Of a DNA stretch of 64,000 nucleotides, positions 1 through 64,000 are shown piece by piece. The position numbers were made by a program, and so were the translations under genes. The notes beneath the pieces were generated by a model. That model ran no database searches. It saw only the letters and a program-made list of their open reading frames with translations, and had not been told where the DNA came from. The stretch is from IMG/VR virus record IMGVR_UViG_3300044956_000431, positions 45,985 to 109,984 of that record; one strand, written 5' to 3'. Every line of letters starts with the position of its first letter. Within the stretch, counting starts at the first letter, position 1. Source of the stretch: a virus.

Positions 1-408
1 AGGAGTAAATCTTCCAAAAAAGCCCCCAAACATCCTGGCGTTGGGATCTCGAATGCATTTGTCAACCTTAATGTCTCTGAGCGCCTGTGTTAAACTTGTG
101 CTAGGTCTCGTTATCACCGTAGCCCAGGGAGTTTCAAACAGTGGAACATGATCGTAGGTATCCAACACAAGTCTGTGTTTGGGCAGTGACATCGTAGTAG
201 CTACATGTTCTAACACACGATCAAATGCTACCATCCTAAAAGGTTCTGTTTCGTGAGACAAGAATCTCACGGTGCGGGTACTGATAGTGTCGCTGAGCTG
301 ATAGAGAGTCCTATACAGTTCTGGTAAATGATGCACATATCCGTCATGTTTGATATAATCGGTTAGACGTACAATCACTTCATTGTCTGTGACGTTTACA
401 CAATCCAT
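1..408 (-). CDS. Hypothetical protein, truncated by the window edge
   Basis: ATG at 408 abuts the iscU stop; the frame MDCVNVTDNEVIVRLTDYIK...FGGFFGRFTP stays open to position 1. Confidence 0.7.
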   Translation of the reverse strand, partial: MDCVNVTDNEVIVRLTDYIKHDGYVHHLPELYRTLYQLSDTISTRTVRFLSHETEPFRMVAFDRVLEHVATTMSLPKHRLVLDTYDHVPLFETPWATVITRPSTSLTQALRDIKVDKCIRDPNARMFGGFFGRFTP

Positions 409-795
409 TTAGGCCTGATGTTTTTTACGATAATCGTCTACTGCGGCCTTGATAGCATCCTCGGCCAGGATTGAACAATGTATCTTTACTGGTGGAAGTG
501 CTAGTTCTTCTGCAATGGCTGAGTTTTTGATTGAACTGGCTTGGTCGAGAGTTTTACCTTTGACCCACTCTGTGACCAGACTTGAGCTTGCGATAGCCGA
601 TCCGCAGCCATACGTTTTAAATTTCGCATCTGTAATAATACCTGTAGCATCATCTACCTTTATCTGTAGTTTCATTACATCCCCGCAAGCAGGTGCTCCA
701 ACCATACCAGTACCAACGGTAGGATCAGACTTATCAAGACTACCAACATTACGGGGGTTTTCATAGTGATCTACGACCATATTGCTGTACGCCAT
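409..795 (-). CDS. iscU: Fe-S cluster scaffold protein IscU
   Basis: DHYENPRNVG, GAPACGD, FKTYGCGSAIASSS and LPPVKIHC motifs with all three Cys; AAGGAGG RBS upstream. Confidence 0.97.
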   Translation of the reverse strand: MAYSNMVVDHYENPRNVGSLDKSDPTVGTGMVGAPACGDVMKLQIKVDDATGIITDAKFKTYGCGSAIASSSLVTEWVKGKTLDQASSIKNSAIAEELALPPVKIHCSILAEDAIKAAVDDYRKKHQA

Positions 796-827
796 AAGAA
801 CCTCCTTTTGTTATTATACTAGATTAT

Positions 828-1163
828 TTACTTTAGGTCAATGGCACGTTTGGCCATTTGGTTCACGGTTTTACGGGCTTGATCCACACTCATTTTTTGA
901 TTGCTGGCATCTGGAGTTTTAGAACCTTTCCAAATAATCTCGCCGTTTTGAATAGAGTCAATGACATTGTTGAGCGGTGGTTGTACTGCCAAGGTTTCCA
1001 GGCGTTCGGCTGTCATGTTGATACCATTCTCGTGAGCAAGACTGATAAATGCATCCACATTCATGGGTTTGATTGCGTCTGTATCTTGAGCCCGCTTGAG
1101 TAAAAAATGGCCTATGGCGGCCAGTTTTGTTGAGTCTGGATCCCGGAACTCTCGGATCAACAT
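828..1163 (-). CDS. Hypothetical phage protein
   Basis: ORF 828-1235; likely start MLIREF at 1163, just after the upstream gene's stop. Confidence 0.7.
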   Translation of the reverse strand: MLIREFRDPDSTKLAAIGHFLLKRAQDTDAIKPMNVDAFISLAHENGINMTAERLETLAVQPPLNNVIDSIQNGEIIWKGSKTPDASNQKMSVDQARKTVNQMAKRAIDLK

Positions 1164-1164
1164 A

Positions 1165-2163
1165 TTATCTACGCTCTCGGCCCAGGGCCTTGGCAGGGAT
1201 TTCTTCGCTGTCTTCTGGTGGAAGATTAGCATCAAGATCTAAATCTGCACTCATGTCTACTTCGCCAGTGTCAGCACCGGATACATTGCCTCCTGGAAGG
1301 GTAGGTGCGTCGGCATCAGCATCTTGTCCTGGCACCACTGGGGCTTGGCCTGTAAGTACACCTTGTGCGGTTTCCAGCTGGGTTTTGGAACCCTGAAGTC
1401 CCTGGATGAGACCTTGTAGTGCGGTTGTGACGTCATTGTTAAACTGTTGTGCTTGATCCATGCCAACATCGTTGCGGATAGAATCTACAAGAGCAGGAAG
1501 ATCTTTGAACTGCATGGCCGAAACTTGTTCGATCATTTTCTGGATCTGATCAACCATGTCTTGAGCGGCCAGAACAACTTGTGCTTGTTGTAACTCGCTG
1601 GCTTCGCGCAGTCTGCGTCCACGATGTTTTTTGCTTTCTGCGGCAGTGGCTTTTTTCAACATCTGCTGCAGACGTGACGCTGTAGCTGGATCGCTCATGG
1701 CTTTTTGTAACCCACCTAGTTGTGTGCCGAGTGCGGTACGTTGTCTAGGATCTAGTATTTTGCCTGCCACTGCTGTATCAATGGCTTTGCCAAGTAAATT
1801 GGCCTGAGCACCTTGTCCTGTGGCAGCGGCAACTTTTCTAACTCCAGCGGCTGCGGCTGCGGCTTGCTTGGGGTCTTGTTGCGCCATGGCCATGCCTGGT
1901 GCGGCGCCTGGTTGTGATTCTTTTACGCGGCTTTCAAGAGCACGTTCCATTACCACTAGTTTGAGATAAGCTGGATTGCGCTCACTGCGATGAAACTCAG
2001 AAGTTTCGCGATATTCGCGTATCAATCCCCGTACACGTTTGAGCATGGTCTGTGCCTGACCAGGTGTCATAGTATCAATGGCCAAATTCTGACCAAAGTG
2101 GCTTTCAAAGACTTCCAGGCTTTGTTGTGTTTTGGTTTTTGATTCCAATTCTTGCAGTTTCAT
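1165..2163 (-). CDS. Hypothetical coiled-coil protein, probably head-associated
   Basis: Start MKLQELE with GAGGA RBS and TAAATA upstream; several L/V-x-E motifs; acidic C-terminus. Confidence 0.7.
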   Translation of the reverse strand: MKLQELESKTKTQQSLEVFESHFGQNLAIDTMTPGQAQTMLKRVRGLIREYRETSEFHRSERNPAYLKLVVMERALESRVKESQPGAAPGMAMAQQDPKQAAAAAAGVRKVAAATGQGAQANLLGKAIDTAVAGKILDPRQRTALGTQLGGLQKAMSDPATASRLQQMLKKATAAESKKHRGRRLREASELQQAQVVLAAQDMVDQIQKMIEQVSAMQFKDLPALVDSIRNDVGMDQAQQFNNDVTTALQGLIQGLQGSKTQLETAQGVLTGQAPVVPGQDADADAPTLPGGNVSGADTGEVDMSADLDLDANLPPEDSEEIPAKALGRERR

Positions 2164-2590
2164 CGTTGAATCCTCTTTGTTGCCAGTATTTAGCACGATT
2201 TAAACATTCTTCGAGATGTTTTTGAGCGTATTTTAGGCGTGCCTGGCTTTCCCATAACCTATCGCTGACCACGGATTTTCTTATAGCATCTTCGCTGTGC
2301 TCTAGCGTGTATCTATAATGAGCTATTTCGTTTTGGCGTCGCTCTATTTCCTGGTCCAGCATTAGCAGTTGGTGTGCCAATGTGTCTTTACCATACTTGT
2401 CCGCCACACACCAACTGAGAGCTACCTTGCCGGAGCTGGGTTCAGCAGCCAAAGTAGCACTGCGATATACCTGATATCCAGTGGTATTCTTCGTTATTGT
2501 ATATTTGCCAAACGCTCGTATTGCATCATACAAGCGTATGATAGCGTTGGGATTGTTTAATAGATGATCTCGGGTAAGGCGTTCCAGCAT
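2105..2590 (-). CDS. Hypothetical phage protein
   Basis: 3' part of ORF 2105-2914; its 5' part overlaps the 2611-2871 gene, so the start is placed at MLERLT. Confidence 0.6.
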   Translation of the reverse strand: MLERLTRDHLLNNPNAIIRLYDAIRAFGKYTITKNTTGYQVYRSATLAAEPSSGKVALSWCVADKYGKDTLAHQLLMLDQEIERRQNEIAHYRYTLEHSEDAIRKSVVSDRLWESQARLKYAQKHLEECLNRAKYWQQRGFNDETARIGIKNQNTTKPGSL

Positions 2591-2610
2591 GAGCTGGGTC
2601 TGGCGTTCGC

Positions 2611-2871
2611 TTACTTTAAGACGTAGTGTGTGAGAAACCAGCCTATTATCCCTGCTAGGAACACTATGATCCCGATCCCCCAGTTGATCAGTCGATCCGT
2701 GTGCTTGTCGCTCATTTTTTGCATCATGCCATGGATCTCTTGAATCACTGTGTTGAGATTTATCATGTTTTGTTCTACGTTTTCCAGCTTCTCTTCCAGA
2801 TACTTGTACCTCTGGGCGCATAGTTCCACGTGAGTTTCTAGACTTTTCTTTTCGATGTCCGTTGTTTCCAT
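2611..2871 (-). CDS. Small coiled-coil protein with a C-terminal transmembrane helix (holin/XhlA-like architecture)
   Basis: HVELCAQRY, a coiled coil, then hydrophobic WGIGIIVFLAGIIGWFL; AGGA RBS. Confidence 0.6.
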   Translation of the reverse strand: METTDIEKKSLETHVELCAQRYKYLEEKLENVEQNMINLNTVIQEIHGMMQKMSDKHTDRLINWGIGIIVFLAGIIGWFLTHYVLK

Positions 2872-2894
2872 TGGGGTCTTTCCTGGTTGACTGT

Positions 2895-3371
2895 TTATTT
2901 ATTTGTTTTGGCATAATAAATGATATTAATGTTAGGGCCTTGTGTTTTAATCCAAGGTTCCATTTTTGCTGTTTCTGTTAATCCTAATAGTATAGGAGTA
3001 AGTTCGCTGTCGGCTTTTAAAATACAAAAATTGTCTCCGTCCACAGTCCATTGTGATTGAGGTTCTATTTCAAATGTAAATCTCCATACCCGACTCTCAG
3101 TGCCTGCCCATGCAAACTCTGGTGGTATGTCGGAAGTGATTTCAGATTTAGAGATTTCAAATACTTGTGTTCGCATACCCAATAACTGCAATACAGTATC
3201 TAAGTTGCGTTGTTGATTTCTAGCTTGCGCCAAGTCTCGAGGGTTGTTGATCTCAACCCCACTACGACTGACATAAGGATATTCTACGTTGCGTTGATGT
3301 CCATTTACGGCTGTAGATGTGATATCAAACAAGCACCAACATTCAACCTTTTGCAGGGTACTTGAGTTCAT
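2895..3371 (-). CDS. Hypothetical phage protein
   Basis: 158-aa ORF in operon context. Confidence 0.65.
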   Translation of the reverse strand: MNSSTLQKVECWCLFDITSTAVNGHQRNVEYPYVSRSGVEINNPRDLAQARNQQRNLDTVLQLLGMRTQVFEISKSEITSDIPPEFAWAGTESRVWRFTFEIEPQSQWTVDGDNFCILKADSELTPILLGLTETAKMEPWIKTQGPNINIIYYAKTNK

Positions 3372-3585
3372 AATATACTCGGACCTGATCTAACATTTCT
3401 TTGAGCGCAGGATCATTTAAACTAGCACGACGAATATCACCCCAGAGTTTATCTTCTTTTAACCTGTTGAGTTGGTCTTGAGTTTCTCTATCCACTGAGA
3501 CTAGTTCTCTATCTTGTTTGCCCACGTACCGACGATATACAGTGTGTCCACCATCGGGGCTTTCAAAAACATATTCTCCGCTCAT
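3343..3585 (-). CDS. Hypothetical phage protein (FESPDGGxTVY motif)
   Basis: 80-aa ORF with TAAATA 5 nt upstream. Confidence 0.7.
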   Translation of the reverse strand: MSGEYVFESPDGGHTVYRRYVGKQDRELVSVDRETQDQLNRLKEDKLWGDIRRASLNDPALKEMLDQVRVYYELKYPAKG

Positions 3586-3602
3586 GCAGGTATTTAAGCC
3601 GT

Positions 3603-3636
3603 AAAAAAAACCCTAGTTAAAGAACTAGGGCTTTTT
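3603..3636. terminator. Rho-independent terminator, possibly bidirectional
   Basis: A-tract, CCCTAGTT-aaag-AACTAGGG stem-loop, T-tract. Confidence 0.8.
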
Positions 3637-3655
3637 AGGTCTGATCTAACTGCTA

Positions 3656-4039
3656 TTAAGCGGCTAGTTTGAAACCGTTTGCTGTTGCGCTGTCCAACTG
3701 GAAACCAGTGTAAGTGATGTTAGCGGCTGCCAAGAAAGCGGCTGCGTCTTCAAATGCTTTGGTTGGGTACACAGCAACAGAAAGTGCTGTGTTGTCAACT
3801 TGGTACATAGCTACTGTAGCTGTTTGCGAGATCGCTTGGATCACGTTTGCAACATACTCTGCAACACCGCCTTCACCGTTGATGCTAGTGTTAGCAACTG
3901 CACGGAAGAAGTCAAGTTTAGGACCTTGTGGTTGTACAGGAACGCCTGCCAACGAAGTTGAAGGTGCAACTGGACCGTTTTGTGTGTCTAGCGCGAATAC
4001 TGGTTGTGAATCACCATTGACTCTTGTAAATTGTGCCAT
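3656..4039 (-). CDS. Small probable virion structural protein
   Basis: MAQFTRVNG start, Ala/Val/Thr-rich, AGGAG RBS, own TATAAATA promoter and terminator. Confidence 0.65.
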   Translation of the reverse strand: MAQFTRVNGDSQPVFALDTQNGPVAPSTSLAGVPVQPQGPKLDFFRAVANTSINGEGGVAEYVANVIQAISQTATVAMYQVDNTALSVAVYPTKAFEDAAAFLAAANITYTGFQLDSATANGFKLAA

Positions 4040-4110
4040 TTCAAATCTCCTTGATATGTGACCTCATTGGGTCTACTTTTATTTATACCAAAATGGAGAA
4101 ATCGGCAGTA

Positions 4111-5964
4111 TCAGTCCAGATCAGGATTATTGCGGACAAAGTTTGCCTGGCTAAAACGCATGCGATCAACGTATTTCATGCCCTGCCCTACATAACCTTC
4201 GTGTCCAGGTTCTCCGTTGATTGATGCTTGTACATCGTGTGCTTGTGCATCTAGTTGACGCACTAACTCATTTTTAAGACTGCTTAGATCTAAGAATGCT
4301 TGAAACACAGCGGCCAGGGCTGCTTTGTTTTCGTTGGCCCATTCAAAAATACGCAGTGCTTTAGTGGATTCCTTGGCTTGTACCCAAGGCCCAAACCCGG
4401 CCAACAAATCATTGAAGTTTCCTTCTCGAACACGGCTATTGATATATGCCTTCATTAACTGTGGAAGGTTGCTGATTTTCCTAGCTCTGAGCTCTTGAGG
4501 GTTAAAGAGCTGGTCAATGGCCGCACCTTGTGCTGTGGCTATCTTTTTTAGATTTGCCACAGTGCTGGCGTTGAGTTTGATATTTCTAGGTTCTTTAAGG
4601 CTGGGGTCAAGAATCAACAAGCCCGGCACTGGTTTGAGCGCGGCTGCTCGTATGGGCTGAGGTTGTGCGCCAGGCGCTTCTAACGAAGTGTGTATTACTA
4701 CAGCGGCTTCGCTCTTGCCAACCTGCTGGCCCAAGGACGAGTCTGCAGGAATAGAATATGTCACAGTGTTGGGTTGGAAAACATAGGAACCGTTGACTAG
4801 CTGTGGTGTTTGACTGTACAACAAATCGCCCTGAATATATCCGCGGAAGTCTGGCGGTACAGCGGCCCTTAGTAGTGGAAATAGCTTTTGGTACAGTGCT
4901 ACAAGTTCACCACGCTCGCCACCACGTTGAGCCATGATCTGTGCGATCTGTTGCGGGCTAGTGGCCAGGCCATCATAGCCTTTGGCTAAAAATCCACTTT
5001 TGTCTGTGAGCACAAAATCACCGTTGGGTTTGCGACCAAATATAATAGCTGGCTTGCCATCCCATTTCACTGTGGCAGTGTTGGGTTCACGTGCTGTGTT
5101 GACAATACCTGTGATGGCTTGTTGTATGCCGCGACTGCCCATGTCAAATACCATGTCTTCAGGATGCTCAATACGCACACCCTCCATGATCATAATCATG
5201 CCTTGGTTCACAATACGATCACGCAGGCGTGCCAAGAAGTGTACGTCATTTTCTGCCACAGGTGCATCAGGATCAGTCAGGCCTTCACGTGCTAGATATT
5301 CTCTGAAGTCAGCCAGTTTGGCATCACGCTGTGGGTCTCGGGCCAGGGCCGCATAAATGCTTTCTACGTTTTTTAAGTTTTCCCGAGTGGACTTTTTGCC
5401 CAACAATGCCTGTGCCACATAATCAGGATCTAAACCGCCGTCGACTAGTTCATTGGTAGTTCTGCTGAACATGCCATTGGCGCCAACTTTGAGTCCTAGA
5501 TACTTGGCTATGGAGCTCATCAATACATTGCGTACCATGACTTTGTATGCACTGTTTTCGCCACCAGCATAAAAGAATGTGCCCCAATCTAAGTTAGGGA
5601 AAAACATAAAGTCTGTTTGAACAAACCCACGTTTTGGGTCGCCAGCAATGGGTGTGCGCAAATGAACTTCGCCACTCTTTTTGACCCATAACTTTGGATC
5701 TTCACCGTGGCTTTGCGCCCACTGAATAAGTTTGGCTGCCAGTTGATCCTTGCTAACTTCATTGACATCAACTGCCATATCTAAATCGCCTGATGTTGTG
5801 TCTCGCCCTGTGGAACCTAGCCAGCGTTCTCGAGGAAAATCTATACCTGTGAGTTGCTCCAGCCACATCACAGTGGCAGGAACATCGCTTTGATTGATAC
5901 GTTGTGTGAGTGGGTTGCCGTCTTTGTCTTTGAAGACGTTGCCACCTTCAAATAGTTGCCGCAC
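4111..5964 (-). CDS. Two-domain protein: Pol-beta-like nucleotidyltransferase plus a KxDG ligase-like domain (DUF6267-like)
   Basis: N-terminal LGSTG...SGDLDMAVD...VQTDF; C-terminal EHPED...TVKWDGKPAIIFG...IQGDLL; probable GTG start at 5964. Confidence 0.65.
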   Translation of the reverse strand: MRQLFEGGNVFKDKDGNPLTQRINQSDVPATVMWLEQLTGIDFPRERWLGSTGRDTTSGDLDMAVDVNEVSKDQLAAKLIQWAQSHGEDPKLWVKKSGEVHLRTPIAGDPKRGFVQTDFMFFPNLDWGTFFYAGGENSAYKVMVRNVLMSSIAKYLGLKVGANGMFSRTTNELVDGGLDPDYVAQALLGKKSTRENLKNVESIYAALARDPQRDAKLADFREYLAREGLTDPDAPVAENDVHFLARLRDRIVNQGMIMIMEGVRIEHPEDMVFDMGSRGIQQAITGIVNTAREPNTATVKWDGKPAIIFGRKPNGDFVLTDKSGFLAKGYDGLATSPQQIAQIMAQRGGERGELVALYQKLFPLLRAAVPPDFRGYIQGDLLYSQTPQLVNGSYVFQPNTVTYSIPADSSLGQQVGKSEAAVVIHTSLEAPGAQPQPIRAAALKPVPGLLILDPSLKEPRNIKLNASTVANLKKIATAQGAAIDQLFNPQELRARKISNLPQLMKAYINSRVREGNFNDLLAGFGPWVQAKESTKALRIFEWANENKAALAAVFQAFLDLSSLKNELVRQLDAQAHDVQASINGEPGHEGYVGQGMKYVDRMRFSQANFVRNNPDLD

Positions 5965-6619
5965 CGCTACCACCAATGGTTATAGTGCTACCTGACGCGG
6001 CCGCGGCTTGATCCATGGCCTGTTGTACTAGATCAGAATGTAATGCAGTGTAGGTAGGTACCTCTGCGCCACGAGCATCCACGAAACGTCCTTTGGAGCT
6101 ATCCCAGGTATAAGTTACCTTGCTGGTTTTTCTGCCCACAGTGGTTGTGGTATCTATTTTAGTACCATTGGGTATGACAAACACAGGGTTGGTTTGTGCT
6201 TTGAGATATCCTGGGATAAAATGTTGGGTGAAATAGTTTTTTACTGCTTCAATACTCTGCACAGGTATCAATGTTTTTAATGGTGCGTTGTTAACGTTGA
6301 CCTTGGCTGCTTTTTCTAGCCAGGATCTAAAAAGTCCGCGGTATTCATCATCAGTAAAAGGCTTACCTGCGGCAGCTTCTATTCGTTTTAATTCTTTGTC
6401 CCAGGCCGCTGTCCATGCATTGGCCAGCATACCTGCCTGTTGTTTGGCTTTTTCAGCTCCGACCTTGTCAGACAGATCTTTGTACCATTGAGGAGTTATC
6501 TCACCACGAAATACTGAGAGAGCTTGTTTGATTTTTTGTGCGTTCTGTGCTTGACTGGCCTTGCCTATAGCTCTTAGATCATCAAACACACCTTCATTGA
6601 CTATGTCATTGACTTTCAT
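5948..6619 (-). CDS. Hypothetical protein with a capsid-targeting-like N-terminus
   Basis: 223-aa ORF starting MKVNDIVNEG. Confidence 0.65.
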   Translation of the reverse strand: MKVNDIVNEGVFDDLRAIGKASQAQNAQKIKQALSVFRGEITPQWYKDLSDKVGAEKAKQQAGMLANAWTAAWDKELKRIEAAAGKPFTDDEYRGLFRSWLEKAAKVNVNNAPLKTLIPVQSIEAVKNYFTQHFIPGYLKAQTNPVFVIPNGTKIDTTTTVGRKTSKVTYTWDSSKGRFVDARGAEVPTYTALHSDLVQQAMDQAAAASGSTITIGGSGAATI

Positions 6620-6860
6620 CAGTGCGCCTTACTGTACGGGTAAACTTAGATGCATCGCGCATCTTTATGGCGTTGATCAGTTTGCGCTGTAGATTTTCTG
6701 CTGATTCAGTGTTGTAGGTCTGCTCGATCTGTTCCAAGAGACGGATAGCACTGGCAATGATATTGCTGGCGCGATTTTCTATCACATGACGTCGATCTCT
6801 CTCGATGTACATAGCATCAAGTTCTTCTAATATACTACGGGTCTTTTTTTGCATGATCAC
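6606..6860 (-). CDS. Hypothetical phage protein
   Basis: 84-aa ORF with TAAATA upstream. Confidence 0.7.
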   Translation of the reverse strand: MIMQKKTRSILEELDAMYIERDRRHVIENRASNIIASAIRLLEQIEQTYNTESAENLQRKLINAIKMRDASKFTRTVRRTDESQ

Positions 6861-6878
6861 AAAGCCTTTGTTTTATAT

Positions 6879-7886
6879 TTATTGGCTTTGTCCACAAACG
6901 TCATTGCAAATAACCAAGCGGCCCTGCTCAAAGGTAGATATTTTCCAGGATTTTTCCACGGTTACGAACCAGTCTATGCAGGATTCCAAATCATTTTCTA
7001 GAGCATTGTTGTTTTTTAATATAGATTTAACTTGTTTATTGGCTGCTTGATGGTAGTTGCCGTGCCCATAAGTGCTGGGATTGAATCCTAAAAAACAACA
7101 AGGGTAAACATCGCCAGTACTGCTGACATAAACTGATTTGTTTTTTTGTATTTGACAAGCGATGGGCTTAGGGGCCCGACTGGGAGTTATATCTTCCAAT
7201 AGCACTTCGTCAGTTTTTCTGCTGTCAAACAATATTTTAAACTCTGTTTGTTTAGGAGTACCAATCACATGAGTTAGTTCACCGCGAGAGTTGTAAACAG
7301 GTGTCTGATCTCTACCGTGATTTACCAACCGAAACTCTTGAAATCCTAGCTCTTGTGCCAACTCACGGGCCTGGCCCCATTGGTGCTGATTATGTTCAAA
7401 CTCAATCATTTTCCACACAGCATGACCTCCTGCCAAAATAAAAGTTTCAGCATTTTTCATCACAGTGGAATACAAGGTGTTTTGTCTATAGAGACTGTGC
7501 GTGTCCTCAAGCCCATCAATACAGAAAATCACTATAACATTTAACTTGGCCAATGCTTGCCAAAATTTACGATCGCGAGCGCCACCATTGGTGCTGACTG
7601 ATATTTTTATGTTGGAATTTTGTGTTCGGAAATAAGTTAAAATATCAACTGTGTCAAGATTCATCACAGCATCGCCAAAGTTACCATTGACGTAGAGTTG
7701 GTCAAGTTGTGCTATGAAATCAGGGTGAAATATCTTTTGTGCTTCCTCCAAGGTCATGTCATGTTCAACATAACCATCATTATAGGGATATCCGTAAAAG
7801 TTCCTGGGGCACAGTGGGCAGGCGGCATTGCACCTACTGGATATTTCTAAATGAACGTGACGTATCTGATTGAAGCTGTATATCAT
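6879..7886 (-). CDS. Radical SAM protein with a C-terminal SPASM/twitch-like domain
   Basis: CNAACPLC motif, GNFGD, STNG, IDG; C-terminal C...GDVYPCC...CNDVC. Confidence 0.9.
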   Translation of the reverse strand: MIYSFNQIRHVHLEISSRCNAACPLCPRNFYGYPYNDGYVEHDMTLEEAQKIFHPDFIAQLDQLYVNGNFGDAVMNLDTVDILTYFRTQNSNIKISVSTNGGARDRKFWQALAKLNVIVIFCIDGLEDTHSLYRQNTLYSTVMKNAETFILAGGHAVWKMIEFEHNQHQWGQARELAQELGFQEFRLVNHGRDQTPVYNSRGELTHVIGTPKQTEFKILFDSRKTDEVLLEDITPSRAPKPIACQIQKNKSVYVSSTGDVYPCCFLGFNPSTYGHGNYHQAANKQVKSILKNNNALENDLESCIDWFVTVEKSWKISTFEQGRLVICNDVCGQSQ

Positions 7887-9289
7887 CCGTTGGCTTTGAT
7901 ATTGCTTAACATCTTTTTCAACGCAGAGCTTTGTACATCTGCGGATACCTTTAATACTTCGCCGGTTTCTTCATCTAGAGATTCACTGCCACTGACTTGA
8001 CTCTTAGCTTTGATAGATTCATAAATGCTGGGTTTCTTTACAAAGCCTGAACTTTGTTGCTGATCTTCCCCTAGGTCTCTGATGCGCAGACTTTCAATGT
8101 CAAACTCTAAGTCTACCTTTTGTCCAACACCGCTGGAACTACGAGTTTTCATCAGCTGAATCTGATAACGTCCACGCTCACGCATAGCGCGGCTAGTAAA
8201 AATACCAAATACGTTATCCGCAGTATTAATCTTTGAAATACCACCTGAAATATGTGAGTGATCAAATTCAATCTCCTCTACAGCCGCACGGTTCAACTGC
8301 GATGCTGTGACAAATAGCACATTGAGTTCTTTGGCCAAGTTACGCAGTTCTTCACTCACGTACTTGTCTTTGACAAACAAGTCATTGGGAGATACTTTTG
8401 CGCTGACAGGCATGATCAAGTCCAAGTAGTCAACACACAAAAAGTCCACACGCTTGCCAGTTTTAACTTGTAGTTCTTTAAGATAAGCACGAATGTCGTT
8501 GACTGTGCTTTGTGCTGGCATGTATTTGATTTGCAGTGCGCCCGACTTCTTCTGCATCATTTTGACTTTCATTTCAACTGTGTCAATATCTCGGAAAATC
8601 TCTTTGGCAGACGTATTGGTCATCATAGAATCAATACGCATTGAACACAAACCTTCTGAAAGTTCTAGTGTGATATAACAACCATTGAGTCCGGCCTGTG
8701 CCCAGTTTACAGCCAAGTTCTGCATGAACAAACTCTTGCCTGACCCTGAACCACCAGCAAAGATCTGTAGTTCGCCACGATTGAATCCGCCATATAGTAG
8801 TTGGTCCAACGCAGGCCAACCTGTGGAGTTTTGTCCGTTGTTGTTTTTAAGTGCCATGAGTCGAGCACGTGGATCGTCGAAGTAATCTGTGCCTAAGTCT
8901 TTGGTCAATGATATCTGCACAGCATCTTTGATCAACTTCTCTACAGGATCAAAGTTTCCTTTTTCCAACAAGTCTGCTGATTTAAGAATAGCACGTTCTA
9001 GTTCTTGGCGTCTAGTAAAGCCTTCAAACTCTTCCATGAACCAGTCAAGATGGCCATCATTGAGTTCAGGTATTTCTTCCAAGCTCACACTGGTCACTGC
9101 TCGCACTTGTTTGCGGTCAGGCAATGTTTTGTGTTTGTCTGCATGTTCTTTGATAAACTTTGCGGCACTGCGTAAGCTACGATCAAAGTTTTCGTCGTTG
9201 TAGATATTTTGCACTCGCACAAAACTCTGCGCATCTTGCATCATGATCTCAAGAAACAATCGCTGTACTTCTACTGGGTAATCTTTCAT
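7883..9289 (-). CDS. Replicative DnaB-like helicase (T4 gp41-like)
   Basis: Walker A GGSGSGKS, ITLEL, VDYLDL, TASQLNR, MKTR. Confidence 0.93.
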   Translation of the reverse strand: MKDYPVEVQRLFLEIMMQDAQSFVRVQNIYNDENFDRSLRSAAKFIKEHADKHKTLPDRKQVRAVTSVSLEEIPELNDGHLDWFMEEFEGFTRRQELERAILKSADLLEKGNFDPVEKLIKDAVQISLTKDLGTDYFDDPRARLMALKNNNGQNSTGWPALDQLLYGGFNRGELQIFAGGSGSGKSLFMQNLAVNWAQAGLNGCYITLELSEGLCSMRIDSMMTNTSAKEIFRDIDTVEMKVKMMQKKSGALQIKYMPAQSTVNDIRAYLKELQVKTGKRVDFLCVDYLDLIMPVSAKVSPNDLFVKDKYVSEELRNLAKELNVLFVTASQLNRAAVEEIEFDHSHISGGISKINTADNVFGIFTSRAMRERGRYQIQLMKTRSSSGVGQKVDLEFDIESLRIRDLGEDQQQSSGFVKKPSIYESIKAKSQVSGSESLDEETGEVLKVSADVQSSALKKMLSNIKANG

Positions 9290-9302
9290 GGTGTCTTTCG
9301 TA

Positions 9303-9992
9303 TTACGTATCTATGCGTTCTAATATGAGTTTGACAAGTTTTGCATGAGTATCTGGGCCTGGATGTGCATCCATTGGTGCTTTATCCGTTTGCATGTTGG
9401 CAACACTTTGCCAAGGATTGGCCCATGATTTCCAATCAACTAGTTCAAAGTTATTGACCAGTTGTTGCGCAAAGTTTGCTCGTTGTTCTTTTTTTAGATC
9501 GCACAAAAGATTTTCAAACTCAGTACTCATTGGTAGACTACTGTCAGCCATGTCCGGAGTCATATCAATCCTTCCATTGATAAAAACTACCTTTTTGTTT
9601 TTACACTTGGCTATGTCTTGTATTATACGACAAAAATCTATAAGTTGCATTATATTTCCGTAGTCATGATTTCTTTTCTGAAACTCTGCTACAAATCTCG
9701 TGTCATCCCCACTTTCTAGTGGTGTGCCAATAAATAATCCCGAATCAGGTGTAGGATAAAGCCAATGGCGATGTATTGCCGTCCACTGTACTACAAAAAT
9801 TTCACATTGATTATCAATAAGGGCTTTGCAAGTCCGTAAAAATATTTTAAGATTGCTAGAGCCGCCTTCGGCATCGTTAATCACATCCATCTTTAATGCT
9901 TGGGCCAAAAGATTTGGATAGATCCTAGCATCGACTTGCTCTTGTTCAAATCCTGCACCTGTAGATATGCTACAGCCTCCTATATAAATCAT
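9303..9992 (-). CDS. SGNH/GDSL-like hydrolase or acyltransferase
   Basis: GCSISTG, GSSN and C-terminal DAHPG. Confidence 0.7.
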   Translation of the reverse strand: MIYIGGCSISTGAGFEQEQVDARIYPNLLAQALKMDVINDAEGGSSNLKIFLRTCKALIDNQCEIFVVQWTAIHRHWLYPTPDSGLFIGTPLESGDDTRFVAEFQKRNHDYGNIMQLIDFCRIIQDIAKCKNKKVVFINGRIDMTPDMADSSLPMSTEFENLLCDLKKEQRANFAQQLVNNFELVDWKSWANPWQSVANMQTDKAPMDAHPGPDTHAKLVKLILERIDT

Positions 9993-10534
9993 ACCATACG
10001 CTCCTTGATATATTGATAAATTTTACTGTTGCCCTGTGTATCAAGATGATTGATGTTGCCTGGATTAGTTTGTCTTAGTGTGAAAAATGAATGTATGTGA
10101 GTATTACTAAGATCAAATCCTGTGCAATGTATTGCACTCTGGCACTGCTGGAATAATCTATCTAACAAAAGATCAAAAAGATCATCTTGAAACTGCTGAT
10201 CATAAAAGTTTTTGTAATATCCTTTGACGATATCTGCCCACCCTACTTTGTCTAAACTGTCATTGGCCAGCATATCGCAGTAGGGATGTGTTTGTAAGGT
10301 GCGACTAGGGTGAGTTACATGATCCGGCACAAATACTCGGTCAGGGTTGGTATGAAATACTATGATATGATTGTAGTTTGTTAGATCCCGTTGCTGTATG
10401 CTTTTATAAATGCGGTATTCGCTAACTCCGCGCTGTGCAAAGTTATCAACTTTGAACTCTCTAGCTAACTGCGACGCCCAGGAATCTGCTCTGTCAATGG
10501 TAGCAAAACTATCTCCAAATATTGCTACTCTCAT
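9989..10534 (-). CDS. SGNH/GDSL-like hydrolase or acyltransferase
   Basis: IFGDSF, NFAQRGVS and INHL; start MRVAIF overlaps the upstream stop. Confidence 0.75.
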   Translation of the reverse strand: MRVAIFGDSFATIDRADSWASQLAREFKVDNFAQRGVSEYRIYKSIQQRDLTNYNHIIVFHTNPDRVFVPDHVTHPSRTLQTHPYCDMLANDSLDKVGWADIVKGYYKNFYDQQFQDDLFDLLLDRLFQQCQSAIHCTGFDLSNTHIHSFFTLRQTNPGNINHLDTQGNSKIYQYIKERMV

Positions 10535-11238
10535 ACCCATCCCAACTGTTGTAGCTTGGGTTCTAACACTTGTTCCCACCAACGCTGATTACCATCGGAT
10601 CCATAATGACCGTGCCAGCCAAACTTGTCAAAGTCTACAGGACAATAGACATCTTTGTTGACACTGTAATAGGTGTCATCAAATATGATGCTGTGTGGAT
10701 CAGCTGAAAATCTTCGTTGGATACTGCCTAATACTGGCCAATCAGTCTTGGGTTGAAACGGTTCTGCTAGATTTACAAACAAGTACTGATCAGTCCATCC
10801 TTTGATGTATCTACTTAACAAAAAAAGTTCTCGCAAAGTTTGTGCTTCTTGCCAACTTCGATTCCAAGCCGTCACATATCCACGACCCAGTTGATGTGTA
10901 GTTACCTGACGTAGACCATCATGCTCCGGCAGTTCTGGCTGATCAATGGGTTGAAGATTTCCAAACATTTTGTGATATCGGGGCGGCCGTGATTCAGTAT
11001 CGTACACTGTAAAACGTTCAATGGGTGGCACACCAACTACAACATAGTCATCTTGAGCAAATCCTGCACCAGCAACAATGAGATGAGATATGCTGTCTAT
11101 ATTGTTGCCTGGCCAGCTGTAGTTTTCTACTGTGTCAACTTGTAGTGCCCAAGCCATCAAACCCCACCAAGAGTCCTGTGGTTCTACACAAAATCTTGGT
11201 GTGCTGTAGCTATCTCCGTAGATAATCAGTCTAGACAT
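10531..11238 (-). CDS. SGNH/GDSL-like hydrolase or acyltransferase
   Basis: YGDSYS, NYSWPG and HGHYG. Confidence 0.7.
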   Translation of the reverse strand: MSRLIIYGDSYSTPRFCVEPQDSWWGLMAWALQVDTVENYSWPGNNIDSISHLIVAGAGFAQDDYVVVGVPPIERFTVYDTESRPPRYHKMFGNLQPIDQPELPEHDGLRQVTTHQLGRGYVTAWNRSWQEAQTLRELFLLSRYIKGWTDQYLFVNLAEPFQPKTDWPVLGSIQRRFSADPHSIIFDDTYYSVNKDVYCPVDFDKFGWHGHYGSDGNQRWWEQVLEPKLQQLGWV

Positions 11239-12190
11239 TGAGTTTCCTTGCTAGATTTTTTTTGGACATTTCTATACGTATGCGATTACTATTTCTAGCT
11301 TCAAAAATACTCAGCAGTGTGGCTGCACGTCCATATTTTCTCACAGCATCATTGACGTCTTTGATATCTAAGCCCCAGTTGGGTATACTTACTGCCCAGC
11401 CCAGTTCCAGGGCACGATCTATCAACCGAATGCCTGCTTCATCTTGATCAGGCACAACTGTTATTTTTTTGCCCAGGCTACAGATCAGACGTACTTGGGC
11501 ATCGTTGATTTCTGCGTGTAACACTGCTAGACCGCTGACGCTGAGTGCATCAAACACTCCTTCCATGATCAGAACATGTTGCCATGAATCTTTCTGCAAG
11601 TCTGTGCCAAATACATAGCCATGCTGGATATCTTGTATGTACTTGGGTGTGCGATCATCTAAAAATCTTGTGGTGTGTCCTACCACTTGGCCATCGTGTG
11701 TGAATGGAATCACTATGCCCGGGCGTGGCATGGTCTTATACAAGAAAGGATAGTCCAACGGTACTGAACGGTTGTTGAGATATGATTGCGCGACATCTGT
11801 AAGTGGTTGAGTATCCGTGGGCAACAGTCGATCTTCAAACTCAATGTTTTGTAGTTTTTGAACTATCTGTTGACGCTCGGCTACCAGGCCTTCTATGTTA
11901 CGATGTCGAAGGCTTTCTAAGTTGATGCGTTCAATCTCATTACGATCTATATTGAGCCACCCCAACAGCTTGCGAGCTTTGAAACTGAGATTCCTACCTA
12001 GCACAAAGCTGGCAGTGAATCCGCAGTTGAAGCAATGATAACTCCATCCTTGAGCAGTGACCTTAATACCACCTCGCTGACGTCGGTCAGCTGACTCTCC
12101 ATTGTGTACACAGCAAGGTGCATTGAAGCTTGTCCAGCCTGAACTGGTGTTTTTGCGCTTTATGGGTAGGTAGGAAAGGACATCGATCAC
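11231..12190 (-). CDS. DNA primase (T4 gp61-like)
   Basis: Zn-binding CC...HCFNC; TOPRIM motifs EGVFDA, PDQDEAG and KDVND. Confidence 0.9.
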   Translation of the reverse strand: MIDVLSYLPIKRKNTSSGWTSFNAPCCVHNGESADRRQRGGIKVTAQGWSYHCFNCGFTASFVLGRNLSFKARKLLGWLNIDRNEIERINLESLRHRNIEGLVAERQQIVQKLQNIEFEDRLLPTDTQPLTDVAQSYLNNRSVPLDYPFLYKTMPRPGIVIPFTHDGQVVGHTTRFLDDRTPKYIQDIQHGYVFGTDLQKDSWQHVLIMEGVFDALSVSGLAVLHAEINDAQVRLICSLGKKITVVPDQDEAGIRLIDRALELGWAVSIPNWGLDIKDVNDAVRKYGRAATLLSIFEARNSNRIRIEMSKKNLARKLNV

Positions 12191-12927
12191 TCTAATATTT
12201 TAGCATGTTTTATGTGTTCAATCAAGTGATCTGCTATGATCTGATGGCCTTTTTCATTGGGATGACCGCCAGATGCAAAAGGCTCTATGCCCAGTTCTTG
12301 TTTTTTTTGGTACAGGATTTCTCGCCAGCTTAGACCTGGATAGATAAGGCTGGGTGCCGTAACTCCATAACGGTTAGGCAACACTGAAAACTGTATGACC
12401 GGAATCTTGTAACGACTAGTGGCCTGATCAAACAAGTTGATTGATGTCTGAAAGTTGTACTCGGCCCAATCTGCGTGAAAACTCATACCTAACCAAAGTT
12501 TCTGTAGACGGAACCAGTTTTCGTCAATGTCAGGATTGGGCTGAGTGAGCCATGTGCCATGCATGTGTCGATTCCATTGTGGATCCTTGCGACTTATTTC
12601 GTGCAAAGGATTGAACCAACTCTGGCGAGTGGCGTCTGTGTGTCCTACCAAAAACAATACATCATCAATGCTTTGTCCGTTGCGCAAATACCACATAAAG
12701 TTCCAGCGCATGCTTTCCAAGCTAGAACCAGGAAAGGCCATGTTGTCCAGTTCGAGACCAAACTTATCGGCTACTAGACCTGCGTAACCGTGTTTCAATC
12801 TGTAACTACGATTTTCATCGTAGTGATCTCTAAACTCAGACGCCGATAACCCTCTAAACTCAGGCGTCACAAGTTCATCGCCATAGGTCCAGCTATCGCC
12901 AAATACTACCAGTTTGCGTATCTTCAT
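12187..12927 (-). CDS. SGNH/GDSL-like hydrolase or acyltransferase
   Basis: FGDSWTYG, NMAFPGSS and GGHPNEKGH. Confidence 0.8.
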   Translation of the reverse strand: MKIRKLVVFGDSWTYGDELVTPEFRGLSASEFRDHYDENRSYRLKHGYAGLVADKFGLELDNMAFPGSSLESMRWNFMWYLRNGQSIDDVLFLVGHTDATRQSWFNPLHEISRKDPQWNRHMHGTWLTQPNPDIDENWFRLQKLWLGMSFHADWAEYNFQTSINLFDQATSRYKIPVIQFSVLPNRYGVTAPSLIYPGLSWREILYQKKQELGIEPFASGGHPNEKGHQIIADHLIEHIKHAKILE

Positions 12928-13919
12928 CTAAATGCTATTGACGTGATAAATCCGTTGTTGATGGCGGCGTTGGGATTGTTGACATAGCCTTCACCACCAG
13001 TGATCACAAAGGCGCCAGTAACATTGCCGCCTGATGCTTCTGCATAGGCAGTGGCTCCTGTGCCCTCGCCGTGGATTTCAATATTGGGCAAAGGTGTAGA
13101 TATCCACTGACTGCCTTGATTGTTCATGGTAATGTTGGTGACTTGACCACCACTGACTATGACATTGCCCACTTTGGCTTTGTAGCCATACTGATTTATT
13201 TCAAACCGTATATAGTTGTGATAGCCTTCAATGTTCCAATGATCGCGAACTTCTTGGTTGATATATTGGCGTTGGCTACCAATGTCATACCAAGGGCCCA
13301 ACTGTGTGTTGGAACCCTGTGGCTTCACATTGCCCGAAAAGTTATCAAAAGTCATTTGAAACGTAACCAGGGGGCGGCCCTGTACATACACAGCAGATGT
13401 GTGATTTCGATTGGGATTGCTTTGGCTGATCTCTGGATTGGCAGGTATGGTCATGATTTCGCTGGGCACGAAATCAGGGTACACTGAATCTACCACATCA
13501 GCTTTGCCACGACCACCGGAATAGGCATCTGTAAACACAGGTTCGTACAGTGTGCTGGTCACTGTGTTGCGTTCAAGACTCCAGCCCACGGGCTGTGCAT
13601 CTATAGAATCCAGTTCAGTTGACAGCAAGGTCACTTTGGCTCTTCCAAAGGTGGCATTTAGGATTTCCAAGTCTTTGCTCAACAGTAATATGTCTCCATT
13701 GGTGCTGATCAGTCTAAATGTGATAGTTGATTCTGTGATATTCACAGGCTTTTCGTCTTGATTGACGAACTGAAACAATATGACGTTGTCTACGCCACGA
13801 TGTATTTTTAGATTTTTTGTGTACACAGGTTGCCACCTCCGGTCAAAGTAAGCACCACTGGTATCAATCAATAATACCTGTTGTTTTTGCTGATATAAAT
13901 AGGCAGTGGTAGAATACAC
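12924..13919 (-). CDS. Probable virion or baseplate structural protein
   Basis: BppU-like beta-rich N-terminus; C-terminal GxGATA...GGEGY repeat typical of phage tail proteins. Confidence 0.55.
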   Translation of the reverse strand: MYSTTAYLYQQKQQVLLIDTSGAYFDRRWQPVYTKNLKIHRGVDNVILFQFVNQDEKPVNITESTITFRLISTNGDILLLSKDLEILNATFGRAKVTLLSTELDSIDAQPVGWSLERNTVTSTLYEPVFTDAYSGGRGKADVVDSVYPDFVPSEIMTIPANPEISQSNPNRNHTSAVYVQGRPLVTFQMTFDNFSGNVKPQGSNTQLGPWYDIGSQRQYINQEVRDHWNIEGYHNYIRFEINQYGYKAKVGNVIVSGGQVTNITMNNQGSQWISTPLPNIEIHGEGTGATAYAEASGGNVTGAFVITGGEGYVNNPNAAINNGFITSIAFR

Positions 13920-13942
13920 TTTAATAATTCCTTAAGATATTT

Positions 13943-14320
13943 ATGGGCACAGAGATCTTCGCCAAAATAGCAGAACGCTATCCTTTCATTACATTCTGCA
14001 CCTATGCAGGCAATGAGTACATCGGAGTAGTACAAAACCGCGACGATGCAGTGACCACTATCTATGATTTTGGAAATATTCCACACCCAGAGCTAAAAAA
14101 AGTGTTCTTAGAACTGGCCAATGTATGGTGGTGGGAAAGCAATCGTAGCATACCTATCAACATATTTCTCAAGCAAGATTGGGAAGTGTTCCGTCCGTTC
14201 CTGCGAACGTTTACCAACAAAGATCTTGAAATATTGCACGGGCCTTGTACCAGCCTAACAGACATTGCCCGTAAAAAATCCAAACGTAAATCAATCACCC
14301 TGGTCCGCAGAATGGACTAG
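13943..14320 (+). CDS. Hypothetical phage protein
   Basis: 125-aa ORF (WWWESNRSIPINIFL) filling the gap between minus-strand genes. Confidence 0.75.
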   Translation: MGTEIFAKIAERYPFITFCTYAGNEYIGVVQNRDDAVTTIYDFGNIPHPELKKVFLELANVWWWESNRSIPINIFLKQDWEVFRPFLRTFTNKDLEILHGPCTSLTDIARKKSKRKSITLVRRMD

Positions 14321-14866
14321 ATTCATGTGCAAGGCTACTAGCTGTGCGTAGCCTACAGCATGGCTTTTCTTGAAAAAATAACTGTCGTCCTGCGGGCGAG
14401 TCCAGATATCTTTGGCTATTGCAGACCACCCGCCCTGTGCTAGATGGCGTTTGGCCGGGCGGATCACTGCCAACAACATGGCCATTCTGGGTATGTTATC
14501 AGGCTGTAGTTGATGTACTAGATCATAGTGGTTACCAATGTGCGCAATCTTTTCACAGAAATCACGCTCCTGCAAACGACACCACGGCGGTTCTTGTGCC
14601 AACATTGAATCATAGTGTGCTTGATCACGCACAAGCTGATATACTGTCATGTTCAACAGGTCTATCTTAAAATAGCCACGCTGTTTGGCTTCTTGGTAGT
14701 CTATGGCCGCACACTGATTAACAGGATCTCTAGGTATGTCTGTGATATAAACACCAGAGTTATGCCGGCGCACACAACCGTCTACAATCTGTCGAGCAGA
14801 CACATGCTGTATCAACTTCAGCACTTGCTCTCTATCTGCTAGATCAATGTCTACATCTGCACTCAT
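14291..14866 (-). CDS. Miniature DNA polymerase III alpha (DnaE)-like fragment
   Basis: DVDID, HNSGV, FKIDLL, AVIRP and FKKSHAVGY: family C palm and fingers motifs in order within ~190 aa. Confidence 0.8.
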   Translation of the reverse strand: MSADVDIDLADREQVLKLIQHVSARQIVDGCVRRHNSGVYITDIPRDPVNQCAAIDYQEAKQRGYFKIDLLNMTVYQLVRDQAHYDSMLAQEPPWCRLQERDFCEKIAHIGNHYDLVHQLQPDNIPRMAMLLAVIRPAKRHLAQGGWSAIAKDIWTRPQDDSYFFKKSHAVGYAQLVALHMNLVHSADQGD

Positions 14867-15549
14867 TACCAACCTGCCCGGGCCAATATGTCTTTGACGT
14901 ATTCTTGATCTGCTAGATAGTCTCGAAACTTTTTCTGCCAGAACTCAGGATCAATCCAGGGCCAGATTATGGCCAGTTGTTCCCGGTCTAGATCGTCAAG
15001 GAACTGCTGACCAGACGCACAGTTATACAACACCCAAGCACTGACACGCCCTGTGCTCACAGCATAGACCACTGCATTGGCATTGCCGTACCGTAAGAAA
15101 TCGCTGGCTGGATGCTGGTGTGTTTCACTCCAGACAATCGAATGTTCAATGGCCCGTGCAAGTGCATCTGTAACACTTTCCTTGCGCATGTACTCATTGA
15201 GGTATTCTGTGTATACACTGTCTCTGCACCAATGATCAATCTTTTTGTTTTTTTCAACTACCCAATCAATAAACCGGGATGTGTTCACTGCATTGATAGC
15301 TACACAATACCTTCCAAACTTTACAAAGGCACGATAGTAAGGACTGGTCACAAAATCATCAAAAGTTTTGAGCTTGGCTGATCCTTGAGTCATTTCGTAA
15401 AATCGGAGATATGCCTGTAGACCCAACCTCACTCCTGGATCATCTTTGCTTTGGTAACGTTGTTTTTGCTCGCAGACATGTACAGAAAGACTGGTCTCTC
15501 TTTGAAAGTCTTTTTTGCAATATTGGCATGTATACTTTACTGCTTGCAC
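14866..15549 (-). CDS. Hypothetical protein with an N-terminal C2HC-type zinc finger
   Basis: YTCQYCKKDF...LSVHVC. Confidence 0.7.
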   Translation of the reverse strand: MQAVKYTCQYCKKDFQRETSLSVHVCEQKQRYQSKDDPGVRLGLQAYLRFYEMTQGSAKLKTFDDFVTSPYYRAFVKFGRYCVAINAVNTSRFIDWVVEKNKKIDHWCRDSVYTEYLNEYMRKESVTDALARAIEHSIVWSETHQHPASDFLRYGNANAVVYAVSTGRVSAWVLYNCASGQQFLDDLDREQLAIIWPWIDPEFWQKKFRDYLADQEYVKDILARAGW

Positions 15550-15562
15550 GATTTATTGTAGC

Positions 15563-16723
15563 TTACTTGAACCAGTTTTGTACAGAGCCTTGCCGAGAAA
15601 TATCATTGGTCACGCAATGAATACCACAGTCCCAAAAATACTTGTGACGGAATGGCACTACATGAACTTCGATTCCATGTCGAGCACAGGCTTTCTCCAC
15701 TTGATCGTTGTGGGTTGACACAACAATATTTTTTGGATCCATTATCAGTATGTTGACATCAAACACTGTTTCCGACACCTGGCCTACCCACTCATCAAAA
15801 TAATGATCTACCATGTGTATGAGATTGTTGTCTTGTTCAAATCCAGGTATAAACCAACGACCTTTGTTGCGTTTCATTGAAAACTCAAACTCTCGCATGT
15901 GAGCATAGTTTGACGGTGGCAAATATACCACCTCCCAATCTGGGAATGTGTCAGTATAAGTGGGTATATCATTAAGGCTAATGATAAGTCCTGGAGCAAC
16001 AGGGCAGTACACAGCATCACCATGGCCGCCAGAGTTCACTACTTTGTTCACTGTGCGAGGGAACAGTTGATTAACTTGTTTCAGTATAGCCTGTTTATCA
16101 TCGTGATATGTTTGTGTGGCAAAAAACAAGTTCTCACCAATGCGACTAACAAAGCAACCGTTGACAAAGTCTAGGTCGGTATATACAATCTCGTTACCTT
16201 GAGCACGTATTTCATCAAACACGTGATTGTAAAAACTCAACTTGCTGTCCAAATGACGTTGATCTGTTTCGCAAAACTTTGCAAACTTTTCACGAATCTC
16301 TTGAGCATGGTTAGGCCAGGCTTGGTAAAAATCATCTGGGCGTTCATAGTCTGGACAATGTACAGGTTTGTTTTGTCTGTAAAAAACTGACCAAGCATGA
16401 CTGGCATTGGGTACACGTGGTACCCAAAAACGATCTTCAATCATCAAGAAGTAGTCGCGTGGTGCAGTAGGAGGCTGGACCCACTTGCCATCAATATATA
16501 ACTCATTTAGATCGCTAGGAAACTCAGGACGATGTATGCGTACACTAAAGTGTTGGGTCAATAGCTTGATCAGTTCTTGATAATCTTCCTCTGTTTCTTC
16601 TGCCAGCCGTTCAAATCGACTGCGTGTCTCTGCGTCATTGATCCAGCTGTAGAACTCAGGAGGATAGGTAAGTCCCACTAAGCAAACCTTTAACGGATCC
16701 CAATGTTGGTATACTGAGTACAT
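15563..16723 (-). CDS. Amidinotransferase (glycine/inosamine-phosphate amidinotransferase family)
   Basis: WDPLKVCLVG, PRD, GHGD, DVNIL and catalytic GIHCVT. Confidence 0.85.
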   Translation of the reverse strand: MYSVYQHWDPLKVCLVGLTYPPEFYSWINDAETRSRFERLAEETEEDYQELIKLLTQHFSVRIHRPEFPSDLNELYIDGKWVQPPTAPRDYFLMIEDRFWVPRVPNASHAWSVFYRQNKPVHCPDYERPDDFYQAWPNHAQEIREKFAKFCETDQRHLDSKLSFYNHVFDEIRAQGNEIVYTDLDFVNGCFVSRIGENLFFATQTYHDDKQAILKQVNQLFPRTVNKVVNSGGHGDAVYCPVAPGLIISLNDIPTYTDTFPDWEVVYLPPSNYAHMREFEFSMKRNKGRWFIPGFEQDNNLIHMVDHYFDEWVGQVSETVFDVNILIMDPKNIVVSTHNDQVEKACARHGIEVHVVPFRHKYFWDCGIHCVTNDISRQGSVQNWFK

Positions 16724-17163
16724 TATTCTTTGTGTCCTTGATTTTTCAATATTTCTTTAAGTTCAGTCTTGGTCATCATGGCTGCCATGGTGTCAATGTC
16801 ACTCATCTTCATGGCTGGATATAAGTCTACAAGAGATTTCTTTATTTCATTGTTTGCTGTTTCTTTTTTCTTGGGAGCAATCCATTGATGCCTATGTGTG
16901 CCTATGCCAGGACTCACACTTGTGGCCATGAGCCACTGTAGCTTTGGATGTCGGTTTACTGCAAAGAAATGTTTGTTGAGTCGTTCGTTTGTGGCAATAA
17001 CATAGAACTCTTGTAGTTCTTTCGATCCTTGCACACTGGATCCCCAACGTATCATAAGATAGTTAGAGAACTTCTTGCGTTCTTCCTCGGTGAGACTATC
17101 GTAGAACTCTCGATCTTTACGATCAAAGCACGTCATCTCGTTTTGTATTGAGAGTTTTTCCAT
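16723..17163 (-). CDS. Probable clamp loader small subunit (T4 gp62-like)
   Basis: Size, FSNYLMIRWGS...LNKHF...QW...HQWIAPKK pattern, replication context. Confidence 0.5.
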   Translation of the reverse strand: MEKLSIQNEMTCFDRKDREFYDSLTEEERKKFSNYLMIRWGSSVQGSKELQEFYVIATNERLNKHFFAVNRHPKLQWLMATSVSPGIGTHRHQWIAPKKKETANNEIKKSLVDLYPAMKMSDIDTMAAMMTKTELKEILKNQGHKE

Positions 17164-17672
17164 TACCAAGCCTTGTTGTAATCTACTATCTCACAGTTAC
17201 GACTGATGTCTTTGACAAAATAAACACAATCGGGTTCTGGATCATTGTTCAGCGGTATGCACAGCATCTGTCCATTTTTTAGCTTAGGTGCAAACCACGC
17301 AACATCATGATACACGTCTACAATCTCAATGTCAAGAAAGCTGGGTCTAAAGCTGGTCAGAGGATTGAACTGAAATGCTTTGAACCCACGGTCATTGATT
17401 GATGTCAGTGGTAGCATTTCTAAATCGCCAAGGTCGGGCTCTCCAATCAGGATTTGCCAGTCAATGGGCATCTTTAAACGATGCTCGCCAATCTGTAAAA
17501 CCAACGCAGGTGAGTTAAAACTCTCTAAAAAGATTAATGGTATGTAGTGGTAGTCTGGGTCAGATGGGTCTGAGTTATCTAAAATAGCAAACCGCATGTC
17601 ATCTACTTCTTCGGGTAGCGTATCTAGATCATAGGCTTTGTTGTCTAGTGTCAATATTTTCATGTTATCCAT
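17163..17672 (-). CDS. Hypothetical phage protein
   Basis: 169-aa acidic beta-rich ORF, translationally coupled to its neighbours. Confidence 0.7.
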   Translation of the reverse strand: MDNMKILTLDNKAYDLDTLPEEVDDMRFAILDNSDPSDPDYHYIPLIFLESFNSPALVLQIGEHRLKMPIDWQILIGEPDLGDLEMLPLTSINDRGFKAFQFNPLTSFRPSFLDIEIVDVYHDVAWFAPKLKNGQMLCIPLNNDPEPDCVYFVKDISRNCEIVDYNKAW

Positions 17673-18286
17673 TATACAATATTATTACGTATTCCGCGAC
17701 CAAGGATCACTCCGTAATCGCCGGATTTTATAATTTGATAACCATTGATTATCAAATACGGTACCACAGCACCGCCCTTGCCTGTATAAACTGCATTGTG
17801 CTCATAGGTGTCGTCCACACAGATAATACTCTTTGTTGCCATGCTAGGTAACAGGCCCATTATCTGACTGAGATGATTAACTTGGCAGTTGATATTGGTC
17901 ATATCTATACCCATTTTGCAATACCAGGCCTGCTGTTGTCTCATATTATCGCTGGGCTTGTGTGATTCCCAATCCCAATCAAAGTTATCCAGATACAACA
18001 CTTTGATAAGTTGGTGGCGTTGGTCAAACCGCTGACACCATTCAGTGGCATTGGCGCAGGTAAACTCTACTCTTTGCAAGTGGTCTGTATTTACAGTCTT
18101 GATCACACGATGGTAAGCTTCTGGATCTATGTCCACGGTGATCAATCTAGAGTTGTGTGTATTGGCCAGGTCAGCAAAATATGCTGTGCTACCTTCCCAA
18201 CGGTCACTGCCTAGTTCTACAATGACTTCATTACAATCAAACTCACCTAGTAAATATTGCCCAACTTCTCGAAACAGTGTGCCCAT
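17672..18286 (-). CDS. Class I SAM-dependent methyltransferase-like protein
   Basis: VELGS, TVDID, LYLD and VDDT...GKG. Confidence 0.7.
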   Translation of the reverse strand: MGTLFREVGQYLLGEFDCNEVIVELGSDRWEGSTAYFADLANTHNSRLITVDIDPEAYHRVIKTVNTDHLQRVEFTCANATEWCQRFDQRHQLIKVLYLDNFDWDWESHKPSDNMRQQQAWYCKMGIDMTNINCQVNHLSQIMGLLPSMATKSIICVDDTYEHNAVYTGKGGAVVPYLIINGYQIIKSGDYGVILGRGIRNNIV

Positions 18287-19752
18287 TATGTGGTCATCCA
18301 CTCAAGTTTTTCGTGCGTGAAAGGATAACGAGCTTCTTTGTAATAGGCTTTACGTTTGGTTAAATGTCTTTTCGCAAACTTGCAGGTGGATGTAATGTCC
18401 CAGATTTGTACATGGTCTTTATCCTTTGCTTTTCTAATACCGCGCCCAATGCTCTGTATAACTCGTACAAAGCTCTTTCCGGGTTCCACAAGCACCAGAT
18501 TGAAAATCCTAGGAATGTTAATACCAACAGCGGCCACACCGTAAGTAGCAACAATAATTTTATCAATAGCTTGAGCCACTTCATCGTATTCATCTTGTCT
18601 ATCCTTTGCCTTGGTTGCACCTGATACAAATACAGCACGTTCGCCCAGCCGTTTGACCAACTCTTGTCCAGCCGTAATACGGTCAACTAGCACAAGAGTG
18701 TTTCCTGTTTCATTAACTTGACGTATAAGGTCTGCCATGGTATCAAGTCTACCAGATTCTTCTAACAGATACTTTAGTTCACTTTGATAGTTGGTATATT
18801 CAACATGATCAACCAGCTGTACAATGTTTACATGGCACTGAGCCAACACACCCTTATCTTGTAGTTCTGCGGCTGCCAATCTGCTGACAACAGGCCCAAG
18901 ACTCACATGAATAGCCTGAAACTCAAAGTCCTCTTTGGGTACTGTTCCTGTGAGGCCCCAGCGAATTGGCACTCGCGACATTACGCCAGTGAGTAGAGTT
19001 TTCAGTGCGTCGGCTTTGGCCATGTGTACTTCGTCTACCATAACGCATACAACATCTTCCAAGAACTCACCAATGGTACAATCTGTAGTTCCTGACTTGG
19101 TATTCTTTAACAGTACGTTAAGACTTTGCCAAGTACAGATGGTATGTGTTTTACTCCATTCTTTTCTGTCGCCAAAGTACACCCCAACGTCTAGCCTTAG
19201 ATTGCGATAGTCTTTTTCTGTTTGTGTAACAAGACTTTTATTGGGCACAATCACCAGGCTACGGCCATAGGGTTCCACAGCATGACTTAGTGTAGCTGTC
19301 ATTAGAGTCTTGCCAGCGCCCGTGGCAATCTCTTGAATACACTGTGGGTTACTTAGAAAGTTGTTGACTATTTCAACTTGATAGTCTCGCAACATAATGG
19401 GTTCACCGGTCTGTGGATGCCCTGTGGGCCAGGTCTTGTTGGCAAAAGTATTTTCTGTGATTGTTGGAAACTCAAAGGTAATAGAATACTCTCTCTGATC
19501 ATCTAGTTCAATGTCATAGTTGTATTCTTCTAATATGGGTATAATTTCAGGTAATAGGTTTACATAACTACTGCCGCCCAGTTGGAAAAAGGATACCTTA
19601 CCGTCCCATCGTCCCAATCTCACTGCTGGTAGATACCTTGCATAAGGAACATCATATTTGAACCGCTTGACCAGAGTTCGTCGAACGTCTAGCTCTAGTC
19701 CTTCTATTTTGACGTTTACTTCGTCTTGTATGATTAGTCGTGCAGTTCTCAT
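18286..19752 (-). CDS. uvsW: SF2 DNA helicase, UvsW-like
   Basis: LRDYQ, ATGAGKT, DEVH, GLTGT and QSIGRGIR. Confidence 0.9.
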   Translation of the reverse strand: MRTARLIIQDEVNVKIEGLELDVRRTLVKRFKYDVPYARYLPAVRLGRWDGKVSFFQLGGSSYVNLLPEIIPILEEYNYDIELDDQREYSITFEFPTITENTFANKTWPTGHPQTGEPIMLRDYQVEIVNNFLSNPQCIQEIATGAGKTLMTATLSHAVEPYGRSLVIVPNKSLVTQTEKDYRNLRLDVGVYFGDRKEWSKTHTICTWQSLNVLLKNTKSGTTDCTIGEFLEDVVCVMVDEVHMAKADALKTLLTGVMSRVPIRWGLTGTVPKEDFEFQAIHVSLGPVVSRLAAAELQDKGVLAQCHVNIVQLVDHVEYTNYQSELKYLLEESGRLDTMADLIRQVNETGNTLVLVDRITAGQELVKRLGERAVFVSGATKAKDRQDEYDEVAQAIDKIIVATYGVAAVGINIPRIFNLVLVEPGKSFVRVIQSIGRGIRKAKDKDHVQIWDITSTCKFAKRHLTKRKAYYKEARYPFTHEKLEWMTT

Positions 19753-20570
19753 TAAATGATTGCCAAAGAAAAATAGTTATCTTGTATTGTAACATTTTTT
19801 GTAACTATATTCCTAGCCGAAGGAAGTTGTTTTTGCCACCCTACTAGATTTGCGATTGGTTGAGTATATCCGTGTGGTACTAAGTTTTGTTTCTTGCACC
19901 AGTCAAGAAACTCTGTTGGAGGGTCGACTCGGTATGGTTTTACCAGATTCATACCTAAAAATGCATCTATGTTGTCCCAGTTATTTGAGTCTCTAGAAGC
20001 ATCTGCACTGTCGTCCATCCACTGAAACTGTTCATAGGCATTACGACCGTGCCCAGGATATTCAAGATATAGATGACAAACTTGCCACTGTTGTATTTGA
20101 TTTTGAAAAGGATTCGGCACTCGCCAGTGAGTGTTGTCTCTAAATCGATATTGAAAAGATTGTTCTATTAGATGTATATGGCAGTTCATCTCTTGATAGG
20201 CCTCATAATATTTCTTATCAAGTTTATACAATAGCTCAGTAAAACGTGGTTGGTTGTATCTAGTTTCTGCCCAATCCTTGTGAAGTTTGTTTAGCTGTGC
20301 TTGATCAAACCAGTCTGTAGGCAAATCAAATCTTGGAAGTTTAAGTTTACCCAGTACCTCATTTACTGTGCTAATGTATGCAATCTCTTGCTCAATCAGT
20401 ATCAACGTGTCGCTAGGCTTTGTTATTTCGTCGATTACTTGATCGCCCAGGATGTATCTATTCTGCCCAATCGAGTTACTTTGCTCAACAAACCAAGCAG
20501 TTAGATCTTTGCTGACAACATCAAAAAACAGTTCGTCTTGAGTTGCATTCCAAGTTAGTTTTAATCTCAT
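19752..20570 (-). CDS. Hypothetical protein, paralog of 33460-34362
   Basis: Shared LNKLHxDW and (H/C)GRxxYxxF motifs. Confidence 0.7.
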   Translation of the reverse strand: MRLKLTWNATQDELFFDVVSKDLTAWFVEQSNSIGQNRYILGDQVIDEITKPSDTLILIEQEIAYISTVNEVLGKLKLPRFDLPTDWFDQAQLNKLHKDWAETRYNQPRFTELLYKLDKKYYEAYQEMNCHIHLIEQSFQYRFRDNTHWRVPNPFQNQIQQWQVCHLYLEYPGHGRNAYEQFQWMDDSADASRDSNNWDNIDAFLGMNLVKPYRVDPPTEFLDWCKKQNLVPHGYTQPIANLVGWQKQLPSARNIVTKNVTIQDNYFSLAII

Positions 20571-20581
20571 AATGATCTTTT

Positions 20582-20610
20582 ACTATAAAGGAATGTATTT
20601 AAGAAGTCAA
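20582..20610 (-). promoter_or_regulatory. Sigma70-like promoter with an embedded TAAATA
   Basis: TTGACT-N17-TATAGT upstream of 20570. Confidence 0.55.
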
Positions 20611-20640
20611 AAAAACAGGCACCGTTTTATGGGTGCCTGT
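20609..20640 (-). terminator. Rho-independent terminator
   Basis: ACAGGCACC...GGTGCCTGT stem followed by a T-tract on the minus strand. Confidence 0.8.
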
Positions 20641-20694
20641 GTAAAAGTTGGAATGTCTAGGAGCTAGACTATTGATGACACTCCAACAATACTG

Positions 20695-21717
20695 TTAGTG
20701 TTTCATAACAGTATTTTCTGCCAGTGCTCGCCAGTTGGCGCTCACTTTAGTTAGATCCGCAATCTTCAGCGCCATACGCAGGCTCATTTCGCGGAGTTGA
20801 TCTTTGTTCTCGTCCATGAACTGCAGGATCTCATCACCTTGCTCGGGTGTGAAGTCATAGTCGTTAAACAGTTGACCCTGACGGAAGATTTGCTTGATAC
20901 GCAGGAACTTGTCACGCATGGTGTCCAAGGTCAGATCCAAGAAGTGACAACGACTTTGCAGAGCTTCAAGGTGATCTTGCAGTTTCTTGCTCTTGAGGTG
21001 ATCAAACTTCAAATTGGTAATAAAGATTGCAGAACCTTTGAAGTCAAAAGTGTCAGGCACGCCTTCACGACGCAACATGGCACTGTCTGAGTTCCAGCAG
21101 ATACGACGCTTCTTGCCAGAGTCCAGGGCGGCTTTGAGGATGTTCAGTGCCACATCGTCCTGGAAAACAGAGTCACAGTCGTCAAACACTAGAACGTTGT
21201 TAGGATCACTGTGACGATACAGAGTGCAGTACAGTCCAATGGGAGTCATTGCACCTTTAATCACTGCGTACTTGATCTTGCGACCGCTGAGCTGATCAAA
21301 CAGGCCGGACTTTTGCAGCTGATACTCAACCCCGTAGGATTTACCCACACCAGGAGGGCCAACTACAATCATAGCACGGATGTCGCCAGCAATAGCGGCC
21401 TTGGTCATGTCGTCAAGAATATTGAAACGCTGTTCAATACGAGCCATGACTTCTTCGTCTGTTTCAACCTGGACGGGTTGTTTGAACTCAACTACTTTGT
21501 CTGCTTTGCCCATGGGCTCTCCGTCTACAAACTCGATGTTATTGATGCTATCAACACGAACACGGATTTCGTCGGGGAAACCCGGAAAATAGTCACCATT
21601 GGCCACGGTTACATAGTTACCCTTGGCACTGGTTGTGAAGTCTTTCACCAACGCAAAGGTAGCGTTGACGATGGGTTTGTTGCGGTAAACACCGTCAATG
21701 ATACGAACTGTGCTCAT
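20695..21717 (-). CDS. AAA+ family ATPase
   Basis: Walker A GPPGVGKS, Walker B LVFDDCD, FITN, ALQSR. Confidence 0.85.
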   Translation of the reverse strand: MSTVRIIDGVYRNKPIVNATFALVKDFTTSAKGNYVTVANGDYFPGFPDEIRVRVDSINNIEFVDGEPMGKADKVVEFKQPVQVETDEEVMARIEQRFNILDDMTKAAIAGDIRAMIVVGPPGVGKSYGVEYQLQKSGLFDQLSGRKIKYAVIKGAMTPIGLYCTLYRHSDPNNVLVFDDCDSVFQDDVALNILKAALDSGKKRRICWNSDSAMLRREGVPDTFDFKGSAIFITNLKFDHLKSKKLQDHLEALQSRCHFLDLTLDTMRDKFLRIKQIFRQGQLFNDYDFTPEQGDEILQFMDENKDQLREMSLRMALKIADLTKVSANWRALAENTVMKH

Positions 21718-21816
21718 TTAGTCTGCTCCTAAAATGATTGTGAACTTGTATTGTATGCTAGTGCTCTTTTTGTGTCAACGGCGCTGGGCACACAACCTTT
21801 TACTTACTATACCATT

Positions 21817-21933
21817 ATTGTAGCAAAATGGGCATTTCTGGTCAACCTTTTGTTTTTGCTGGATTTTGTGGCTTTTTTTTGCAATATTTTTACTGTGCGC
21901 TTATATTGTAGCATTAAGCGCATTTTTGGTCAA
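21817..21933 (-). promoter_or_regulatory. Two tandem sigma70-type early promoters
   Basis: GGTTGACC-N17-TACAAT with extended -10 TG, at 21817-21845 and 21905-21933. Confidence 0.75.
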
Positions 21934-21936
21934 CCA

Positions 21937-21966
21937 TAAAAAAAGGGCTGTAAACAGCCCTATTTT
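21937..21966. terminator. Rho-independent terminator
   Basis: A-tract, AGGGCTGT-aa-ACAGCCCT, ATTTT. Confidence 0.75.
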
Positions 21967-21982
21967 GTTGCTGGTCTGTGGA

Positions 21983-22378
21983 TTACAATATTGTGCCCAC
22001 CGGATGATTTACCATAGTAAATGTAATAGTTTCGCCAGCGCTGACTTCAAAATACCATCCTGCCCAATCTTTTGCTGGCACAAATCCAACATGCGAATCA
22101 GGTTGTTCAGGGAGTTGTCCGTTGATTAATATATTTTTACGCATGTCACACTGAGCATCTCCCAAAGCGGCACCCACGGTAACAATGCCTGAAGTCACTG
22201 CAATACTGACGGATGCAGTATCATTGTCTGCGGCCGCCCAATCAAAAGTCAACAGGTCAATTTCAGAATCCAATGGCAAACCTTGGCCTACAGGTCCGCT
22301 GTGTACTAATGTGCCGTTGCTTAATGCCGTGATAGCTGCCGGTGTAGAGAATATTCTTCCTAATATAGTTACTTGCAT
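21983..22378 (-). CDS. Hypothetical beta-rich protein
   Basis: AAAGGA RBS before MQVTILG; TATAAATA upstream. Confidence 0.65.
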   Translation of the reverse strand: MQVTILGRIFSTPAAITALSNGTLVHSGPVGQGLPLDSEIDLLTFDWAAADNDTASVSIAVTSGIVTVGAALGDAQCDMRKNILINGQLPEQPDSHVGFVPAKDWAGWYFEVSAGETITFTMVNHPVGTIL

Positions 22379-22422
22379 AGTGAATCCTTTCAATAAAATT
22401 CATAGTAATATTTATACCAAAC

Positions 22423-23190
22423 TTATTTCCAATGCTGTAAAATAGTGGTATCATTGACTTGATGCGGCTTTGGATGCCCGTGAAATATCATTACACTAGT
22501 ATCCGGCAACAATGTTGTGCCTGTGCCAGGAGTTCGATGCTTGCGGTGTTGAAAATCATATCCACCATCTAGCAGTTCCCAGCGCCAGCTTTTTACACGA
22601 GTTTGATCAAAATAGCTTACCTGATCAATGGCTATTTTTTCCTGTATATAATCCTGATCGCCGTGCCAGGAAGATCTACGGTGTGCAATATCCCCGGGCT
22701 CAAATTCTCTATAGATATGATTGAAACGTGCTGGGTCAAACCACATCATAGACGAGTTAATAGTAGCTCGTGTTGGGCGAAAAAGATATTTGAAATCTTG
22801 CACTGCCCAGAGTTTGTCTGTTGAAAGCTGCCATATCCAGTCTATGTTGCCTGTAATCACTGTGTCAAGATCAAAATACAACAACGGTCCAGAATGGTAT
22901 CTGTTATCAAATAGCTGTAATTTATACCACCAACTGCGCTTGGGCCCACGTATACCCGACCATTCTTGCAAAGGATGATGTATCATATGCCCAGGAACCA
23001 CTCTATTTTTTTCTGTGTACACATGCATGCGTACAACGGGAGTGAGATTGCGGCATAGGCTGTTGTATAGCCGTTCTACGTAGACCCATTGATACAGCAC
23101 ATCATGAATAAGACATGCGCAATCAATGATTGTAGGCATAGTTGGTTGCAGTCCCAACTTCCTGGCTCTTTTTTCTTCTTTGGTTTCCAT
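22423..23190 (-). CDS. Glycosyltransferase, GT-A fold (GT8-like)
   Basis: WWYKL, YFDLD, INSSMM, GDQ and FHGHPKP. Confidence 0.8.
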   Translation of the reverse strand: METKEEKRARKLGLQPTMPTIIDCACLIHDVLYQWVYVERLYNSLCRNLTPVVRMHVYTEKNRVVPGHMIHHPLQEWSGIRGPKRSWWYKLQLFDNRYHSGPLLYFDLDTVITGNIDWIWQLSTDKLWAVQDFKYLFRPTRATINSSMMWFDPARFNHIYREFEPGDIAHRRSSWHGDQDYIQEKIAIDQVSYFDQTRVKSWRWELLDGGYDFQHRKHRTPGTGTTLLPDTSVMIFHGHPKPHQVNDTTILQHWK

Positions 23191-24038
23191 CAGGTGTATA
23201 ATCTTGATTCTAGTCTTTGATACCAGGCGCCTTGAGATATTTCATCAACGGTATATTCTGTGTGGCATATTTCTACCAGCCACTGAGATCGATCTATTTG
23301 ACAAGGACGTTCGATATCTTGTAATGCTGTACTTACCGGCCATGCCAAACTGGTTTGATCTACTATTGTTTTAGTTCCTGCCAGCGCCGCCTGTATTCCT
23401 GGTCCAGCATTATAGTTTACCATGGCATAGCAATCAAATGCAAGATCGTAACTGTCGTAAGTGTTGATGATTTTTTTTGGAAGTTCTATATATACTTTGT
23501 TTGTCAATCTTAGCTTTGAAAAATTCAACGGAGACCTAGGATGCGGACGAACAGCAATGGGTCTATCTGTGACCGATTTCAGTTGGGAAATATTTTGATT
23601 TATCCATTGTTCGATGCTGTCTAAGGAGGCTGTTTGTAAACTTTTGGCATGCTGTGCGGCTATAACGATCTTGGGATTCCTAGAAGTATTGTTGAGTAAG
23701 TCAATGCCCAGTTTACCTGGGCGAGTCCAATCGAGATTTTGTTGATGCCCATAAAAACCCAATGCTGTGATAGAATCAACTGCTATCTTCCAAGTGATGT
23801 TTCGTCGGAGAGTACCTACATCTAGAATGATGACTGGCTTGTTGTGTTTTTTATAATGGTTCCAAATATGTTGATTTGGTTGCATACGACCATTCCAAAG
23901 CACAGACCAAATCACTGCCACATCAGCGTCTAAGGAGTTTTTGATCAGAGAAAAATATCGCCCGGCGCTGTTGAGAAATGCGGCAAGCACGGGCCCAGAG
24001 TTAAGAGCAGTATAATCTGGAAAGTAGGCCAGTTTCAT
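23190..24038 (-). CDS. GT-B glycosyltransferase-like protein (KpsS/KpsC-like)
   Basis: AAQH..SLQ, VRPHPR, VNYNAGPGIQAALAG; start MKLAYF at 24038. Confidence 0.6.
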   Translation of the reverse strand: MKLAYFPDYTALNSGPVLAAFLNSAGRYFSLIKNSLDADVAVIWSVLWNGRMQPNQHIWNHYKKHNKPVIILDVGTLRRNITWKIAVDSITALGFYGHQQNLDWTRPGKLGIDLLNNTSRNPKIVIAAQHAKSLQTASLDSIEQWINQNISQLKSVTDRPIAVRPHPRSPLNFSKLRLTNKVYIELPKKIINTYDSYDLAFDCYAMVNYNAGPGIQAALAGTKTIVDQTSLAWPVSTALQDIERPCQIDRSQWLVEICHTEYTVDEISQGAWYQRLESRLYT

Positions 24039-24039
24039 T

Positions 24040-24055
24040 GGGTAAATATTTACCC
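24040..24055. promoter_or_regulatory. Palindromic bidirectional late-promoter element
   Basis: Perfect palindrome GGGTAAATATTTACCC between divergent start codons at 24038 and 24056. Confidence 0.7.
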
Positions 24056-24850
24056 ATGCAACTACCCAACATACTTGGAACTTGTGACCAAGACGAAACA
24101 TTTGTTTACACTGCCTGCGATCTAGGTTATTTTGATGAGTTTGGATCTGTGTTGATCAACAGCATCCGACAAAATACTGATCTAGGAATACATGTACATC
24201 TTTTCAATCCAGTCAAAAATCAGCTAAAATGGTGCAGTGCGCAACAAAGAGTTTCATGCACTTACGAATATGTCGAACCTGCACAGTTTGCCGCATCAAG
24301 CCAAAGATGGTGCAATGTTCCCATAACCGAACCTGAAAAAAGTTTTCACCAACGCACACTCACTGCCATGACCAAAGGTCGAGATCAAAGTATACAAGAA
24401 CGCATGATGAAAACATATTTTGCCTGTGCTAGATTTATACGGCTAGCAGAGATATTTTCCAATTGCCCAGTTATTGCCATTGATGTGGATGCTGTAGTGC
24501 GGTCTACTTTTCCTCTTTTATCTGTAGACAAAGATTTTTACATACATCATATATCAGGAAAGAAAGCACGATTTCTTGCTGGAGGATTGATGTTATATCC
24601 CACAGTTGGCTCTAAAAGATTTCTTGCCCAGTACTCGGCCAAACTAAAAGAATATTTTGAAAGAGATTATGTGTACTGGGGACTAGATCAAGATCTACTG
24701 GATCAACTAGTTCCCCAGTACAACCACGGGCAACTACCTATGTCAATGATTGACTGGAACATGTCCAATGACAGCGCTGTATGGACGGCCAAAGGCACTC
24801 GCAAAGAAGACCAACGATTTATCGATGAGAAGAAGAAATATATCGTCTGA
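24056..24850 (+). CDS. Nucleotide-diphospho-sugar transferase (GT-A)
   Basis: YTACD, YFACARF, IDVD, LAGG and WGLDQ. Confidence 0.7.
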   Translation: MQLPNILGTCDQDETFVYTACDLGYFDEFGSVLINSIRQNTDLGIHVHLFNPVKNQLKWCSAQQRVSCTYEYVEPAQFAASSQRWCNVPITEPEKSFHQRTLTAMTKGRDQSIQERMMKTYFACARFIRLAEIFSNCPVIAIDVDAVVRSTFPLLSVDKDFYIHHISGKKARFLAGGLMLYPTVGSKRFLAQYSAKLKEYFERDYVYWGLDQDLLDQLVPQYNHGQLPMSMIDWNMSNDSAVWTAKGTRKEDQRFIDEKKKYIV

Positions 24851-25748
24851 TTGCTGACCAAAGCTGGCCGGTGCGTACTTCGTCATTGCTCCAGTGTATG
24901 TTAGCAATCTCATGTATCCATTGAGATCTGTCAGGCATGGGTGGATCTACTATCAATGATATATCATAAAATGCTACATCTGCCGCCCAACTGTGCCTAG
25001 GATCTTCTACATAGCATGGCACACCTTCGATCACTGCTACCACATTGGGAGTAGAGTTATACCCAACAGCACACCAACAGTTGACTAAGTCATCTCGGAT
25101 GTTGTCGTTGACGCTGACGATTACTTTGTCCTTGGCTGTGTATCTTTTTTGTATTCTGTCCACTTGTTTGTGTCTTGACCCATCCCCTGGGTGCATGCGA
25201 ATCACGATAGGTCGCTTGAGATCTATTTTTCTAATCTTGCTGATAGTTTTTTCCAACCAGTGATCCTGATTGTTACCAAACATATTCCAACCCTTGGGGC
25301 GTTGGCACAAGATCAATATGTGCTGTCCGTTGGCTCCTTGCCTCCACGGTTTCATCATTGTGTTATGCCAAGACGCATAGCGATCCCACTTGGTTTCATC
25401 TAACTGATCAAAAAGGTAAATGCCATTATTGGGATACACAGAGTTAAGGCTGTAACGGTGCCATTCGTGTTCTTTGCAAGCATAATGAAGAATATTACTG
25501 TCAACAAAAATCTGCGGTGTTTTTTGTGCCCGCAGGCAGTTGATTATTTTTTTACGGAAGTTATCTTCCAGTGTATAACCCAGAACAAATCCTGCGTCCA
25601 AGAACTGATTGGGCAGGGCATTGTCTCGGTACTCAATGACTTCGTCACCATGGACTTTGACTCCGGCTTTGAAGTTGTCCATCAGCATCACTTTGTTGGA
25701 AAACTTAGCAGGATTGCTGATCGAGTTATAAAATATTCCTACTTTCAT
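24819..25748 (-). CDS. GT-B glycosyltransferase-like protein (KpsS/KpsC-like), paralog of 23190-24038
   Basis: ILCQ, IRMHPG, VGYNSTPNVVAVIEGVP, DRSQW. Confidence 0.6.
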   Translation of the reverse strand: MKVGIFYNSISNPAKFSNKVMLMDNFKAGVKVHGDEVIEYRDNALPNQFLDAGFVLGYTLEDNFRKKIINCLRAQKTPQIFVDSNILHYACKEHEWHRYSLNSVYPNNGIYLFDQLDETKWDRYASWHNTMMKPWRQGANGQHILILCQRPKGWNMFGNNQDHWLEKTISKIRKIDLKRPIVIRMHPGDGSRHKQVDRIQKRYTAKDKVIVSVNDNIRDDLVNCWCAVGYNSTPNVVAVIEGVPCYVEDPRHSWAADVAFYDISLIVDPPMPDRSQWIHEIANIHWSNDEVRTGQLWSAIRRYISSSHR

Positions 25749-26500
25749 TGCCAATCTTTAGTCTTGGTCATACTAATGTTGCCTTCCTCAGGCAAGGTAT
25801 TGCGTCCCATGATATAAGTGTTGATATGCATGAGTACCACAAACTGATTGATCGCATTGTCGGCTGGGTACCAGTAAGGTCTATAGAACTTGGTCAATGC
25901 TTGCGCCGCATCAGGTGTAATGGCATATCCGCTGGCGCCTGGCATGCTGAAGTTTTGCCAGTGACGAGCTTGCGGTATTCCTGAGGGATTTTCTAGATAA
26001 CTTTTTTGAGGTTCGCTCATAAAAGAACTTTTACCAAGACTCAATATAAGAACTCCGTCAAAGGCCACAGGATGGTATCCTCTGTAGAATTTGACATCAT
26101 CCTCGAATATCATTATGGGTTCATCTAACTTGGTACACAGTTTCCATAAGTTGTAATGACTGTAAAAGCAACCAATCACACCTGGCCGGCTCATTTTGGC
26201 CCGCTCGGACTCGCTGATCAACTGGCGTTCCACTATCTCGTATCGGTGTTTCTTTTTGAACTCTTCGTAAAGTTCTGGACGGATCAACTGTTCAATGTCG
26301 CGGTCGTCCAGCAAACGATTTTTTATGCTATAGGGGTAGAGAGTTTTTTTTGCTCGTTCGGCCAAGTCAATAGCTTTGTTACCAGGAGTACCTTCAAACA
26401 ACTTAGCATCGATACCATATTCCTTGAGTTGTTGTATCATCTCCGCAGATGAATTCACGCTGTGGGGACGTTCTGGAAGATAGATTACAAATGCTTTCAT
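25745..26500 (-). CDS. Glycosyltransferase family 25
   Basis: FVIYL, GCFYSHYNLW, IFEDD, GYAITP and PAD. Confidence 0.85.
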   Translation of the reverse strand: MKAFVIYLPERPHSVNSSAEMIQQLKEYGIDAKLFEGTPGNKAIDLAERAKKTLYPYSIKNRLLDDRDIEQLIRPELYEEFKKKHRYEIVERQLISESERAKMSRPGVIGCFYSHYNLWKLCTKLDEPIMIFEDDVKFYRGYHPVAFDGVLILSLGKSSFMSEPQKSYLENPSGIPQARHWQNFSMPGASGYAITPDAAQALTKFYRPYWYPADNAINQFVVLMHINTYIMGRNTLPEEGNISMTKTKDWQ

Positions 26501-27150
26501 ACAGAAAAAACTGCTTCGTGGCGATAACGATCTATGATTTTGTACCCAAACTGTGCAAGATACTTTTCAACTTCAGGAAAAGGTTTATCGTATCGCAAAC
26601 CGTGACCGGCTTCTTCCACTGCAATGATTGGCAAATATCGTTTGATAGTTTGTTCTGCTCCGTTAAGTGCAAACCATTCAAAGCCTTCTATGTCCAAATG
26701 TATGTAAGAACACACATCAAGATTCAAATCATCGATCATTAGTGTAGGTATCTTGTCGTGGCGTACATTCTTTTTGGCCCTCTTTACTAAATCTTGTCCG
26801 CCAGCTATATGGTTTTTGCCGCGGTTGTCCTCGCGCCAGGTTACACTAACTAGGTTTCTTTCATTACCGATACAGGCTTGATACTTCATGACATGCCTCT
26901 CAGGATTGTTTAGTGTCAGACAAAGAAAGTTGACATTATCAGGCTCAAACACATAAACTCTTTCAAACTGTCGGGCATAGATCTGTGTAAACCAACCCAT
27001 GTTTCCGCCGGCCTGAATCATGACTTTTTTGTCAGGCACATGGGTCATTAAGTGCTCGGGCAGATCTGATTCTTTCTTGGTCCAGTCGAAGCATCGGACT
27101 TCGTTCTTTGGCCACCAAAGGCCTTCTCTCATTTCCAGTTGGTCTATCAT
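26497..27150 (-). CDS. FkbM-family methyltransferase
   Basis: QAGGNMG, FEPD, IDDL, HLDIEGFE...LNGA and PIIAVE. Confidence 0.85.
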   Translation of the reverse strand: MIDQLEMREGLWWPKNEVRCFDWTKKESDLPEHLMTHVPDKKVMIQAGGNMGWFTQIYARQFERVYVFEPDNVNFLCLTLNNPERHVMKYQACIGNERNLVSVTWREDNRGKNHIAGGQDLVKRAKKNVRHDKIPTLMIDDLNLDVCSYIHLDIEGFEWFALNGAEQTIKRYLPIIAVEEAGHGLRYDKPFPEVEKYLAQFGYKIIDRYRHEAVFSV

Positions 27151-27151
27151 T

Positions 27152-27838
27152 TTATATGTTCCTTTGTTGGCAATATTCAGTTAATATGCGTTCTCTGTGC
27201 CACTCTTCGCTTTGTGGTGTATCTGCAAACTCATGAAAGCAGGGAGTACCCAAGGTATAGTGTAACAGCTTGGCGTTGGTGTTTGGCCCGTATTCATCAG
27301 GCAACCAGTTCCACTCTGGAGGTAGTTCGCCTATATGTTCGTCGTCTAACCAAGAGAAACGGTGAAGAAAACTACCGGTTGAACCTTGGATGAACTCAGG
27401 GGTAAGACGCCTGTTAGGAAAGCTACTACAGTTCCAGAGAATAACACTACTCCAATTTTTCCTAGGATAATCTTCATTCTTTGCTCCAAGATATTTCACA
27501 GGCATGCAAGTTTTGTAATCATGTTTAACAACCATGACATCTTTGTTGGGTTGTTTAAGATTCCAAAGATTCGTGATGTCATCGCGCACAATCATGTCGC
27601 CATCGATAAAGATAGCCCATCCCGACCAATGCATGAGATAAGGTACAAGAAATCTAGTATAGATAAAATGATTGGATCCATCAGTATGCGTTTCATCGTA
27701 ATCTTTAAACAGATTCAACGCAACAGGATGTATGGCCACAGGTTGTGTGGCATGTCTGATAATCGAGTTTGCACAGGTATGGAAGGCTATGGCCTCTCTT
27801 GGATCATACCCTACAAATACAGGAATGATATCACTCAT
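27152..27838 (-). CDS. Glycosyltransferase, GT8-like
   Basis: FVGYDPRE, FIYTRFLVP, FIDGD, YPRKNWSS and HYTLGTP. Confidence 0.85.
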   Translation of the reverse strand: MSDIIPVFVGYDPREAIAFHTCANSIIRHATQPVAIHPVALNLFKDYDETHTDGSNHFIYTRFLVPYLMHWSGWAIFIDGDMIVRDDITNLWNLKQPNKDVMVVKHDYKTCMPVKYLGAKNEDYPRKNWSSVILWNCSSFPNRRLTPEFIQGSTGSFLHRFSWLDDEHIGELPPEWNWLPDEYGPNTNAKLLHYTLGTPCFHEFADTPQSEEWHRERILTEYCQQRNI

Positions 27839-28599
27839 TTTCTTTGTATATCCGTTTCCTCACAACGATCACCATATTGTATTTCAATGATCTTGAGTGG
27901 TTCTGTGCCTTCATTGGCCAGCTGATGCCATTCACGTCGATTAATTACCAACATCTGATGTTCTGTGTATCGACCATGCAGTTCCGCATCTGATGACCTG
28001 TTCAGAGTGTACAGCGTGGCTTCGCCTTGGCTGACAAACCAAACTTCGCCACGATCTTCGTGACGTTGCATACTCAATGTTTGACCTGGGTCCACTGTTA
28101 GTTCTTTGAGTTTGACTCTTTCATTGGGCTCGTGTAACACACGGTAGTATCCCCAGGTGCGTTCAGTCTTGGGTGCTTTCCATTGTTCCAATATCCAAGA
28201 GCTCGAATTATCTTTGTTGAAACCGCCCACTCCAAACACAAACTTGATATTGTTATCGTTGACATCCATCTCTGGAATATTTTCGTTGGTACGATCACCA
28301 CCGTTGGCGAATATTATTTCATCTTGTGGGTACATGGCCCTGACATTGTGTATGGCTTGCTTACTTGACCCGTCACTGTCATCATACACAACACAATGAT
28401 CTACCATTCGTAAACTTTGCACGATGTTGACTCGTTCCTGCATTGGCAGGAAAGGTCGACCTTTTTTGCGTGTGAGCCAGGCGTCAGAGTTGACTCCTAC
28501 TACTAAAATGTCACCCAGTTGTCGAGCAGCCTGGAAGTAGGCGAGATGTCCAGAATGAACAGGGTCAAATCCGCCAGTTACAAGTACGATTTTTTTCAT
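27835..28599 (-). CDS. Cytidylyltransferase-like domain fused to a cupin (type II mannose-6-phosphate isomerase-like)
   Basis: GGFDPVHSGH, NSDAWL and ANGGDR; RTWGYY, LSMQRH and IIEIQYG. Confidence 0.85.
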   Translation of the reverse strand: MKKIVLVTGGFDPVHSGHLAYFQAARQLGDILVVGVNSDAWLTRKKGRPFLPMQERVNIVQSLRMVDHCVVYDDSDGSSKQAIHNVRAMYPQDEIIFANGGDRTNENIPEMDVNDNNIKFVFGVGGFNKDNSSSWILEQWKAPKTERTWGYYRVLHEPNERVKLKELTVDPGQTLSMQRHEDRGEVWFVSQGEATLYTLNRSSDAELHGRYTEHQMLVINRREWHQLANEGTEPLKIIEIQYGDRCEETDIQRK

Positions 28600-28633
28600 A
28601 TGGGTATTCATAATAGGCCCATATTATGATACT

Positions 28634-29392
28634 TTATTGATGTCCCATCCAACTGAGACTCTTGTCAATCCAGGGCAACACAAGATTATGCTGCCGTAGA
28701 TATCCATATCGGTTCACGCATTCCACCGCCGAAGCAGGCAACAGACCTTTTTCTGCCAGGTGATACCAAGAAGTGGTTCTAGGCTCAATGGGTTCCTGAT
28801 TGCTGTTATATACTATGGCATGTAGCCAAGGATCGTTAGGCTGCTTCAGGAAGAATCCTGAACTGCAATCCCACCCTGTGACAGCCAACATGTGGATCAA
28901 ACTTACCATAGTATGATTGTAGTAACAACCCGATGGTTGGTCAAAGGCCTGGCGCGAAAATTCAATGTTAGTGGTTTGTGGTACTACCAACACCAGCATA
29001 CCATCTTTGGCACACAGTCGACGCCAGTTGGCAAGACATTGCATGGGATTGATCATGTATTGAAACACATCGTGGCACCATAAGATGTCTTGACCGTGCT
29101 TGATCTGTTGTAGGCTTTCGAGATCATTTTGTAGGTAAGTGATATTGGCTATTATGGCCTCTGAACTCAAACTGTCAACTAAATCGACTCCAGTGCATCG
29201 AATGTTCAACGGTGTAGGGTCATCGTCTCTGGTGGTACGAGTAGCCCACCATTGCAAATCCAATGCTTCATGGCCACACCCCAAATCTATCACACTGTCC
29301 ACACTTTCCATAAAATCGTCGTGTTCGTATAGATCGTTTAACACTCGCAAACTATGGGCATGGCTTTCTTGTGCGTTTTTAAAAGTTGTCAT
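28634..29392 (-). CDS. SAM-dependent methyltransferase
   Basis: IDLGCG, GVD, WCHDVFQY and DGMLVL. Confidence 0.75.
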   Translation of the reverse strand: MTTFKNAQESHAHSLRVLNDLYEHDDFMESVDSVIDLGCGHEALDLQWWATRTTRDDDPTPLNIRCTGVDLVDSLSSEAIIANITYLQNDLESLQQIKHGQDILWCHDVFQYMINPMQCLANWRRLCAKDGMLVLVVPQTTNIEFSRQAFDQPSGCYYNHTMVSLIHMLAVTGWDCSSGFFLKQPNDPWLHAIVYNSNQEPIEPRTTSWYHLAEKGLLPASAVECVNRYGYLRQHNLVLPWIDKSLSWMGHQ

Positions 29393-30446
29393 GTATTAAC
29401 CTATGTATTGCGTCGTTATGTTTTTCTAAAGCAGTTGTATGTATGTGTTTGATCAACTCAGCATTTTTAATCAATCGACTCCAATGTTGCTGTCGTAGTT
29501 CGTTGAGGTTGAGCTGACAAACGCAAGATACCAGTTGTACTACTTGAGTCATACGCACCCACGGATCTTGAATTTGATCGTACTGGTGGTTATCAAACAA
29601 ATCATCAAATACATCAACCCCCATTTGTCTTACACTATCTACCAGTCCAGGTACAGCATACCATATAGGAAACTGATGCCATGCCAAGGCTTTGAATGTT
29701 TTTTCTGTTATAAACACACTGGTCCATGTATTGGGATCCAGTTGACTAGAACTTTCTACAACAAGGTTGACCGGTGCCTGATAAAACTTTTGATGATCAA
29801 TCCTATGTTGAAATACTTCATCAGCTATGGGTCGATCCACAATCATTGGAAACGGCTGCGGATATATCAACTTTTTAACTTCAGCACTGGCATCGACTCC
29901 GTTGGTACCAAATGTCATAATCATGTCGTTGACGTTGATTTTGGCCAACAATCGTTTGGCAAGATTTCCACGATCAACACTGGCGCGGCGCATTAGGCAC
30001 GTCAGTTTGTGGGTCATGGGTATTGCAGTCCAGTCTATGTGATATTGCTCGAGATGCATGTACCAGTTGCCATTGTAGATCAGTCTATCAGGCAACGACA
30101 CAGCAGGATATGGCAGTTGAGATACGTCTTCCACTGCGCTAAAAACAACTCTAATATTATGCGACGGTACTTCTAGTTTGTGTGTCAGATACTTGTAAAA
30201 GTTTGCAAAATCCGCCGAGGAGATACCTTCGGGCTTGAGATCAAACACCCATATAAAGTTTTTTTCTTTTTGAGGAAAAATGTTTTTCTTTGCACAGTCC
30301 TGCTCAAACATTCTTTGTAACTCTACTTTACATTCTCGTAACACATCTGCAGATATTTCTTTCCAGAGAGCATAGTAAACTATGCTTTCTTTTTTGACCA
30401 ATCTCTCCGGAGGCGCTTTTACTCCCGGCAACAATTCTTCACTCAT
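29379..30446 (-). CDS. Glycosyltransferase-like protein with a TEKT motif (GT10-like C-terminus)
   Basis: NLVVESS...FITEKTFK...PG...DVFDD...YD; start MSEELL at 30446. Confidence 0.55.
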   Translation of the reverse strand: MSEELLPGVKAPPERLVKKESIVYYALWKEISADVLRECKVELQRMFEQDCAKKNIFPQKEKNFIWVFDLKPEGISSADFANFYKYLTHKLEVPSHNIRVVFSAVEDVSQLPYPAVSLPDRLIYNGNWYMHLEQYHIDWTAIPMTHKLTCLMRRASVDRGNLAKRLLAKINVNDMIMTFGTNGVDASAEVKKLIYPQPFPMIVDRPIADEVFQHRIDHQKFYQAPVNLVVESSSQLDPNTWTSVFITEKTFKALAWHQFPIWYAVPGLVDSVRQMGVDVFDDLFDNHQYDQIQDPWVRMTQVVQLVSCVCQLNLNELRQQHWSRLIKNAELIKHIHTTALEKHNDAIHRLIHDNF

Positions 30447-30895
30447 ACCTGTATATCTTCCATTCCTGCTGTTCGCAATCGCACAATGTGACCCATTTGC
30501 CATTGCTTGGTGTCTAGGCCTTTCATGATGCCCAGCCAGCAATTGCGTAACAGAGCCACTTCGTTGATGATAGTCTCAAAATCTATTACTTCGTCTTCAC
30601 CGTCTACATATTTTTCAGCGTCGCGGCTGGTCAATGCACGAGCATAACCCTCAAGATATTTTTGAAAGTGCCTACGGCGTATCTTTCGTAGTTGTATGTT
30701 GAGATAGTTAAGCACTGCTTCAATCTCTTGCAGTTGGTTGAAACGATGTTCAGTAATACCTGGCAAAGCTGAAATATTTTTTTCTACGACTCCGCCAATG
30801 CGGCATTCTTTTTTAGCTTCGTCAAGCTCGCGTTCATAGTGCTGAATAAAATCAGGTATATTGGCAAGACTGGCAGTGACTTTACTGTACCACAT
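30443..30895 (-). CDS. uvsY: Recombination mediator, UvsY-like
   Basis: Helical 150-aa protein with KYLEGY...AEKYVDG...KGLDTKQWQ; lies near uvsX. Confidence 0.65.
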   Translation of the reverse strand: MWYSKVTASLANIPDFIQHYERELDEAKKECRIGGVVEKNISALPGITEHRFNQLQEIEAVLNYLNIQLRKIRRRHFQKYLEGYARALTSRDAEKYVDGEDEVIDFETIINEVALLRNCWLGIMKGLDTKQWQMGHIVRLRTAGMEDIQV

Positions 30896-32144
30896 TTTTA
30901 ATCTCCTCGACTAGCCAGGGAAATGTTTGCTTCCAGTTGAGTTGCCTACGTCGATCTATCTCATCAAGAAATATTGATAGTTGATAGATTTTGTGTTCAT
31001 CTTGGTCGCAAGATTCCACTTGTAGTTTGATACCAGTCATATATTCTTTGGCCTGTTTTTGTTGCCAAGTGTTTGTAGGCATAACATCTAGTATAGCATC
31101 AAAATCTTTAGAAAAAAACTTTGTACCAAAAATACCTGGATGTAAAAAGTCATGAGTCATGACTGTGGTAGAGAAATAGTGCCCAACTTCTCTTTGCTTT
31201 CTGATGCAGTTAATAAACTCAATCAACTCTGGCACTGTTTTTATTGTCAACACCGACAGTGTCTGATTTACATTGAGAGTGATCCAGGGTTGATCTGCTA
31301 CCAATTTGAAGTTTTGCTTCCACTGTTCTATGTCAATGCCATATCGTACATATTCTTGTTCTTTGCCAAAACAGTCAATGCTGGCAGTAAGATCAAATCG
31401 TTTGATCATTTGATTGTTGATAAGATGTTTTATGCGTTCTAACAAAGTGGCCAAACGATCTGGAGAAATCTTGAGATTACTAATGACGTTGAACTCTAGA
31501 CCTGGGCTTGGGTGTTGATCAAAAAAATCCAAACAACAATCAAACTGCTCTTGATAAAATGGTTCCCCGCCTAGTACGTGAAATCTTTTGATTGCGCCAT
31601 GATGTTGTTGCATCCATTTCCAAAAACTTTGAGTCAACTCTTTTTTGTTTGAAACCTGCTGACTTTGATTGTCAATGATCACTCCATATTTTTCAAAACG
31701 ACCAAACTTTTTGTTTTCAGCTTGTATCTTGCTGGAAAACCCGTCCCAACAATACAAACAAGACATATTGCAGACATTGTCAAAATAAACTTCCACTATA
31801 CGAGGTGTAACTTTAATGCTAGTTTGATCAATATCTAACTCAGGTGGATGCATGTCAGGAATAGACAGGTGAAACATTCGATCACTGGATCCACCAGCAT
31901 CTTCAATATTTTTACAATATTCACACCCGCCCGTGGGCCACTGCCCGTTGAGCATGAGAGATCTATCAGCTAGTTTTTTTGGTGTATTGTGAAAAGTATC
32001 AAACGTAGATGGTGTAAGCACATCTGCATTGACTCTATGGCAAGAACTGGTAGTACCATCATAGAGACGAATGGTACTCCAGTTCCACTTGAGTTGACAC
32101 GCAGTTGTGCTTTTGATTGGAAAATATTTTTTTGATTCCATCAA
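30882..32144 (-). CDS. Radical SAM protein with an N-terminal twitch-like Cys cluster
   Basis: CNMSCLYC, GGEPF and SID; N-terminal C...SCHR...CEYC. Confidence 0.88.
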   Translation of the reverse strand: MMESKKYFPIKSTTACQLKWNWSTIRLYDGTTSSCHRVNADVLTPSTFDTFHNTPKKLADRSLMLNGQWPTGGCEYCKNIEDAGGSSDRMFHLSIPDMHPPELDIDQTSIKVTPRIVEVYFDNVCNMSCLYCWDGFSSKIQAENKKFGRFEKYGVIIDNQSQQVSNKKELTQSFWKWMQQHHGAIKRFHVLGGEPFYQEQFDCCLDFFDQHPSPGLEFNVISNLKISPDRLATLLERIKHLINNQMIKRFDLTASIDCFGKEQEYVRYGIDIEQWKQNFKLVADQPWITLNVNQTLSVLTIKTVPELIEFINCIRKQREVGHYFSTTVMTHDFLHPGIFGTKFFSKDFDAILDVMPTNTWQQKQAKEYMTGIKLQVESCDQDEHKIYQLSIFLDEIDRRRQLNWKQTFPWLVEEIKNVVQ

Positions 32145-32386
32145 TAGTCATCGTCGTTATAGGAATTCTCGTCCTCTTCTTCTTCGAGCTCTTCCTCTTC
32201 TTTGAGATAATCTGCTAAGGCACGTTTGATATCCTCGTCGCCCTTGAATGTGGCTTTGATATCTTCAGCATCTATGTCATTGTCAATCAGAATACTAACC
32301 ATGGTTTCGGCAGCTTCTCTACGGTCTACCGAGTTGATATATCTTTTTACTTCTGACCAAATTTCGTTTGTTAGTTCCACTGACAT
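32141..32386 (-). CDS. Small acidic hypothetical protein
   Basis: 81 aa with a D/E-rich tail; GGAGG RBS. Confidence 0.7.
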   Translation of the reverse strand: MSVELTNEIWSEVKRYINSVDRREAAETMVSILIDNDIDAEDIKATFKGDEDIKRALADYLKEEEELEEEEDENSYNDDDY

Positions 32387-32390
32387 CAGT

Positions 32391-33449
32391 TTATTCCTCC
32401 CTATCTGATTCAGCTGTACTTACCTCAGTCTTTTGATTTTTAAAATCAGACATGACTTTGTCCAAACACCCGTCCTCGTTGCTTTCCCAGCCCTTGCGGA
32501 AATATTTAATAATCTCACGGTCGCTGGTCACAAACATCAAGCGATTGCCATCCTTCTTTAAAAGACCTTTCTTTTCAGCCAGATCAGTCAATCCTGAGTA
32601 AGGATTCATACCTGTCTCGTAAGGAATCTTAACTTGCACGCCTTCAAACGGCTTGGCATAGCGAGTTTTCATAACTTTACAAGCGGCACGAATACCCATA
32701 ACATCTGACACTTTGTTGCCGTCCTCGTCCTCTTTGAGTTTGAGTTTCTTCATAGCCACAACAATACTTGACGCATAGATAAAGCCTTGACCGCCTGAAA
32801 TCTTGTCATCCGGATCAAACATGTCCTGACTTGCGTATGTGTGGTTTGTAACAACCATGCCTACGTTATAGCTACCAAACATGTTTACACAGTTACGAAC
32901 TAGTGCTGTCAGCGCCTTGGGTTTGCGACCAAGATCGCCTTTCATTTCGCCTGCGTCAAACTGATTAACGTCTGTGGGTGTCAACAACATACCCAACGAG
33001 TCAATCACAAACATAACTTTGGGACGCTCGCCATCTGGCAGAGCCTTGTAGTCGCTCATGAATGTGGAAATAGTTTTTGCTACATCGTCAATCATGGCCA
33101 TAGAAAGTTTTAACAGTTTGCTTTCTGAGGTATCAACCCCCAAGGCCCTGAGCCAATCCTCGTCAAGTGCATTTTCTGAATCAATCAGCACTACAAAGAT
33201 ACCTTGAGCTTGTGCGTTCTTGATGATATTACCTGAGCAGATATAACTCTTACCAGCGCCAGATTCGCCGGCAAACACAGTAACCTTGCCCAAAGGAATG
33301 CCACGGTGAAAGTCACCGGATATGAGATAATTTAACGCATAGTTACCTGTTGAAATCCAGTCAGTGGGGTCGTTAAACCCAATTGACAATCCGTCAATTG
33401 ATTTAGTAATTTCTTTTCGAAACTTTGATACATCAAAGGGCTTGGACAT
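32391..33449 (-). CDS. uvsX: RecA-like recombinase UvsX
   Basis: GESGAGKS, IDSENA, IDSLG, TNHTY, SGG and KTR. Confidence 0.92.
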   Translation of the reverse strand: MSKPFDVSKFRKEITKSIDGLSIGFNDPTDWISTGNYALNYLISGDFHRGIPLGKVTVFAGESGAGKSYICSGNIIKNAQAQGIFVVLIDSENALDEDWLRALGVDTSESKLLKLSMAMIDDVAKTISTFMSDYKALPDGERPKVMFVIDSLGMLLTPTDVNQFDAGEMKGDLGRKPKALTALVRNCVNMFGSYNVGMVVTNHTYASQDMFDPDDKISGGQGFIYASSIVVAMKKLKLKEDEDGNKVSDVMGIRAACKVMKTRYAKPFEGVQVKIPYETGMNPYSGLTDLAEKKGLLKKDGNRLMFVTSDREIIKYFRKGWESNEDGCLDKVMSDFKNQKTEVSTAESDREE

Positions 33450-33459
33450 TATTGTTTCC

Positions 33460-34362
33460 TTAAGTTATGTGTATAGAAAAGTTGTTGTTGCTTTTGAGAT
33501 TTTTAAAAATCAACAGTCGATAGTAAGTCAATCGATCACAAAGATTAGGTATATTACCTAGATTTAAGTTCTTTCCGATAGGAACTCTGCCATGTGATTG
33601 ACACCATGCTTGATATTCTTTACTTAGCGGAATAGTTTGTGATGGACTCAAACTCAATGAAACAAATCCAAGAAACTCATTAAATGAGTTTTCATCATTG
33701 TGTTCAAGATTTCGATCAAAGTATAAAAATTTATTATACAAAGTTCTGCCACAATGATTAAAAGTTAAACTGAAATTTGCTATGTCATTGGTTAAGATAG
33801 ATTTGTCAAACATATTTGGGAATGGGTGCAATAACCCACCTGCCACTGTTTCAAAGCTGATAGTATCGAACATCTCCTCTACCATATGTGCATTAAGATT
33901 GATGTCATCGTACAACTGAGTTCGATTTAATTTTGATAATAAGTTTCCAATTTTGACAAATCTCTCTGAATCAGGAAACATGTCATGTATGAGTTCAGCG
34001 GTGCCTGAAAAATTGCTTTGCTTTCTCTTAGCCTCTATGTCATACAACTGATTGAGACTGTTTACCCAATCCGAATGCAGTTTATTTAAATTATATTGAT
34101 CTAGATAATCCTCGGTGTTAAAAACATCATACTGCCAATCTGTTAATTCATGTATCCAAGAATTAACTTCAGATAAAGTTGAATGTAGTTGATTGATTCG
34201 CTGGGCAACAACGTTGGGCCACGGTTGAGATTTTTTTAAAACCGAAAATAAATTTATATTTCGTTGATTTAGCTGATCCACATAATACTCAAGCACTTGG
34301 GGGTAAACAGATTCAAATTCAATGGAATCACCCGAGTTTTCGAACACAATTTGAAATTTCAT
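33460..34362 (-). CDS. Hypothetical protein, paralog of 19752-20570
   Basis: LNKLHSDW and CGRTLYNKF; AT-rich. Confidence 0.7.
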   Translation of the reverse strand: MKFQIVFENSGDSIEFESVYPQVLEYYVDQLNQRNINLFSVLKKSQPWPNVVAQRINQLHSTLSEVNSWIHELTDWQYDVFNTEDYLDQYNLNKLHSDWVNSLNQLYDIEAKRKQSNFSGTAELIHDMFPDSERFVKIGNLLSKLNRTQLYDDINLNAHMVEEMFDTISFETVAGGLLHPFPNMFDKSILTNDIANFSLTFNHCGRTLYNKFLYFDRNLEHNDENSFNEFLGFVSLSLSPSQTIPLSKEYQAWCQSHGRVPIGKNLNLGNIPNLCDRLTYYRLLIFKNLKSNNNFSIHIT

Positions 34363-34404
34363 ATAAATTGTGCAAGGTCTAGAACCTTGCACTTTCTTAA
34401 AAAA

Positions 34405-35400
34405 CTACTTTTGTTGCCTAGCGCGAATCATAGCCAGGATGTCCTCGGCTTTTTGTGCAGACTTAGTTGCGACAACAGGTGCTGCCGCAATTGCCAAATT
34501 CTCTCCCTTGTCATCAAACGCACTAGAAGAAGCAGGTGCAGGCTTGGCCTGTGCTACTGGTACTGCCGCTTCTTCAGTGTGTTCAGAGCCACTTGACGAA
34601 GAACCTTGCGGAGCGGCAAGACCAGCAGGACGGAAGTATGCACCCCAACGGTCGGGATCGTAAGGTTTGCCATCTACCGAAGCCTCAAACATTTCTTTTA
34701 TGACTTTGAGTTCAGCCTCTGATGGTTTCTTAGGAAGGAAGTCGGAGAGCGTAAACAAACCGTAAGCTTCGATTGCGGCCTGTTCTGCCTCAGTCAATGC
34801 GCTTTCCTTACGAGCCCATTTACTGGTTGAGTAGTCTGCGTAACCACCTTTGGATATCTTGGTGATACGGAAATCCAGACCACGCATCAAGTCTGTTGGC
34901 AACTCTTCCAGTTCAGAATCCATGAGTGCTGACTTGATTGTTTGGAAAATCTGAGGACCGATGATAAATCGACGAATTGGATTTTCAGGATTCTTGTCAT
35001 CAGACAGTGGGTTTTCGCGAACAAAACCTTGCATGATGTAACTGCGCTTTTTCCAATACTTACGGCCCATGTCTTCAAGAGCTTTGTCTTTGAACCACGT
35101 GCGTACTTCTGCCAAGATTGGACAAGCTTCGCCCCACATCTCAACACAAGGTACTTGTACCTGAACCTGTTTGGATTCCATTTCCCCTTTGATGCCGTTA
35201 AACAGTAGTTTGATCATTGCACGTTCAGCCCAAAAGAAAGTGTTCTTTGAGTTACCGTCAGGAAGGAAACGCACTACTGCGCTTGCGCCTTCGTCGATGT
35301 TCCAGTGGGGATAGATTGCGTTGTCGCCGCCTTGTGATTGACCGCCTTTGTTTGACTCTGCGGCTTGGAGTCGTGCGCGGATTTCTGCTAAAGATGCCAT
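34405..35400 (-). CDS. Single-stranded DNA-binding protein (T4 gp32-like)
   Basis: VRFLPD, PC...CP, YWKKRSY, G.DF.I.K...GYADYSTS and C-terminal EDILAMIR. Confidence 0.88.
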   Translation of the reverse strand: MASLAEIRARLQAAESNKGGQSQGGDNAIYPHWNIDEGASAVVRFLPDGNSKNTFFWAERAMIKLLFNGIKGEMESKQVQVQVPCVEMWGEACPILAEVRTWFKDKALEDMGRKYWKKRSYIMQGFVRENPLSDDKNPENPIRRFIIGPQIFQTIKSALMDSELEELPTDLMRGLDFRITKISKGGYADYSTSKWARKESALTEAEQAAIEAYGLFTLSDFLPKKPSEAELKVIKEMFEASVDGKPYDPDRWGAYFRPAGLAAPQGSSSSGSEHTEEAAVPVAQAKPAPASSSAFDDKGENLAIAAAPVVATKSAQKAEDILAMIRARQQK

Positions 35401-35544
35401 AATAGAAATTGTCCTTTCAAGAAGTTTATGTGCCTATATATGCCTTGCATACACCCAACTGAGTGGGGCATAGATATTTATACTGTCATTGTCAACAGGT
35501 TGAATTTTTTCAGACCTTTGAACGTTGTGTTTAAATATCAGCAT

Positions 35545-36174
35545 ATGCCACAGTATAACACACAATTGCAACAAGTCAAGATTTATGACAAAATCAGTTT
35601 GGTAGATCCAGTGGCGTCAAACCTCTGGGAAGTTGATCAATGTTTTGATCTGCCTACCTATCAGCAGTTGAGAAATATGGTCAGCACCCACGGCAATGAG
35701 TTTGGCTGTAGTTATCTAAACAAAAGATTAGAACTAACTGCTTCTAGTCCTGGATTTGAATTTTTAACCCAACTAGGCCAGAACATGACTGCCAGTCTGA
35801 GTCACATAGTTGGACATGCTCTAACGTTCATGACTCCAAAGTACTGGCTAGACTTGCCAGCTTTTGGTTGTCAAACACATTCTGATTCACAAGAGATTTT
35901 TGTTTCTTACCAAGTATATTTAGGATCATCATTTGTCGATGAAATACGATCTTTACAGCACAGAGATAGCAATGCCAATGTTATTGAATATCTAGATCTT
36001 CCTAACAATCTAATGGCGCGAGGAGCAACATTCCTGCATGTTGAACCACCTGTACAGATCACGTTCAAGCCAAACCATGGCTATATTAGCCTAAACAGTG
36101 ATCTCAAGCCACATCGAGTTGACGGTACCTGGGATACTAGGATCAGTGTGATGTTTCAGTATTCACGAGTATAA
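35545..36174 (+). CDS. 2OG-Fe(II) oxygenase-like protein
   Basis: HSD...H...R-x-S pattern, QVYL; TAAATA upstream of the ATG at 35545. Confidence 0.65.
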   Translation: MPQYNTQLQQVKIYDKISLVDPVASNLWEVDQCFDLPTYQQLRNMVSTHGNEFGCSYLNKRLELTASSPGFEFLTQLGQNMTASLSHIVGHALTFMTPKYWLDLPAFGCQTHSDSQEIFVSYQVYLGSSFVDEIRSLQHRDSNANVIEYLDLPNNLMARGATFLHVEPPVQITFKPNHGYISLNSDLKPHRVDGTWDTRISVMFQYSRV

Positions 36175-36719
36175 CTCAACACCAAGACTTCGCGTATCGA
36201 GTTGTTAGGGACTCGGCCTATCATTCCATTGAAGCCTCTTGGATTGTTGACATAGATGCTGGCCATGTTTGGTTGATACTGAACAATATCTACATCGTGT
36301 CGTGTGAGTTTGCGTTTTGTCTGATAGTCTAGTTCGGATGTTTTGTTGACTTCTCTATCGTGACAGAAAGCAAAATCCATTCTATAATCTGAATCTTCAG
36401 ACATTGCTATTTGCACTTGTACGTAGATGTCTGGGTGCAAGCGGTGCATCATGATTGAACTGCCTGGCAAGTCAATGCTTACATAAGCAACCTGCGGTGC
36501 AATATTTTGTTGTATGATATCGCCAATACGTTGTTTTTCTTGGCGTACGATATCTTGTAGTTCTGGAGAATCGCTCCAAGGAGTCAACAACCTATCATCG
36601 TACTGCATTGTAAATGGCATACGACTCTTACGATAGAGCTGTTTTATTTCTTGGAATCGCTGTGCATCAAAATAAGACTGCACTTGCCAAAGCTGTTGAT
36701 TGACTCGATACAGGCTCAT
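36156..36719 (-). CDS. Degenerate 2OG-Fe(II) oxygenase-like protein
   Basis: Collinear with the neighbouring gene but lacks the HxD acid and the distal His. Confidence 0.55.
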   Translation of the reverse strand: MSLYRVNQQLWQVQSYFDAQRFQEIKQLYRKSRMPFTMQYDDRLLTPWSDSPELQDIVRQEKQRIGDIIQQNIAPQVAYVSIDLPGSSIMMHRLHPDIYVQVQIAMSEDSDYRMDFAFCHDREVNKTSELDYQTKRKLTRHDVDIVQYQPNMASIYVNNPRGFNGMIGRVPNNSIREVLVLSYTREY

Positions 36720-37990
36720 TGGTGTGCAGGTGCGGCTTGAGTGTCTAACTCAGTATCAACTTTGGCCTGTGCTTGATCAGCTGGTATGCCTAGTGCTATC
36801 AAACGTTCTATCACGCGAGAATCTTCCCAACAGTTGGCGTCAGGATTTTTATCTGCAATATCATATAATATGTCAAACAAATGGTCGTCACCAACAAGGT
36901 CATAGAGCTGTTCGGTGGCATTGGTGGCGTCTGGACCAACTATCAGTGGTTTTCCTAGAAGGTCTTGCATTTTTTTGGCGGCTTTAGGAGTGTCAGGCAA
37001 TGCCCATGTGCCTTCCATCACACGGTTAGCCCAGGTTTCAAAAACGTCGGCCTCTTTGAGTGGAGTTTCTTGTAGCTTGGCCAACACAGGCAGAGCTTGT
37101 TCTATTCGAGGATCAAGACTCTGTTGTACAAAAAGTTCGCGAATGGTTTCCACAGCTTCATCTACAGAAGTGATCTGCGCAGGATCAAAAGCAGATTTTT
37201 CTTCGTGATAACCTCTACGACTGATCAATCGCTTGGCCTTGGCCTTGAGATCAGTGTAATGACGTACTGCCGCTTCAACCATGTGTGCCGCATTGCCGTC
37301 ATAGTTTTTGTGCTTGGATGCTCTTACAAAGTTTGCCAGGGTGCGCATTTCATCAACGATTTCGTTGATATGCTGTCCAAATGAGTCGTACGGGTTGCCG
37401 CCTTCGGCCACATGCCGTGCCAACATACGACCATGCATGAGACTGCGACTGGGTACTTTGAAACGTTCACCTTGGACTGTTTCAACATAGATGCTTTCTA
37501 TGTTGCGGTATCTTGCTTCGCCTTCTTCAAGATCTCTGCTGTGCTTGATACGTAGGCGAGTTTTCTGTGGTTGATCAGTGTAGCTGATTTTACGGCTGCC
37601 ATAGTAGCTTTCAAAGATACTCTCTTTGATTGCAGCCATGGTTTTCATGTTGTATTTGAGTCTTGATAGATTTTTTAGGCTAAAAGTCAACAAGTTACGC
37701 TTGGCAAACATCCGAACAAGATACAAGAAATCATACCAATCCTTGCGATCGTCGCCTTCCATGGCACGACCCATATTGTCCCCAAAATAAATGTCTAGGT
37801 TATTTTTACCATCTAGTGCTATGACCACAGCACCATAGTCCTGTTGATCTGTGCGATAATCAAAGCTGATGATTTCGGCTTTGGCAGGATCATCAGCAGG
37901 CTTGCCCATGCTATCCAGAGCTTCGGGCTCAAAATCTCTGGAAACCAGCAGATCGTATAGTTGTTGGGCAGCAGTGTTGGATTGACTCAT
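36716..37990 (-). CDS. Hypothetical phage protein, possibly head-associated
   Basis: 424-aa ORF with TAAATA upstream, next to terminase. Confidence 0.7.
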   Translation of the reverse strand: MSQSNTAAQQLYDLLVSRDFEPEALDSMGKPADDPAKAEIISFDYRTDQQDYGAVVIALDGKNNLDIYFGDNMGRAMEGDDRKDWYDFLYLVRMFAKRNLLTFSLKNLSRLKYNMKTMAAIKESIFESYYGSRKISYTDQPQKTRLRIKHSRDLEEGEARYRNIESIYVETVQGERFKVPSRSLMHGRMLARHVAEGGNPYDSFGQHINEIVDEMRTLANFVRASKHKNYDGNAAHMVEAAVRHYTDLKAKAKRLISRRGYHEEKSAFDPAQITSVDEAVETIRELFVQQSLDPRIEQALPVLAKLQETPLKEADVFETWANRVMEGTWALPDTPKAAKKMQDLLGKPLIVGPDATNATEQLYDLVGDDHLFDILYDIADKNPDANCWEDSRVIERLIALGIPADQAQAKVDTELDTQAAPAHQ

Positions 37991-38003
37991 AGTAGTGTAT
38001 TTA

Positions 38004-39569
38004 TTAGAAGGCAGCTATGAAGGGCATGGGTTCTATGATCGTGTCTGTGTGATCGCGCAGTTGTGTATCTAACTCAGTGTGATAGCTCTGTAATACCTGC
38101 ATCATGCGCACAGCCAACACCGTGGCCATGATGAGATCGTCTGTTTCTCCCACTTTGGCCGCGTAACTGGCACCAGCCGCTATGAAAGTTTTGAGTTCAG
38201 AAACCAGCCCCGACGAGTGTATTTGCATGCGTCCAGTTTCGATAAGATTTTTCAGTTTGGCACAGGCTGCAAGTTTGGGCTTGTGGCTGGTGTTAAACCC
38301 TTTGCGATATCGGCGGCCGGACCCACCGCTGTTTTCGCTAAGAAAGTAACCCTGTATGTTTTCTTCACCGTACTCTGCAATAGAGATCAACGCCGCTTCG
38401 CCAATGGTATTGTTTTCAATGCTGAAGTAAATGTTTTTAGAATCTTTCACTGTTTCGTTGATGTGCCGGCATATATTTGATAGAATGCGCACTTGTTCAG
38501 GGATGGTGGTTCTGTTGTGTCGCCACTCGGCCACTTGCTCTGTGGTGTTGGCGTCAAAAACCTGTATGGCCGCAGGATCGCCGCCAGTGCCCAAGCTGGG
38601 ATCTAGGGCCACTACGTAAAATCGATCTTTCAAAAGTTTACGGAACCAACGCACTTGTCCGGTCTTGTACAATACATCACTGCTTTTGAGATCCAACAGC
38701 TTGACGGGTGATATCAAAGTTTCGTCATCAATGATAAACTCACAGTCCATCTCCCTACGAAAACGTTCATCGCCCAGAATGGCTCGCTGTTGATTGGCCC
38801 AGGCATCATCTCGATCCGGGTGTTCGCGCCAGAAAGCCCGGAATGCCTTGAACCCATTTTGTCCTATGCTTGTTTGGTTACCGTAGTCATCTTCTAGCTT
38901 GTTAGCCATCTTCCAGATCATGGCAAACTGATCTTCGTCTGAGTTAGGAGTTGATGTAATAATGGCTTTACCACCAGTTGACAGTGTGGGGGTGATAGAA
39001 GTCCAAAACTCTTTGGCTATGGTAGGTCGGACGAATGCAAACTCATCACAGTACAGCAAGGTTATACTCATACCACGACCTGTGTTTTCTGTAGTGGTTT
39101 GTGCTACAATACGACTACCGTTGTCAAACTCCAAACTGCCTTTGTTATAACTGGTCACGCCCGCTCGGATATGGTCTGGGCAAGCTTCGTAAGCATAACG
39201 TACACGTTGCATGATTTCCTGCGCACCCAAATACTTGTGTGCCGCGACCAAGATGGTACTATCTGGAACAAACATAGCGTACCATAAAAGATAGCCAGCA
39301 GCCGAGGTTGATTTGCCCGTTTGCCTAGGCATCATGCTGATAGAGAATCTATAACTGTGGTATATCTCTATCAGCCGACCTTGGAACTCATAGGGCTGAT
39401 ACAACATTTTTCCATGTAAGGGATGTTGGATGTAAAAGAAATGACTCATGAAGTAGGCTGGCCCTGTGACAGGATCTGCACAGTTCATGAACTCTTCAAT
39501 CTGCTGTTCGTTGTAATGATGACGCCGATGTGGAGCCTTGATCAGTACGCCTTCTAAACTCTTACTCAT
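38004..39569 (-). CDS. Terminase large subunit (T4 gp17-like)
   Basis: PRQTGKS, YCDEFAF, ITSTPN, ALDPSLG and DDLIMA. Confidence 0.95.
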   Translation of the reverse strand: MSKSLEGVLIKAPHRRHHYNEQQIEEFMNCADPVTGPAYFMSHFFYIQHPLHGKMLYQPYEFQGRLIEIYHSYRFSISMMPRQTGKSTSAAGYLLWYAMFVPDSTILVAAHKYLGAQEIMQRVRYAYEACPDHIRAGVTSYNKGSLEFDNGSRIVAQTTTENTGRGMSITLLYCDEFAFVRPTIAKEFWTSITPTLSTGGKAIITSTPNSDEDQFAMIWKMANKLEDDYGNQTSIGQNGFKAFRAFWREHPDRDDAWANQQRAILGDERFRREMDCEFIIDDETLISPVKLLDLKSSDVLYKTGQVRWFRKLLKDRFYVVALDPSLGTGGDPAAIQVFDANTTEQVAEWRHNRTTIPEQVRILSNICRHINETVKDSKNIYFSIENNTIGEAALISIAEYGEENIQGYFLSENSGGSGRRYRKGFNTSHKPKLAACAKLKNLIETGRMQIHSSGLVSELKTFIAAGASYAAKVGETDDLIMATVLAVRMMQVLQSYHTELDTQLRDHTDTIIEPMPFIAAF

Positions 39570-39607
39570 GCTATTACTTACCTAAATATGCACATATAAA
39601 TATTCTT

Positions 39608-40153
39608 ATGAGCGATACACTAATACTAGCACCGGACTATCAGCCGGTCAACTACTTGCCACTATCAACCATAGACTGGCAAACTGCTATTAAGCTGTTC
39701 TTCTTGGACAAAATCCAAGTGCTAGAATGTTATGATGATTGGATCGTACGAAGCGCCAAGCTGGAGATGCAAGTACCTGCTGTGGCCGTGACCAAAAAGG
39801 GCTTTGGCAAAAATGGCGGCATGCGTTTCAGTAGACAAAATCTATATCTGCGTGACCTGTTTACATGCCAGTACTGTGGCGATACATTCAACAGTAAACA
39901 ACTGACCATCGATCACGTGTTACCACGTGCTCAAGGCGGTACCACTTCATGGCAAAACTGTGTAGCTGCCTGCAAAGAATGTAACAGTAAAAAGAGCAAC
40001 AAGATCTGGCGCCCAAACAAAACCCCAGTAAAGCCCAACTACTGGGCCTTGGTTAACTCAGTGAAAAGTACCTACACTGGTATACGACACCCAAGCTGGA
40101 ATCTTTATCTTGGTCTCAAAGACAACGATTCTAGTATTGCCAAAAATCGCTGA
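39608..40153 (+). CDS. HNH endonuclease
   Basis: RD.FTCQYCG, TIDHVLP..QGG...W.N.V.AC..CN..K. Confidence 0.9.
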   Translation: MSDTLILAPDYQPVNYLPLSTIDWQTAIKLFFLDKIQVLECYDDWIVRSAKLEMQVPAVAVTKKGFGKNGGMRFSRQNLYLRDLFTCQYCGDTFNSKQLTIDHVLPRAQGGTTSWQNCVAACKECNSKKSNKIWRPNKTPVKPNYWALVNSVKSTYTGIRHPSWNLYLGLKDNDSSIAKNR

Positions 40154-41130
40154 TCTTTATTAATCTGGAATCTGCCTTTGAGTTCAATAAGGCGATTCCA
40201 GTTATGTTCTGTGATGTCTGTTACAGCGTTGGCAAAATCAGCAGATCCAGATTTTACAATATCTTTGACAGTGGCTACTACGCTTAGAACACGATCTTGT
40301 TCGTTGCTGATGTTGTCGTAACTCTCGTCAATATAATCACCAAATGTACGGAAACCTAGATTTTGTAGTTCTTTAAGGGCCCCAGGAACGCTCATCAATA
40401 TCAATGGCATCTTGGCTGCAATAGGGCGCAGGGTTTTTTCTGTGAACCAAGATCCTTCAGAAGTCAAAGATTCAGCCCCAACTTCAAATGCACATTGATT
40501 ATACAAATCAAGGCTTGGAACCAGGCTCTTCTGCCACATCGTAGGTGCTGAATCTTCTCCTACATAATGTATTGGGCTCGTTGTCTGACTCCAGTCCCAG
40601 TTGCCATCTCTGTGATAAATCATAACAGAGTTAGAACCAATGTTTTCCAGTTCGTTCCAAATAACGTCTCTCACATGAGCTTGTCGTCCCATAGTAATCA
40701 AGAAGTCTTTGGTTATTTGTTTTTTTGCTTTCAGTGTGACACGGCATTCAACTAGTTCAACAAATCTAGATTCTGGATCGTAAGATACTTGAATATTTTT
40801 TAACCCGTGATCAAACCAGGCCGATTCAATGATGCAAGTTATATTTTTTGATTCTGGCTCTTGGTCAAGTTCTCTCAACCATGACAGTTCGAGTTTGAGT
40901 ATCACTGGAGAATCAACATTTTCTACCAACAACACATGATTGTTTTCTAAAAGATTATAAAGTGCTGACCGTTGAGTACGCCAAGCATTTCCTAACCATA
41001 CACAGTCAGTGATAAAAATAGTATCAGTGACTTCTAAACTTTCTATTTCTGTGTAGGGGATAGCAAAGTGATTGCAGAAAAATTTCCAATGCTGTGTTTC
41101 TATAATAGGGATGATATTTATTGACTTCAT
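40105..41130 (-). CDS. Glycosyltransferase-like protein with a TEKT motif
   Basis: ESL...FTEKTLRPI...LGFRTF...IDESYD. Confidence 0.55.
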   Translation of the reverse strand: MKSINIIPIIETQHWKFFCNHFAIPYTEIESLEVTDTIFITDCVWLGNAWRTQRSALYNLLENNHVLLVENVDSPVILKLELSWLRELDQEPESKNITCIIESAWFDHGLKNIQVSYDPESRFVELVECRVTLKAKKQITKDFLITMGRQAHVRDVIWNELENIGSNSVMIYHRDGNWDWSQTTSPIHYVGEDSAPTMWQKSLVPSLDLYNQCAFEVGAESLTSEGSWFTEKTLRPIAAKMPLILMSVPGALKELQNLGFRTFGDYIDESYDNISNEQDRVLSVVATVKDIVKSGSADFANAVTDITEHNWNRLIELKGRFQINKDQRFLAILESLSLRPR

Positions 41131-41170
41131 CCTGTATATAGCAACAGGATTGTTCTTGAGTTAGATTAAC

Positions 41171-41608
41171 TTACTGACACCAACTTTGTTTTGCATCACC
41201 GTAGTATTCTCTAGCAAAACCGTTGCGGATCAGTTCACTACGTAGGCTAACACCATCCAGAACAATGTCACCCAGCACACGTCCGCCAAACTTGTCCCAT
41301 GAGTAAAGAACTACTTGATGTTTCTTTGTAGACTGCACTGCCTTCTTGGTAAACTCTGTGGCAGCTAGGCCAAGCTGATTTTCACTGTCACACTGTGCTC
41401 TGTGTCCTTTTTCGGGAGTGTCTACACCGTAGATTCTCACAGCCAGTTCGGGTTTGAGTGGTGGCGGCAAGAATGTGGCCGCAATCACAACGGTGTCACC
41501 ATCCGTGACACGAACAATTTGTGCGTCGTAGGTGGCTGAATTTTTGGGAGTTTTTTGTGCCCAGACCAGAGCTGGCAAAAGCAACAAGGTGATTAGGATT
41601 TTTTTCAT
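41171..41608 (-). CDS. Thermonuclease (SNase-like) with a signal peptide
   Basis: DGDT, VRIYGVDTPE, DKFGGRVL and NGFAREY; MKK followed by a hydrophobic stretch. Confidence 0.88.
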   Translation of the reverse strand: MKKILITLLLLPALVWAQKTPKNSATYDAQIVRVTDGDTVVIAATFLPPPLKPELAVRIYGVDTPEKGHRAQCDSENQLGLAATEFTKKAVQSTKKHQVVLYSWDKFGGRVLGDIVLDGVSLRSELIRNGFAREYYGDAKQSWCQ

Positions 41609-41618
41609 TTGTATTCCG

Positions 41619-41747
41619 TTAAGTTTGTGATTCTTCCCAGCCTAGCTTATACAACAAGTCACTGTTGGCACCAGTGTAGCTCACAGCCAGGGTCAGGGTA
41701 TATTACGCAGATACCACGGTACAACTTTGAAGGATCTGGACCGCCAT
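41619..41747 (-). pseudogene. Probable internally deleted gene remnant
   Basis: ATG 9 nt after the upstream stop; frameshifted pieces MAV/PDPS/VVPWYLRNI joined to YTLTLAVSYTGANSDLLYKLGWEE. Confidence 0.45.
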
Positions 41748-41755
41748 GTCTTATC

Positions 41756-42055
41756 TCAAGGTTGGTAGTACACTATTTCGCCTGTGGCAGGGTCAAAATA
41801 CAAGGACTGTAAACCAGTGGTGTCATTGACCACACGCACATTGCCAAGAAAAACATTTGCTCCTGTTGCCTGTATGACTTTGGTCAACTTCCCTGTGGCA
41901 TTGCCAATGTATATTTCGTTGGTATTGATATTTACCGTCATCTCTGCAGGACGAGCGTTGCCAGTGTAGTTGGCTATGCTTTCCTGAGCATTGTCCTTCA
42001 TTACTGTACGACTGATACCAGTCAAGTTATCATATGGTGGTGGAGGATTGGCCAT
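41756..42055 (-). CDS. Hypothetical protein, probably virion-associated
   Basis: 99-aa ORF, translationally coupled. Confidence 0.65.
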   Translation of the reverse strand: MANPPPPYDNLTGISRTVMKDNAQESIANYTGNARPAEMTVNINTNEIYIGNATGKLTKVIQATGANVFLGNVRVVNDTTGLQSLYFDPATGEIVYYQP

Positions 42056-42432
42056 TATTGTGGATATCCTTTAAAACCTTTGATTGGACTGACTTTGTTA
42101 CCGCCAGGCGGTTCTTCACTGCGCATATCGCCATCATTGAGATCGTCCCAGACGGCGCCAGCGGCTTTGTAGGCCATCTTAAGCATGTCTTGTTCTTCTC
42201 GTGTGTATGGTTGTGCTGTTTTTTCTTTACCAAACCAACTTTTCTTATCCATGTCAGGAACAAATGTTCCATCTGTACAGGCCGCGGCCATCATTACACG
42301 ATTAAGAGTATAGTCAGTGTTCCACTTTTCATTATCGGCAAAGGTATTCAATCCACGTGTTGGGAAACGCTTTCTTTTAGAAAGTTTTGCGTTGCCATCA
42401 GACTCTGACAAAAACTCCCATGCTCTCACCAC
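42055..42432 (-). CDS. Hypothetical protein with a capsid-targeting-like N-terminus
   Basis: (V)RAWEFLSES start; AGGAG RBS. Confidence 0.65.
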   Translation of the reverse strand: MVRAWEFLSESDGNAKLSKRKRFPTRGLNTFADNEKWNTDYTLNRVMMAAACTDGTFVPDMDKKSWFGKEKTAQPYTREEQDMLKMAYKAAGAVWDDLNDGDMRSEEPPGGNKVSPIKGFKGYPQ

Positions 42433-42438
42433 TACTCC

Positions 42439-42717
42439 TTAGGTCACGCTTTCTTGAGCAGAACTTGCTGTTCCTAACTCAAGTGCAGTAAACGGCGTCC
42501 CTGTCACAGTAACTTTGTTACCTGCTCCAGCATAAACTTCAAACACTGTGTTGGCTGGAATATTGATTGGCGCAGAATAGACATTGCCTAAGGCTGCCGC
42601 TCCACCTAAACTAGTAGCATAGGCTTGATATGTCACAGCATTGGCCCCGGTAGAGATTTGCAGTTTGTCTGTGTAAACTGTAGCATTAGCTAAACTTGTA
42701 TATACATTTGCAGCCAT
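42439..42717 (-). CDS. Small probable structural protein
   Basis: 92-aa Ala/Thr/Val-rich ORF. Confidence 0.65.
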   Translation of the reverse strand: MAANVYTSLANATVYTDKLQISTGANAVTYQAYATSLGGAAALGNVYSAPINIPANTVFEVYAGAGNKVTVTGTPFTALELGTASSAQESVT

Positions 42718-42732
42718 TTTTATTCTCTTTCT

Positions 42733-43362
42733 TTACCACGCACGGCAAGACCAATATCTTGCCTTTGTTCTTGGTCCTGGATTATCGCAGTTGTGTCTAG
42801 CACGGAAACTACGACGACGTGCAGGATTTGATTTTTTAATCTTCATTGTTTTCTGGCCAGCACGCTTGGCTGACGTACCACCATGACCAAAGTTTACTTT
42901 TTTGATGTTGCCTGAGCTGGGATCGCGCACGTACACTTTGAACTTTTTGACATCACCTCTGGTAGGCTTGCCCAGTGCAACCTTGCGCCCGTGATATTCT
43001 GCTTCTCCCATGGGATCTTGCGGACCGCTGCCTTGAGATGCAAGGTTGCCTACGTCACTGCTAGGTTCCTCCTCTGTAGGATCCTCACTGACCAACACAT
43101 CGTCCACACTCATTTCCTCATCCACACAGCTACAGGCTGCTTGCATACACACTGAACATAGGTCTTCTACATGATAGCCATAACTTTCCAGTATGGCAAT
43201 CAACTTGTCATCTGCTTCGATGCACAGTCTGTCTTCTTCCACAGCAATGATATGACTTTCCAACAAGCAATCTTCCTTGATATTGATAGCAAAGTCATCT
43301 CCCACTGCTGGATTTTCCATCCACTGCTCTGATTCAACGATGTAATCTTTTAGAGATTTCAT
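42733..43362 (-). CDS. Phage protein with an acidic N-terminus and a basic C-terminal domain
   Basis: MKSLKDYIVESE start; KKVNFG...RRRSFRARHNC...ARYWSCRAW. Confidence 0.7.
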   Translation of the reverse strand: MKSLKDYIVESEQWMENPAVGDDFAINIKEDCLLESHIIAVEEDRLCIEADDKLIAILESYGYHVEDLCSVCMQAACSCVDEEMSVDDVLVSEDPTEEEPSSDVGNLASQGSGPQDPMGEAEYHGRKVALGKPTRGDVKKFKVYVRDPSSGNIKKVNFGHGGTSAKRAGQKTMKIKKSNPARRRSFRARHNCDNPGPRTKARYWSCRAW

Positions 43363-45218
43363 GACGATTTGTACTGTTTGTAAAGACTCATCAAGTTAGA
43401 TTCCATTTCTGATTCTGAAACCTGTTGAGTTGGTACCACTGGTATGGTTGTCATGCCAGTGACTTTGTTCTTGTTCAACCCGCCTGCTATGGTCTTGGTC
43501 ATGTAGTCAGTGCTTTGCATTTCTGGCTTAGGTGCATTGGCTGCATCTTCTTCCATTTGTTCACAGCAACAATCTTGTTGTCCACACGCAGGGCATGCTT
43601 CTTTGTGTCCAGCGCCCGACCCCATGCCTGCCAGTTTCAGTATTTGTGCAAGTTTGATAGCATCTTCTTCCATTTGTTCACAGCCACAATCTTGTTGTCC
43701 ACACGCAGGGCATGCTTCTTTGTATCCAGCACCCGACCCCATGCCTGCCAGTTTCAGTATTTGTGCAAGTTTGATAGCATCTTCATCTGTGGCGTTAACT
43801 GACAGACTCTTCTTACCGTTTTCACCCATGCTCATGTTGATGCTCATGCCTTCTGACAACACTGTCTTGAGCTTGTTGTCAAAACTTTCTAAGATTTGGC
43901 CTTCGTACACGCCTTTCCCAAACACCATACCTTTTTTGCCTTTGCTGCCTGTGGGGGCAGATGCTACTGATCCGGCTACTGTGCTTTCTTCAGTTTCTTC
44001 TTTGCCTTTTTTCTTAGCCATCTTGGTAGCTGTGGCATACATGACTTCTTCGCCGCGCTCGCCATAGCGTTTTTCAAAATCGCCTTTGGATTTCTTCATT
44101 GACTTTACAAACTTTTCGCGCTTGGCCATTTCAGGCTTAGAGAGTTTGCGCTCGGGCATCATGCCTTCTTCGTCTTTTTCAACTTTCTGGCTGGCCATAT
44201 AGTCACGTGCTGTGTCAATGTAGTCCATGGCCTTGGTGATCTTGCTCTGTACCCACTCAGGTAGATTTTGGTCATCACTTAGGATGCGATGTAGTTCTTT
44301 GGCGGCTGCTTCGATTGTATGTAGTTGCTCTTTGGCCATGTCGCCTTCGCGATCATATTCGCCACGATCTACTAACTGTGTTTCATCTTCCTTCATGCGA
44401 AGTAGTTTGCTACGACCAGTTGGGCCTTTGGCGCCAAGTTTACGGCCTGAACCTTTGGGACGGCCTTTTTTCTTGTCTTTGAGATTACCGTGTTCGTCGT
44501 AGTCGTCATCAGTGGTTTCATCACGATTGGTACGATAGCCATACTTTTTGTGTATGTTGCGTTCGCTTTCAGGATCCTTTTGATTTTTAGTCATTGCGCC
44601 TTGTAGGCCTTTGAGCAATCGCATGTCTAGTTCGTCAAGACTTTCTTCACGCACTGTTTCCATATCGCCATCACCGTCAAGATCGGCTTTCTTTAATCCA
44701 GCGGCACGGGCCTTGGCCAGATTGCCTGTGAACTTGTTGCCTTCTTCCATGTCAGCTTCGTCCATCTTGTCATGTTTGGCACGAATCCGGGCCATAGTTT
44801 CTTTGCTGGCGCCTTCACGTCCGGCCTTTTGTAGGGCCCTCATGCCTGTCTCACCATATTTTTTCTTGCCTAGATAAGCCTGTAATGCACTCTCATCCAT
44901 GTCTGATTCTTCTATGCTTTCCTTGGCGCGAAGTTTTTTCAATACAGCACCAGCAACTTTTTCGCCGCGCTCGGCTGACCCATAGGCCTTACCAGCTTTG
45001 GCTGCGATAGTGGCAAAGGCTTTGCCTGGCTTGCCAATGTCTTTGCCGGCACGTGCCTTTTTAGCAGAATAGTCTCTGGTTGATTCGTCAACTTCTCCGG
45101 CAGCTTTTTTCATAGATTCTTTTTTGTTGCCGTCTTTGTCCAGATCAAGGAAGTCAGGTTTACTACCTCGACCTTCCAACAGGTTCATCTTACCTAGTAT
45201 TTCGTACATGTTGTTCAT
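43359..45218 (-). CDS. Highly charged modular protein, probably prohead core or internal protein
   Basis: Short K/R-rich modules separated by hydrophobic-x-E motifs; DxDxDG motifs; internal 39-aa duplication. Confidence 0.6.
   Translation of the reverse strand: MNNMYEILGKMNLLEGRGSKPDFLDLDKDGNKKESMKKAAGEVDESTRDYSAKKARAGKDIGKPGKAFATIAAKAGKAYGSAERGEKVAGAVLKKLRAKESIEESDMDESALQAYLGKKKYGETGMRALQKAGREGASKETMARIRAKHDKMDEADMEEGNKFTGNLAKARAAGLKKADLDGDGDMETVREESLDELDMRLLKGLQGAMTKNQKDPESERNIHKKYGYRTNRDETTDDDYDEHGNLKDKKKGRPKGSGRKLGAKGPTGRSKLLRMKEDETQLVDRGEYDREGDMAKEQLHTIEAAAKELHRILSDDQNLPEWVQSKITKAMDYIDTARDYMASQKVEKDEEGMMPERKLSKPEMAKREKFVKSMKKSKGDFEKRYGERGEEVMYATATKMAKKKGKEETEESTVAGSVASAPTGSKGKKGMVFGKGVYEGQILESFDNKLKTVLSEGMSINMSMGENGKKSLSVNATDEDAIKLAQILKLAGMGSGAGYKEACPACGQQDCGCEQMEEDAIKLAQILKLAGMGSGAGHKEACPACGQQDCCCEQMEEDAANAPKPEMQSTDYMTKTIAGGLNKNKVTGMTTIPVVPTQQVSESEMESNLMSLYKQYKSS
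43543..43784. repeat. 117-bp tandem duplication, two copies with 3 mismatches
   Basis: GCATCTTC recurs at 43543, 43660 and 43777. Confidence 0.92.
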
Positions 45219-45229
45219 TTTTGTTTTCC

Positions 45230-45829
45230 TTATCTGGCTGCGCTGTGTACAGCTGGTATTTTGTTGGTACCACCAATGGGACTCTTCTGTCCCATTGGGA
45301 AGTCGTCTGTGGTCACTGCTGGTGGTGTCTTGCCACCAGCCACTGTGAACGAACTCTTGTATGCGTTCTTGACCACTGCATGTTCTTTGGGTGCCGCAGA
45401 ATAATCTTTCTTGAGATCACGTTGCTGTTTATCTGGGGCAGGATAATCAGTATCTGTGAGAAGATTTTTGTTTTCATCATCTTGTTTAATAACTTCTGCG
45501 TCAACGCTGTCAGCATATTTTTTATCAGTCATTGCAATACGATTTGGATCTAATCCCAACAGTTGAGCTATTTGGGTGATCTGTGGAGGTGTTGCTGGAT
45601 AGTTAAAAATAACATCAACAAAAGTCATGCTCTCGTTTGGAAACTTAGGAAAATCAGGCAGGCTTTTTTGCACTGGTGTTTTCTTGGTATCGCTCATCGA
45701 CACTACATCAAACTGCTTGAGTTTTTCTTTGAATCCACTCATAAAACCTGCGGGCAAATCTCCGGCGATTTTGATGCGATAATCGTATGTGTGTTTAGAT
45801 TCTGTTAGGTATTCTGCAAAAGTTTTCAT
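45230..45829 (-). CDS. Hypothetical protein with a T4 CTS-like N-terminus
   Basis: MKTFAEYLTES start; TAAATA upstream. Confidence 0.7.
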   Translation of the reverse strand: MKTFAEYLTESKHTYDYRIKIAGDLPAGFMSGFKEKLKQFDVVSMSDTKKTPVQKSLPDFPKFPNESMTFVDVIFNYPATPPQITQIAQLLGLDPNRIAMTDKKYADSVDAEVIKQDDENKNLLTDTDYPAPDKQQRDLKKDYSAAPKEHAVVKNAYKSSFTVAGGKTPPAVTTDDFPMGQKSPIGGTNKIPAVHSAAR

Positions 45830-45853
45830 ATTTAACCCCTATATCATATTTAC

Positions 45854-46336
45854 CTATGCTGGCTTCTTTGGTTGTTCGCGACGCAACAAGCGTTCCAATA
45901 GTTCGTTACGATCCAAGATATGCCCTGTGCCTGTTGTAACTTGAGGATTGTCTGAATCTTGATCCATCTTGGCTTTTTGTAGTTGAAGTTGTATCATTTT
46001 TAACTTCTTATTCATCTTGGCTGTTTTGGCAGTGATAGCATGTCCCAGCATGGCACCGGCCACAGCAAAGATTTCACTGGCATAGCGACTGTCTACCTGC
46101 ATGCCCAAGTCCATGAGACTGTCATAGCTTTCCGTGGCTTTTTTGGCCAGCTCGTCCATTTCGGTATCTGATGCTTCAAGGCCGCGCACTGCCGGTAGTG
46201 CAGATTCGATCTTGTCTAAGGTAGCCAAGGATTCGGGCAGTATGGGTAGATTTCCCTCTACGTCGTTACCAGGGTGCGCAGGATCAGTATCATCTTGCCC
46301 TGGCAAATCAAAAAGTTCTTCAAGTTTGCGTGTCAT
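45854..46336 (-). CDS. Probable terminase small subunit (gp16-like)
   Basis: Size, helical core YDSLMDLG...RYASEIFAVA and position in the packaging/head region. Confidence 0.45.
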   Translation of the reverse strand: MTRKLEELFDLPGQDDTDPAHPGNDVEGNLPILPESLATLDKIESALPAVRGLEASDTEMDELAKKATESYDSLMDLGMQVDSRYASEIFAVAGAMLGHAITAKTAKMNKKLKMIQLQLQKAKMDQDSDNPQVTTGTGHILDRNELLERLLRREQPKKPA

Positions 46337-46352
46337 GTGGGTATTTACCGCA

Positions 46353-46787
46353 TTATTTCTTGCCGTTGCGGAAGATATCGTCTTCGGTTATCACACGAAA
46401 CTGAAGCCCTTGCCTGCGGCACCATTTGGTTGCCGCATCCCACTTGGCATAGTTTACAGCAACGATAGCACGATCTCGAACAGATGCTTTGCTTTCTAAT
46501 ACACTTTGTTTTTTGGGCTTGATTTCGATTAGCTCAGTTTTTACAGTATTATCTTTGGTGCGATACTGGATGAGAAAGTCAGGAATATAGTTGGTCATCT
46601 TGCCTGTCAGCGGATTGCGGTAGGGTATCGATATTGACTCACTGGCCCAACCCACAATGCTGTCATTGTTGTCACAGAAACGCATAAAGGCCTGTTCCCA
46701 ACCTGAACGATATTTGGGCTTGCCTTTGCCTAAATACTTTTGTGAGTTGCGTACTTCAAAGAAACCCTGTGTGTAGTTCCTGCTCAT
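46353..46787 (-). CDS. Head completion nuclease (T4 gp4-like, TnsA-like fold)
   Basis: YRSGWE..FM.FCD, WASE, IPY, YIPDF, IEIKP and N.AKW.AA. Confidence 0.88.
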   Translation of the reverse strand: MSRNYTQGFFEVRNSQKYLGKGKPKYRSGWEQAFMRFCDNNDSIVGWASESISIPYRNPLTGKMTNYIPDFLIQYRTKDNTVKTELIEIKPKKQSVLESKASVRDRAIVAVNYAKWDAATKWCRRQGLQFRVITEDDIFRNGKK

Positions 46788-47143
46788 GGTAGAACATTAC
46801 GGGCCGCATAGAAGTTTGGAGTGACCAAAGCATTTATACCCAACAAGGTGGCATTGCTACGCTGATTGTTGAGATAGTAACACAGAGTGGCTGTTAGTTG
46901 TAGTTGATCCTTTCCTTGTATTTCTGCCAGAAGCTCCATTATTGGACGTTTGGAATACTCAGCCACTTGGAACAGGCTAACCGTAAAGTTCTGCGCGGCT
47001 AGCTTATTTTTGAAAACACGATTGAAATAGCTGAGCACAGCATCGTATTGGTCCACTGGTACGTCTGATTCAAACACATAGAATCGATCAAATACCTTGA
47101 CCGTGGTATCAATTTTTGGATCACTGTAGTTTACTGATGTCAT
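46784..47143 (-). CDS. Hypothetical virion-region protein
   Basis: 119-aa translationally coupled ORF. Confidence 0.7.
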   Translation of the reverse strand: MTSVNYSDPKIDTTVKVFDRFYVFESDVPVDQYDAVLSYFNRVFKNKLAAQNFTVSLFQVAEYSKRPIMELLAEIQGKDQLQLTATLCYYLNNQRSNATLLGINALVTPNFYAARNVLP

Positions 47144-48345
47144 CTAGGCACAACCTGTGTGGAAGGGCTTGTCAATGTAGGTGTGGCCGAACGAGGTGTG
47201 GCCGGCGATGCGGTAGTAGTGTTTACCTGCGCAGGTACTTTAGGAAAGAAAAATCCATCGGCCTTGTTGGCAGCCTGACGCACTGCACCTGGCAGCTCGG
47301 CTCTGATCACGTCTTTGACCACAGCATTGGCTTCGTTACGAACGATGCTGGCAAGATTTTTTCCTTTGAATGTTTGATAAGCAGTTCCAGCTTTTTGTAC
47401 AGCACCAATGATACCCAAAACTGATCCACTCTGTAGGTCGTTGACAATGCCGCCCACTGTGTCAATCAAGCCGCCCTGTCCCAATATGGTTGCACTGTTG
47501 CCCAATCTATTCAAAGGACTGCGTTTGGTATCATAGTTGGCAGGGTCAGCAAAACCTTTGATATTTGCGCTGGGTCTTGATGTATCAATCTTACCTTGAT
47601 AGTATTTCACAGTTTCATAGCGCACAACCATTTGATGTTCCATAAGACCATTGCCTTGGCTGTAATCATAGGTATCATGTCGCCAGTCAGCGATCATTGG
47701 GTTAATCAACACATAAGCACAGAAGTCATGTTGACTCATGCCATAAATCGTAATATCTTTGAAGAATGGTGCTTTGCCACCAACACCGGCTGCTCCGTCA
47801 CTGTAACTTTCGCCAATGTATCCCCAATCGTTGACTGTACGATCATCTTTATAGATGTCTCGACCGTTGTAACTGAGTTTGGGATCTCCACCGTTGCCGC
47901 TCTGTCCCAAGCTGCCTTGTGTAACAGGCACGCCCCAATACTGTTGAGTAGGATCTTTGTAGTAATAAGCAAAGTAGTTGTACCACATGTTACGGATCAA
48001 GTCGTTACCGTCATCGTGGAAAGTAAACTGACAGGGATTGTAGTTGATTTTTTTCTGCACCAACCGCTTGCGGTTGTACTGGTTCATCGTCTCTACGTCA
48101 ATGTCGTAGTTGGGCAACTGCACGGTCTTGACCAAGAGACCAAGATTTTGTTGATCAGCCCTGTTGAAAACTTCTTTGAGTTTGGGTATTTCTACTGTGT
48201 TGAGATTGAAGTAGACGTGGAATAAAAACTTGTAGCGAGGCGCTAGCTGATATCCGTTGGCACGAAAAGTCTTGCTGGCGTGTGTGTAGTCCTTTAGATA
48301 GTCACTTCCAAAGAACCCCTTTAGGAAGTCCTGTCCAAAGGCCAT
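47140..48345 (-). CDS. Tail tube-like or baseplate-tube junction protein (gp48/gp54-like)
   Basis: Tube-fold pattern VKTVQLP...YNP..FTFHDD...NPMI..W; lies next to the tail tube gene. Confidence 0.6.
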   Translation of the reverse strand: MAFGQDFLKGFFGSDYLKDYTHASKTFRANGYQLAPRYKFLFHVYFNLNTVEIPKLKEVFNRADQQNLGLLVKTVQLPNYDIDVETMNQYNRKRLVQKKINYNPCQFTFHDDGNDLIRNMWYNYFAYYYKDPTQQYWGVPVTQGSLGQSGNGGDPKLSYNGRDIYKDDRTVNDWGYIGESYSDGAAGVGGKAPFFKDITIYGMSQHDFCAYVLINPMIADWRHDTYDYSQGNGLMEHQMVVRYETVKYYQGKIDTSRPSANIKGFADPANYDTKRSPLNRLGNSATILGQGGLIDTVGGIVNDLQSGSVLGIIGAVQKAGTAYQTFKGKNLASIVRNEANAVVKDVIRAELPGAVRQAANKADGFFFPKVPAQVNTTTASPATPRSATPTLTSPSTQVVPR

Positions 48346-48349
48346 GTCG

Positions 48350-48967
48350 TTAACCTGTTACTACGTCGCCCAGTGTTCGGCCCACTAACGCGCCAACACC
48401 AGAACCAATAGGAGTTTGGGTAGCGTTGTCAAAGCGGATGTTCATGGTAATAGTAACTGGTAAGCTCTCTGCGTAGTTGAGATCGTTGTAGTTCACTGAG
48501 GCCAAGTAGCAACCATAGATCTCCCAAGTTTCAAGAACCACAGGAGTTGACGCACCGTTGCCACCATCGAGGATTTCACAACGTGTGGTAAACTTATAGT
48601 CAATGCCTGAACTGGCGGATGCCTGCTCCATAAAGTCCAACTGCTTTTGCAGTTGTTCGCCGACTAACTTGGCCACGTTACCACCTGCATCATCTCGCAA
48701 GTTAACTGTGAGAGCTTCCCAGCTGTATTTGCCAGCCAAATAAATGGTGGAGTTATAAACCGGTACTTGCATTTCTTCAAAGGTCACTGATGGACGTGTG
48801 AAGTCAATGACTTGTTTGGTCAACTCGGTTCTTGGTGTGCTGACTCCAAGATTCTCAAATACCACACGGAAGCGATACTTGAGCTTTGGCATGAGCAAGC
48901 CTTGTGTTGGACTTGACTGATCACTGGCCAAAGGCACGGTCATTCTAGTTAATGATGCGATGGACAT
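48350..48967 (-). CDS. Tail tube protein (gp19-like)
   Basis: KYRFRV, AGKYSWE..TVNLRDD, WEIYGC and ITMNIRFD; follows the sheath gene. Confidence 0.85.
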   Translation of the reverse strand: MSIASLTRMTVPLASDQSSPTQGLLMPKLKYRFRVVFENLGVSTPRTELTKQVIDFTRPSVTFEEMQVPVYNSTIYLAGKYSWEALTVNLRDDAGGNVAKLVGEQLQKQLDFMEQASASSGIDYKFTTRCEILDGGNGASTPVVLETWEIYGCYLASVNYNDLNYAESLPVTITMNIRFDNATQTPIGSGVGALVGRTLGDVVTG

Positions 48968-49007
48968 GTTTGTCTCCTATTATGTAATTATTTATGGCAG
49001 ATGAGAT

Positions 49008-49037
49008 CAAAAAAAATGGGGCCAAAGCCCCATTTTT
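49008..49037. terminator. Rho-independent terminator
   Basis: A-tract, ATGGGGC-caaa-GCCCCAT, T-tract. Confidence 0.8.
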
Positions 49038-49054
49038 CTGCATTTGCGATACCG

Positions 49055-52000
49055 TTAGACGGTACTTGATGTTGCAATCTGGCCTGCAGATATCTCACCT
49101 GTGTTCTTGATTCGCACAGGAATGTAGATAAACTCAACAGACTTGACAGGTTCAATAGCGATGTCAACATACAGTTCATTTCTGTCGATACGAGCTGGTG
49201 TGTTGTTTGATTCATCGCAAACTACCAAGTAGTCGTAGATACCACGTTTAGCGACCAAATCATTGAGTAGATTTTGAATGGAGCTAGAAATCTCATCGCG
49301 AGTGATTTGATCGTTGGGTTCAAACACAAAGTTCTTGCCAATGCTGTCTAAACGTGCTCTCAAGAATGCAACCAAACGTGCTACGTTGATACGATCCAGT
49401 GCGCTTGGTGCTGTAGCCTCTGTCTTGTTACCATAGTTCAAGATACCTGATCCAGGCAAGAACGTGATTGGGTTGATAGAGTTTTCATACAACACATCAC
49501 GGATACCTTGACGGGTAGCTGTTGATACAAACTCTCCTGTCTGTGCGTTTACATATCCTAATGCAAATGCATTGTCAACAATACCACGGCGTGTACCAGC
49601 TGGTGCCAACCATGGATAACTGACTTCGTCGCTACGCAAGATAGTACGGATCATCATATGGCTAGGTGGTTGTACCACTGTGGCACCTAAAAGATCTGTG
49701 GTCTGACATGAAGGATAAAAAGTGCCTAGAAATGCATCTGCTGTGACCAGGCCGTCTTCGCTGTCTAACCCCATACCTGCGGCATTGGTAGCCCAGGCAG
49801 TGATAGCATCAGCGCTGTCATCTAGTCGCATTGGTGTGTCACCAATCACAAACGCTGTTTGACCGCGTTCGTTGTTGAGTGCTACCATGTTAGGAATCAG
49901 CTCAGGGTAGTTTGGTGTAGCTATCAAGTTAAACTGGCGTTGTTCTTCGCGCAGTTCCTGATTGCTGTCAATGCTGGACTTCATGGCCATTACCACCATG
50001 GCACGCACTGCTTTACGGCCCATGTAAGGAGCACCGTTGTCTTGCAATCCGCTGGCAGTGACCCATGCATCTGTTACAGTGCCTGTGAATGTAGGATAGT
50101 CAGTGGTGTTGAAATAATCAACTTTGAAGCTTTTGACATTAAATCCTGAACGACGCAAGTTGAATCCCAACATGCCTTCTGGATAGAGACTGTAATCTGG
50201 TGCATCTGGATCCAGATATGAGCTAGACAACAAGCTAGTTATAGTTGGCTTAGGTGCGGTGATAGGGTCTGTGTCTCCATTGGTAGCCCAACGGAAATCT
50301 GCAAACTCCACGCCATTGGGTGTGGTTTGATCTGTATTGTCAAGCAGTACCCATTGATCTGTGCCGTCCAAAGGTTCCCAACGCTTGATTATAGGATACT
50401 GTTCTAAATCACTGATGTCAATCCACAGATCACCGTACACTAGATCAGTGCCGTCAGTCTGTAGAGTAGGAGCAGTCACAGACACAATAGGACCTGTCGG
50501 ATTGGTCAGTGTCAAGTTGAACCCACGTGAATCGTTGTCCACTGTTTTGTAACCTTTCCAGTTGGTTCCATCATTGATCATGATGTCAACTTGGTCAGTG
50601 GCAGAATAGTACCACAAACGACCATCAGCAGGATCTTGATCAGGTGCTGAATCTGATGCTGTATAGGTGAGTGACACCCAGTTGCTCAAGGTCAGTCCAT
50701 TGGCAACATCATCAGGAGTGGTATATTTGACTCCTTCTACTTGGATGTTGAATCCAGCATCAGCAGTTGGTGTACCAACTGTGTCAACTAACACAATACT
50801 ACCGCCCTGTGTATGCTGTATTTGTACAGCACCATCACTGGTAACTCCGGCTGTGGTATTTGCCACATTAGCAGCCAAGAATGCAGTGACAAAGTCTGCG
50901 GCTGTGGTACCGCCCAGAGTGGCAGTCACGGTTGAAGTTAGATTGTTACTGTTCTTGACACTGGCTTGAATAGTGAAAGTATCACCAGGTGTGAATGTGG
51001 GCAATGTGTCATCGCCTGTGACAATAGTTGAACCACTTTGCAGGCGTTCAAAAATCTTCAGCGTAAAAGTATCATCGTCGTTGACGTCATATTGAGCATA
51101 GGTACTGCCAGCAGCGATATTGCGGCCGCCACCAGCTGGATCAAGAGCTTTGTTTGCATACTGATCGTTTTCATAGATAGGACATGTTTGTTGGATGAAC
51201 AAGCTCAGCGTAGAGCTGAACTTCTTGACCACCAGGTTTGCACCCTGATTTACATTGTTAGTCTTGTTCCAAACTGATCCAGATGGGTGAGGCTCAGAAC
51301 TGCTGGATCTCCACTGTGGAACAGTATAGTTTGGACTGGCCTGTAACACAGGTGCCCAGTAGATTTTTGGCGTGATGCCCACGGCAGCCAAAACATCGCC
51401 TGAACCGTCGCGCACATCAAGAATACCGTTACCGTTGTCAGTAGAACTATCGTCTGTGCCTCGGCCATCGATATACAACACCAGTTTGCCACTGACGTTT
51501 TGAGCACTGATACCCGAATCGCTAGGCATATCACTGTTTATAGTTGTAGCTAGCTGTGTAACGTTGGTTCCTGAGAAGTTAATCAGTGTGTCATTGAGGA
51601 AGAATGTACCGGCAGTCAGGGTTGGATTGGTAGCTGTACCAATCACTGATGGCCATGAATTTTTCCAATCATTGCTGCCAACCAGCACCCAAGTGTTGGC
51701 TGCCACAGTGGGATTGCTTTCTGTGTTACCGCCAGTTTTATAATAAACTGGGTTGCTAGAGTTGGTTGCAACCACAGCGTAGTCGCCAATGTTGCCAATG
51801 CTGTCTTTGGGAATACCGCTGTCAAGATCATCAGTGCTGACAAGCACAATAGGTGTTTTCAGTGTGAATGCAGAGTTAGTGAAGCTCCACTCAAAAATGC
51901 CCCATGCTGATTCCAGAGTATCTAGCCAGTAAGTGCCATTGTCTGGACTACCAGTAGGACGTGTTAGACTGGCTGTAAGTTCGCTGAGATCAATGTCGGA

Positions 52001-52333
52001 ACGCTGTACATAGCAACGATTTGATATGCCCAGTGCTGAATAAGCCGCAAGCAATCCATATTCGTTGAGTTCGTAGCCGTTGATGGGCGTGCCTGCTGTG
52101 GTTTGATAAAAGAATGGATTACCAAACGTATTGACCAAATCTCTCTGTGAAGAGATTAAATAAACCTTGCCAGCATTGGCCGCTGTGGTGCCGGCAGCAA
52201 TGCCTACACCGCTACCGCTGATCTTGTTCTGCGCTGTGGCGATCAAGACGAACGGTATTGAATTAGTTGGGGCTGGTAAGTAGTTACTTTCGTCAATGAT
52301 TGTAACTTCTACGCCTGGGGAAACTAGTGCCAT
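49055..52333 (-). CDS. Contractile tail sheath protein (gp18-like, ~1090 aa)
   Basis: MALVSPGVEV start; PWLAPAGTRRG, INPI, GNKT, DRINVARL, FEPND and VCDESNNTP. Confidence 0.93.
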   Translation of the reverse strand: MALVSPGVEVTIIDESNYLPAPTNSIPFVLIATAQNKISGSGVGIAAGTTAANAGKVYLISSQRDLVNTFGNPFFYQTTAGTPINGYELNEYGLLAAYSALGISNRCYVQRSDIDLSELTASLTRPTGSPDNGTYWLDTLESAWGIFEWSFTNSAFTLKTPIVLVSTDDLDSGIPKDSIGNIGDYAVVATNSSNPVYYKTGGNTESNPTVAANTWVLVGSNDWKNSWPSVIGTATNPTLTAGTFFLNDTLINFSGTNVTQLATTINSDMPSDSGISAQNVSGKLVLYIDGRGTDDSSTDNGNGILDVRDGSGDVLAAVGITPKIYWAPVLQASPNYTVPQWRSSSSEPHPSGSVWNKTNNVNQGANLVVKKFSSTLSLFIQQTCPIYENDQYANKALDPAGGGRNIAAGSTYAQYDVNDDDTFTLKIFERLQSGSTIVTGDDTLPTFTPGDTFTIQASVKNSNNLTSTVTATLGGTTAADFVTAFLAANVANTTAGVTSDGAVQIQHTQGGSIVLVDTVGTPTADAGFNIQVEGVKYTTPDDVANGLTLSNWVSLTYTASDSAPDQDPADGRLWYYSATDQVDIMINDGTNWKGYKTVDNDSRGFNLTLTNPTGPIVSVTAPTLQTDGTDLVYGDLWIDISDLEQYPIIKRWEPLDGTDQWVLLDNTDQTTPNGVEFADFRWATNGDTDPITAPKPTITSLLSSSYLDPDAPDYSLYPEGMLGFNLRRSGFNVKSFKVDYFNTTDYPTFTGTVTDAWVTASGLQDNGAPYMGRKAVRAMVVMAMKSSIDSNQELREEQRQFNLIATPNYPELIPNMVALNNERGQTAFVIGDTPMRLDDSADAITAWATNAAGMGLDSEDGLVTADAFLGTFYPSCQTTDLLGATVVQPPSHMMIRTILRSDEVSYPWLAPAGTRRGIVDNAFALGYVNAQTGEFVSTATRQGIRDVLYENSINPITFLPGSGILNYGNKTEATAPSALDRINVARLVAFLRARLDSIGKNFVFEPNDQITRDEISSSIQNLLNDLVAKRGIYDYLVVCDESNNTPARIDRNELYVDIAIEPVKSVEFIYIPVRIKNTGEISAGQIATSSTV

Positions 52334-52437
52334 GTGTCTGTTCCTTCTATAAAAAGTGCTATTCATATTTAGCGGCAGGCACCAAAACCGCTGTCTAACC
52401 TTGCCCTTACCTAAGGTTTTGTAGGCGTAAATACAAC

Positions 52438-52785
52438 ATGACTCGCCCAATGTGCAAGGCCTGTGCCAAGAATCCCACTGCTATCAACTGCTACAGAGAT
52501 GATAAAATCTATTATCGCAGTCGATGTGATGCTTGTATACGCAAAGGACGCAAACAAAAACCAGCTATACCTCGTTGGCAATCAGCTGGTTATAAGAAAA
52601 AAATGATTTGTGATCGTTGTGGATTTAGAGCCAAGAGCACTGCACAAATCCTAGTTTATCACATGGATGGAAATCTCAATAACTCTGATCTACGCAATCT
52701 TAAAAGTATTTGTTTGAACTGCACTGTGGAAGTTACTCGAAGCGATTTGCCTTGGCGTCACGGAGACCTTGAAGAAGATCGTTGA
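52438..52785 (+). CDS. HNH-like zinc-binding protein
   Basis: Four CxxC pairs; HMDGNLNN...NL..ICLNC. Confidence 0.7.
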   Translation: MTRPMCKACAKNPTAINCYRDDKIYYRSRCDACIRKGRKQKPAIPRWQSAGYKKKMICDRCGFRAKSTAQILVYHMDGNLNNSDLRNLKSICLNCTVEVTRSDLPWRHGDLEEDR

Positions 52786-53379
52786 CCTGGGTATATAGTT
52801 GATCTAATGTGCTGTTGTTATCTAGCACAGCATCAAACTTAGTGTCTACCCAAGCAGTTTTGCTGGCATGGACTTTTTGCTTGATCAACTCCCACTTGGC
52901 TGTTTCTTAACCCTTGAGATTATCTTCTAGCGCAAAATCGTACCATTCGGGCTCGGGTCCTGGCACCACTCTCGGCACAATACCATCTTGATTCCTGATA
53001 ACTTTGATTTTGTTAGGAAACCTGCAGTCCAAAATAACCACGTCATCTTGACTATTACGCAGTTTGTTTTCCAGGCTGGCAATCGAGATATTGTCATGAA
53101 TCCTTTGCGGCATACTTCTGTGCCCCAGTATTGCAGAATCCAGCGAGGAGTTATAGCTTGATTTAAACGCTGTCTCCACCACGTATCTACTTGTTCGCGC
53201 CATTCACGGGCTTGTTTTGTGCGCCCTTCCAGCATGGTTTAATCCCAATCAAACACAGATCTCACAGCATTTTTCAGTGTGTTGACACAGCTTTCACGCC
53301 TAAACTGATATATATTAACCAGGTAGTCTGCAATGGTGTCTTTGCCAGATCCAATGAATCCACAGATTCCAATGATCAT
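52733..53379 (-). pseudogene. Deoxynucleoside monophosphate kinase (T4 gp1-like) pseudogene
   Basis: MIIGICGFIGSGKDT, TPRWILQYWGTE and DCRFPN; in-frame TAA at 53239-53241 and 52907-52909; frameshift near 53098. Confidence 0.88.
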
Positions 53380-53897
53380 ACCAGTTCCTTTATTTTTAAC
53401 ATTTCTAGAGAGTCGTGTAACAGATCAATCTGCCTACGGCAGTCTTCCAAGGCATGATGACTGGCATGATATTTGTTTAGACCTGGGCAAAGTCCGTATA
53501 CTGTGCGAGCATCACGCACCACATAGTATTTCCAGGGAAGTGCCAACCCAAAGCTCTTGTAAGCATGTTCAAGGATATTCATGTCAAAGGTAGGTCCGTT
53601 GGCCCAGATACGTTTGGAGTGCCAGACAATGCGCCCCAGTTCTTCTAGTGCTTGCGACAGCGGAATACGTCCTTCTGGGTTGAATGCTTCGTCCTTGGCT
53701 GCTAGCGGCTGGGTGGCCCACCAATCAATGGTACCTTTCTCGATGTTGCGACCTGGCTGACTTTCTATATCAACACGAGCATAGTATTGTTGATCAAAAT
53801 ATCCGCGAGAAAATGGGTCAAACGCCTGTGCGGCAATGGTAAGAATACAGGCTTCAGGGCCTGTACCCACAGTTTCAATGTCAATCATTAGGTCCAT
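53376..53897 (-). CDS. DEDDh 3'-5' exonuclease
   Basis: MIDIET, WANGPTFD, RDART and HHALED. Confidence 0.88.
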   Translation of the reverse strand: MDLMIDIETVGTGPEACILTIAAQAFDPFSRGYFDQQYYARVDIESQPGRNIEKGTIDWWATQPLAAKDEAFNPEGRIPLSQALEELGRIVWHSKRIWANGPTFDMNILEHAYKSFGLALPWKYYVVRDARTVYGLCPGLNKYHASHHALEDCRRQIDLLHDSLEMLKIKELV

Positions 53898-53902
53898 GCT
53901 GT

Positions 53903-53931
53903 ATTATAGCATGAGCCGACTATGAAGTCAA
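53903..53931 (-). promoter_or_regulatory. Sigma70-type early promoter, probably leaderless
   Basis: TTGACT-N17-TATAAT with extended -10 TG, ending 5 nt before the ATG at 53897. Confidence 0.7.
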
Positions 53932-53940
53932 ACAGGAGAT

Positions 53941-54711
53941 TTAACCAATAACAAAGGTCAAAGGCTCGGATCCGTCTACGTATTGTTTGAGCTCTTCCAC
54001 CTTGAGGTCCATTTGCGCCTGTGCTTCGCCTTTGAGTGCGGCACCATTCAGGGTGCTCCCGCCTTGTGGTCCGGCAATCTGGGCAAACTTTTCACGGGCC
54101 TCGCCAATGATCATCTTGCAAGCGGCTACCATGTAATCTCTGATCCATTGATTGATTTGATAGGTGCTGAGCAGAGAAATCTCTGGTTTGAGTTGATAAA
54201 CCCAGAGCAAAATAACTTCGCCTGTGCCTTTGGGATCGCGCATGAACTGTATCTGCTTGGTCACTGGATTGAAGGTATAGTTCAAAAATCCACCAAACAT
54301 ACGGGCAGCCAGTTCCACATACTGTGTGTAAAAATCATATGTGGCTAGGCCACCGGCTGTACTGTAGTTCAACAGATAGGTGTTGAGAGTGTTCGAACTA
54401 AACGGATCAAAACTGGATGAATACGGACCTTGAGAGTTACCTATGGTGCGGCGAAAGGCCTGTCTCACACTATTGACTTCCTGTGGCAAGGTATAGATAT
54501 TGACGTCTTCAATCAGCGTTAAAAAAATATAGCACTCTTCATAGGCATTCTGCGCACGTTGGCGATAAGTGCCTATGGTACGTTGATATGCGGCTTCATA
54601 GTGTGCAGGGTCCAGCTCGAGATCAATGATATTATCGCCCAGAGTCAAGCGCACATATTCAATGAGATTTTGTTTGAGCGTATCTAGTGTTGATTCATTT
54701 TGATCCGGCAT
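53941..54711 (-). CDS. Neck protein (gp13-like)
   Basis: LG...IDLEL, WIRDY..A..K..IGEAREKF and GPQGGSTLNG. Confidence 0.75.
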   Translation of the reverse strand: MPDQNESTLDTLKQNLIEYVRLTLGDNIIDLELDPAHYEAAYQRTIGTYRQRAQNAYEECYIFLTLIEDVNIYTLPQEVNSVRQAFRRTIGNSQGPYSSSFDPFSSNTLNTYLLNYSTAGGLATYDFYTQYVELAARMFGGFLNYTFNPVTKQIQFMRDPKGTGEVILLWVYQLKPEISLLSTYQINQWIRDYMVAACKMIIGEAREKFAQIAGPQGGSTLNGAALKGEAQAQMDLKVEELKQYVDGSEPLTFVIG

Positions 54712-54733
54712 TGGGGACTCCTGTTCCCTGTAT

Positions 54734-55909
54734 TTACCAGGCTTTGAGTATGATCAAGCTCTCATTACCACGCCCATTGTACTTGACTTCTGTGGCTTTG
54801 ATATCTTTGAAATACTTGCGCTGGGCAGGCTTTCCTCCGGCCAGTAGAGCTTTGAGCTGTTCTGCTGGCTTGCGCAGAGTCTTTTGATTGGTTGTGCCTG
54901 TGTCAAAGCCCACGATGCTGGACCCTTTAACTGAAAAACTGCCAGCGTGTTGATCTGCAACCACATGGATCAGTTTACGTTTTTTGGTGTTGTACAGCCA
55001 GGCTTCTGATGCACCTACCAGTTTGGCCGGAGATTCTGATACGAGCTTAAGCTCGGCGAAATTCTTTAGGAACTTGAATTTGCTGGCTTGCTTTTCCGGG
55101 CTCACTGCTTTCTTGGCACGAGGTTTGCGTTCTACTTTCTTGATTTGTACATAGTTGCCGCAATCCGCGATCACTTGCTCGCTGAACTTTAGAAAGTTCT
55201 TGAGCTGTGTTCTGGTCCATGAGCTGTAACCTTCTACCAACTGAGCATCTTTGCCAGCAATGACTTGTTTAATCTCGGTCGCTCGTTTTTTCCAATGATC
55301 AACGATGGTGCTCACCATTTGCGGCGCAACATTCATACCACGCATCAAAGTGATGGGTTTGTAATCTGCACTCATTCTAGCGCCGGCCAAAATAAAGTCG
55401 TCAAACATACCTTCAAGTTCGCCGGCACATTCTAATACTTTTTCACGCAAGCGATCCTGGATTGTGATGCGGGCAGTTTCTGCTTGTTTTTCGGCCTTGT
55501 CATCAGTTGATGCTTGTTCTTGAGCCGATAGTTTTATAGCTGGTTTGTGTTTTTCAAGCAGGGCACTGACAGAGTTTTTGACAAACAACAGTTCATGTTC
55601 TGTGAGCTCTAATCCCATGATGTTCATGCGGCAGAGCCAACCCAGAGTGCTGGGAACACCCTGTTCTGGCACACTGCGAAATGCTTTGGTGTTTTTATCT
55701 TCGTGACGATTCAACCAATCTGCCACAAACTCCTTGGCTTCTTTCTTGTCCAAATAATAGTTGTACCAGTTAAATGCTCGACCCAGAGTACTGGCTCGGC
55801 ACTCGCCATCGGGTTGAAACTTCCATGCAGGTTCTTCGCCCATGTATTTGGTATCTGCGGCGCGGATATGCAAAGGTTTGGCAGGTTTGAGTGCAGTGGT
55901 AGATTTCAA
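54734..55909 (-). CDS. Hypothetical early protein
   Basis: 391-aa basic ORF behind a sigma70-like promoter. Confidence 0.7.
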   Translation of the reverse strand: MKSTTALKPAKPLHIRAADTKYMGEEPAWKFQPDGECRASTLGRAFNWYNYYLDKKEAKEFVADWLNRHEDKNTKAFRSVPEQGVPSTLGWLCRMNIMGLELTEHELLFVKNSVSALLEKHKPAIKLSAQEQASTDDKAEKQAETARITIQDRLREKVLECAGELEGMFDDFILAGARMSADYKPITLMRGMNVAPQMVSTIVDHWKKRATEIKQVIAGKDAQLVEGYSSWTRTQLKNFLKFSEQVIADCGNYVQIKKVERKPRAKKAVSPEKQASKFKFLKNFAELKLVSESPAKLVGASEAWLYNTKKRKLIHVVADQHAGSFSVKGSSIVGFDTGTTNQKTLRKPAEQLKALLAGGKPAQRKYFKDIKATEVKYNGRGNESLIILKAW

Positions 55910-55934
55910 AGCGGCTCCATGTTGATAATGTAGT

Positions 55935-55977
55935 ATTTTAGCACATTTGGATTTTCAGGTCAACCTACCCATAAATA
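55935..55977. promoter_or_regulatory. Back-to-back early (minus strand) and late (plus strand) promoters
   Basis: GGTTGACC-N17-TAAAAT on the minus strand at 55935-55963; TAAATA on the plus strand at 55972, 6 nt before the ATG at 55984. Confidence 0.65.
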
Positions 55978-55983
55978 CTAACT

Positions 55984-57309
55984 ATGCCCAGACTCAGTCT
56001 TTATCGCCCAAATCGCCAGAATGATTATAAGTTTTTGGACCGCACCATATCAGAAATGTACACTGTGGGCGGGTTAGACATCTATGTCCACAAGTATCTG
56101 GGATCAAAACCCCACGGTGATGACTCAAGTTCGCAGACTGGTGGTACACAGGATGCCACCCAACCAGCATATAGTTATGAAAATCCACTGTTTGTCGAAG
56201 ATCTATTACTGATTGAAAACAGAGATAGGGTCTACAGCACAGATGTGTACGTCATGCGAGGTATTTACAATCAACAGGACATTGACTTTGACCTTACCCA
56301 GTTTGGCTTGTTCTTAAACAACGATACCTTGTTTATCACCTTCCACTACAACGACATGATAGACACGCTGGGTCGCAAACTGATGTCAGGTGATGTACTG
56401 GAGTTTCCCAATCTCAAAGATTACAATCCTTTGAACGAAGCCTTGCCCAAGGCCTTGCCCAAATACTATGTGATACAAGACACTGCATTTGCCAGCGAGG
56501 GTTTTAGTGCCACGTGGCTGCCGCACCTTTGGCGTGTAAAAGCCACACCATTGGTTGGCGCACAAGAATACAACGACATCCTCAGCAAGCCTTTTGCACA
56601 GGATAACATTTGGGATCCAGGTAACTACTACCCTCGAGCTAGCATAGTGCTAGATGGCAATACCTATTACAAAGCCAAAGATCCTGTGCCAGTGGGCACG
56701 CCTATCACTGATCCACTTTGGGAAGTATACACTCCTGCTACCATACAAGAAAGCATTGGAACACGCAAAAAAGATTATGAACTCAATGATGCTATTTTGG
56801 CACAGGCCGAGTTTGAAGTTCCAAAATCAGGCTACGATGCTGTAAAGTTTTATATAGTACCCACAAACATTGATGGCACACCAGCAGATCCAGCCTCCAA
56901 TCCCACAGTGGACTATACTTTGGTATCTGTAGATAGTACCAATGTCAACTCAGACGCCACTGCTGTGACTCCGCGTGGCGATGGATACACTGCTGGCTAT
57001 TTGTCAGGAGACGGTGTTGCACCCAATGGTTTCACAGTTACACCGGGCATTAACTTTCCTCTCAACGCACAAGAAGGTGACTATTTACTGCGGTTGGATT
57101 ATTTTCCCAATAGACTGTTTCGTTTTTCTGGACGTCGTTGGGTCAAGATTGAAGATGCCGTACGTACCAACCTTACACCCGGGCCAGAAAACACAACTCT
57201 GCGTAGCAGTTTTGTCAACAACACTGCCACAACACCAACAGCAGATCGTGGACCAATACCACAGCGACAAGGTCTTAGCAATATTCTCAAACCTGAGGCG
57301 GATAACTAA
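55984..57309 (+). CDS. Neck or head-closure protein (gp14-like)
   Basis: DLTQFGLF...GRKLMSGDVLEFP pattern; lies between the gp13-like and gp15-like genes. Confidence 0.6.
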   Translation: MPRLSLYRPNRQNDYKFLDRTISEMYTVGGLDIYVHKYLGSKPHGDDSSSQTGGTQDATQPAYSYENPLFVEDLLLIENRDRVYSTDVYVMRGIYNQQDIDFDLTQFGLFLNNDTLFITFHYNDMIDTLGRKLMSGDVLEFPNLKDYNPLNEALPKALPKYYVIQDTAFASEGFSATWLPHLWRVKATPLVGAQEYNDILSKPFAQDNIWDPGNYYPRASIVLDGNTYYKAKDPVPVGTPITDPLWEVYTPATIQESIGTRKKDYELNDAILAQAEFEVPKSGYDAVKFYIVPTNIDGTPADPASNPTVDYTLVSVDSTNVNSDATAVTPRGDGYTAGYLSGDGVAPNGFTVTPGINFPLNAQEGDYLLRLDYFPNRLFRFSGRRWVKIEDAVRTNLTPGPENTTLRSSFVNNTATTPTADRGPIPQRQGLSNILKPEADN

Positions 57310-58694
57310 TGCAACAGTTTTTTTATGATGAGCAGATAAGACGTTTCCTGCTTCAGTTTACTAGAATATTTTCAAACTTTCAGGTAGAGTATGGACGTAA
57401 TGATCAAGGAGTAAAAGGTTTGTTGCGTGTGCCTATTCGCTATGGTGATGCCAGTCGTCAGGCACAGACTGTGTTGCAGAACAACTCAGCCAACACATTG
57501 CCATCAACACCGTTGATGACTTTTTATATCACTGAACTACAATATGCTAGAGATCGAGTGCAAGAGCCTTACTTTGTTGACAAAACCAATGTGCGCCAAC
57601 GCTATTGGGACACAGACACACAAACCTACGAAACCACTCAGGGCAACGCTTTTACTATAGAACGCTTGATGCCTGTGCCTTTCAATCTTGGTATCAAACT
57701 AGATATATGGACTTCAAACACCAATCAGAAGTTCCAGATCTTGGAACAGATTGTTACCTTGTTTAATCCTGCGCTGGAAATACAAAGCACAGACAACTAT
57801 CTAGATTGGACTAGCTTGAGTGTGTGCGAGTTAGAAGCAGTGACCTGGTCATCGCGCACCATTCCACAGGGCACTGAAGACCCCATTGACATAGCGTCAT
57901 TGCAGTTTACTCTGCCAATATGGATATCACCACCTGCTAAAGTCAAAAAACTGGGCGTGGTGCAAAAGATCATTGCCAGTATGTATGACTCAGCTGGTGA
58001 TCTCACTGAAGCAGTGTATGGAGACCTGTTGTTGGGTACCAGACAAAAGTTTACTCCTTACAACTATCAAGTGTTGCTTATAGGCAATCAACTGCAGGTG
58101 CTGGAGCCATCAGCTGTGGTACCAGGCAAGGGCACTATCAACCCTGATACTTCTCCACCCAGCAACGTGATGTGGCATACAGTGGTCAACATGTTTGGTG
58201 ATTTGCAGAACGGCATCAGCCAGATCAGACTTGACAATCCCTATGATGATACTGTAATAGTAGGTACAGTGGCCTATCATCCCGCAGACGACAGATTCTT
58301 GCTGTTCACTGTGGACGAAGATACCATACCTCAAAACACACTGATGCCTGTGAATGCTATCGTAGATCCCCAACGCAACGGTCCTGATTCAGGACTACCT
58401 GCTGCCGCGGCAGGACAACGATATCTATTAGTTGGCGACATAGGTACACCTGACTACACAGCCGTTGCTCCTGCCTGGACTGGTATCAACGGAGAAGTGC
58501 TGTATGCTACTACCAATGACATCATCGAATACGACGGCGAAAAATGGAACATTGTATTTTTGCATACCAATCTCAGCGATGTGCAGTATGTGACCAATCT
58601 GACCACTGGTATACAGTATCGTTGGGCTGATGGCGTGTGGCTCAAGAGCTATGAAGGTTTGTATCCCGAAGGCGAGTGGAGTTTGGTTCTATGA
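57309..58694 (+). CDS. Tail terminator/sheath stabiliser (gp15-like) with a C-terminal extension
   Basis: FFYDEQIRR...FSNF, VPIRYG, PVPF, QILEQI..LFNP and F.LPIWISPP. Confidence 0.8.
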   Translation: MQQFFYDEQIRRFLLQFTRIFSNFQVEYGRNDQGVKGLLRVPIRYGDASRQAQTVLQNNSANTLPSTPLMTFYITELQYARDRVQEPYFVDKTNVRQRYWDTDTQTYETTQGNAFTIERLMPVPFNLGIKLDIWTSNTNQKFQILEQIVTLFNPALEIQSTDNYLDWTSLSVCELEAVTWSSRTIPQGTEDPIDIASLQFTLPIWISPPAKVKKLGVVQKIIASMYDSAGDLTEAVYGDLLLGTRQKFTPYNYQVLLIGNQLQVLEPSAVVPGKGTINPDTSPPSNVMWHTVVNMFGDLQNGISQIRLDNPYDDTVIVGTVAYHPADDRFLLFTVDEDTIPQNTLMPVNAIVDPQRNGPDSGLPAAAAGQRYLLVGDIGTPDYTAVAPAWTGINGEVLYATTNDIIEYDGEKWNIVFLHTNLSDVQYVTNLTTGIQYRWADGVWLKSYEGLYPEGEWSLVL

Positions 58695-59116
58695 ATGCAG
58701 TGGGTGTATGGTTTTATTCAGTGTCCACTGATCGTTATCTTTATCTATTGCGCAACGATGACAGACATCCTGGCACATGGGGCTTGCCAGGAGGAAAAAG
58801 TCAAAAGTCCGAAACTTTAATGGATACCATACGCAGAGAGTGTATAGAAGAACTGGGCTTTTGGCCCAAAGAAATCAAACTTGTACCTATTGAAAAGTTT
58901 ACCAGCCCTGACGGTAACTTCTATTATCACACGTTTTTGTGCAGTGTGGCTGGAGAGTTTACACCTATCTTAAATGACGAGCACCATGGCTGGGCGTGGA
59001 TTGATTCGAACGCTTGGCCCAAACCTTTGCATCCTGGTCTGTGGTCAACTGTGAACTTTGATGAAATCAAACAAAAAATGTCTACTGTGCAACAACAGTA
59101 TCAGACATCGCAGTGA
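58691..59116 (+). CDS. NUDIX hydrolase
   Basis: Intact Nudix box GKSQKSETLMDTIRRECIEELG; LNDEH. Confidence 0.88.
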   Translation: MNAVGVWFYSVSTDRYLYLLRNDDRHPGTWGLPGGKSQKSETLMDTIRRECIEELGFWPKEIKLVPIEKFTSPDGNFYYHTFLCSVAGEFTPILNDEHHGWAWIDSNAWPKPLHPGLWSTVNFDEIKQKMSTVQQQYQTSQ

Positions 59117-59775
59117 AGAATAAACTGTGCGTAATCTATCACTTCTGTATTTTTAAATACACGCCATTCATCATGTGGATAGGCTCCATCTGTGACAAAG
59201 TAGAATTTTGTGTTGGGGTAGGCTTCTAATACCTGTTTGATATCAATGATGTGCTTGTGATCAATGTGATACTCGTTGGTAGTGCCATCAATTCCCAACA
59301 AGAAAATTTCTTTGTGTCCGTCAAAGGCTGCCAAATATGCGGCAGCGGCTGGTGCAGCCAATCTCACGCAATACGGAATCAAATAGAACTCACCAGGCAT
59401 TTTTAAGCAGTTTGTGGTCAGTGTATATACCACTGAACGCTCGGCATAACCGGACGATACCAACTCATTCAGCACTGGAATGTCATATTCAATACAGAAA
59501 TCCAAGCGCATCTGCTTCCACAAACCTTCACAGCCATAGGTCTGTAGTTTTTTCTTTCCCAACAGGCCGCCACCGTGATTGGCCACAGCAGTGACTACAT
59601 CCTGACGTAGGCTATGACCATTGGCCACAACCACAGCACGCCCAGATATGTGTTGATTGATAATGGGATTAGCAATATATTCTCGTTCGGTGATTTTTTG
59701 ACCGTTTCTGTATGTTACCTTGGTTATAACATACTCTCCATTGTAGTCTGCTCGATACCGTTGTTTGTTTATCAT
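59101..59775 (-). CDS. Hypothetical protein, possibly Maf/DUF115-like glycosyltransferase fold
   Basis: VVANGHS, TYGC, AAYLA...GHKEIFLLGID. Confidence 0.5.
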   Translation of the reverse strand: MINKQRYRADYNGEYVITKVTYRNGQKITEREYIANPIINQHISGRAVVVANGHSLRQDVVTAVANHGGGLLGKKKLQTYGCEGLWKQMRLDFCIEYDIPVLNELVSSGYAERSVVYTLTTNCLKMPGEFYLIPYCVRLAAPAAAAYLAAFDGHKEIFLLGIDGTTNEYHIDHKHIIDIKQVLEAYPNTKFYFVTDGAYPHDEWRVFKNTEVIDYAQFILHCDV

Positions 59776-59866
59776 AGTCTTCCTGCTACCACTTCTATTA
59801 TACCCGCTGTTTCGCTGTCATAGCTTTCTAATGCTTTGCCTATGCGCGAGGTCTAGTTAATCCCAT
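59772..59866 (-). pseudogene. Deletion scar of a second tail-fibre-like gene
   Basis: MGLTRPRA joined out of frame to IGKALESYDSETAGIIEVVAGRL*, which matches the C-terminus of the upstream fibre (IGKALADFDGQDGVIEVVVGRV*). Confidence 0.75.
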
Positions 59867-59896
59867 TTGTTACTTAAGTCTAACTAATATTTATTG

Positions 59897-59928
59897 AAAA
59901 AAATAGGGCCAAGAATAGCCCTATTTTT
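59897..59928. terminator. Rho-independent terminator
   Basis: AAAAATAGGGC-loop-GCCCTATTTTT. Confidence 0.8.
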
Positions 59929-59945
59929 CTGCGTGAGCACGAGGG

Positions 59946-62900
59946 TTAAACTCGTCCTACAACGACCTCAATCACTCCGTCTTGACCATCAAAGTCTGCT
60001 AAAGCTTTGCCAATGATAGTACCTGCGCGAGCATTATTGTTGGCTCGGGCACGTCCGTCACCGGCAGCAACCATCAAATCACCTTTGCGAATTTGTCCAG
60101 TGACCTTGGTTGGTACACGGCCTTGTAACGCCACAGCAGCAACATAAGCTCCAGTTTGCCCAGAGTTCATTAAGTAGCTAGGGTTGGTAGAAATCACGCC
60201 TGCCACGCTGGTACAATCTGCTTCATTACAGAAAGTAATTTCTTTGGCTCCACCAAAACATACCACAGTGCCGGATTCATAGGCAGCATCTGATTCATAG
60301 TTTTCTGCCAAGTCAGCGTACTGTGCAGATGTAGCTTTGGCAAATATGGTATTGAAGGTATTGATTGATGTACCAATATTGCCCACGCCGTTGGCCTGTC
60401 CGTTTAGTATATCTGCTTTGACTGTCACAGATCCGTTGGCCACTGACACTACATTAGCATTGCCTCCAGCACTGATATTCACTGTTCCAGAGCTCAGTGT
60501 CTGTACATTAGAAGTCCCGTTGGCAATGGCCGTGACGTTGTTGGAGATCAATGTGCCTGGTGTGGTGCCATCTGGACCAAAAAATGCCAATGTATTTCCA
60601 GTGGTATTCTTCAGTACGATGTTACCTAACGTGATTGAGTTACCACCAAAATATCCATCTTTCCAACGCAGACTTGAACTTCCCAGATCGTAGGTCACAT
60701 TGGCAGTGGGCAACAGATTACCGGTAGCTTGGATATAATTGTCGCTGTCAGTTACTTCAATCATAGCCGAACCGTTGGCATTGGTAAGAACTCTTACTGT
60801 AGTTGTAGTTGTAATTTCACGAACTTCAATCAAGTCACCTATAGCAGGAGCTTCTGTAAATGTTAATGTTGTACCTTCTATCGCATAGGCTGTAGCAGGA
60901 ACCTGCACAATACCGTTGATAGAAACCAAACAGCTGAGGGTAGTATAGCCCGAGTTGATCGTAAACTCTGTTGTGCTTCCATCACCATTGAATGTCTCAC
61001 TTTGAATTAATGTAAAGACAGTATCTGTGGACCTCCACTGGTCACCATTATAGAACTCTAGAGATGATGTTGAGGTATTGAAACGCACCATACCACTAAC
61101 AGGTGTGTTCGGACGTTGTGCAGTATTACCAGCTGGTGCTAATATAGAAGTGTTAGAGTTAAATGATACAAGAGCACCTGTGGTTTGAGTTGAACTGCCA
61201 AAACTGATTGTTCCAGTTCCAGCATCAACGTACATTAAGTTAGCAGTGGTATCGCCGTTAACTGCAAAATCAGTATCTGAATTATCGCTGTTAACTGTAA
61301 CACGACCAGTGACGCTGATAATATTTGACGTTGTTAAATTACCAACATCGACTTGTAATCCTTGTTCAGTTACCTGTGCTATCACATCCGCAGCATCAGT
61401 GCCACCAACCATAAGCTGTATGGTCTTGCCTGCAGTTTCTGGGTTAAGAATCAAATTTCCGCCATGATTATGAACGTATGAATCATTTGGTCCATAGCCT
61501 GCATAGCTTGGGTCATTGAATGTACTGGAGTTGATACCTAAGTTTACATAAAAGTTTGAATCGTCTCCGTTGTCTGCTGTGGCAATATAGTCTGTTGATG
61601 CGGCTGTTCCGTTGTTAATATTTTGAAAGTTAAGTTGGCTGTATGAATTAACGTTACCAGCAAACTGCATGACAACGTTTGATCCCAACTGTGTAAATCC
61701 TTGAATACCTGCAAACGCCGCATTATTACCTGTGATTGTATTACCCAAGAATATAGCAGAGTTCGCATTCACTACACCAGTTGTGGCATTCAAGTTACCT
61801 AGTACATCTACGTTGCCTGTAAAGTTACCAGTTGCGGCTGCTACTTGACTGACGGTGTTTAAGTTTCCACCAGTGATATTGCCAGTGGCAAAAATTTGGC
61901 CCGAAGCGGAAATGTTTGCTAATGTGACGTTGCCTACAAGAGTTGTTGTGCCATTGACTGTTAAGTTACCACCAGTGATATTGCCAATGGCATCGATAGT
62001 GGTTGCAGCCGAAATAGCTGCATTGGATATTAAGTTTCCACCAGTAATATTGCCAGTGGCATTGATAGTGGTTGCAGCCGAAATAGCCGCATTGGATACT
62101 AAGTTTCCACCAGTGATGTCACCAGTGGCAAAGATAGCAGTAGCTGCAGAAATATTAGCGTTGGATACTAAGTTTCCACCAGTGATGTCACCAGTGGCAT
62201 TGATAGTGGTTGCAGCCGAAATAGCCGCATCGGATACTAAGTTTCCACCAGTGATGTCACCAACTACTGTCAGTGCATCTGTTGTGGCATTGTAGGTCAT
62301 ACCAGCATCGCCAGCAATGAGACCGTTGTCGTTGTACATGACCTGGGTGTTAGATCCAGGTGCTACAAAGTTGCCAGCTATATTTGCAGTAGCTGTTATG
62401 TTGCCTGTTGCAAAAACATTACCTGCTTGCAGTGTTCCAAAGCCGTTGACTGTGATCACATCATTGGCTATGCCAACACTATCTGCAATGATCATGTTAC
62501 CGGTTGAGTTGTCAAAACCCACGAATGCGTTGCCTGGACCAGTGGTGAAGTACGTCAATAACGTACCACGGTCTTTACCGTCGTTGCTGACTAGTGCATT
62601 ACCGTTGGCGCCGCCACCTAGTTGGATGATGGGATCTTCAACACGCAAGTCGTCAACGTTGATGTAGGTCAAATTGCCTTGAACTGCTAAGTTGCCGGCA
62701 ATCAAAGCATCACCGTTGATACTTAGGTTCCCGCCTTGAATCAGGCTGTTTGATATGATATTACCGCCAGTGATGTTTCCTGTAGCGGAAACTGTGGTTC
62801 CAAAACTACCAAGTCCTGTGGCAACAACGTTGGTTACGTTAATGTCGCCGCTTACTTGAAGATTGTCAAACACACCATCATTGGCTATGATATTGCCGCC

Positions 62901-64000
62901 ACTAATATTGCCAACAGCGTCAATTCTTCCGTTGGTTGAAATGTTGCCACCAGCTATGTTACCTGTTACATTTAATGCACTGGTTATATTACCACTGAGA
63001 CTAGATGTTCCTGTTACCTCTAGTGTACCAATGTCTGCTTTACCAGCAGTGGTTACGTTACCACCAGTGATATTGCCAGTGGCATTGATAGTGGTTGCAG
63101 CCGAAATAGCCGCATTGGATACTAAGTTTCCACCAGTGATGTCACCAGTGGCAAAGATAGCAGTGGCTGCAGAAATATTAGCGTTGGATACTAAGTTTCC
63201 ACCAGTGATGTCACCAGTGGCAAAAATTTGGCCCGAAGCGGAAATGTTTGCTAATGTGACGTTGCCTACAAGATTTGTTGTGCCATTGACTGTTAAGTTA
63301 CCACCAGTGATATTGCCAATGGCATCGATAGTGGTTGCAGCCGAAATAGCTGCATTGGATATTAAGTTTCCACCAGTAATATTGCCAGTGGCATTGATAG
63401 TGGTTGCAGCCGAAATAGCCGCATTGGATACTAAGTTTCCACCAGTGATGTCACCAGTGGCATTGATAGTGGTTGCAGCCGAAATAGCCGCATTGGATAC
63501 TAAGTTTCCACCAGTGATGTCACCAGTGGCAAAAATAGCAGTGGCTGCAGAAATGTTAGCGTTGGATACTAAGTTTCCACCAGTGATGTTACCAGTAGCA
63601 AAAATTTGGCCCGAAGCGGAAATGTTTGCTAATGTGACGTTGCCTACAAGATTTGTTGTGCCATTGACTGTTAAGTTACCACCAATATTGGCATTGTTGG
63701 TATGGAAGTCAGCATAGCTGGCAATGGTAACTGTGCTGGCATTTGTTGTATCGTTGGTGAAAACTGTGACAAATTCACCTACTGATTCGTCCCACACAAA
63801 AGCAATATTTTGGCTGGCGCCACGTTCGCCAATGAAGCCAATGTCTACACTTGGAGCGCCTGTTTGGTCAGCTGCCAAATAAAGAATAGGATCTTCAATA
63901 ACAACACTGACAGTGTCTATGGTTGTGGTTTGACCATTGACTGTAAGGTTGCCTGTAACAGTAAGGTCTGATCCGTAGACCAGGCTGTTAGCAATCTTTC
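59946..64000 (-). CDS. Long tail fibre-like protein, 5' end beyond the window
   Basis: Frame open to the window edge; G/N/T/A-rich ATGNITGGNL repeats; C-terminal YADLAENY...GRVP.KV.G...GKAL chaperone-like domain. Confidence 0.85.
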   Translation of the reverse strand, partial: KIANSLVYGSDLTVTGNLTVNGQTTTIDTVSVVIEDPILYLAADQTGAPSVDIGFIGERGASQNIAFVWDESVGEFVTVFTNDTTNASTVTIASYADFHTNNANIGGNLTVNGTTNLVGNVTLANISASGQIFATGNITGGNLVSNANISAATAIFATGDITGGNLVSNAAISAATTINATGDITGGNLVSNAAISAATTINATGNITGGNLISNAAISAATTIDAIGNITGGNLTVNGTTNLVGNVTLANISASGQIFATGDITGGNLVSNANISAATAIFATGDITGGNLVSNAAISAATTINATGNITGGNVTTAGKADIGTLEVTGTSSLSGNITSALNVTGNIAGGNISTNGRIDAVGNISGGNIIANDGVFDNLQVSGDINVTNVVATGLGSFGTTVSATGNITGGNIISNSLIQGGNLSINGDALIAGNLAVQGNLTYINVDDLRVEDPIIQLGGGANGNALVSNDGKDRGTLLTYFTTGPGNAFVGFDNSTGNMIIADSVGIANDVITVNGFGTLQAGNVFATGNITATANIAGNFVAPGSNTQVMYNDNGLIAGDAGMTYNATTDALTVVGDITGGNLVSDAAISAATTINATGDITGGNLVSNANISAATAIFATGDITGGNLVSNAAISAATTINATGNITGGNLISNAAISAATTIDAIGNITGGNLTVNGTTTLVGNVTLANISASGQIFATGNITGGNLNTVSQVAAATGNFTGNVDVLGNLNATTGVVNANSAIFLGNTITGNNAAFAGIQGFTQLGSNVVMQFAGNVNSYSQLNFQNINNGTAASTDYIATADNGDDSNFYVNLGINSSTFNDPSYAGYGPNDSYVHNHGGNLILNPETAGKTIQLMVGGTDAADVIAQVTEQGLQVDVGNLTTSNIISVTGRVTVNSDNSDTDFAVNGDTTANLMYVDAGTGTISFGSSTQTTGALVSFNSNTSILAPAGNTAQRPNTPVSGMVRFNTSTSSLEFYNGDQWRSTDTVFTLIQSETFNGDGSTTEFTINSGYTTLSCLVSINGIVQVPATAYAIEGTTLTFTEAPAIGDLIEVREITTTTTVRVLTNANGSAMIEVTDSDNYIQATGNLLPTANVTYDLGSSSLRWKDGYFGGNSITLGNIVLKNTTGNTLAFFGPDGTTPGTLISNNVTAIANGTSNVQTLSSGTVNISAGGNANVVSVANGSVTVKADILNGQANGVGNIGTSINTFNTIFAKATSAQYADLAENYESDAAYESGTVVCFGGAKEITFCNEADCTSVAGVISTNPSYLMNSGQTGAYVAAVALQGRVPTKVTGQIRKGDLMVAAGDGRARANNNARAGTIIGKALADFDGQDGVIEVVVGRV
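61856..63690. repeat. 69-bp and 102-bp coding repeat units in two arrays (about 61856-62260 and 63060-63690)
   Basis: Near-identical GATACTAAGTTTCCACCAGTGATGTCACCAGTGGC units with a 378-bp higher-order period. Confidence 0.9.

Follow-up and report, generated by a model that had tools for sequence, protein, structure and literature searches.

A DnaE-like gene of an uncultured jumbo phage as the probable C-terminal unit of a split, minimal DNA polymerase III alpha

DnaE normally exceeds 1000 amino acids (aa) and has a PHP domain, a GRGS motif and long fingers, which raises the question of what is encoded by a DnaE-like gene of less than one fifth of that size. Such a gene, an intact open reading frame (ORF) of 191 aa on the minus strand (positions 14291-14866), is present in the window, i.e. 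the stretch of 64,000 nucleotides of viral DNA analysed here (positions 45,985 to 109,984 of the IMG/VR record IMGVR_UViG_3300044956_000431). An initial annotation, made from the letters of the sequence, had described it as a coupled ORF of about 190 aa with five family C polymerase motifs, and had proposed that its product is either a subunit of a polymerase that is both miniaturised and split or a repurposed nucleotidyltransferase, the partner gene being located elsewhere. Our data make it highly probable that the gene encodes the C-terminal unit (C-unit) of a split minimal polymerase III (Pol III) alpha as carried by the group 2.2 (Rak2/121Q/PA5oct/Atu_ph07-like) jumbo phages. Below we describe what is retained of DnaE in the C-unit, where the missing part is found and which activities the two parts together might have.

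The DnaE-like gene is real and has the features first described. The ATG start codon gives a protein of 191 aa and an in-frame TTG at 14872, two codons upstream, gives 193 aa; residue numbers throughout refer to the TTG start (193-aa numbering). Read from the ATG the protein begins MSADVDID, which is already DnaE palm sequence. All five motifs were found in the order given, DVDID (residues 6-10), HNSGV (37-41), KIDLL (69-73), IRP (137-139) and FKKSHAVGY (167-175). In the sequence TAATG the stop codon TAA of the upstream ORF (14866-15549) and this ATG have one base in common, so that the C-unit gene is translationally coupled to that ORF. The PHP domain, the GRGS motif and the full fingers, noted as missing at the outset, are indeed missing: Pfam and NCBIfam searches with the C-unit gave no match, including none to a PHP, finger or HHH domain, and inspection of the 191-aa chain revealed no GxGRGS motif.

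To what extent, then, is the C-unit related to DnaE? A phmmer search with the single sequence against the PDB gave no match, and the DnaE profile of the PHROG collection (1190 positions) was matched weakly, at the FKKSH end. The "DNA polymerase" profile phrog_11778 was matched with an E-value of 2.8e-57, residues 5-187 aligning to profile positions 7-192 of 197. With a profile built from 82 diverse C-unit representatives that are 26-50% identical to the query (alignment A1) we obtained matches to nine Pol III alpha structure sequences (Escherichia coli, T. aquaticus and M. tuberculosis; E-values 3e-6 to 6e-5). Specifically, residues 54-139 align to E. coli DnaE 539-641, with K69/D71 corresponding to K553/D555 and R138/P139 to R639/P640, and residues 150-179 align to 739-769, with K169/H171 corresponding to K758/H760. 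In all, D6, D8, K69 and D71 of the C-unit correspond to D401, D403, K553 and D555 of E. coli DnaE.

The predicted structure gave the same picture. The AlphaFold2 model of the C-unit, computed with alignment A1, has a pLDDT of 96.5 and a pTM of 0.89, and the top 17 Foldseek matches of this model in the PDB are all C-family polymerases. Using VIA-align, 15 C-family polymerase entries were matched at Z-scores between 6.4 and 9.9, each alignment taking in about 190 residues, while the next, unrelated, match has a Z-score of 3.6. Among the C-family entries are Pol III alpha of T. aquaticus (3e0d_A, residues 458-841; Z = 9.9), M. tuberculosis (5lew; Z = 9.8) and E. coli (2hnh, 397-784; Z = 8.9), as well as PolC (3f2b, 968-1299; Z = 9.7). 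Hence, chance is far from explaining the resemblance between the C-unit and DnaE: the second half of the palm and a part of the fingers are folded as in the bacterial DnaE (2HNH, 2HPI/3E0D, 5LEW) and PolC (3F2B) structures, and the three aspartates, K553, the RP and the (F)xKSH follow in identical order.

The C-unit spans residues 397-784 of E. coli DnaE, and about 197 of these 388 residues, i.e. about half, are missing. In the sequence alignment the missing residues form two large gaps, one separating the DxD from the KxD strand and the other lying between RP(G) at 641 and about 739. According to the subdomain numbering of DnaE, which reportedly goes back to Lamers and colleagues in 2006, we take the first missing piece to be the thumb (433-510) and the second the index finger (641-756); the C-unit presumably stops close to where the middle finger ends (778), so that its content would be the second palm half and the middle finger only. 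It is thus the second half of a Pol-beta-like nucleotidyltransferase palm with reduced fingers that carry the RP and the FKKSH, and, with all three catalytic aspartates (E. coli D401, D403 and D555) present as D6, D8 and D71, it is the metal-binding half of the C-family active site. Compared to DnaE (about 1160 aa), the 191-aa C-unit is without the PHP domain, the first palm half, the GRGS element, the ring and little fingers, the clamp-binding and OB parts and the tau-binding tail.

A protein of one sixth of the size of DnaE that is recognised neither by Pfam nor by NCBIfam could also be read as the remains of a full-length dnaE in decay or as an inactive pseudo-enzyme. This reading, to which we give a negligible probability, is already contradicted by the conservation of the gene. 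Searching a collection clustered at 90% we identified 6294 homologues (E ≤ 1e-3), almost all of about 190 aa, that fall into 387 clusters at 50% identity, and the start just ahead of the DxD is common to all relatives. The C-unit is 57-91% identical to metagenomic homologues, e.g. 75% to P0011 on a contig of 332 kb, and at most 44% identical to those of cultured phages; it is carried by 96 jumbo phage records (34-44% identity), some of which have it annotated as "DnaE-like DNA polymerase III alpha". Among the 82 relatives in A1, D6, D8, K69, D71 and P139 are invariant, i.e. all three catalytic aspartates and the lysine preceding the third of them are among the invariant columns, and D10, A26, H37, G40, P47, W97, P124, A131, I137, R138, K141, K168, H171 and A176 are conserved in at least 90% of the sequences. 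Moreover, comparison with a 91%-identical homologue (L012) gave a dN/dS of 0.059 at a dS of about 1.0, in keeping with strong selection on the C-unit. It follows that neither of the two findings that could have overturned the first description was made. The aspartates D6, D8 and D71 are conserved, and the gene is no recent dnaE fragment, given the same-length homologues, the dN/dS of 0.06 and an identity of 26% (over 122 residues) to the other DnaE encoded on the contig, an unsplit protein of 567 aa, as a recent fragment or copy of which the C-unit is ruled out by this value. The confident fold, the invariant catalytic lysine and the common start before the DxD likewise speak against decay.

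Where is the first half of the palm? A search with PF07733 (the DnaE NTPase domain) gave exactly one small ORF per genome for Sinorhizobium phage Phosso, Pseudomonas phage PA5oct, Escherichia phage 121Q and Agrobacterium phage Atu_ph07, the match being limited to profile positions of about 16-98. These N-terminal units (N-units) are 169-180 aa long in the relatives, typically about 173 aa, and in the four cultured phages they end with ...W/KG(V/L)GRGS(S/C)V(A/S)SY...EFL(K/N/E)(W) followed by the stop codon (...GVGRGSS...EFL[KRN]W? and stop across relatives). N-units are also present in the IMG/VR relatives G001, G005, G006 and G007, whose C-units are 51-58% identical to the one studied here. 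The N-unit of G001 (173 aa) aligns over residues 47-172 to DnaE model positions 274-394, and its residues 125-172 fall on E. coli DnaE 345-392, the stretch in which DnaE has GPGRGSGAGS...FERFL. The end of the N-unit therefore corresponds to L392 of E. coli DnaE, and the fold of the C-unit starts at about 397, with about five residues between. The break between the two genes is thus a clean cut through one palm, with the nucleotide-binding element on one side and the DxD strand on the other. The minimal Pol III alpha is thus made from two genes, with the GRGS on the other protein, unlike the single-chain DnaE.

Cyanobacterial DnaE is likewise a C-family polymerase that comes from two distant genes (dnaE-n and dnaE-c), the products of which are joined by protein trans-splicing of a split intein. 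Its break point lies far downstream of the palm site, while that of the phage split Pol III alpha is inside the palm. A split intein is ruled out for the phage proteins, in which the N-units terminate with EFL[KRN]W? and only 3-5 residues of the C-unit precede the DxD. Neither end leaves space for half of a split intein, and the two phage proteins would have to form a non-covalent complex.

Two lines of data link the N- and C-units. First, they occur together: in the phage collection 99 records have the N-unit and 96 the C-unit, and the tallies (C-unit/N-unit) agree for Escherichia (34/34), Salmonella (8/8), Erwinia (8/8), Xanthomonas (4/4) and Yersinia (4/4) phages; in metagenomes the N-unit family has at least 7995 members. 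On the shared genomes the two genes lie at distances of 31 kb (121Q), 44 kb (PA5oct), 182 kb (Atu_ph07), 224 kb (Phosso) and 92-102 kb (the four IMG/VR relatives), and the N-unit is encoded beside the family B polymerase in the relatives. In PA5oct the C-unit is gp264 (YP_010678950.1) and the N-unit the ORF at 187.5-188.0 kb, and in 121Q the pair consists of gp16 and gp56. Second, three proteins of 375-376 aa (P0164, P0271 and P0272), which are 78-81% identical to each other and encoded on separate contigs, are fusions of the two units through a linker of about ten residues (...KEFIKDNKEGIYNIADFDID...), and they match PF07733 positions 12-121 colinearly over the junction. An AlphaFold2 model of the fused P0164, made from a shallow alignment, has a pLDDT of 62, with values below 50 over the junction and the palm. 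This rare natural fusion represents Rosetta-stone evidence for joint action of both units, and, together with the N-units in relatives and the co-occurrence, it supports the proposal in the initial annotation of a split, miniaturised polymerase having its partner elsewhere.

For the phage studied here the sequence available is a 110-kb contig, a fragment of an uncultured virus estimated to be 32% complete, with the C-unit at contig position of about 60 kb. No N-unit was detected on this contig using PF07733, the Phosso N-unit as query, an N-unit HMM on the six-frame ORFs or a GRGS regular expression, and these searches returned only the 567-aa DnaE. A family B polymerase is also absent from the 110 kb, and so is the GroES-like gene that relatives have behind their N-unit gene. 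The search for a small GxGRGS-containing ORF and for a family B polymerase, as suggested with the first description, thus came out empty on the fragment, but both are present in relatives, the former as described above and the latter in G001, G005, G006, Phosso, PA5oct and 121Q. In particular, G006 (337 kb; complete, with terminal repeats) and G005 (321 kb; near-complete) each have the N-unit, the C-unit and a family B polymerase of about 889 aa. Given the spacing of 92-102 kb in close relatives, the partner would fall off a 110-kb fragment, and the N-unit of this phage is expected in the two thirds of the genome that have not been sequenced. With the N-unit absent from the contig, we infer the pairing in this genome from its relatives.

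The contig also carries the gene for an unsplit DnaE of 567 aa without a PHP domain (G000:C1:24158-25861, minus strand), about 35 kb from the C-unit gene and 20 kb before the start of the window. The protein has the motifs RGSAGSS, PDIDLDF, KIDIL, IRP and RAHA, and it matches PF07733 (E-value 3e-39) and the fingers domain PF17657 (7e-16); in NCBIfam it comes closest to the error-prone DnaE2 subfamily, at a level far under the cut-off of that model. Close homologues were detected in 80 IMG/VR loci. Like other mid-size phage DnaE proteins (phrog_405/phrog_11165, e.g. in the Streptomyces phage NootNoot group) it is, as the C-unit, a phage C-family protein lacking PHP. These mid-size proteins are, unlike the C-unit, single chains of about 560 aa with a GS motif, the DxD, a thumb-sized insert, the PF17657 fingers and a C-terminal extension. 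DnaE of the 567-aa type coexists with N- and C-units in G005, G006 and G007, and in G005 and G006, it is found beside the N/C pair and the family B polymerase, so that this lineage has three polymerase systems.

Could the C-unit of this phage work without an N-unit, i.e. alone, with the product of the coupled zinc-finger gene upstream or with the 567-aa DnaE? We consider this very unlikely. It is suggested by the lack of an N-unit on the 110-kb contig, by the complete 567-aa DnaE 35 kb away and by the zinc-finger gene, a conserved and in this phage translationally coupled neighbour. However, the contig constitutes 32% of the genome, and the 92-102 kb between the two genes in four relatives reach beyond it. 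Moreover, the 567-aa DnaE has RGS, DxD and KID motifs of its own and needs no complement; the phage LR756508.1 has a DnaE of this type and no C-unit, and G005 and G006 have this type and the N-unit together. Finally, about 96 phage genomes have the N-unit together with the C-unit, and in one lineage the two form a single protein.

The zinc-finger-like protein (227 aa; positions 14866-15549, minus strand) has an N-terminal CxxC...HxxxC and matches phrog_11058 (E-value 9.6e-56), while its Pfam result is limited to a weak match to zf-C2H2. Its gene is located upstream of the C-unit gene in 11 out of 11 loci compared, at 24-62% protein identity. As a candidate for the N-unit itself it was rejected: its STGRVS does not match GRGS, it gave no match to DnaE or, apart from the weak zf-C2H2 match, in Pfam and NCBIfam, and there was no lead in the Atlas. 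Downstream, a convergent ORF on the plus strand (13943-14320; 125 aa, phrog_11637) covers the final 30 nt of the C-unit gene and is kept at the same position in all relatives.

Both genes are part of a module. Its upstream boundary is a gene for a UvsW-like DNA helicase (18286-19752, minus strand), predicted from matches to ResIII/DEAD/Helicase_C, a weak match to UvsW_N, phrog_16 (E-value 4.3e-73) and synteny. It is followed by two conserved small ORFs, the zinc-finger gene, the C-unit gene and the convergent ORF, and then by genes for a virion structural protein, a DnaG-type primase (11231-12190, minus strand; zinc ribbon and Toprim, the latter through Toprim_2 with an E-value of 5.8e-6, phrog_47 with 3e-35 and synteny) and a DnaB-like replicative helicase (7883-9289, minus strand; phrog_19 with 1.2e-69 and synteny). 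This gene order was found again in Phosso, PA5oct, 121Q and Atu_ph07 as well as in the IMG/VR relatives, each of the 11 loci compared having those module genes that lie within its bounds. A family B replicase, UvsW, DnaB and a DnaG-type primase are features of the T4-like group 2.2 genomes, and the latter three are encoded in the window. In the window the module has lineage-specific insertions, i.e. an ORF of 386 aa, one that resembles methyltransferases and two whose N-terminal parts have GDS motifs; the latter two flank the primase gene and one of them has a weak match to the GDSL family.

What might the two units do together? On the split-polymerase reading, the N- and C-units would associate non-covalently and complete one palm, in which strands of the catalytic sheet come from both chains, and the pair would form a catalytic core of about 315 residues for the template-directed addition of nucleotides to a primer. 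Lacking the thumb, the little finger and the clamp-binding domain, such a core may need additional helpers for templated synthesis. The roles proposed are repair or gap filling, or the extension of primers supplied by the adjacent primase, the C-unit gene being always beside the primase and DnaB helicase genes. The absence of thumb, little finger and clamp contact and the T4-type family B replicase in relatives make an accessory role of low processivity the likeliest; judged from the sequences, the enzyme is most likely an accessory low-processivity polymerase and not the main replicase.

The same losses could point in another direction. Every part with which DnaE grips duplex DNA or the clamp is gone, and a third templated polymerase looks redundant where complete relatives possess a family B replicase as well as, in this lineage, the unsplit DnaE; the pair might therefore be a nucleotidyltransferase that is no longer templated, with a function in untemplated addition, synthesis of primers or signalling nucleotides, or modification of DNA ends. 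We regard this as improbable. The RP and the FKKSH are conserved in at least 90% of the relatives and fall on the DnaE segments with R639/P640 and K758/H760, which we take to face the template and the incoming dNTP in ternary complexes, and the C-unit gene lies within a primase-helicase module. That the N/C pair is an active heterodimeric polymerase with about 315 core residues, which works beside the family B polymerase and the unsplit DnaE in separate tasks, for instance in extending primers close to the primase and helicase, is a tentative proposal that we place slightly short of an even chance.

A split minimal Pol III alpha in group 2.2 jumbo phages has been described from sequence data (Iyer, Anantharaman, Krishnan, Burroughs and Aravind 2021, Viruses 13:63; PMC7824862), and in our literature search this was the only report to discuss the enzyme; we found no biochemical test of either unit or of the pair. 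The C-unit is like the published proteins in family, length, break before the DxD and replication-module context, and in its relatives there is likewise a distant N-unit and a family B polymerase, so nothing essential differs. Iyer et al. 2021 (PMC7824862) suggested that the protein works on one strand together with the family B enzyme, or else in repair. Moreover, several GenBank records label both genes "DnaE-like DNA polymerase III alpha" or "DNA polymerase". The inference of a split polymerase from the window is thus supported by our comparisons and appears to be right, but it was already published (Iyer et al. 2021, PMC7824862) and annotated in databases. The present copy differs from the published set in its uncultured lineage and in the additional unsplit DnaE of 567 aa; an unsplit PHP-less DnaE is not mentioned for group 2.2 by Iyer et al. 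2021 (PMC7824862).

This locus adds one more member to the family, and with it an uncultured lineage that has three polymerase systems. In a wider perspective, a replicative polymerase of bacterial type that has been pared down to the palm and reduced fingers and cut inside its catalytic domain is strongly selected for in hundreds of lineages of jumbo phages, and the lineages that keep it already own a T4-type replicase. If the N- and C-units do form an active heterodimer, it would be the smallest C-family polymerase, with a catalytic sheet built from two chains, and the minimal Pol III core proposed by Iyer et al., which is possibly ancestral, would have a model open to experiment. Activity of the pair, if demonstrated, would define the minimal C-family polymerase and would bear on the origin of Pol III.

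The gene for the C-unit, the metal-binding half of the split mini Pol III, is preceded by a minus-strand gene (14866-15549) encoding a 227-aa zinc-finger-like protein (phrog_11058) with an N-terminal CxxC...HxxxC motif. All 11 loci compared have this gene upstream of the C-unit, and in this phage the two are translationally coupled. Family, structure and Atlas look-ups with the 227-aa protein gave no lead, and we consider it a candidate accessory protein for the mini-polymerase. On the other side, a convergent 125-aa ORF (13943-14320, plus strand; phrog_11637) runs with its 3' end into the C-unit gene, sharing the final 30 nt of that gene; the position and orientation of this ORF are kept in all relatives (31-74% identity).

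The block between the UvsW-like helicase and C-unit genes is otherwise conserved and is interrupted by two lineage-specific insertions, both on the minus strand: a 386-aa ORF (15563-16723) having only a weak PHROG match, and a 209-aa ORF (17672-18301) with a weak match to Methyltransf_24. Moreover, the primase gene is flanked by two minus-strand ORFs, 10531-11238 and 12187-12927, each with an N-terminal GDS(Y/W) motif; the latter also shows a weak GDSL-lipase/SGNH match at the Pfam threshold. Neither is found at that position in cultured relatives, and both appear to be lineage-specific insertions into the replication module. Immediately downstream of the DnaB-like helicase gene is a gene encoding a radical-SAM-domain protein (6879-7886, minus strand; phrog_21308, E 3e-17).

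In relatives, two genes invariably come after the one for the N-unit (the GRGS-bearing partner half): first that of a small, conserved NARGD-motif protein and then that of a GroES-like protein of ~110 aa, as drawn from the N-unit loci L006-L009 and L031. This is a second conserved neighbourhood, separate from that of the C-unit.

The contig also encodes an unsplit DnaE-like polymerase of 567 aa (G000:C1:24158-25861, i.e. L002:514-2217, minus strand; PF07733 and PF17657), which lacks a PHP domain and carries the GS, DxD and KxD motifs all within itself. Its gene lies outside the window, ~20 kb before the window start; a 110-aa ORF (L002:185-517) lies downstream, its start overlapping the stop of the polymerase gene. 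Close homologues were present in 80 IMG/VR loci, and the best relative in the phage database was the 484-kb uncultured phage LR756508.1 (36%), from which the C-unit is absent. The split N- and C-units occur together with a DnaE of the 567-aa type in three IMG/VR relatives (G005, G006 and G007), and since G005 and G006 additionally have a family B polymerase, these two phages each carry three polymerase systems.

Finally, three metagenomic proteins of 375-376 aa (P0164, P0271 and P0272) combine the N- and C-units in a single chain. The lineage with this fused form is rare, and the fused mini Pol III would make a handy single-chain construct for a first structure or activity test.
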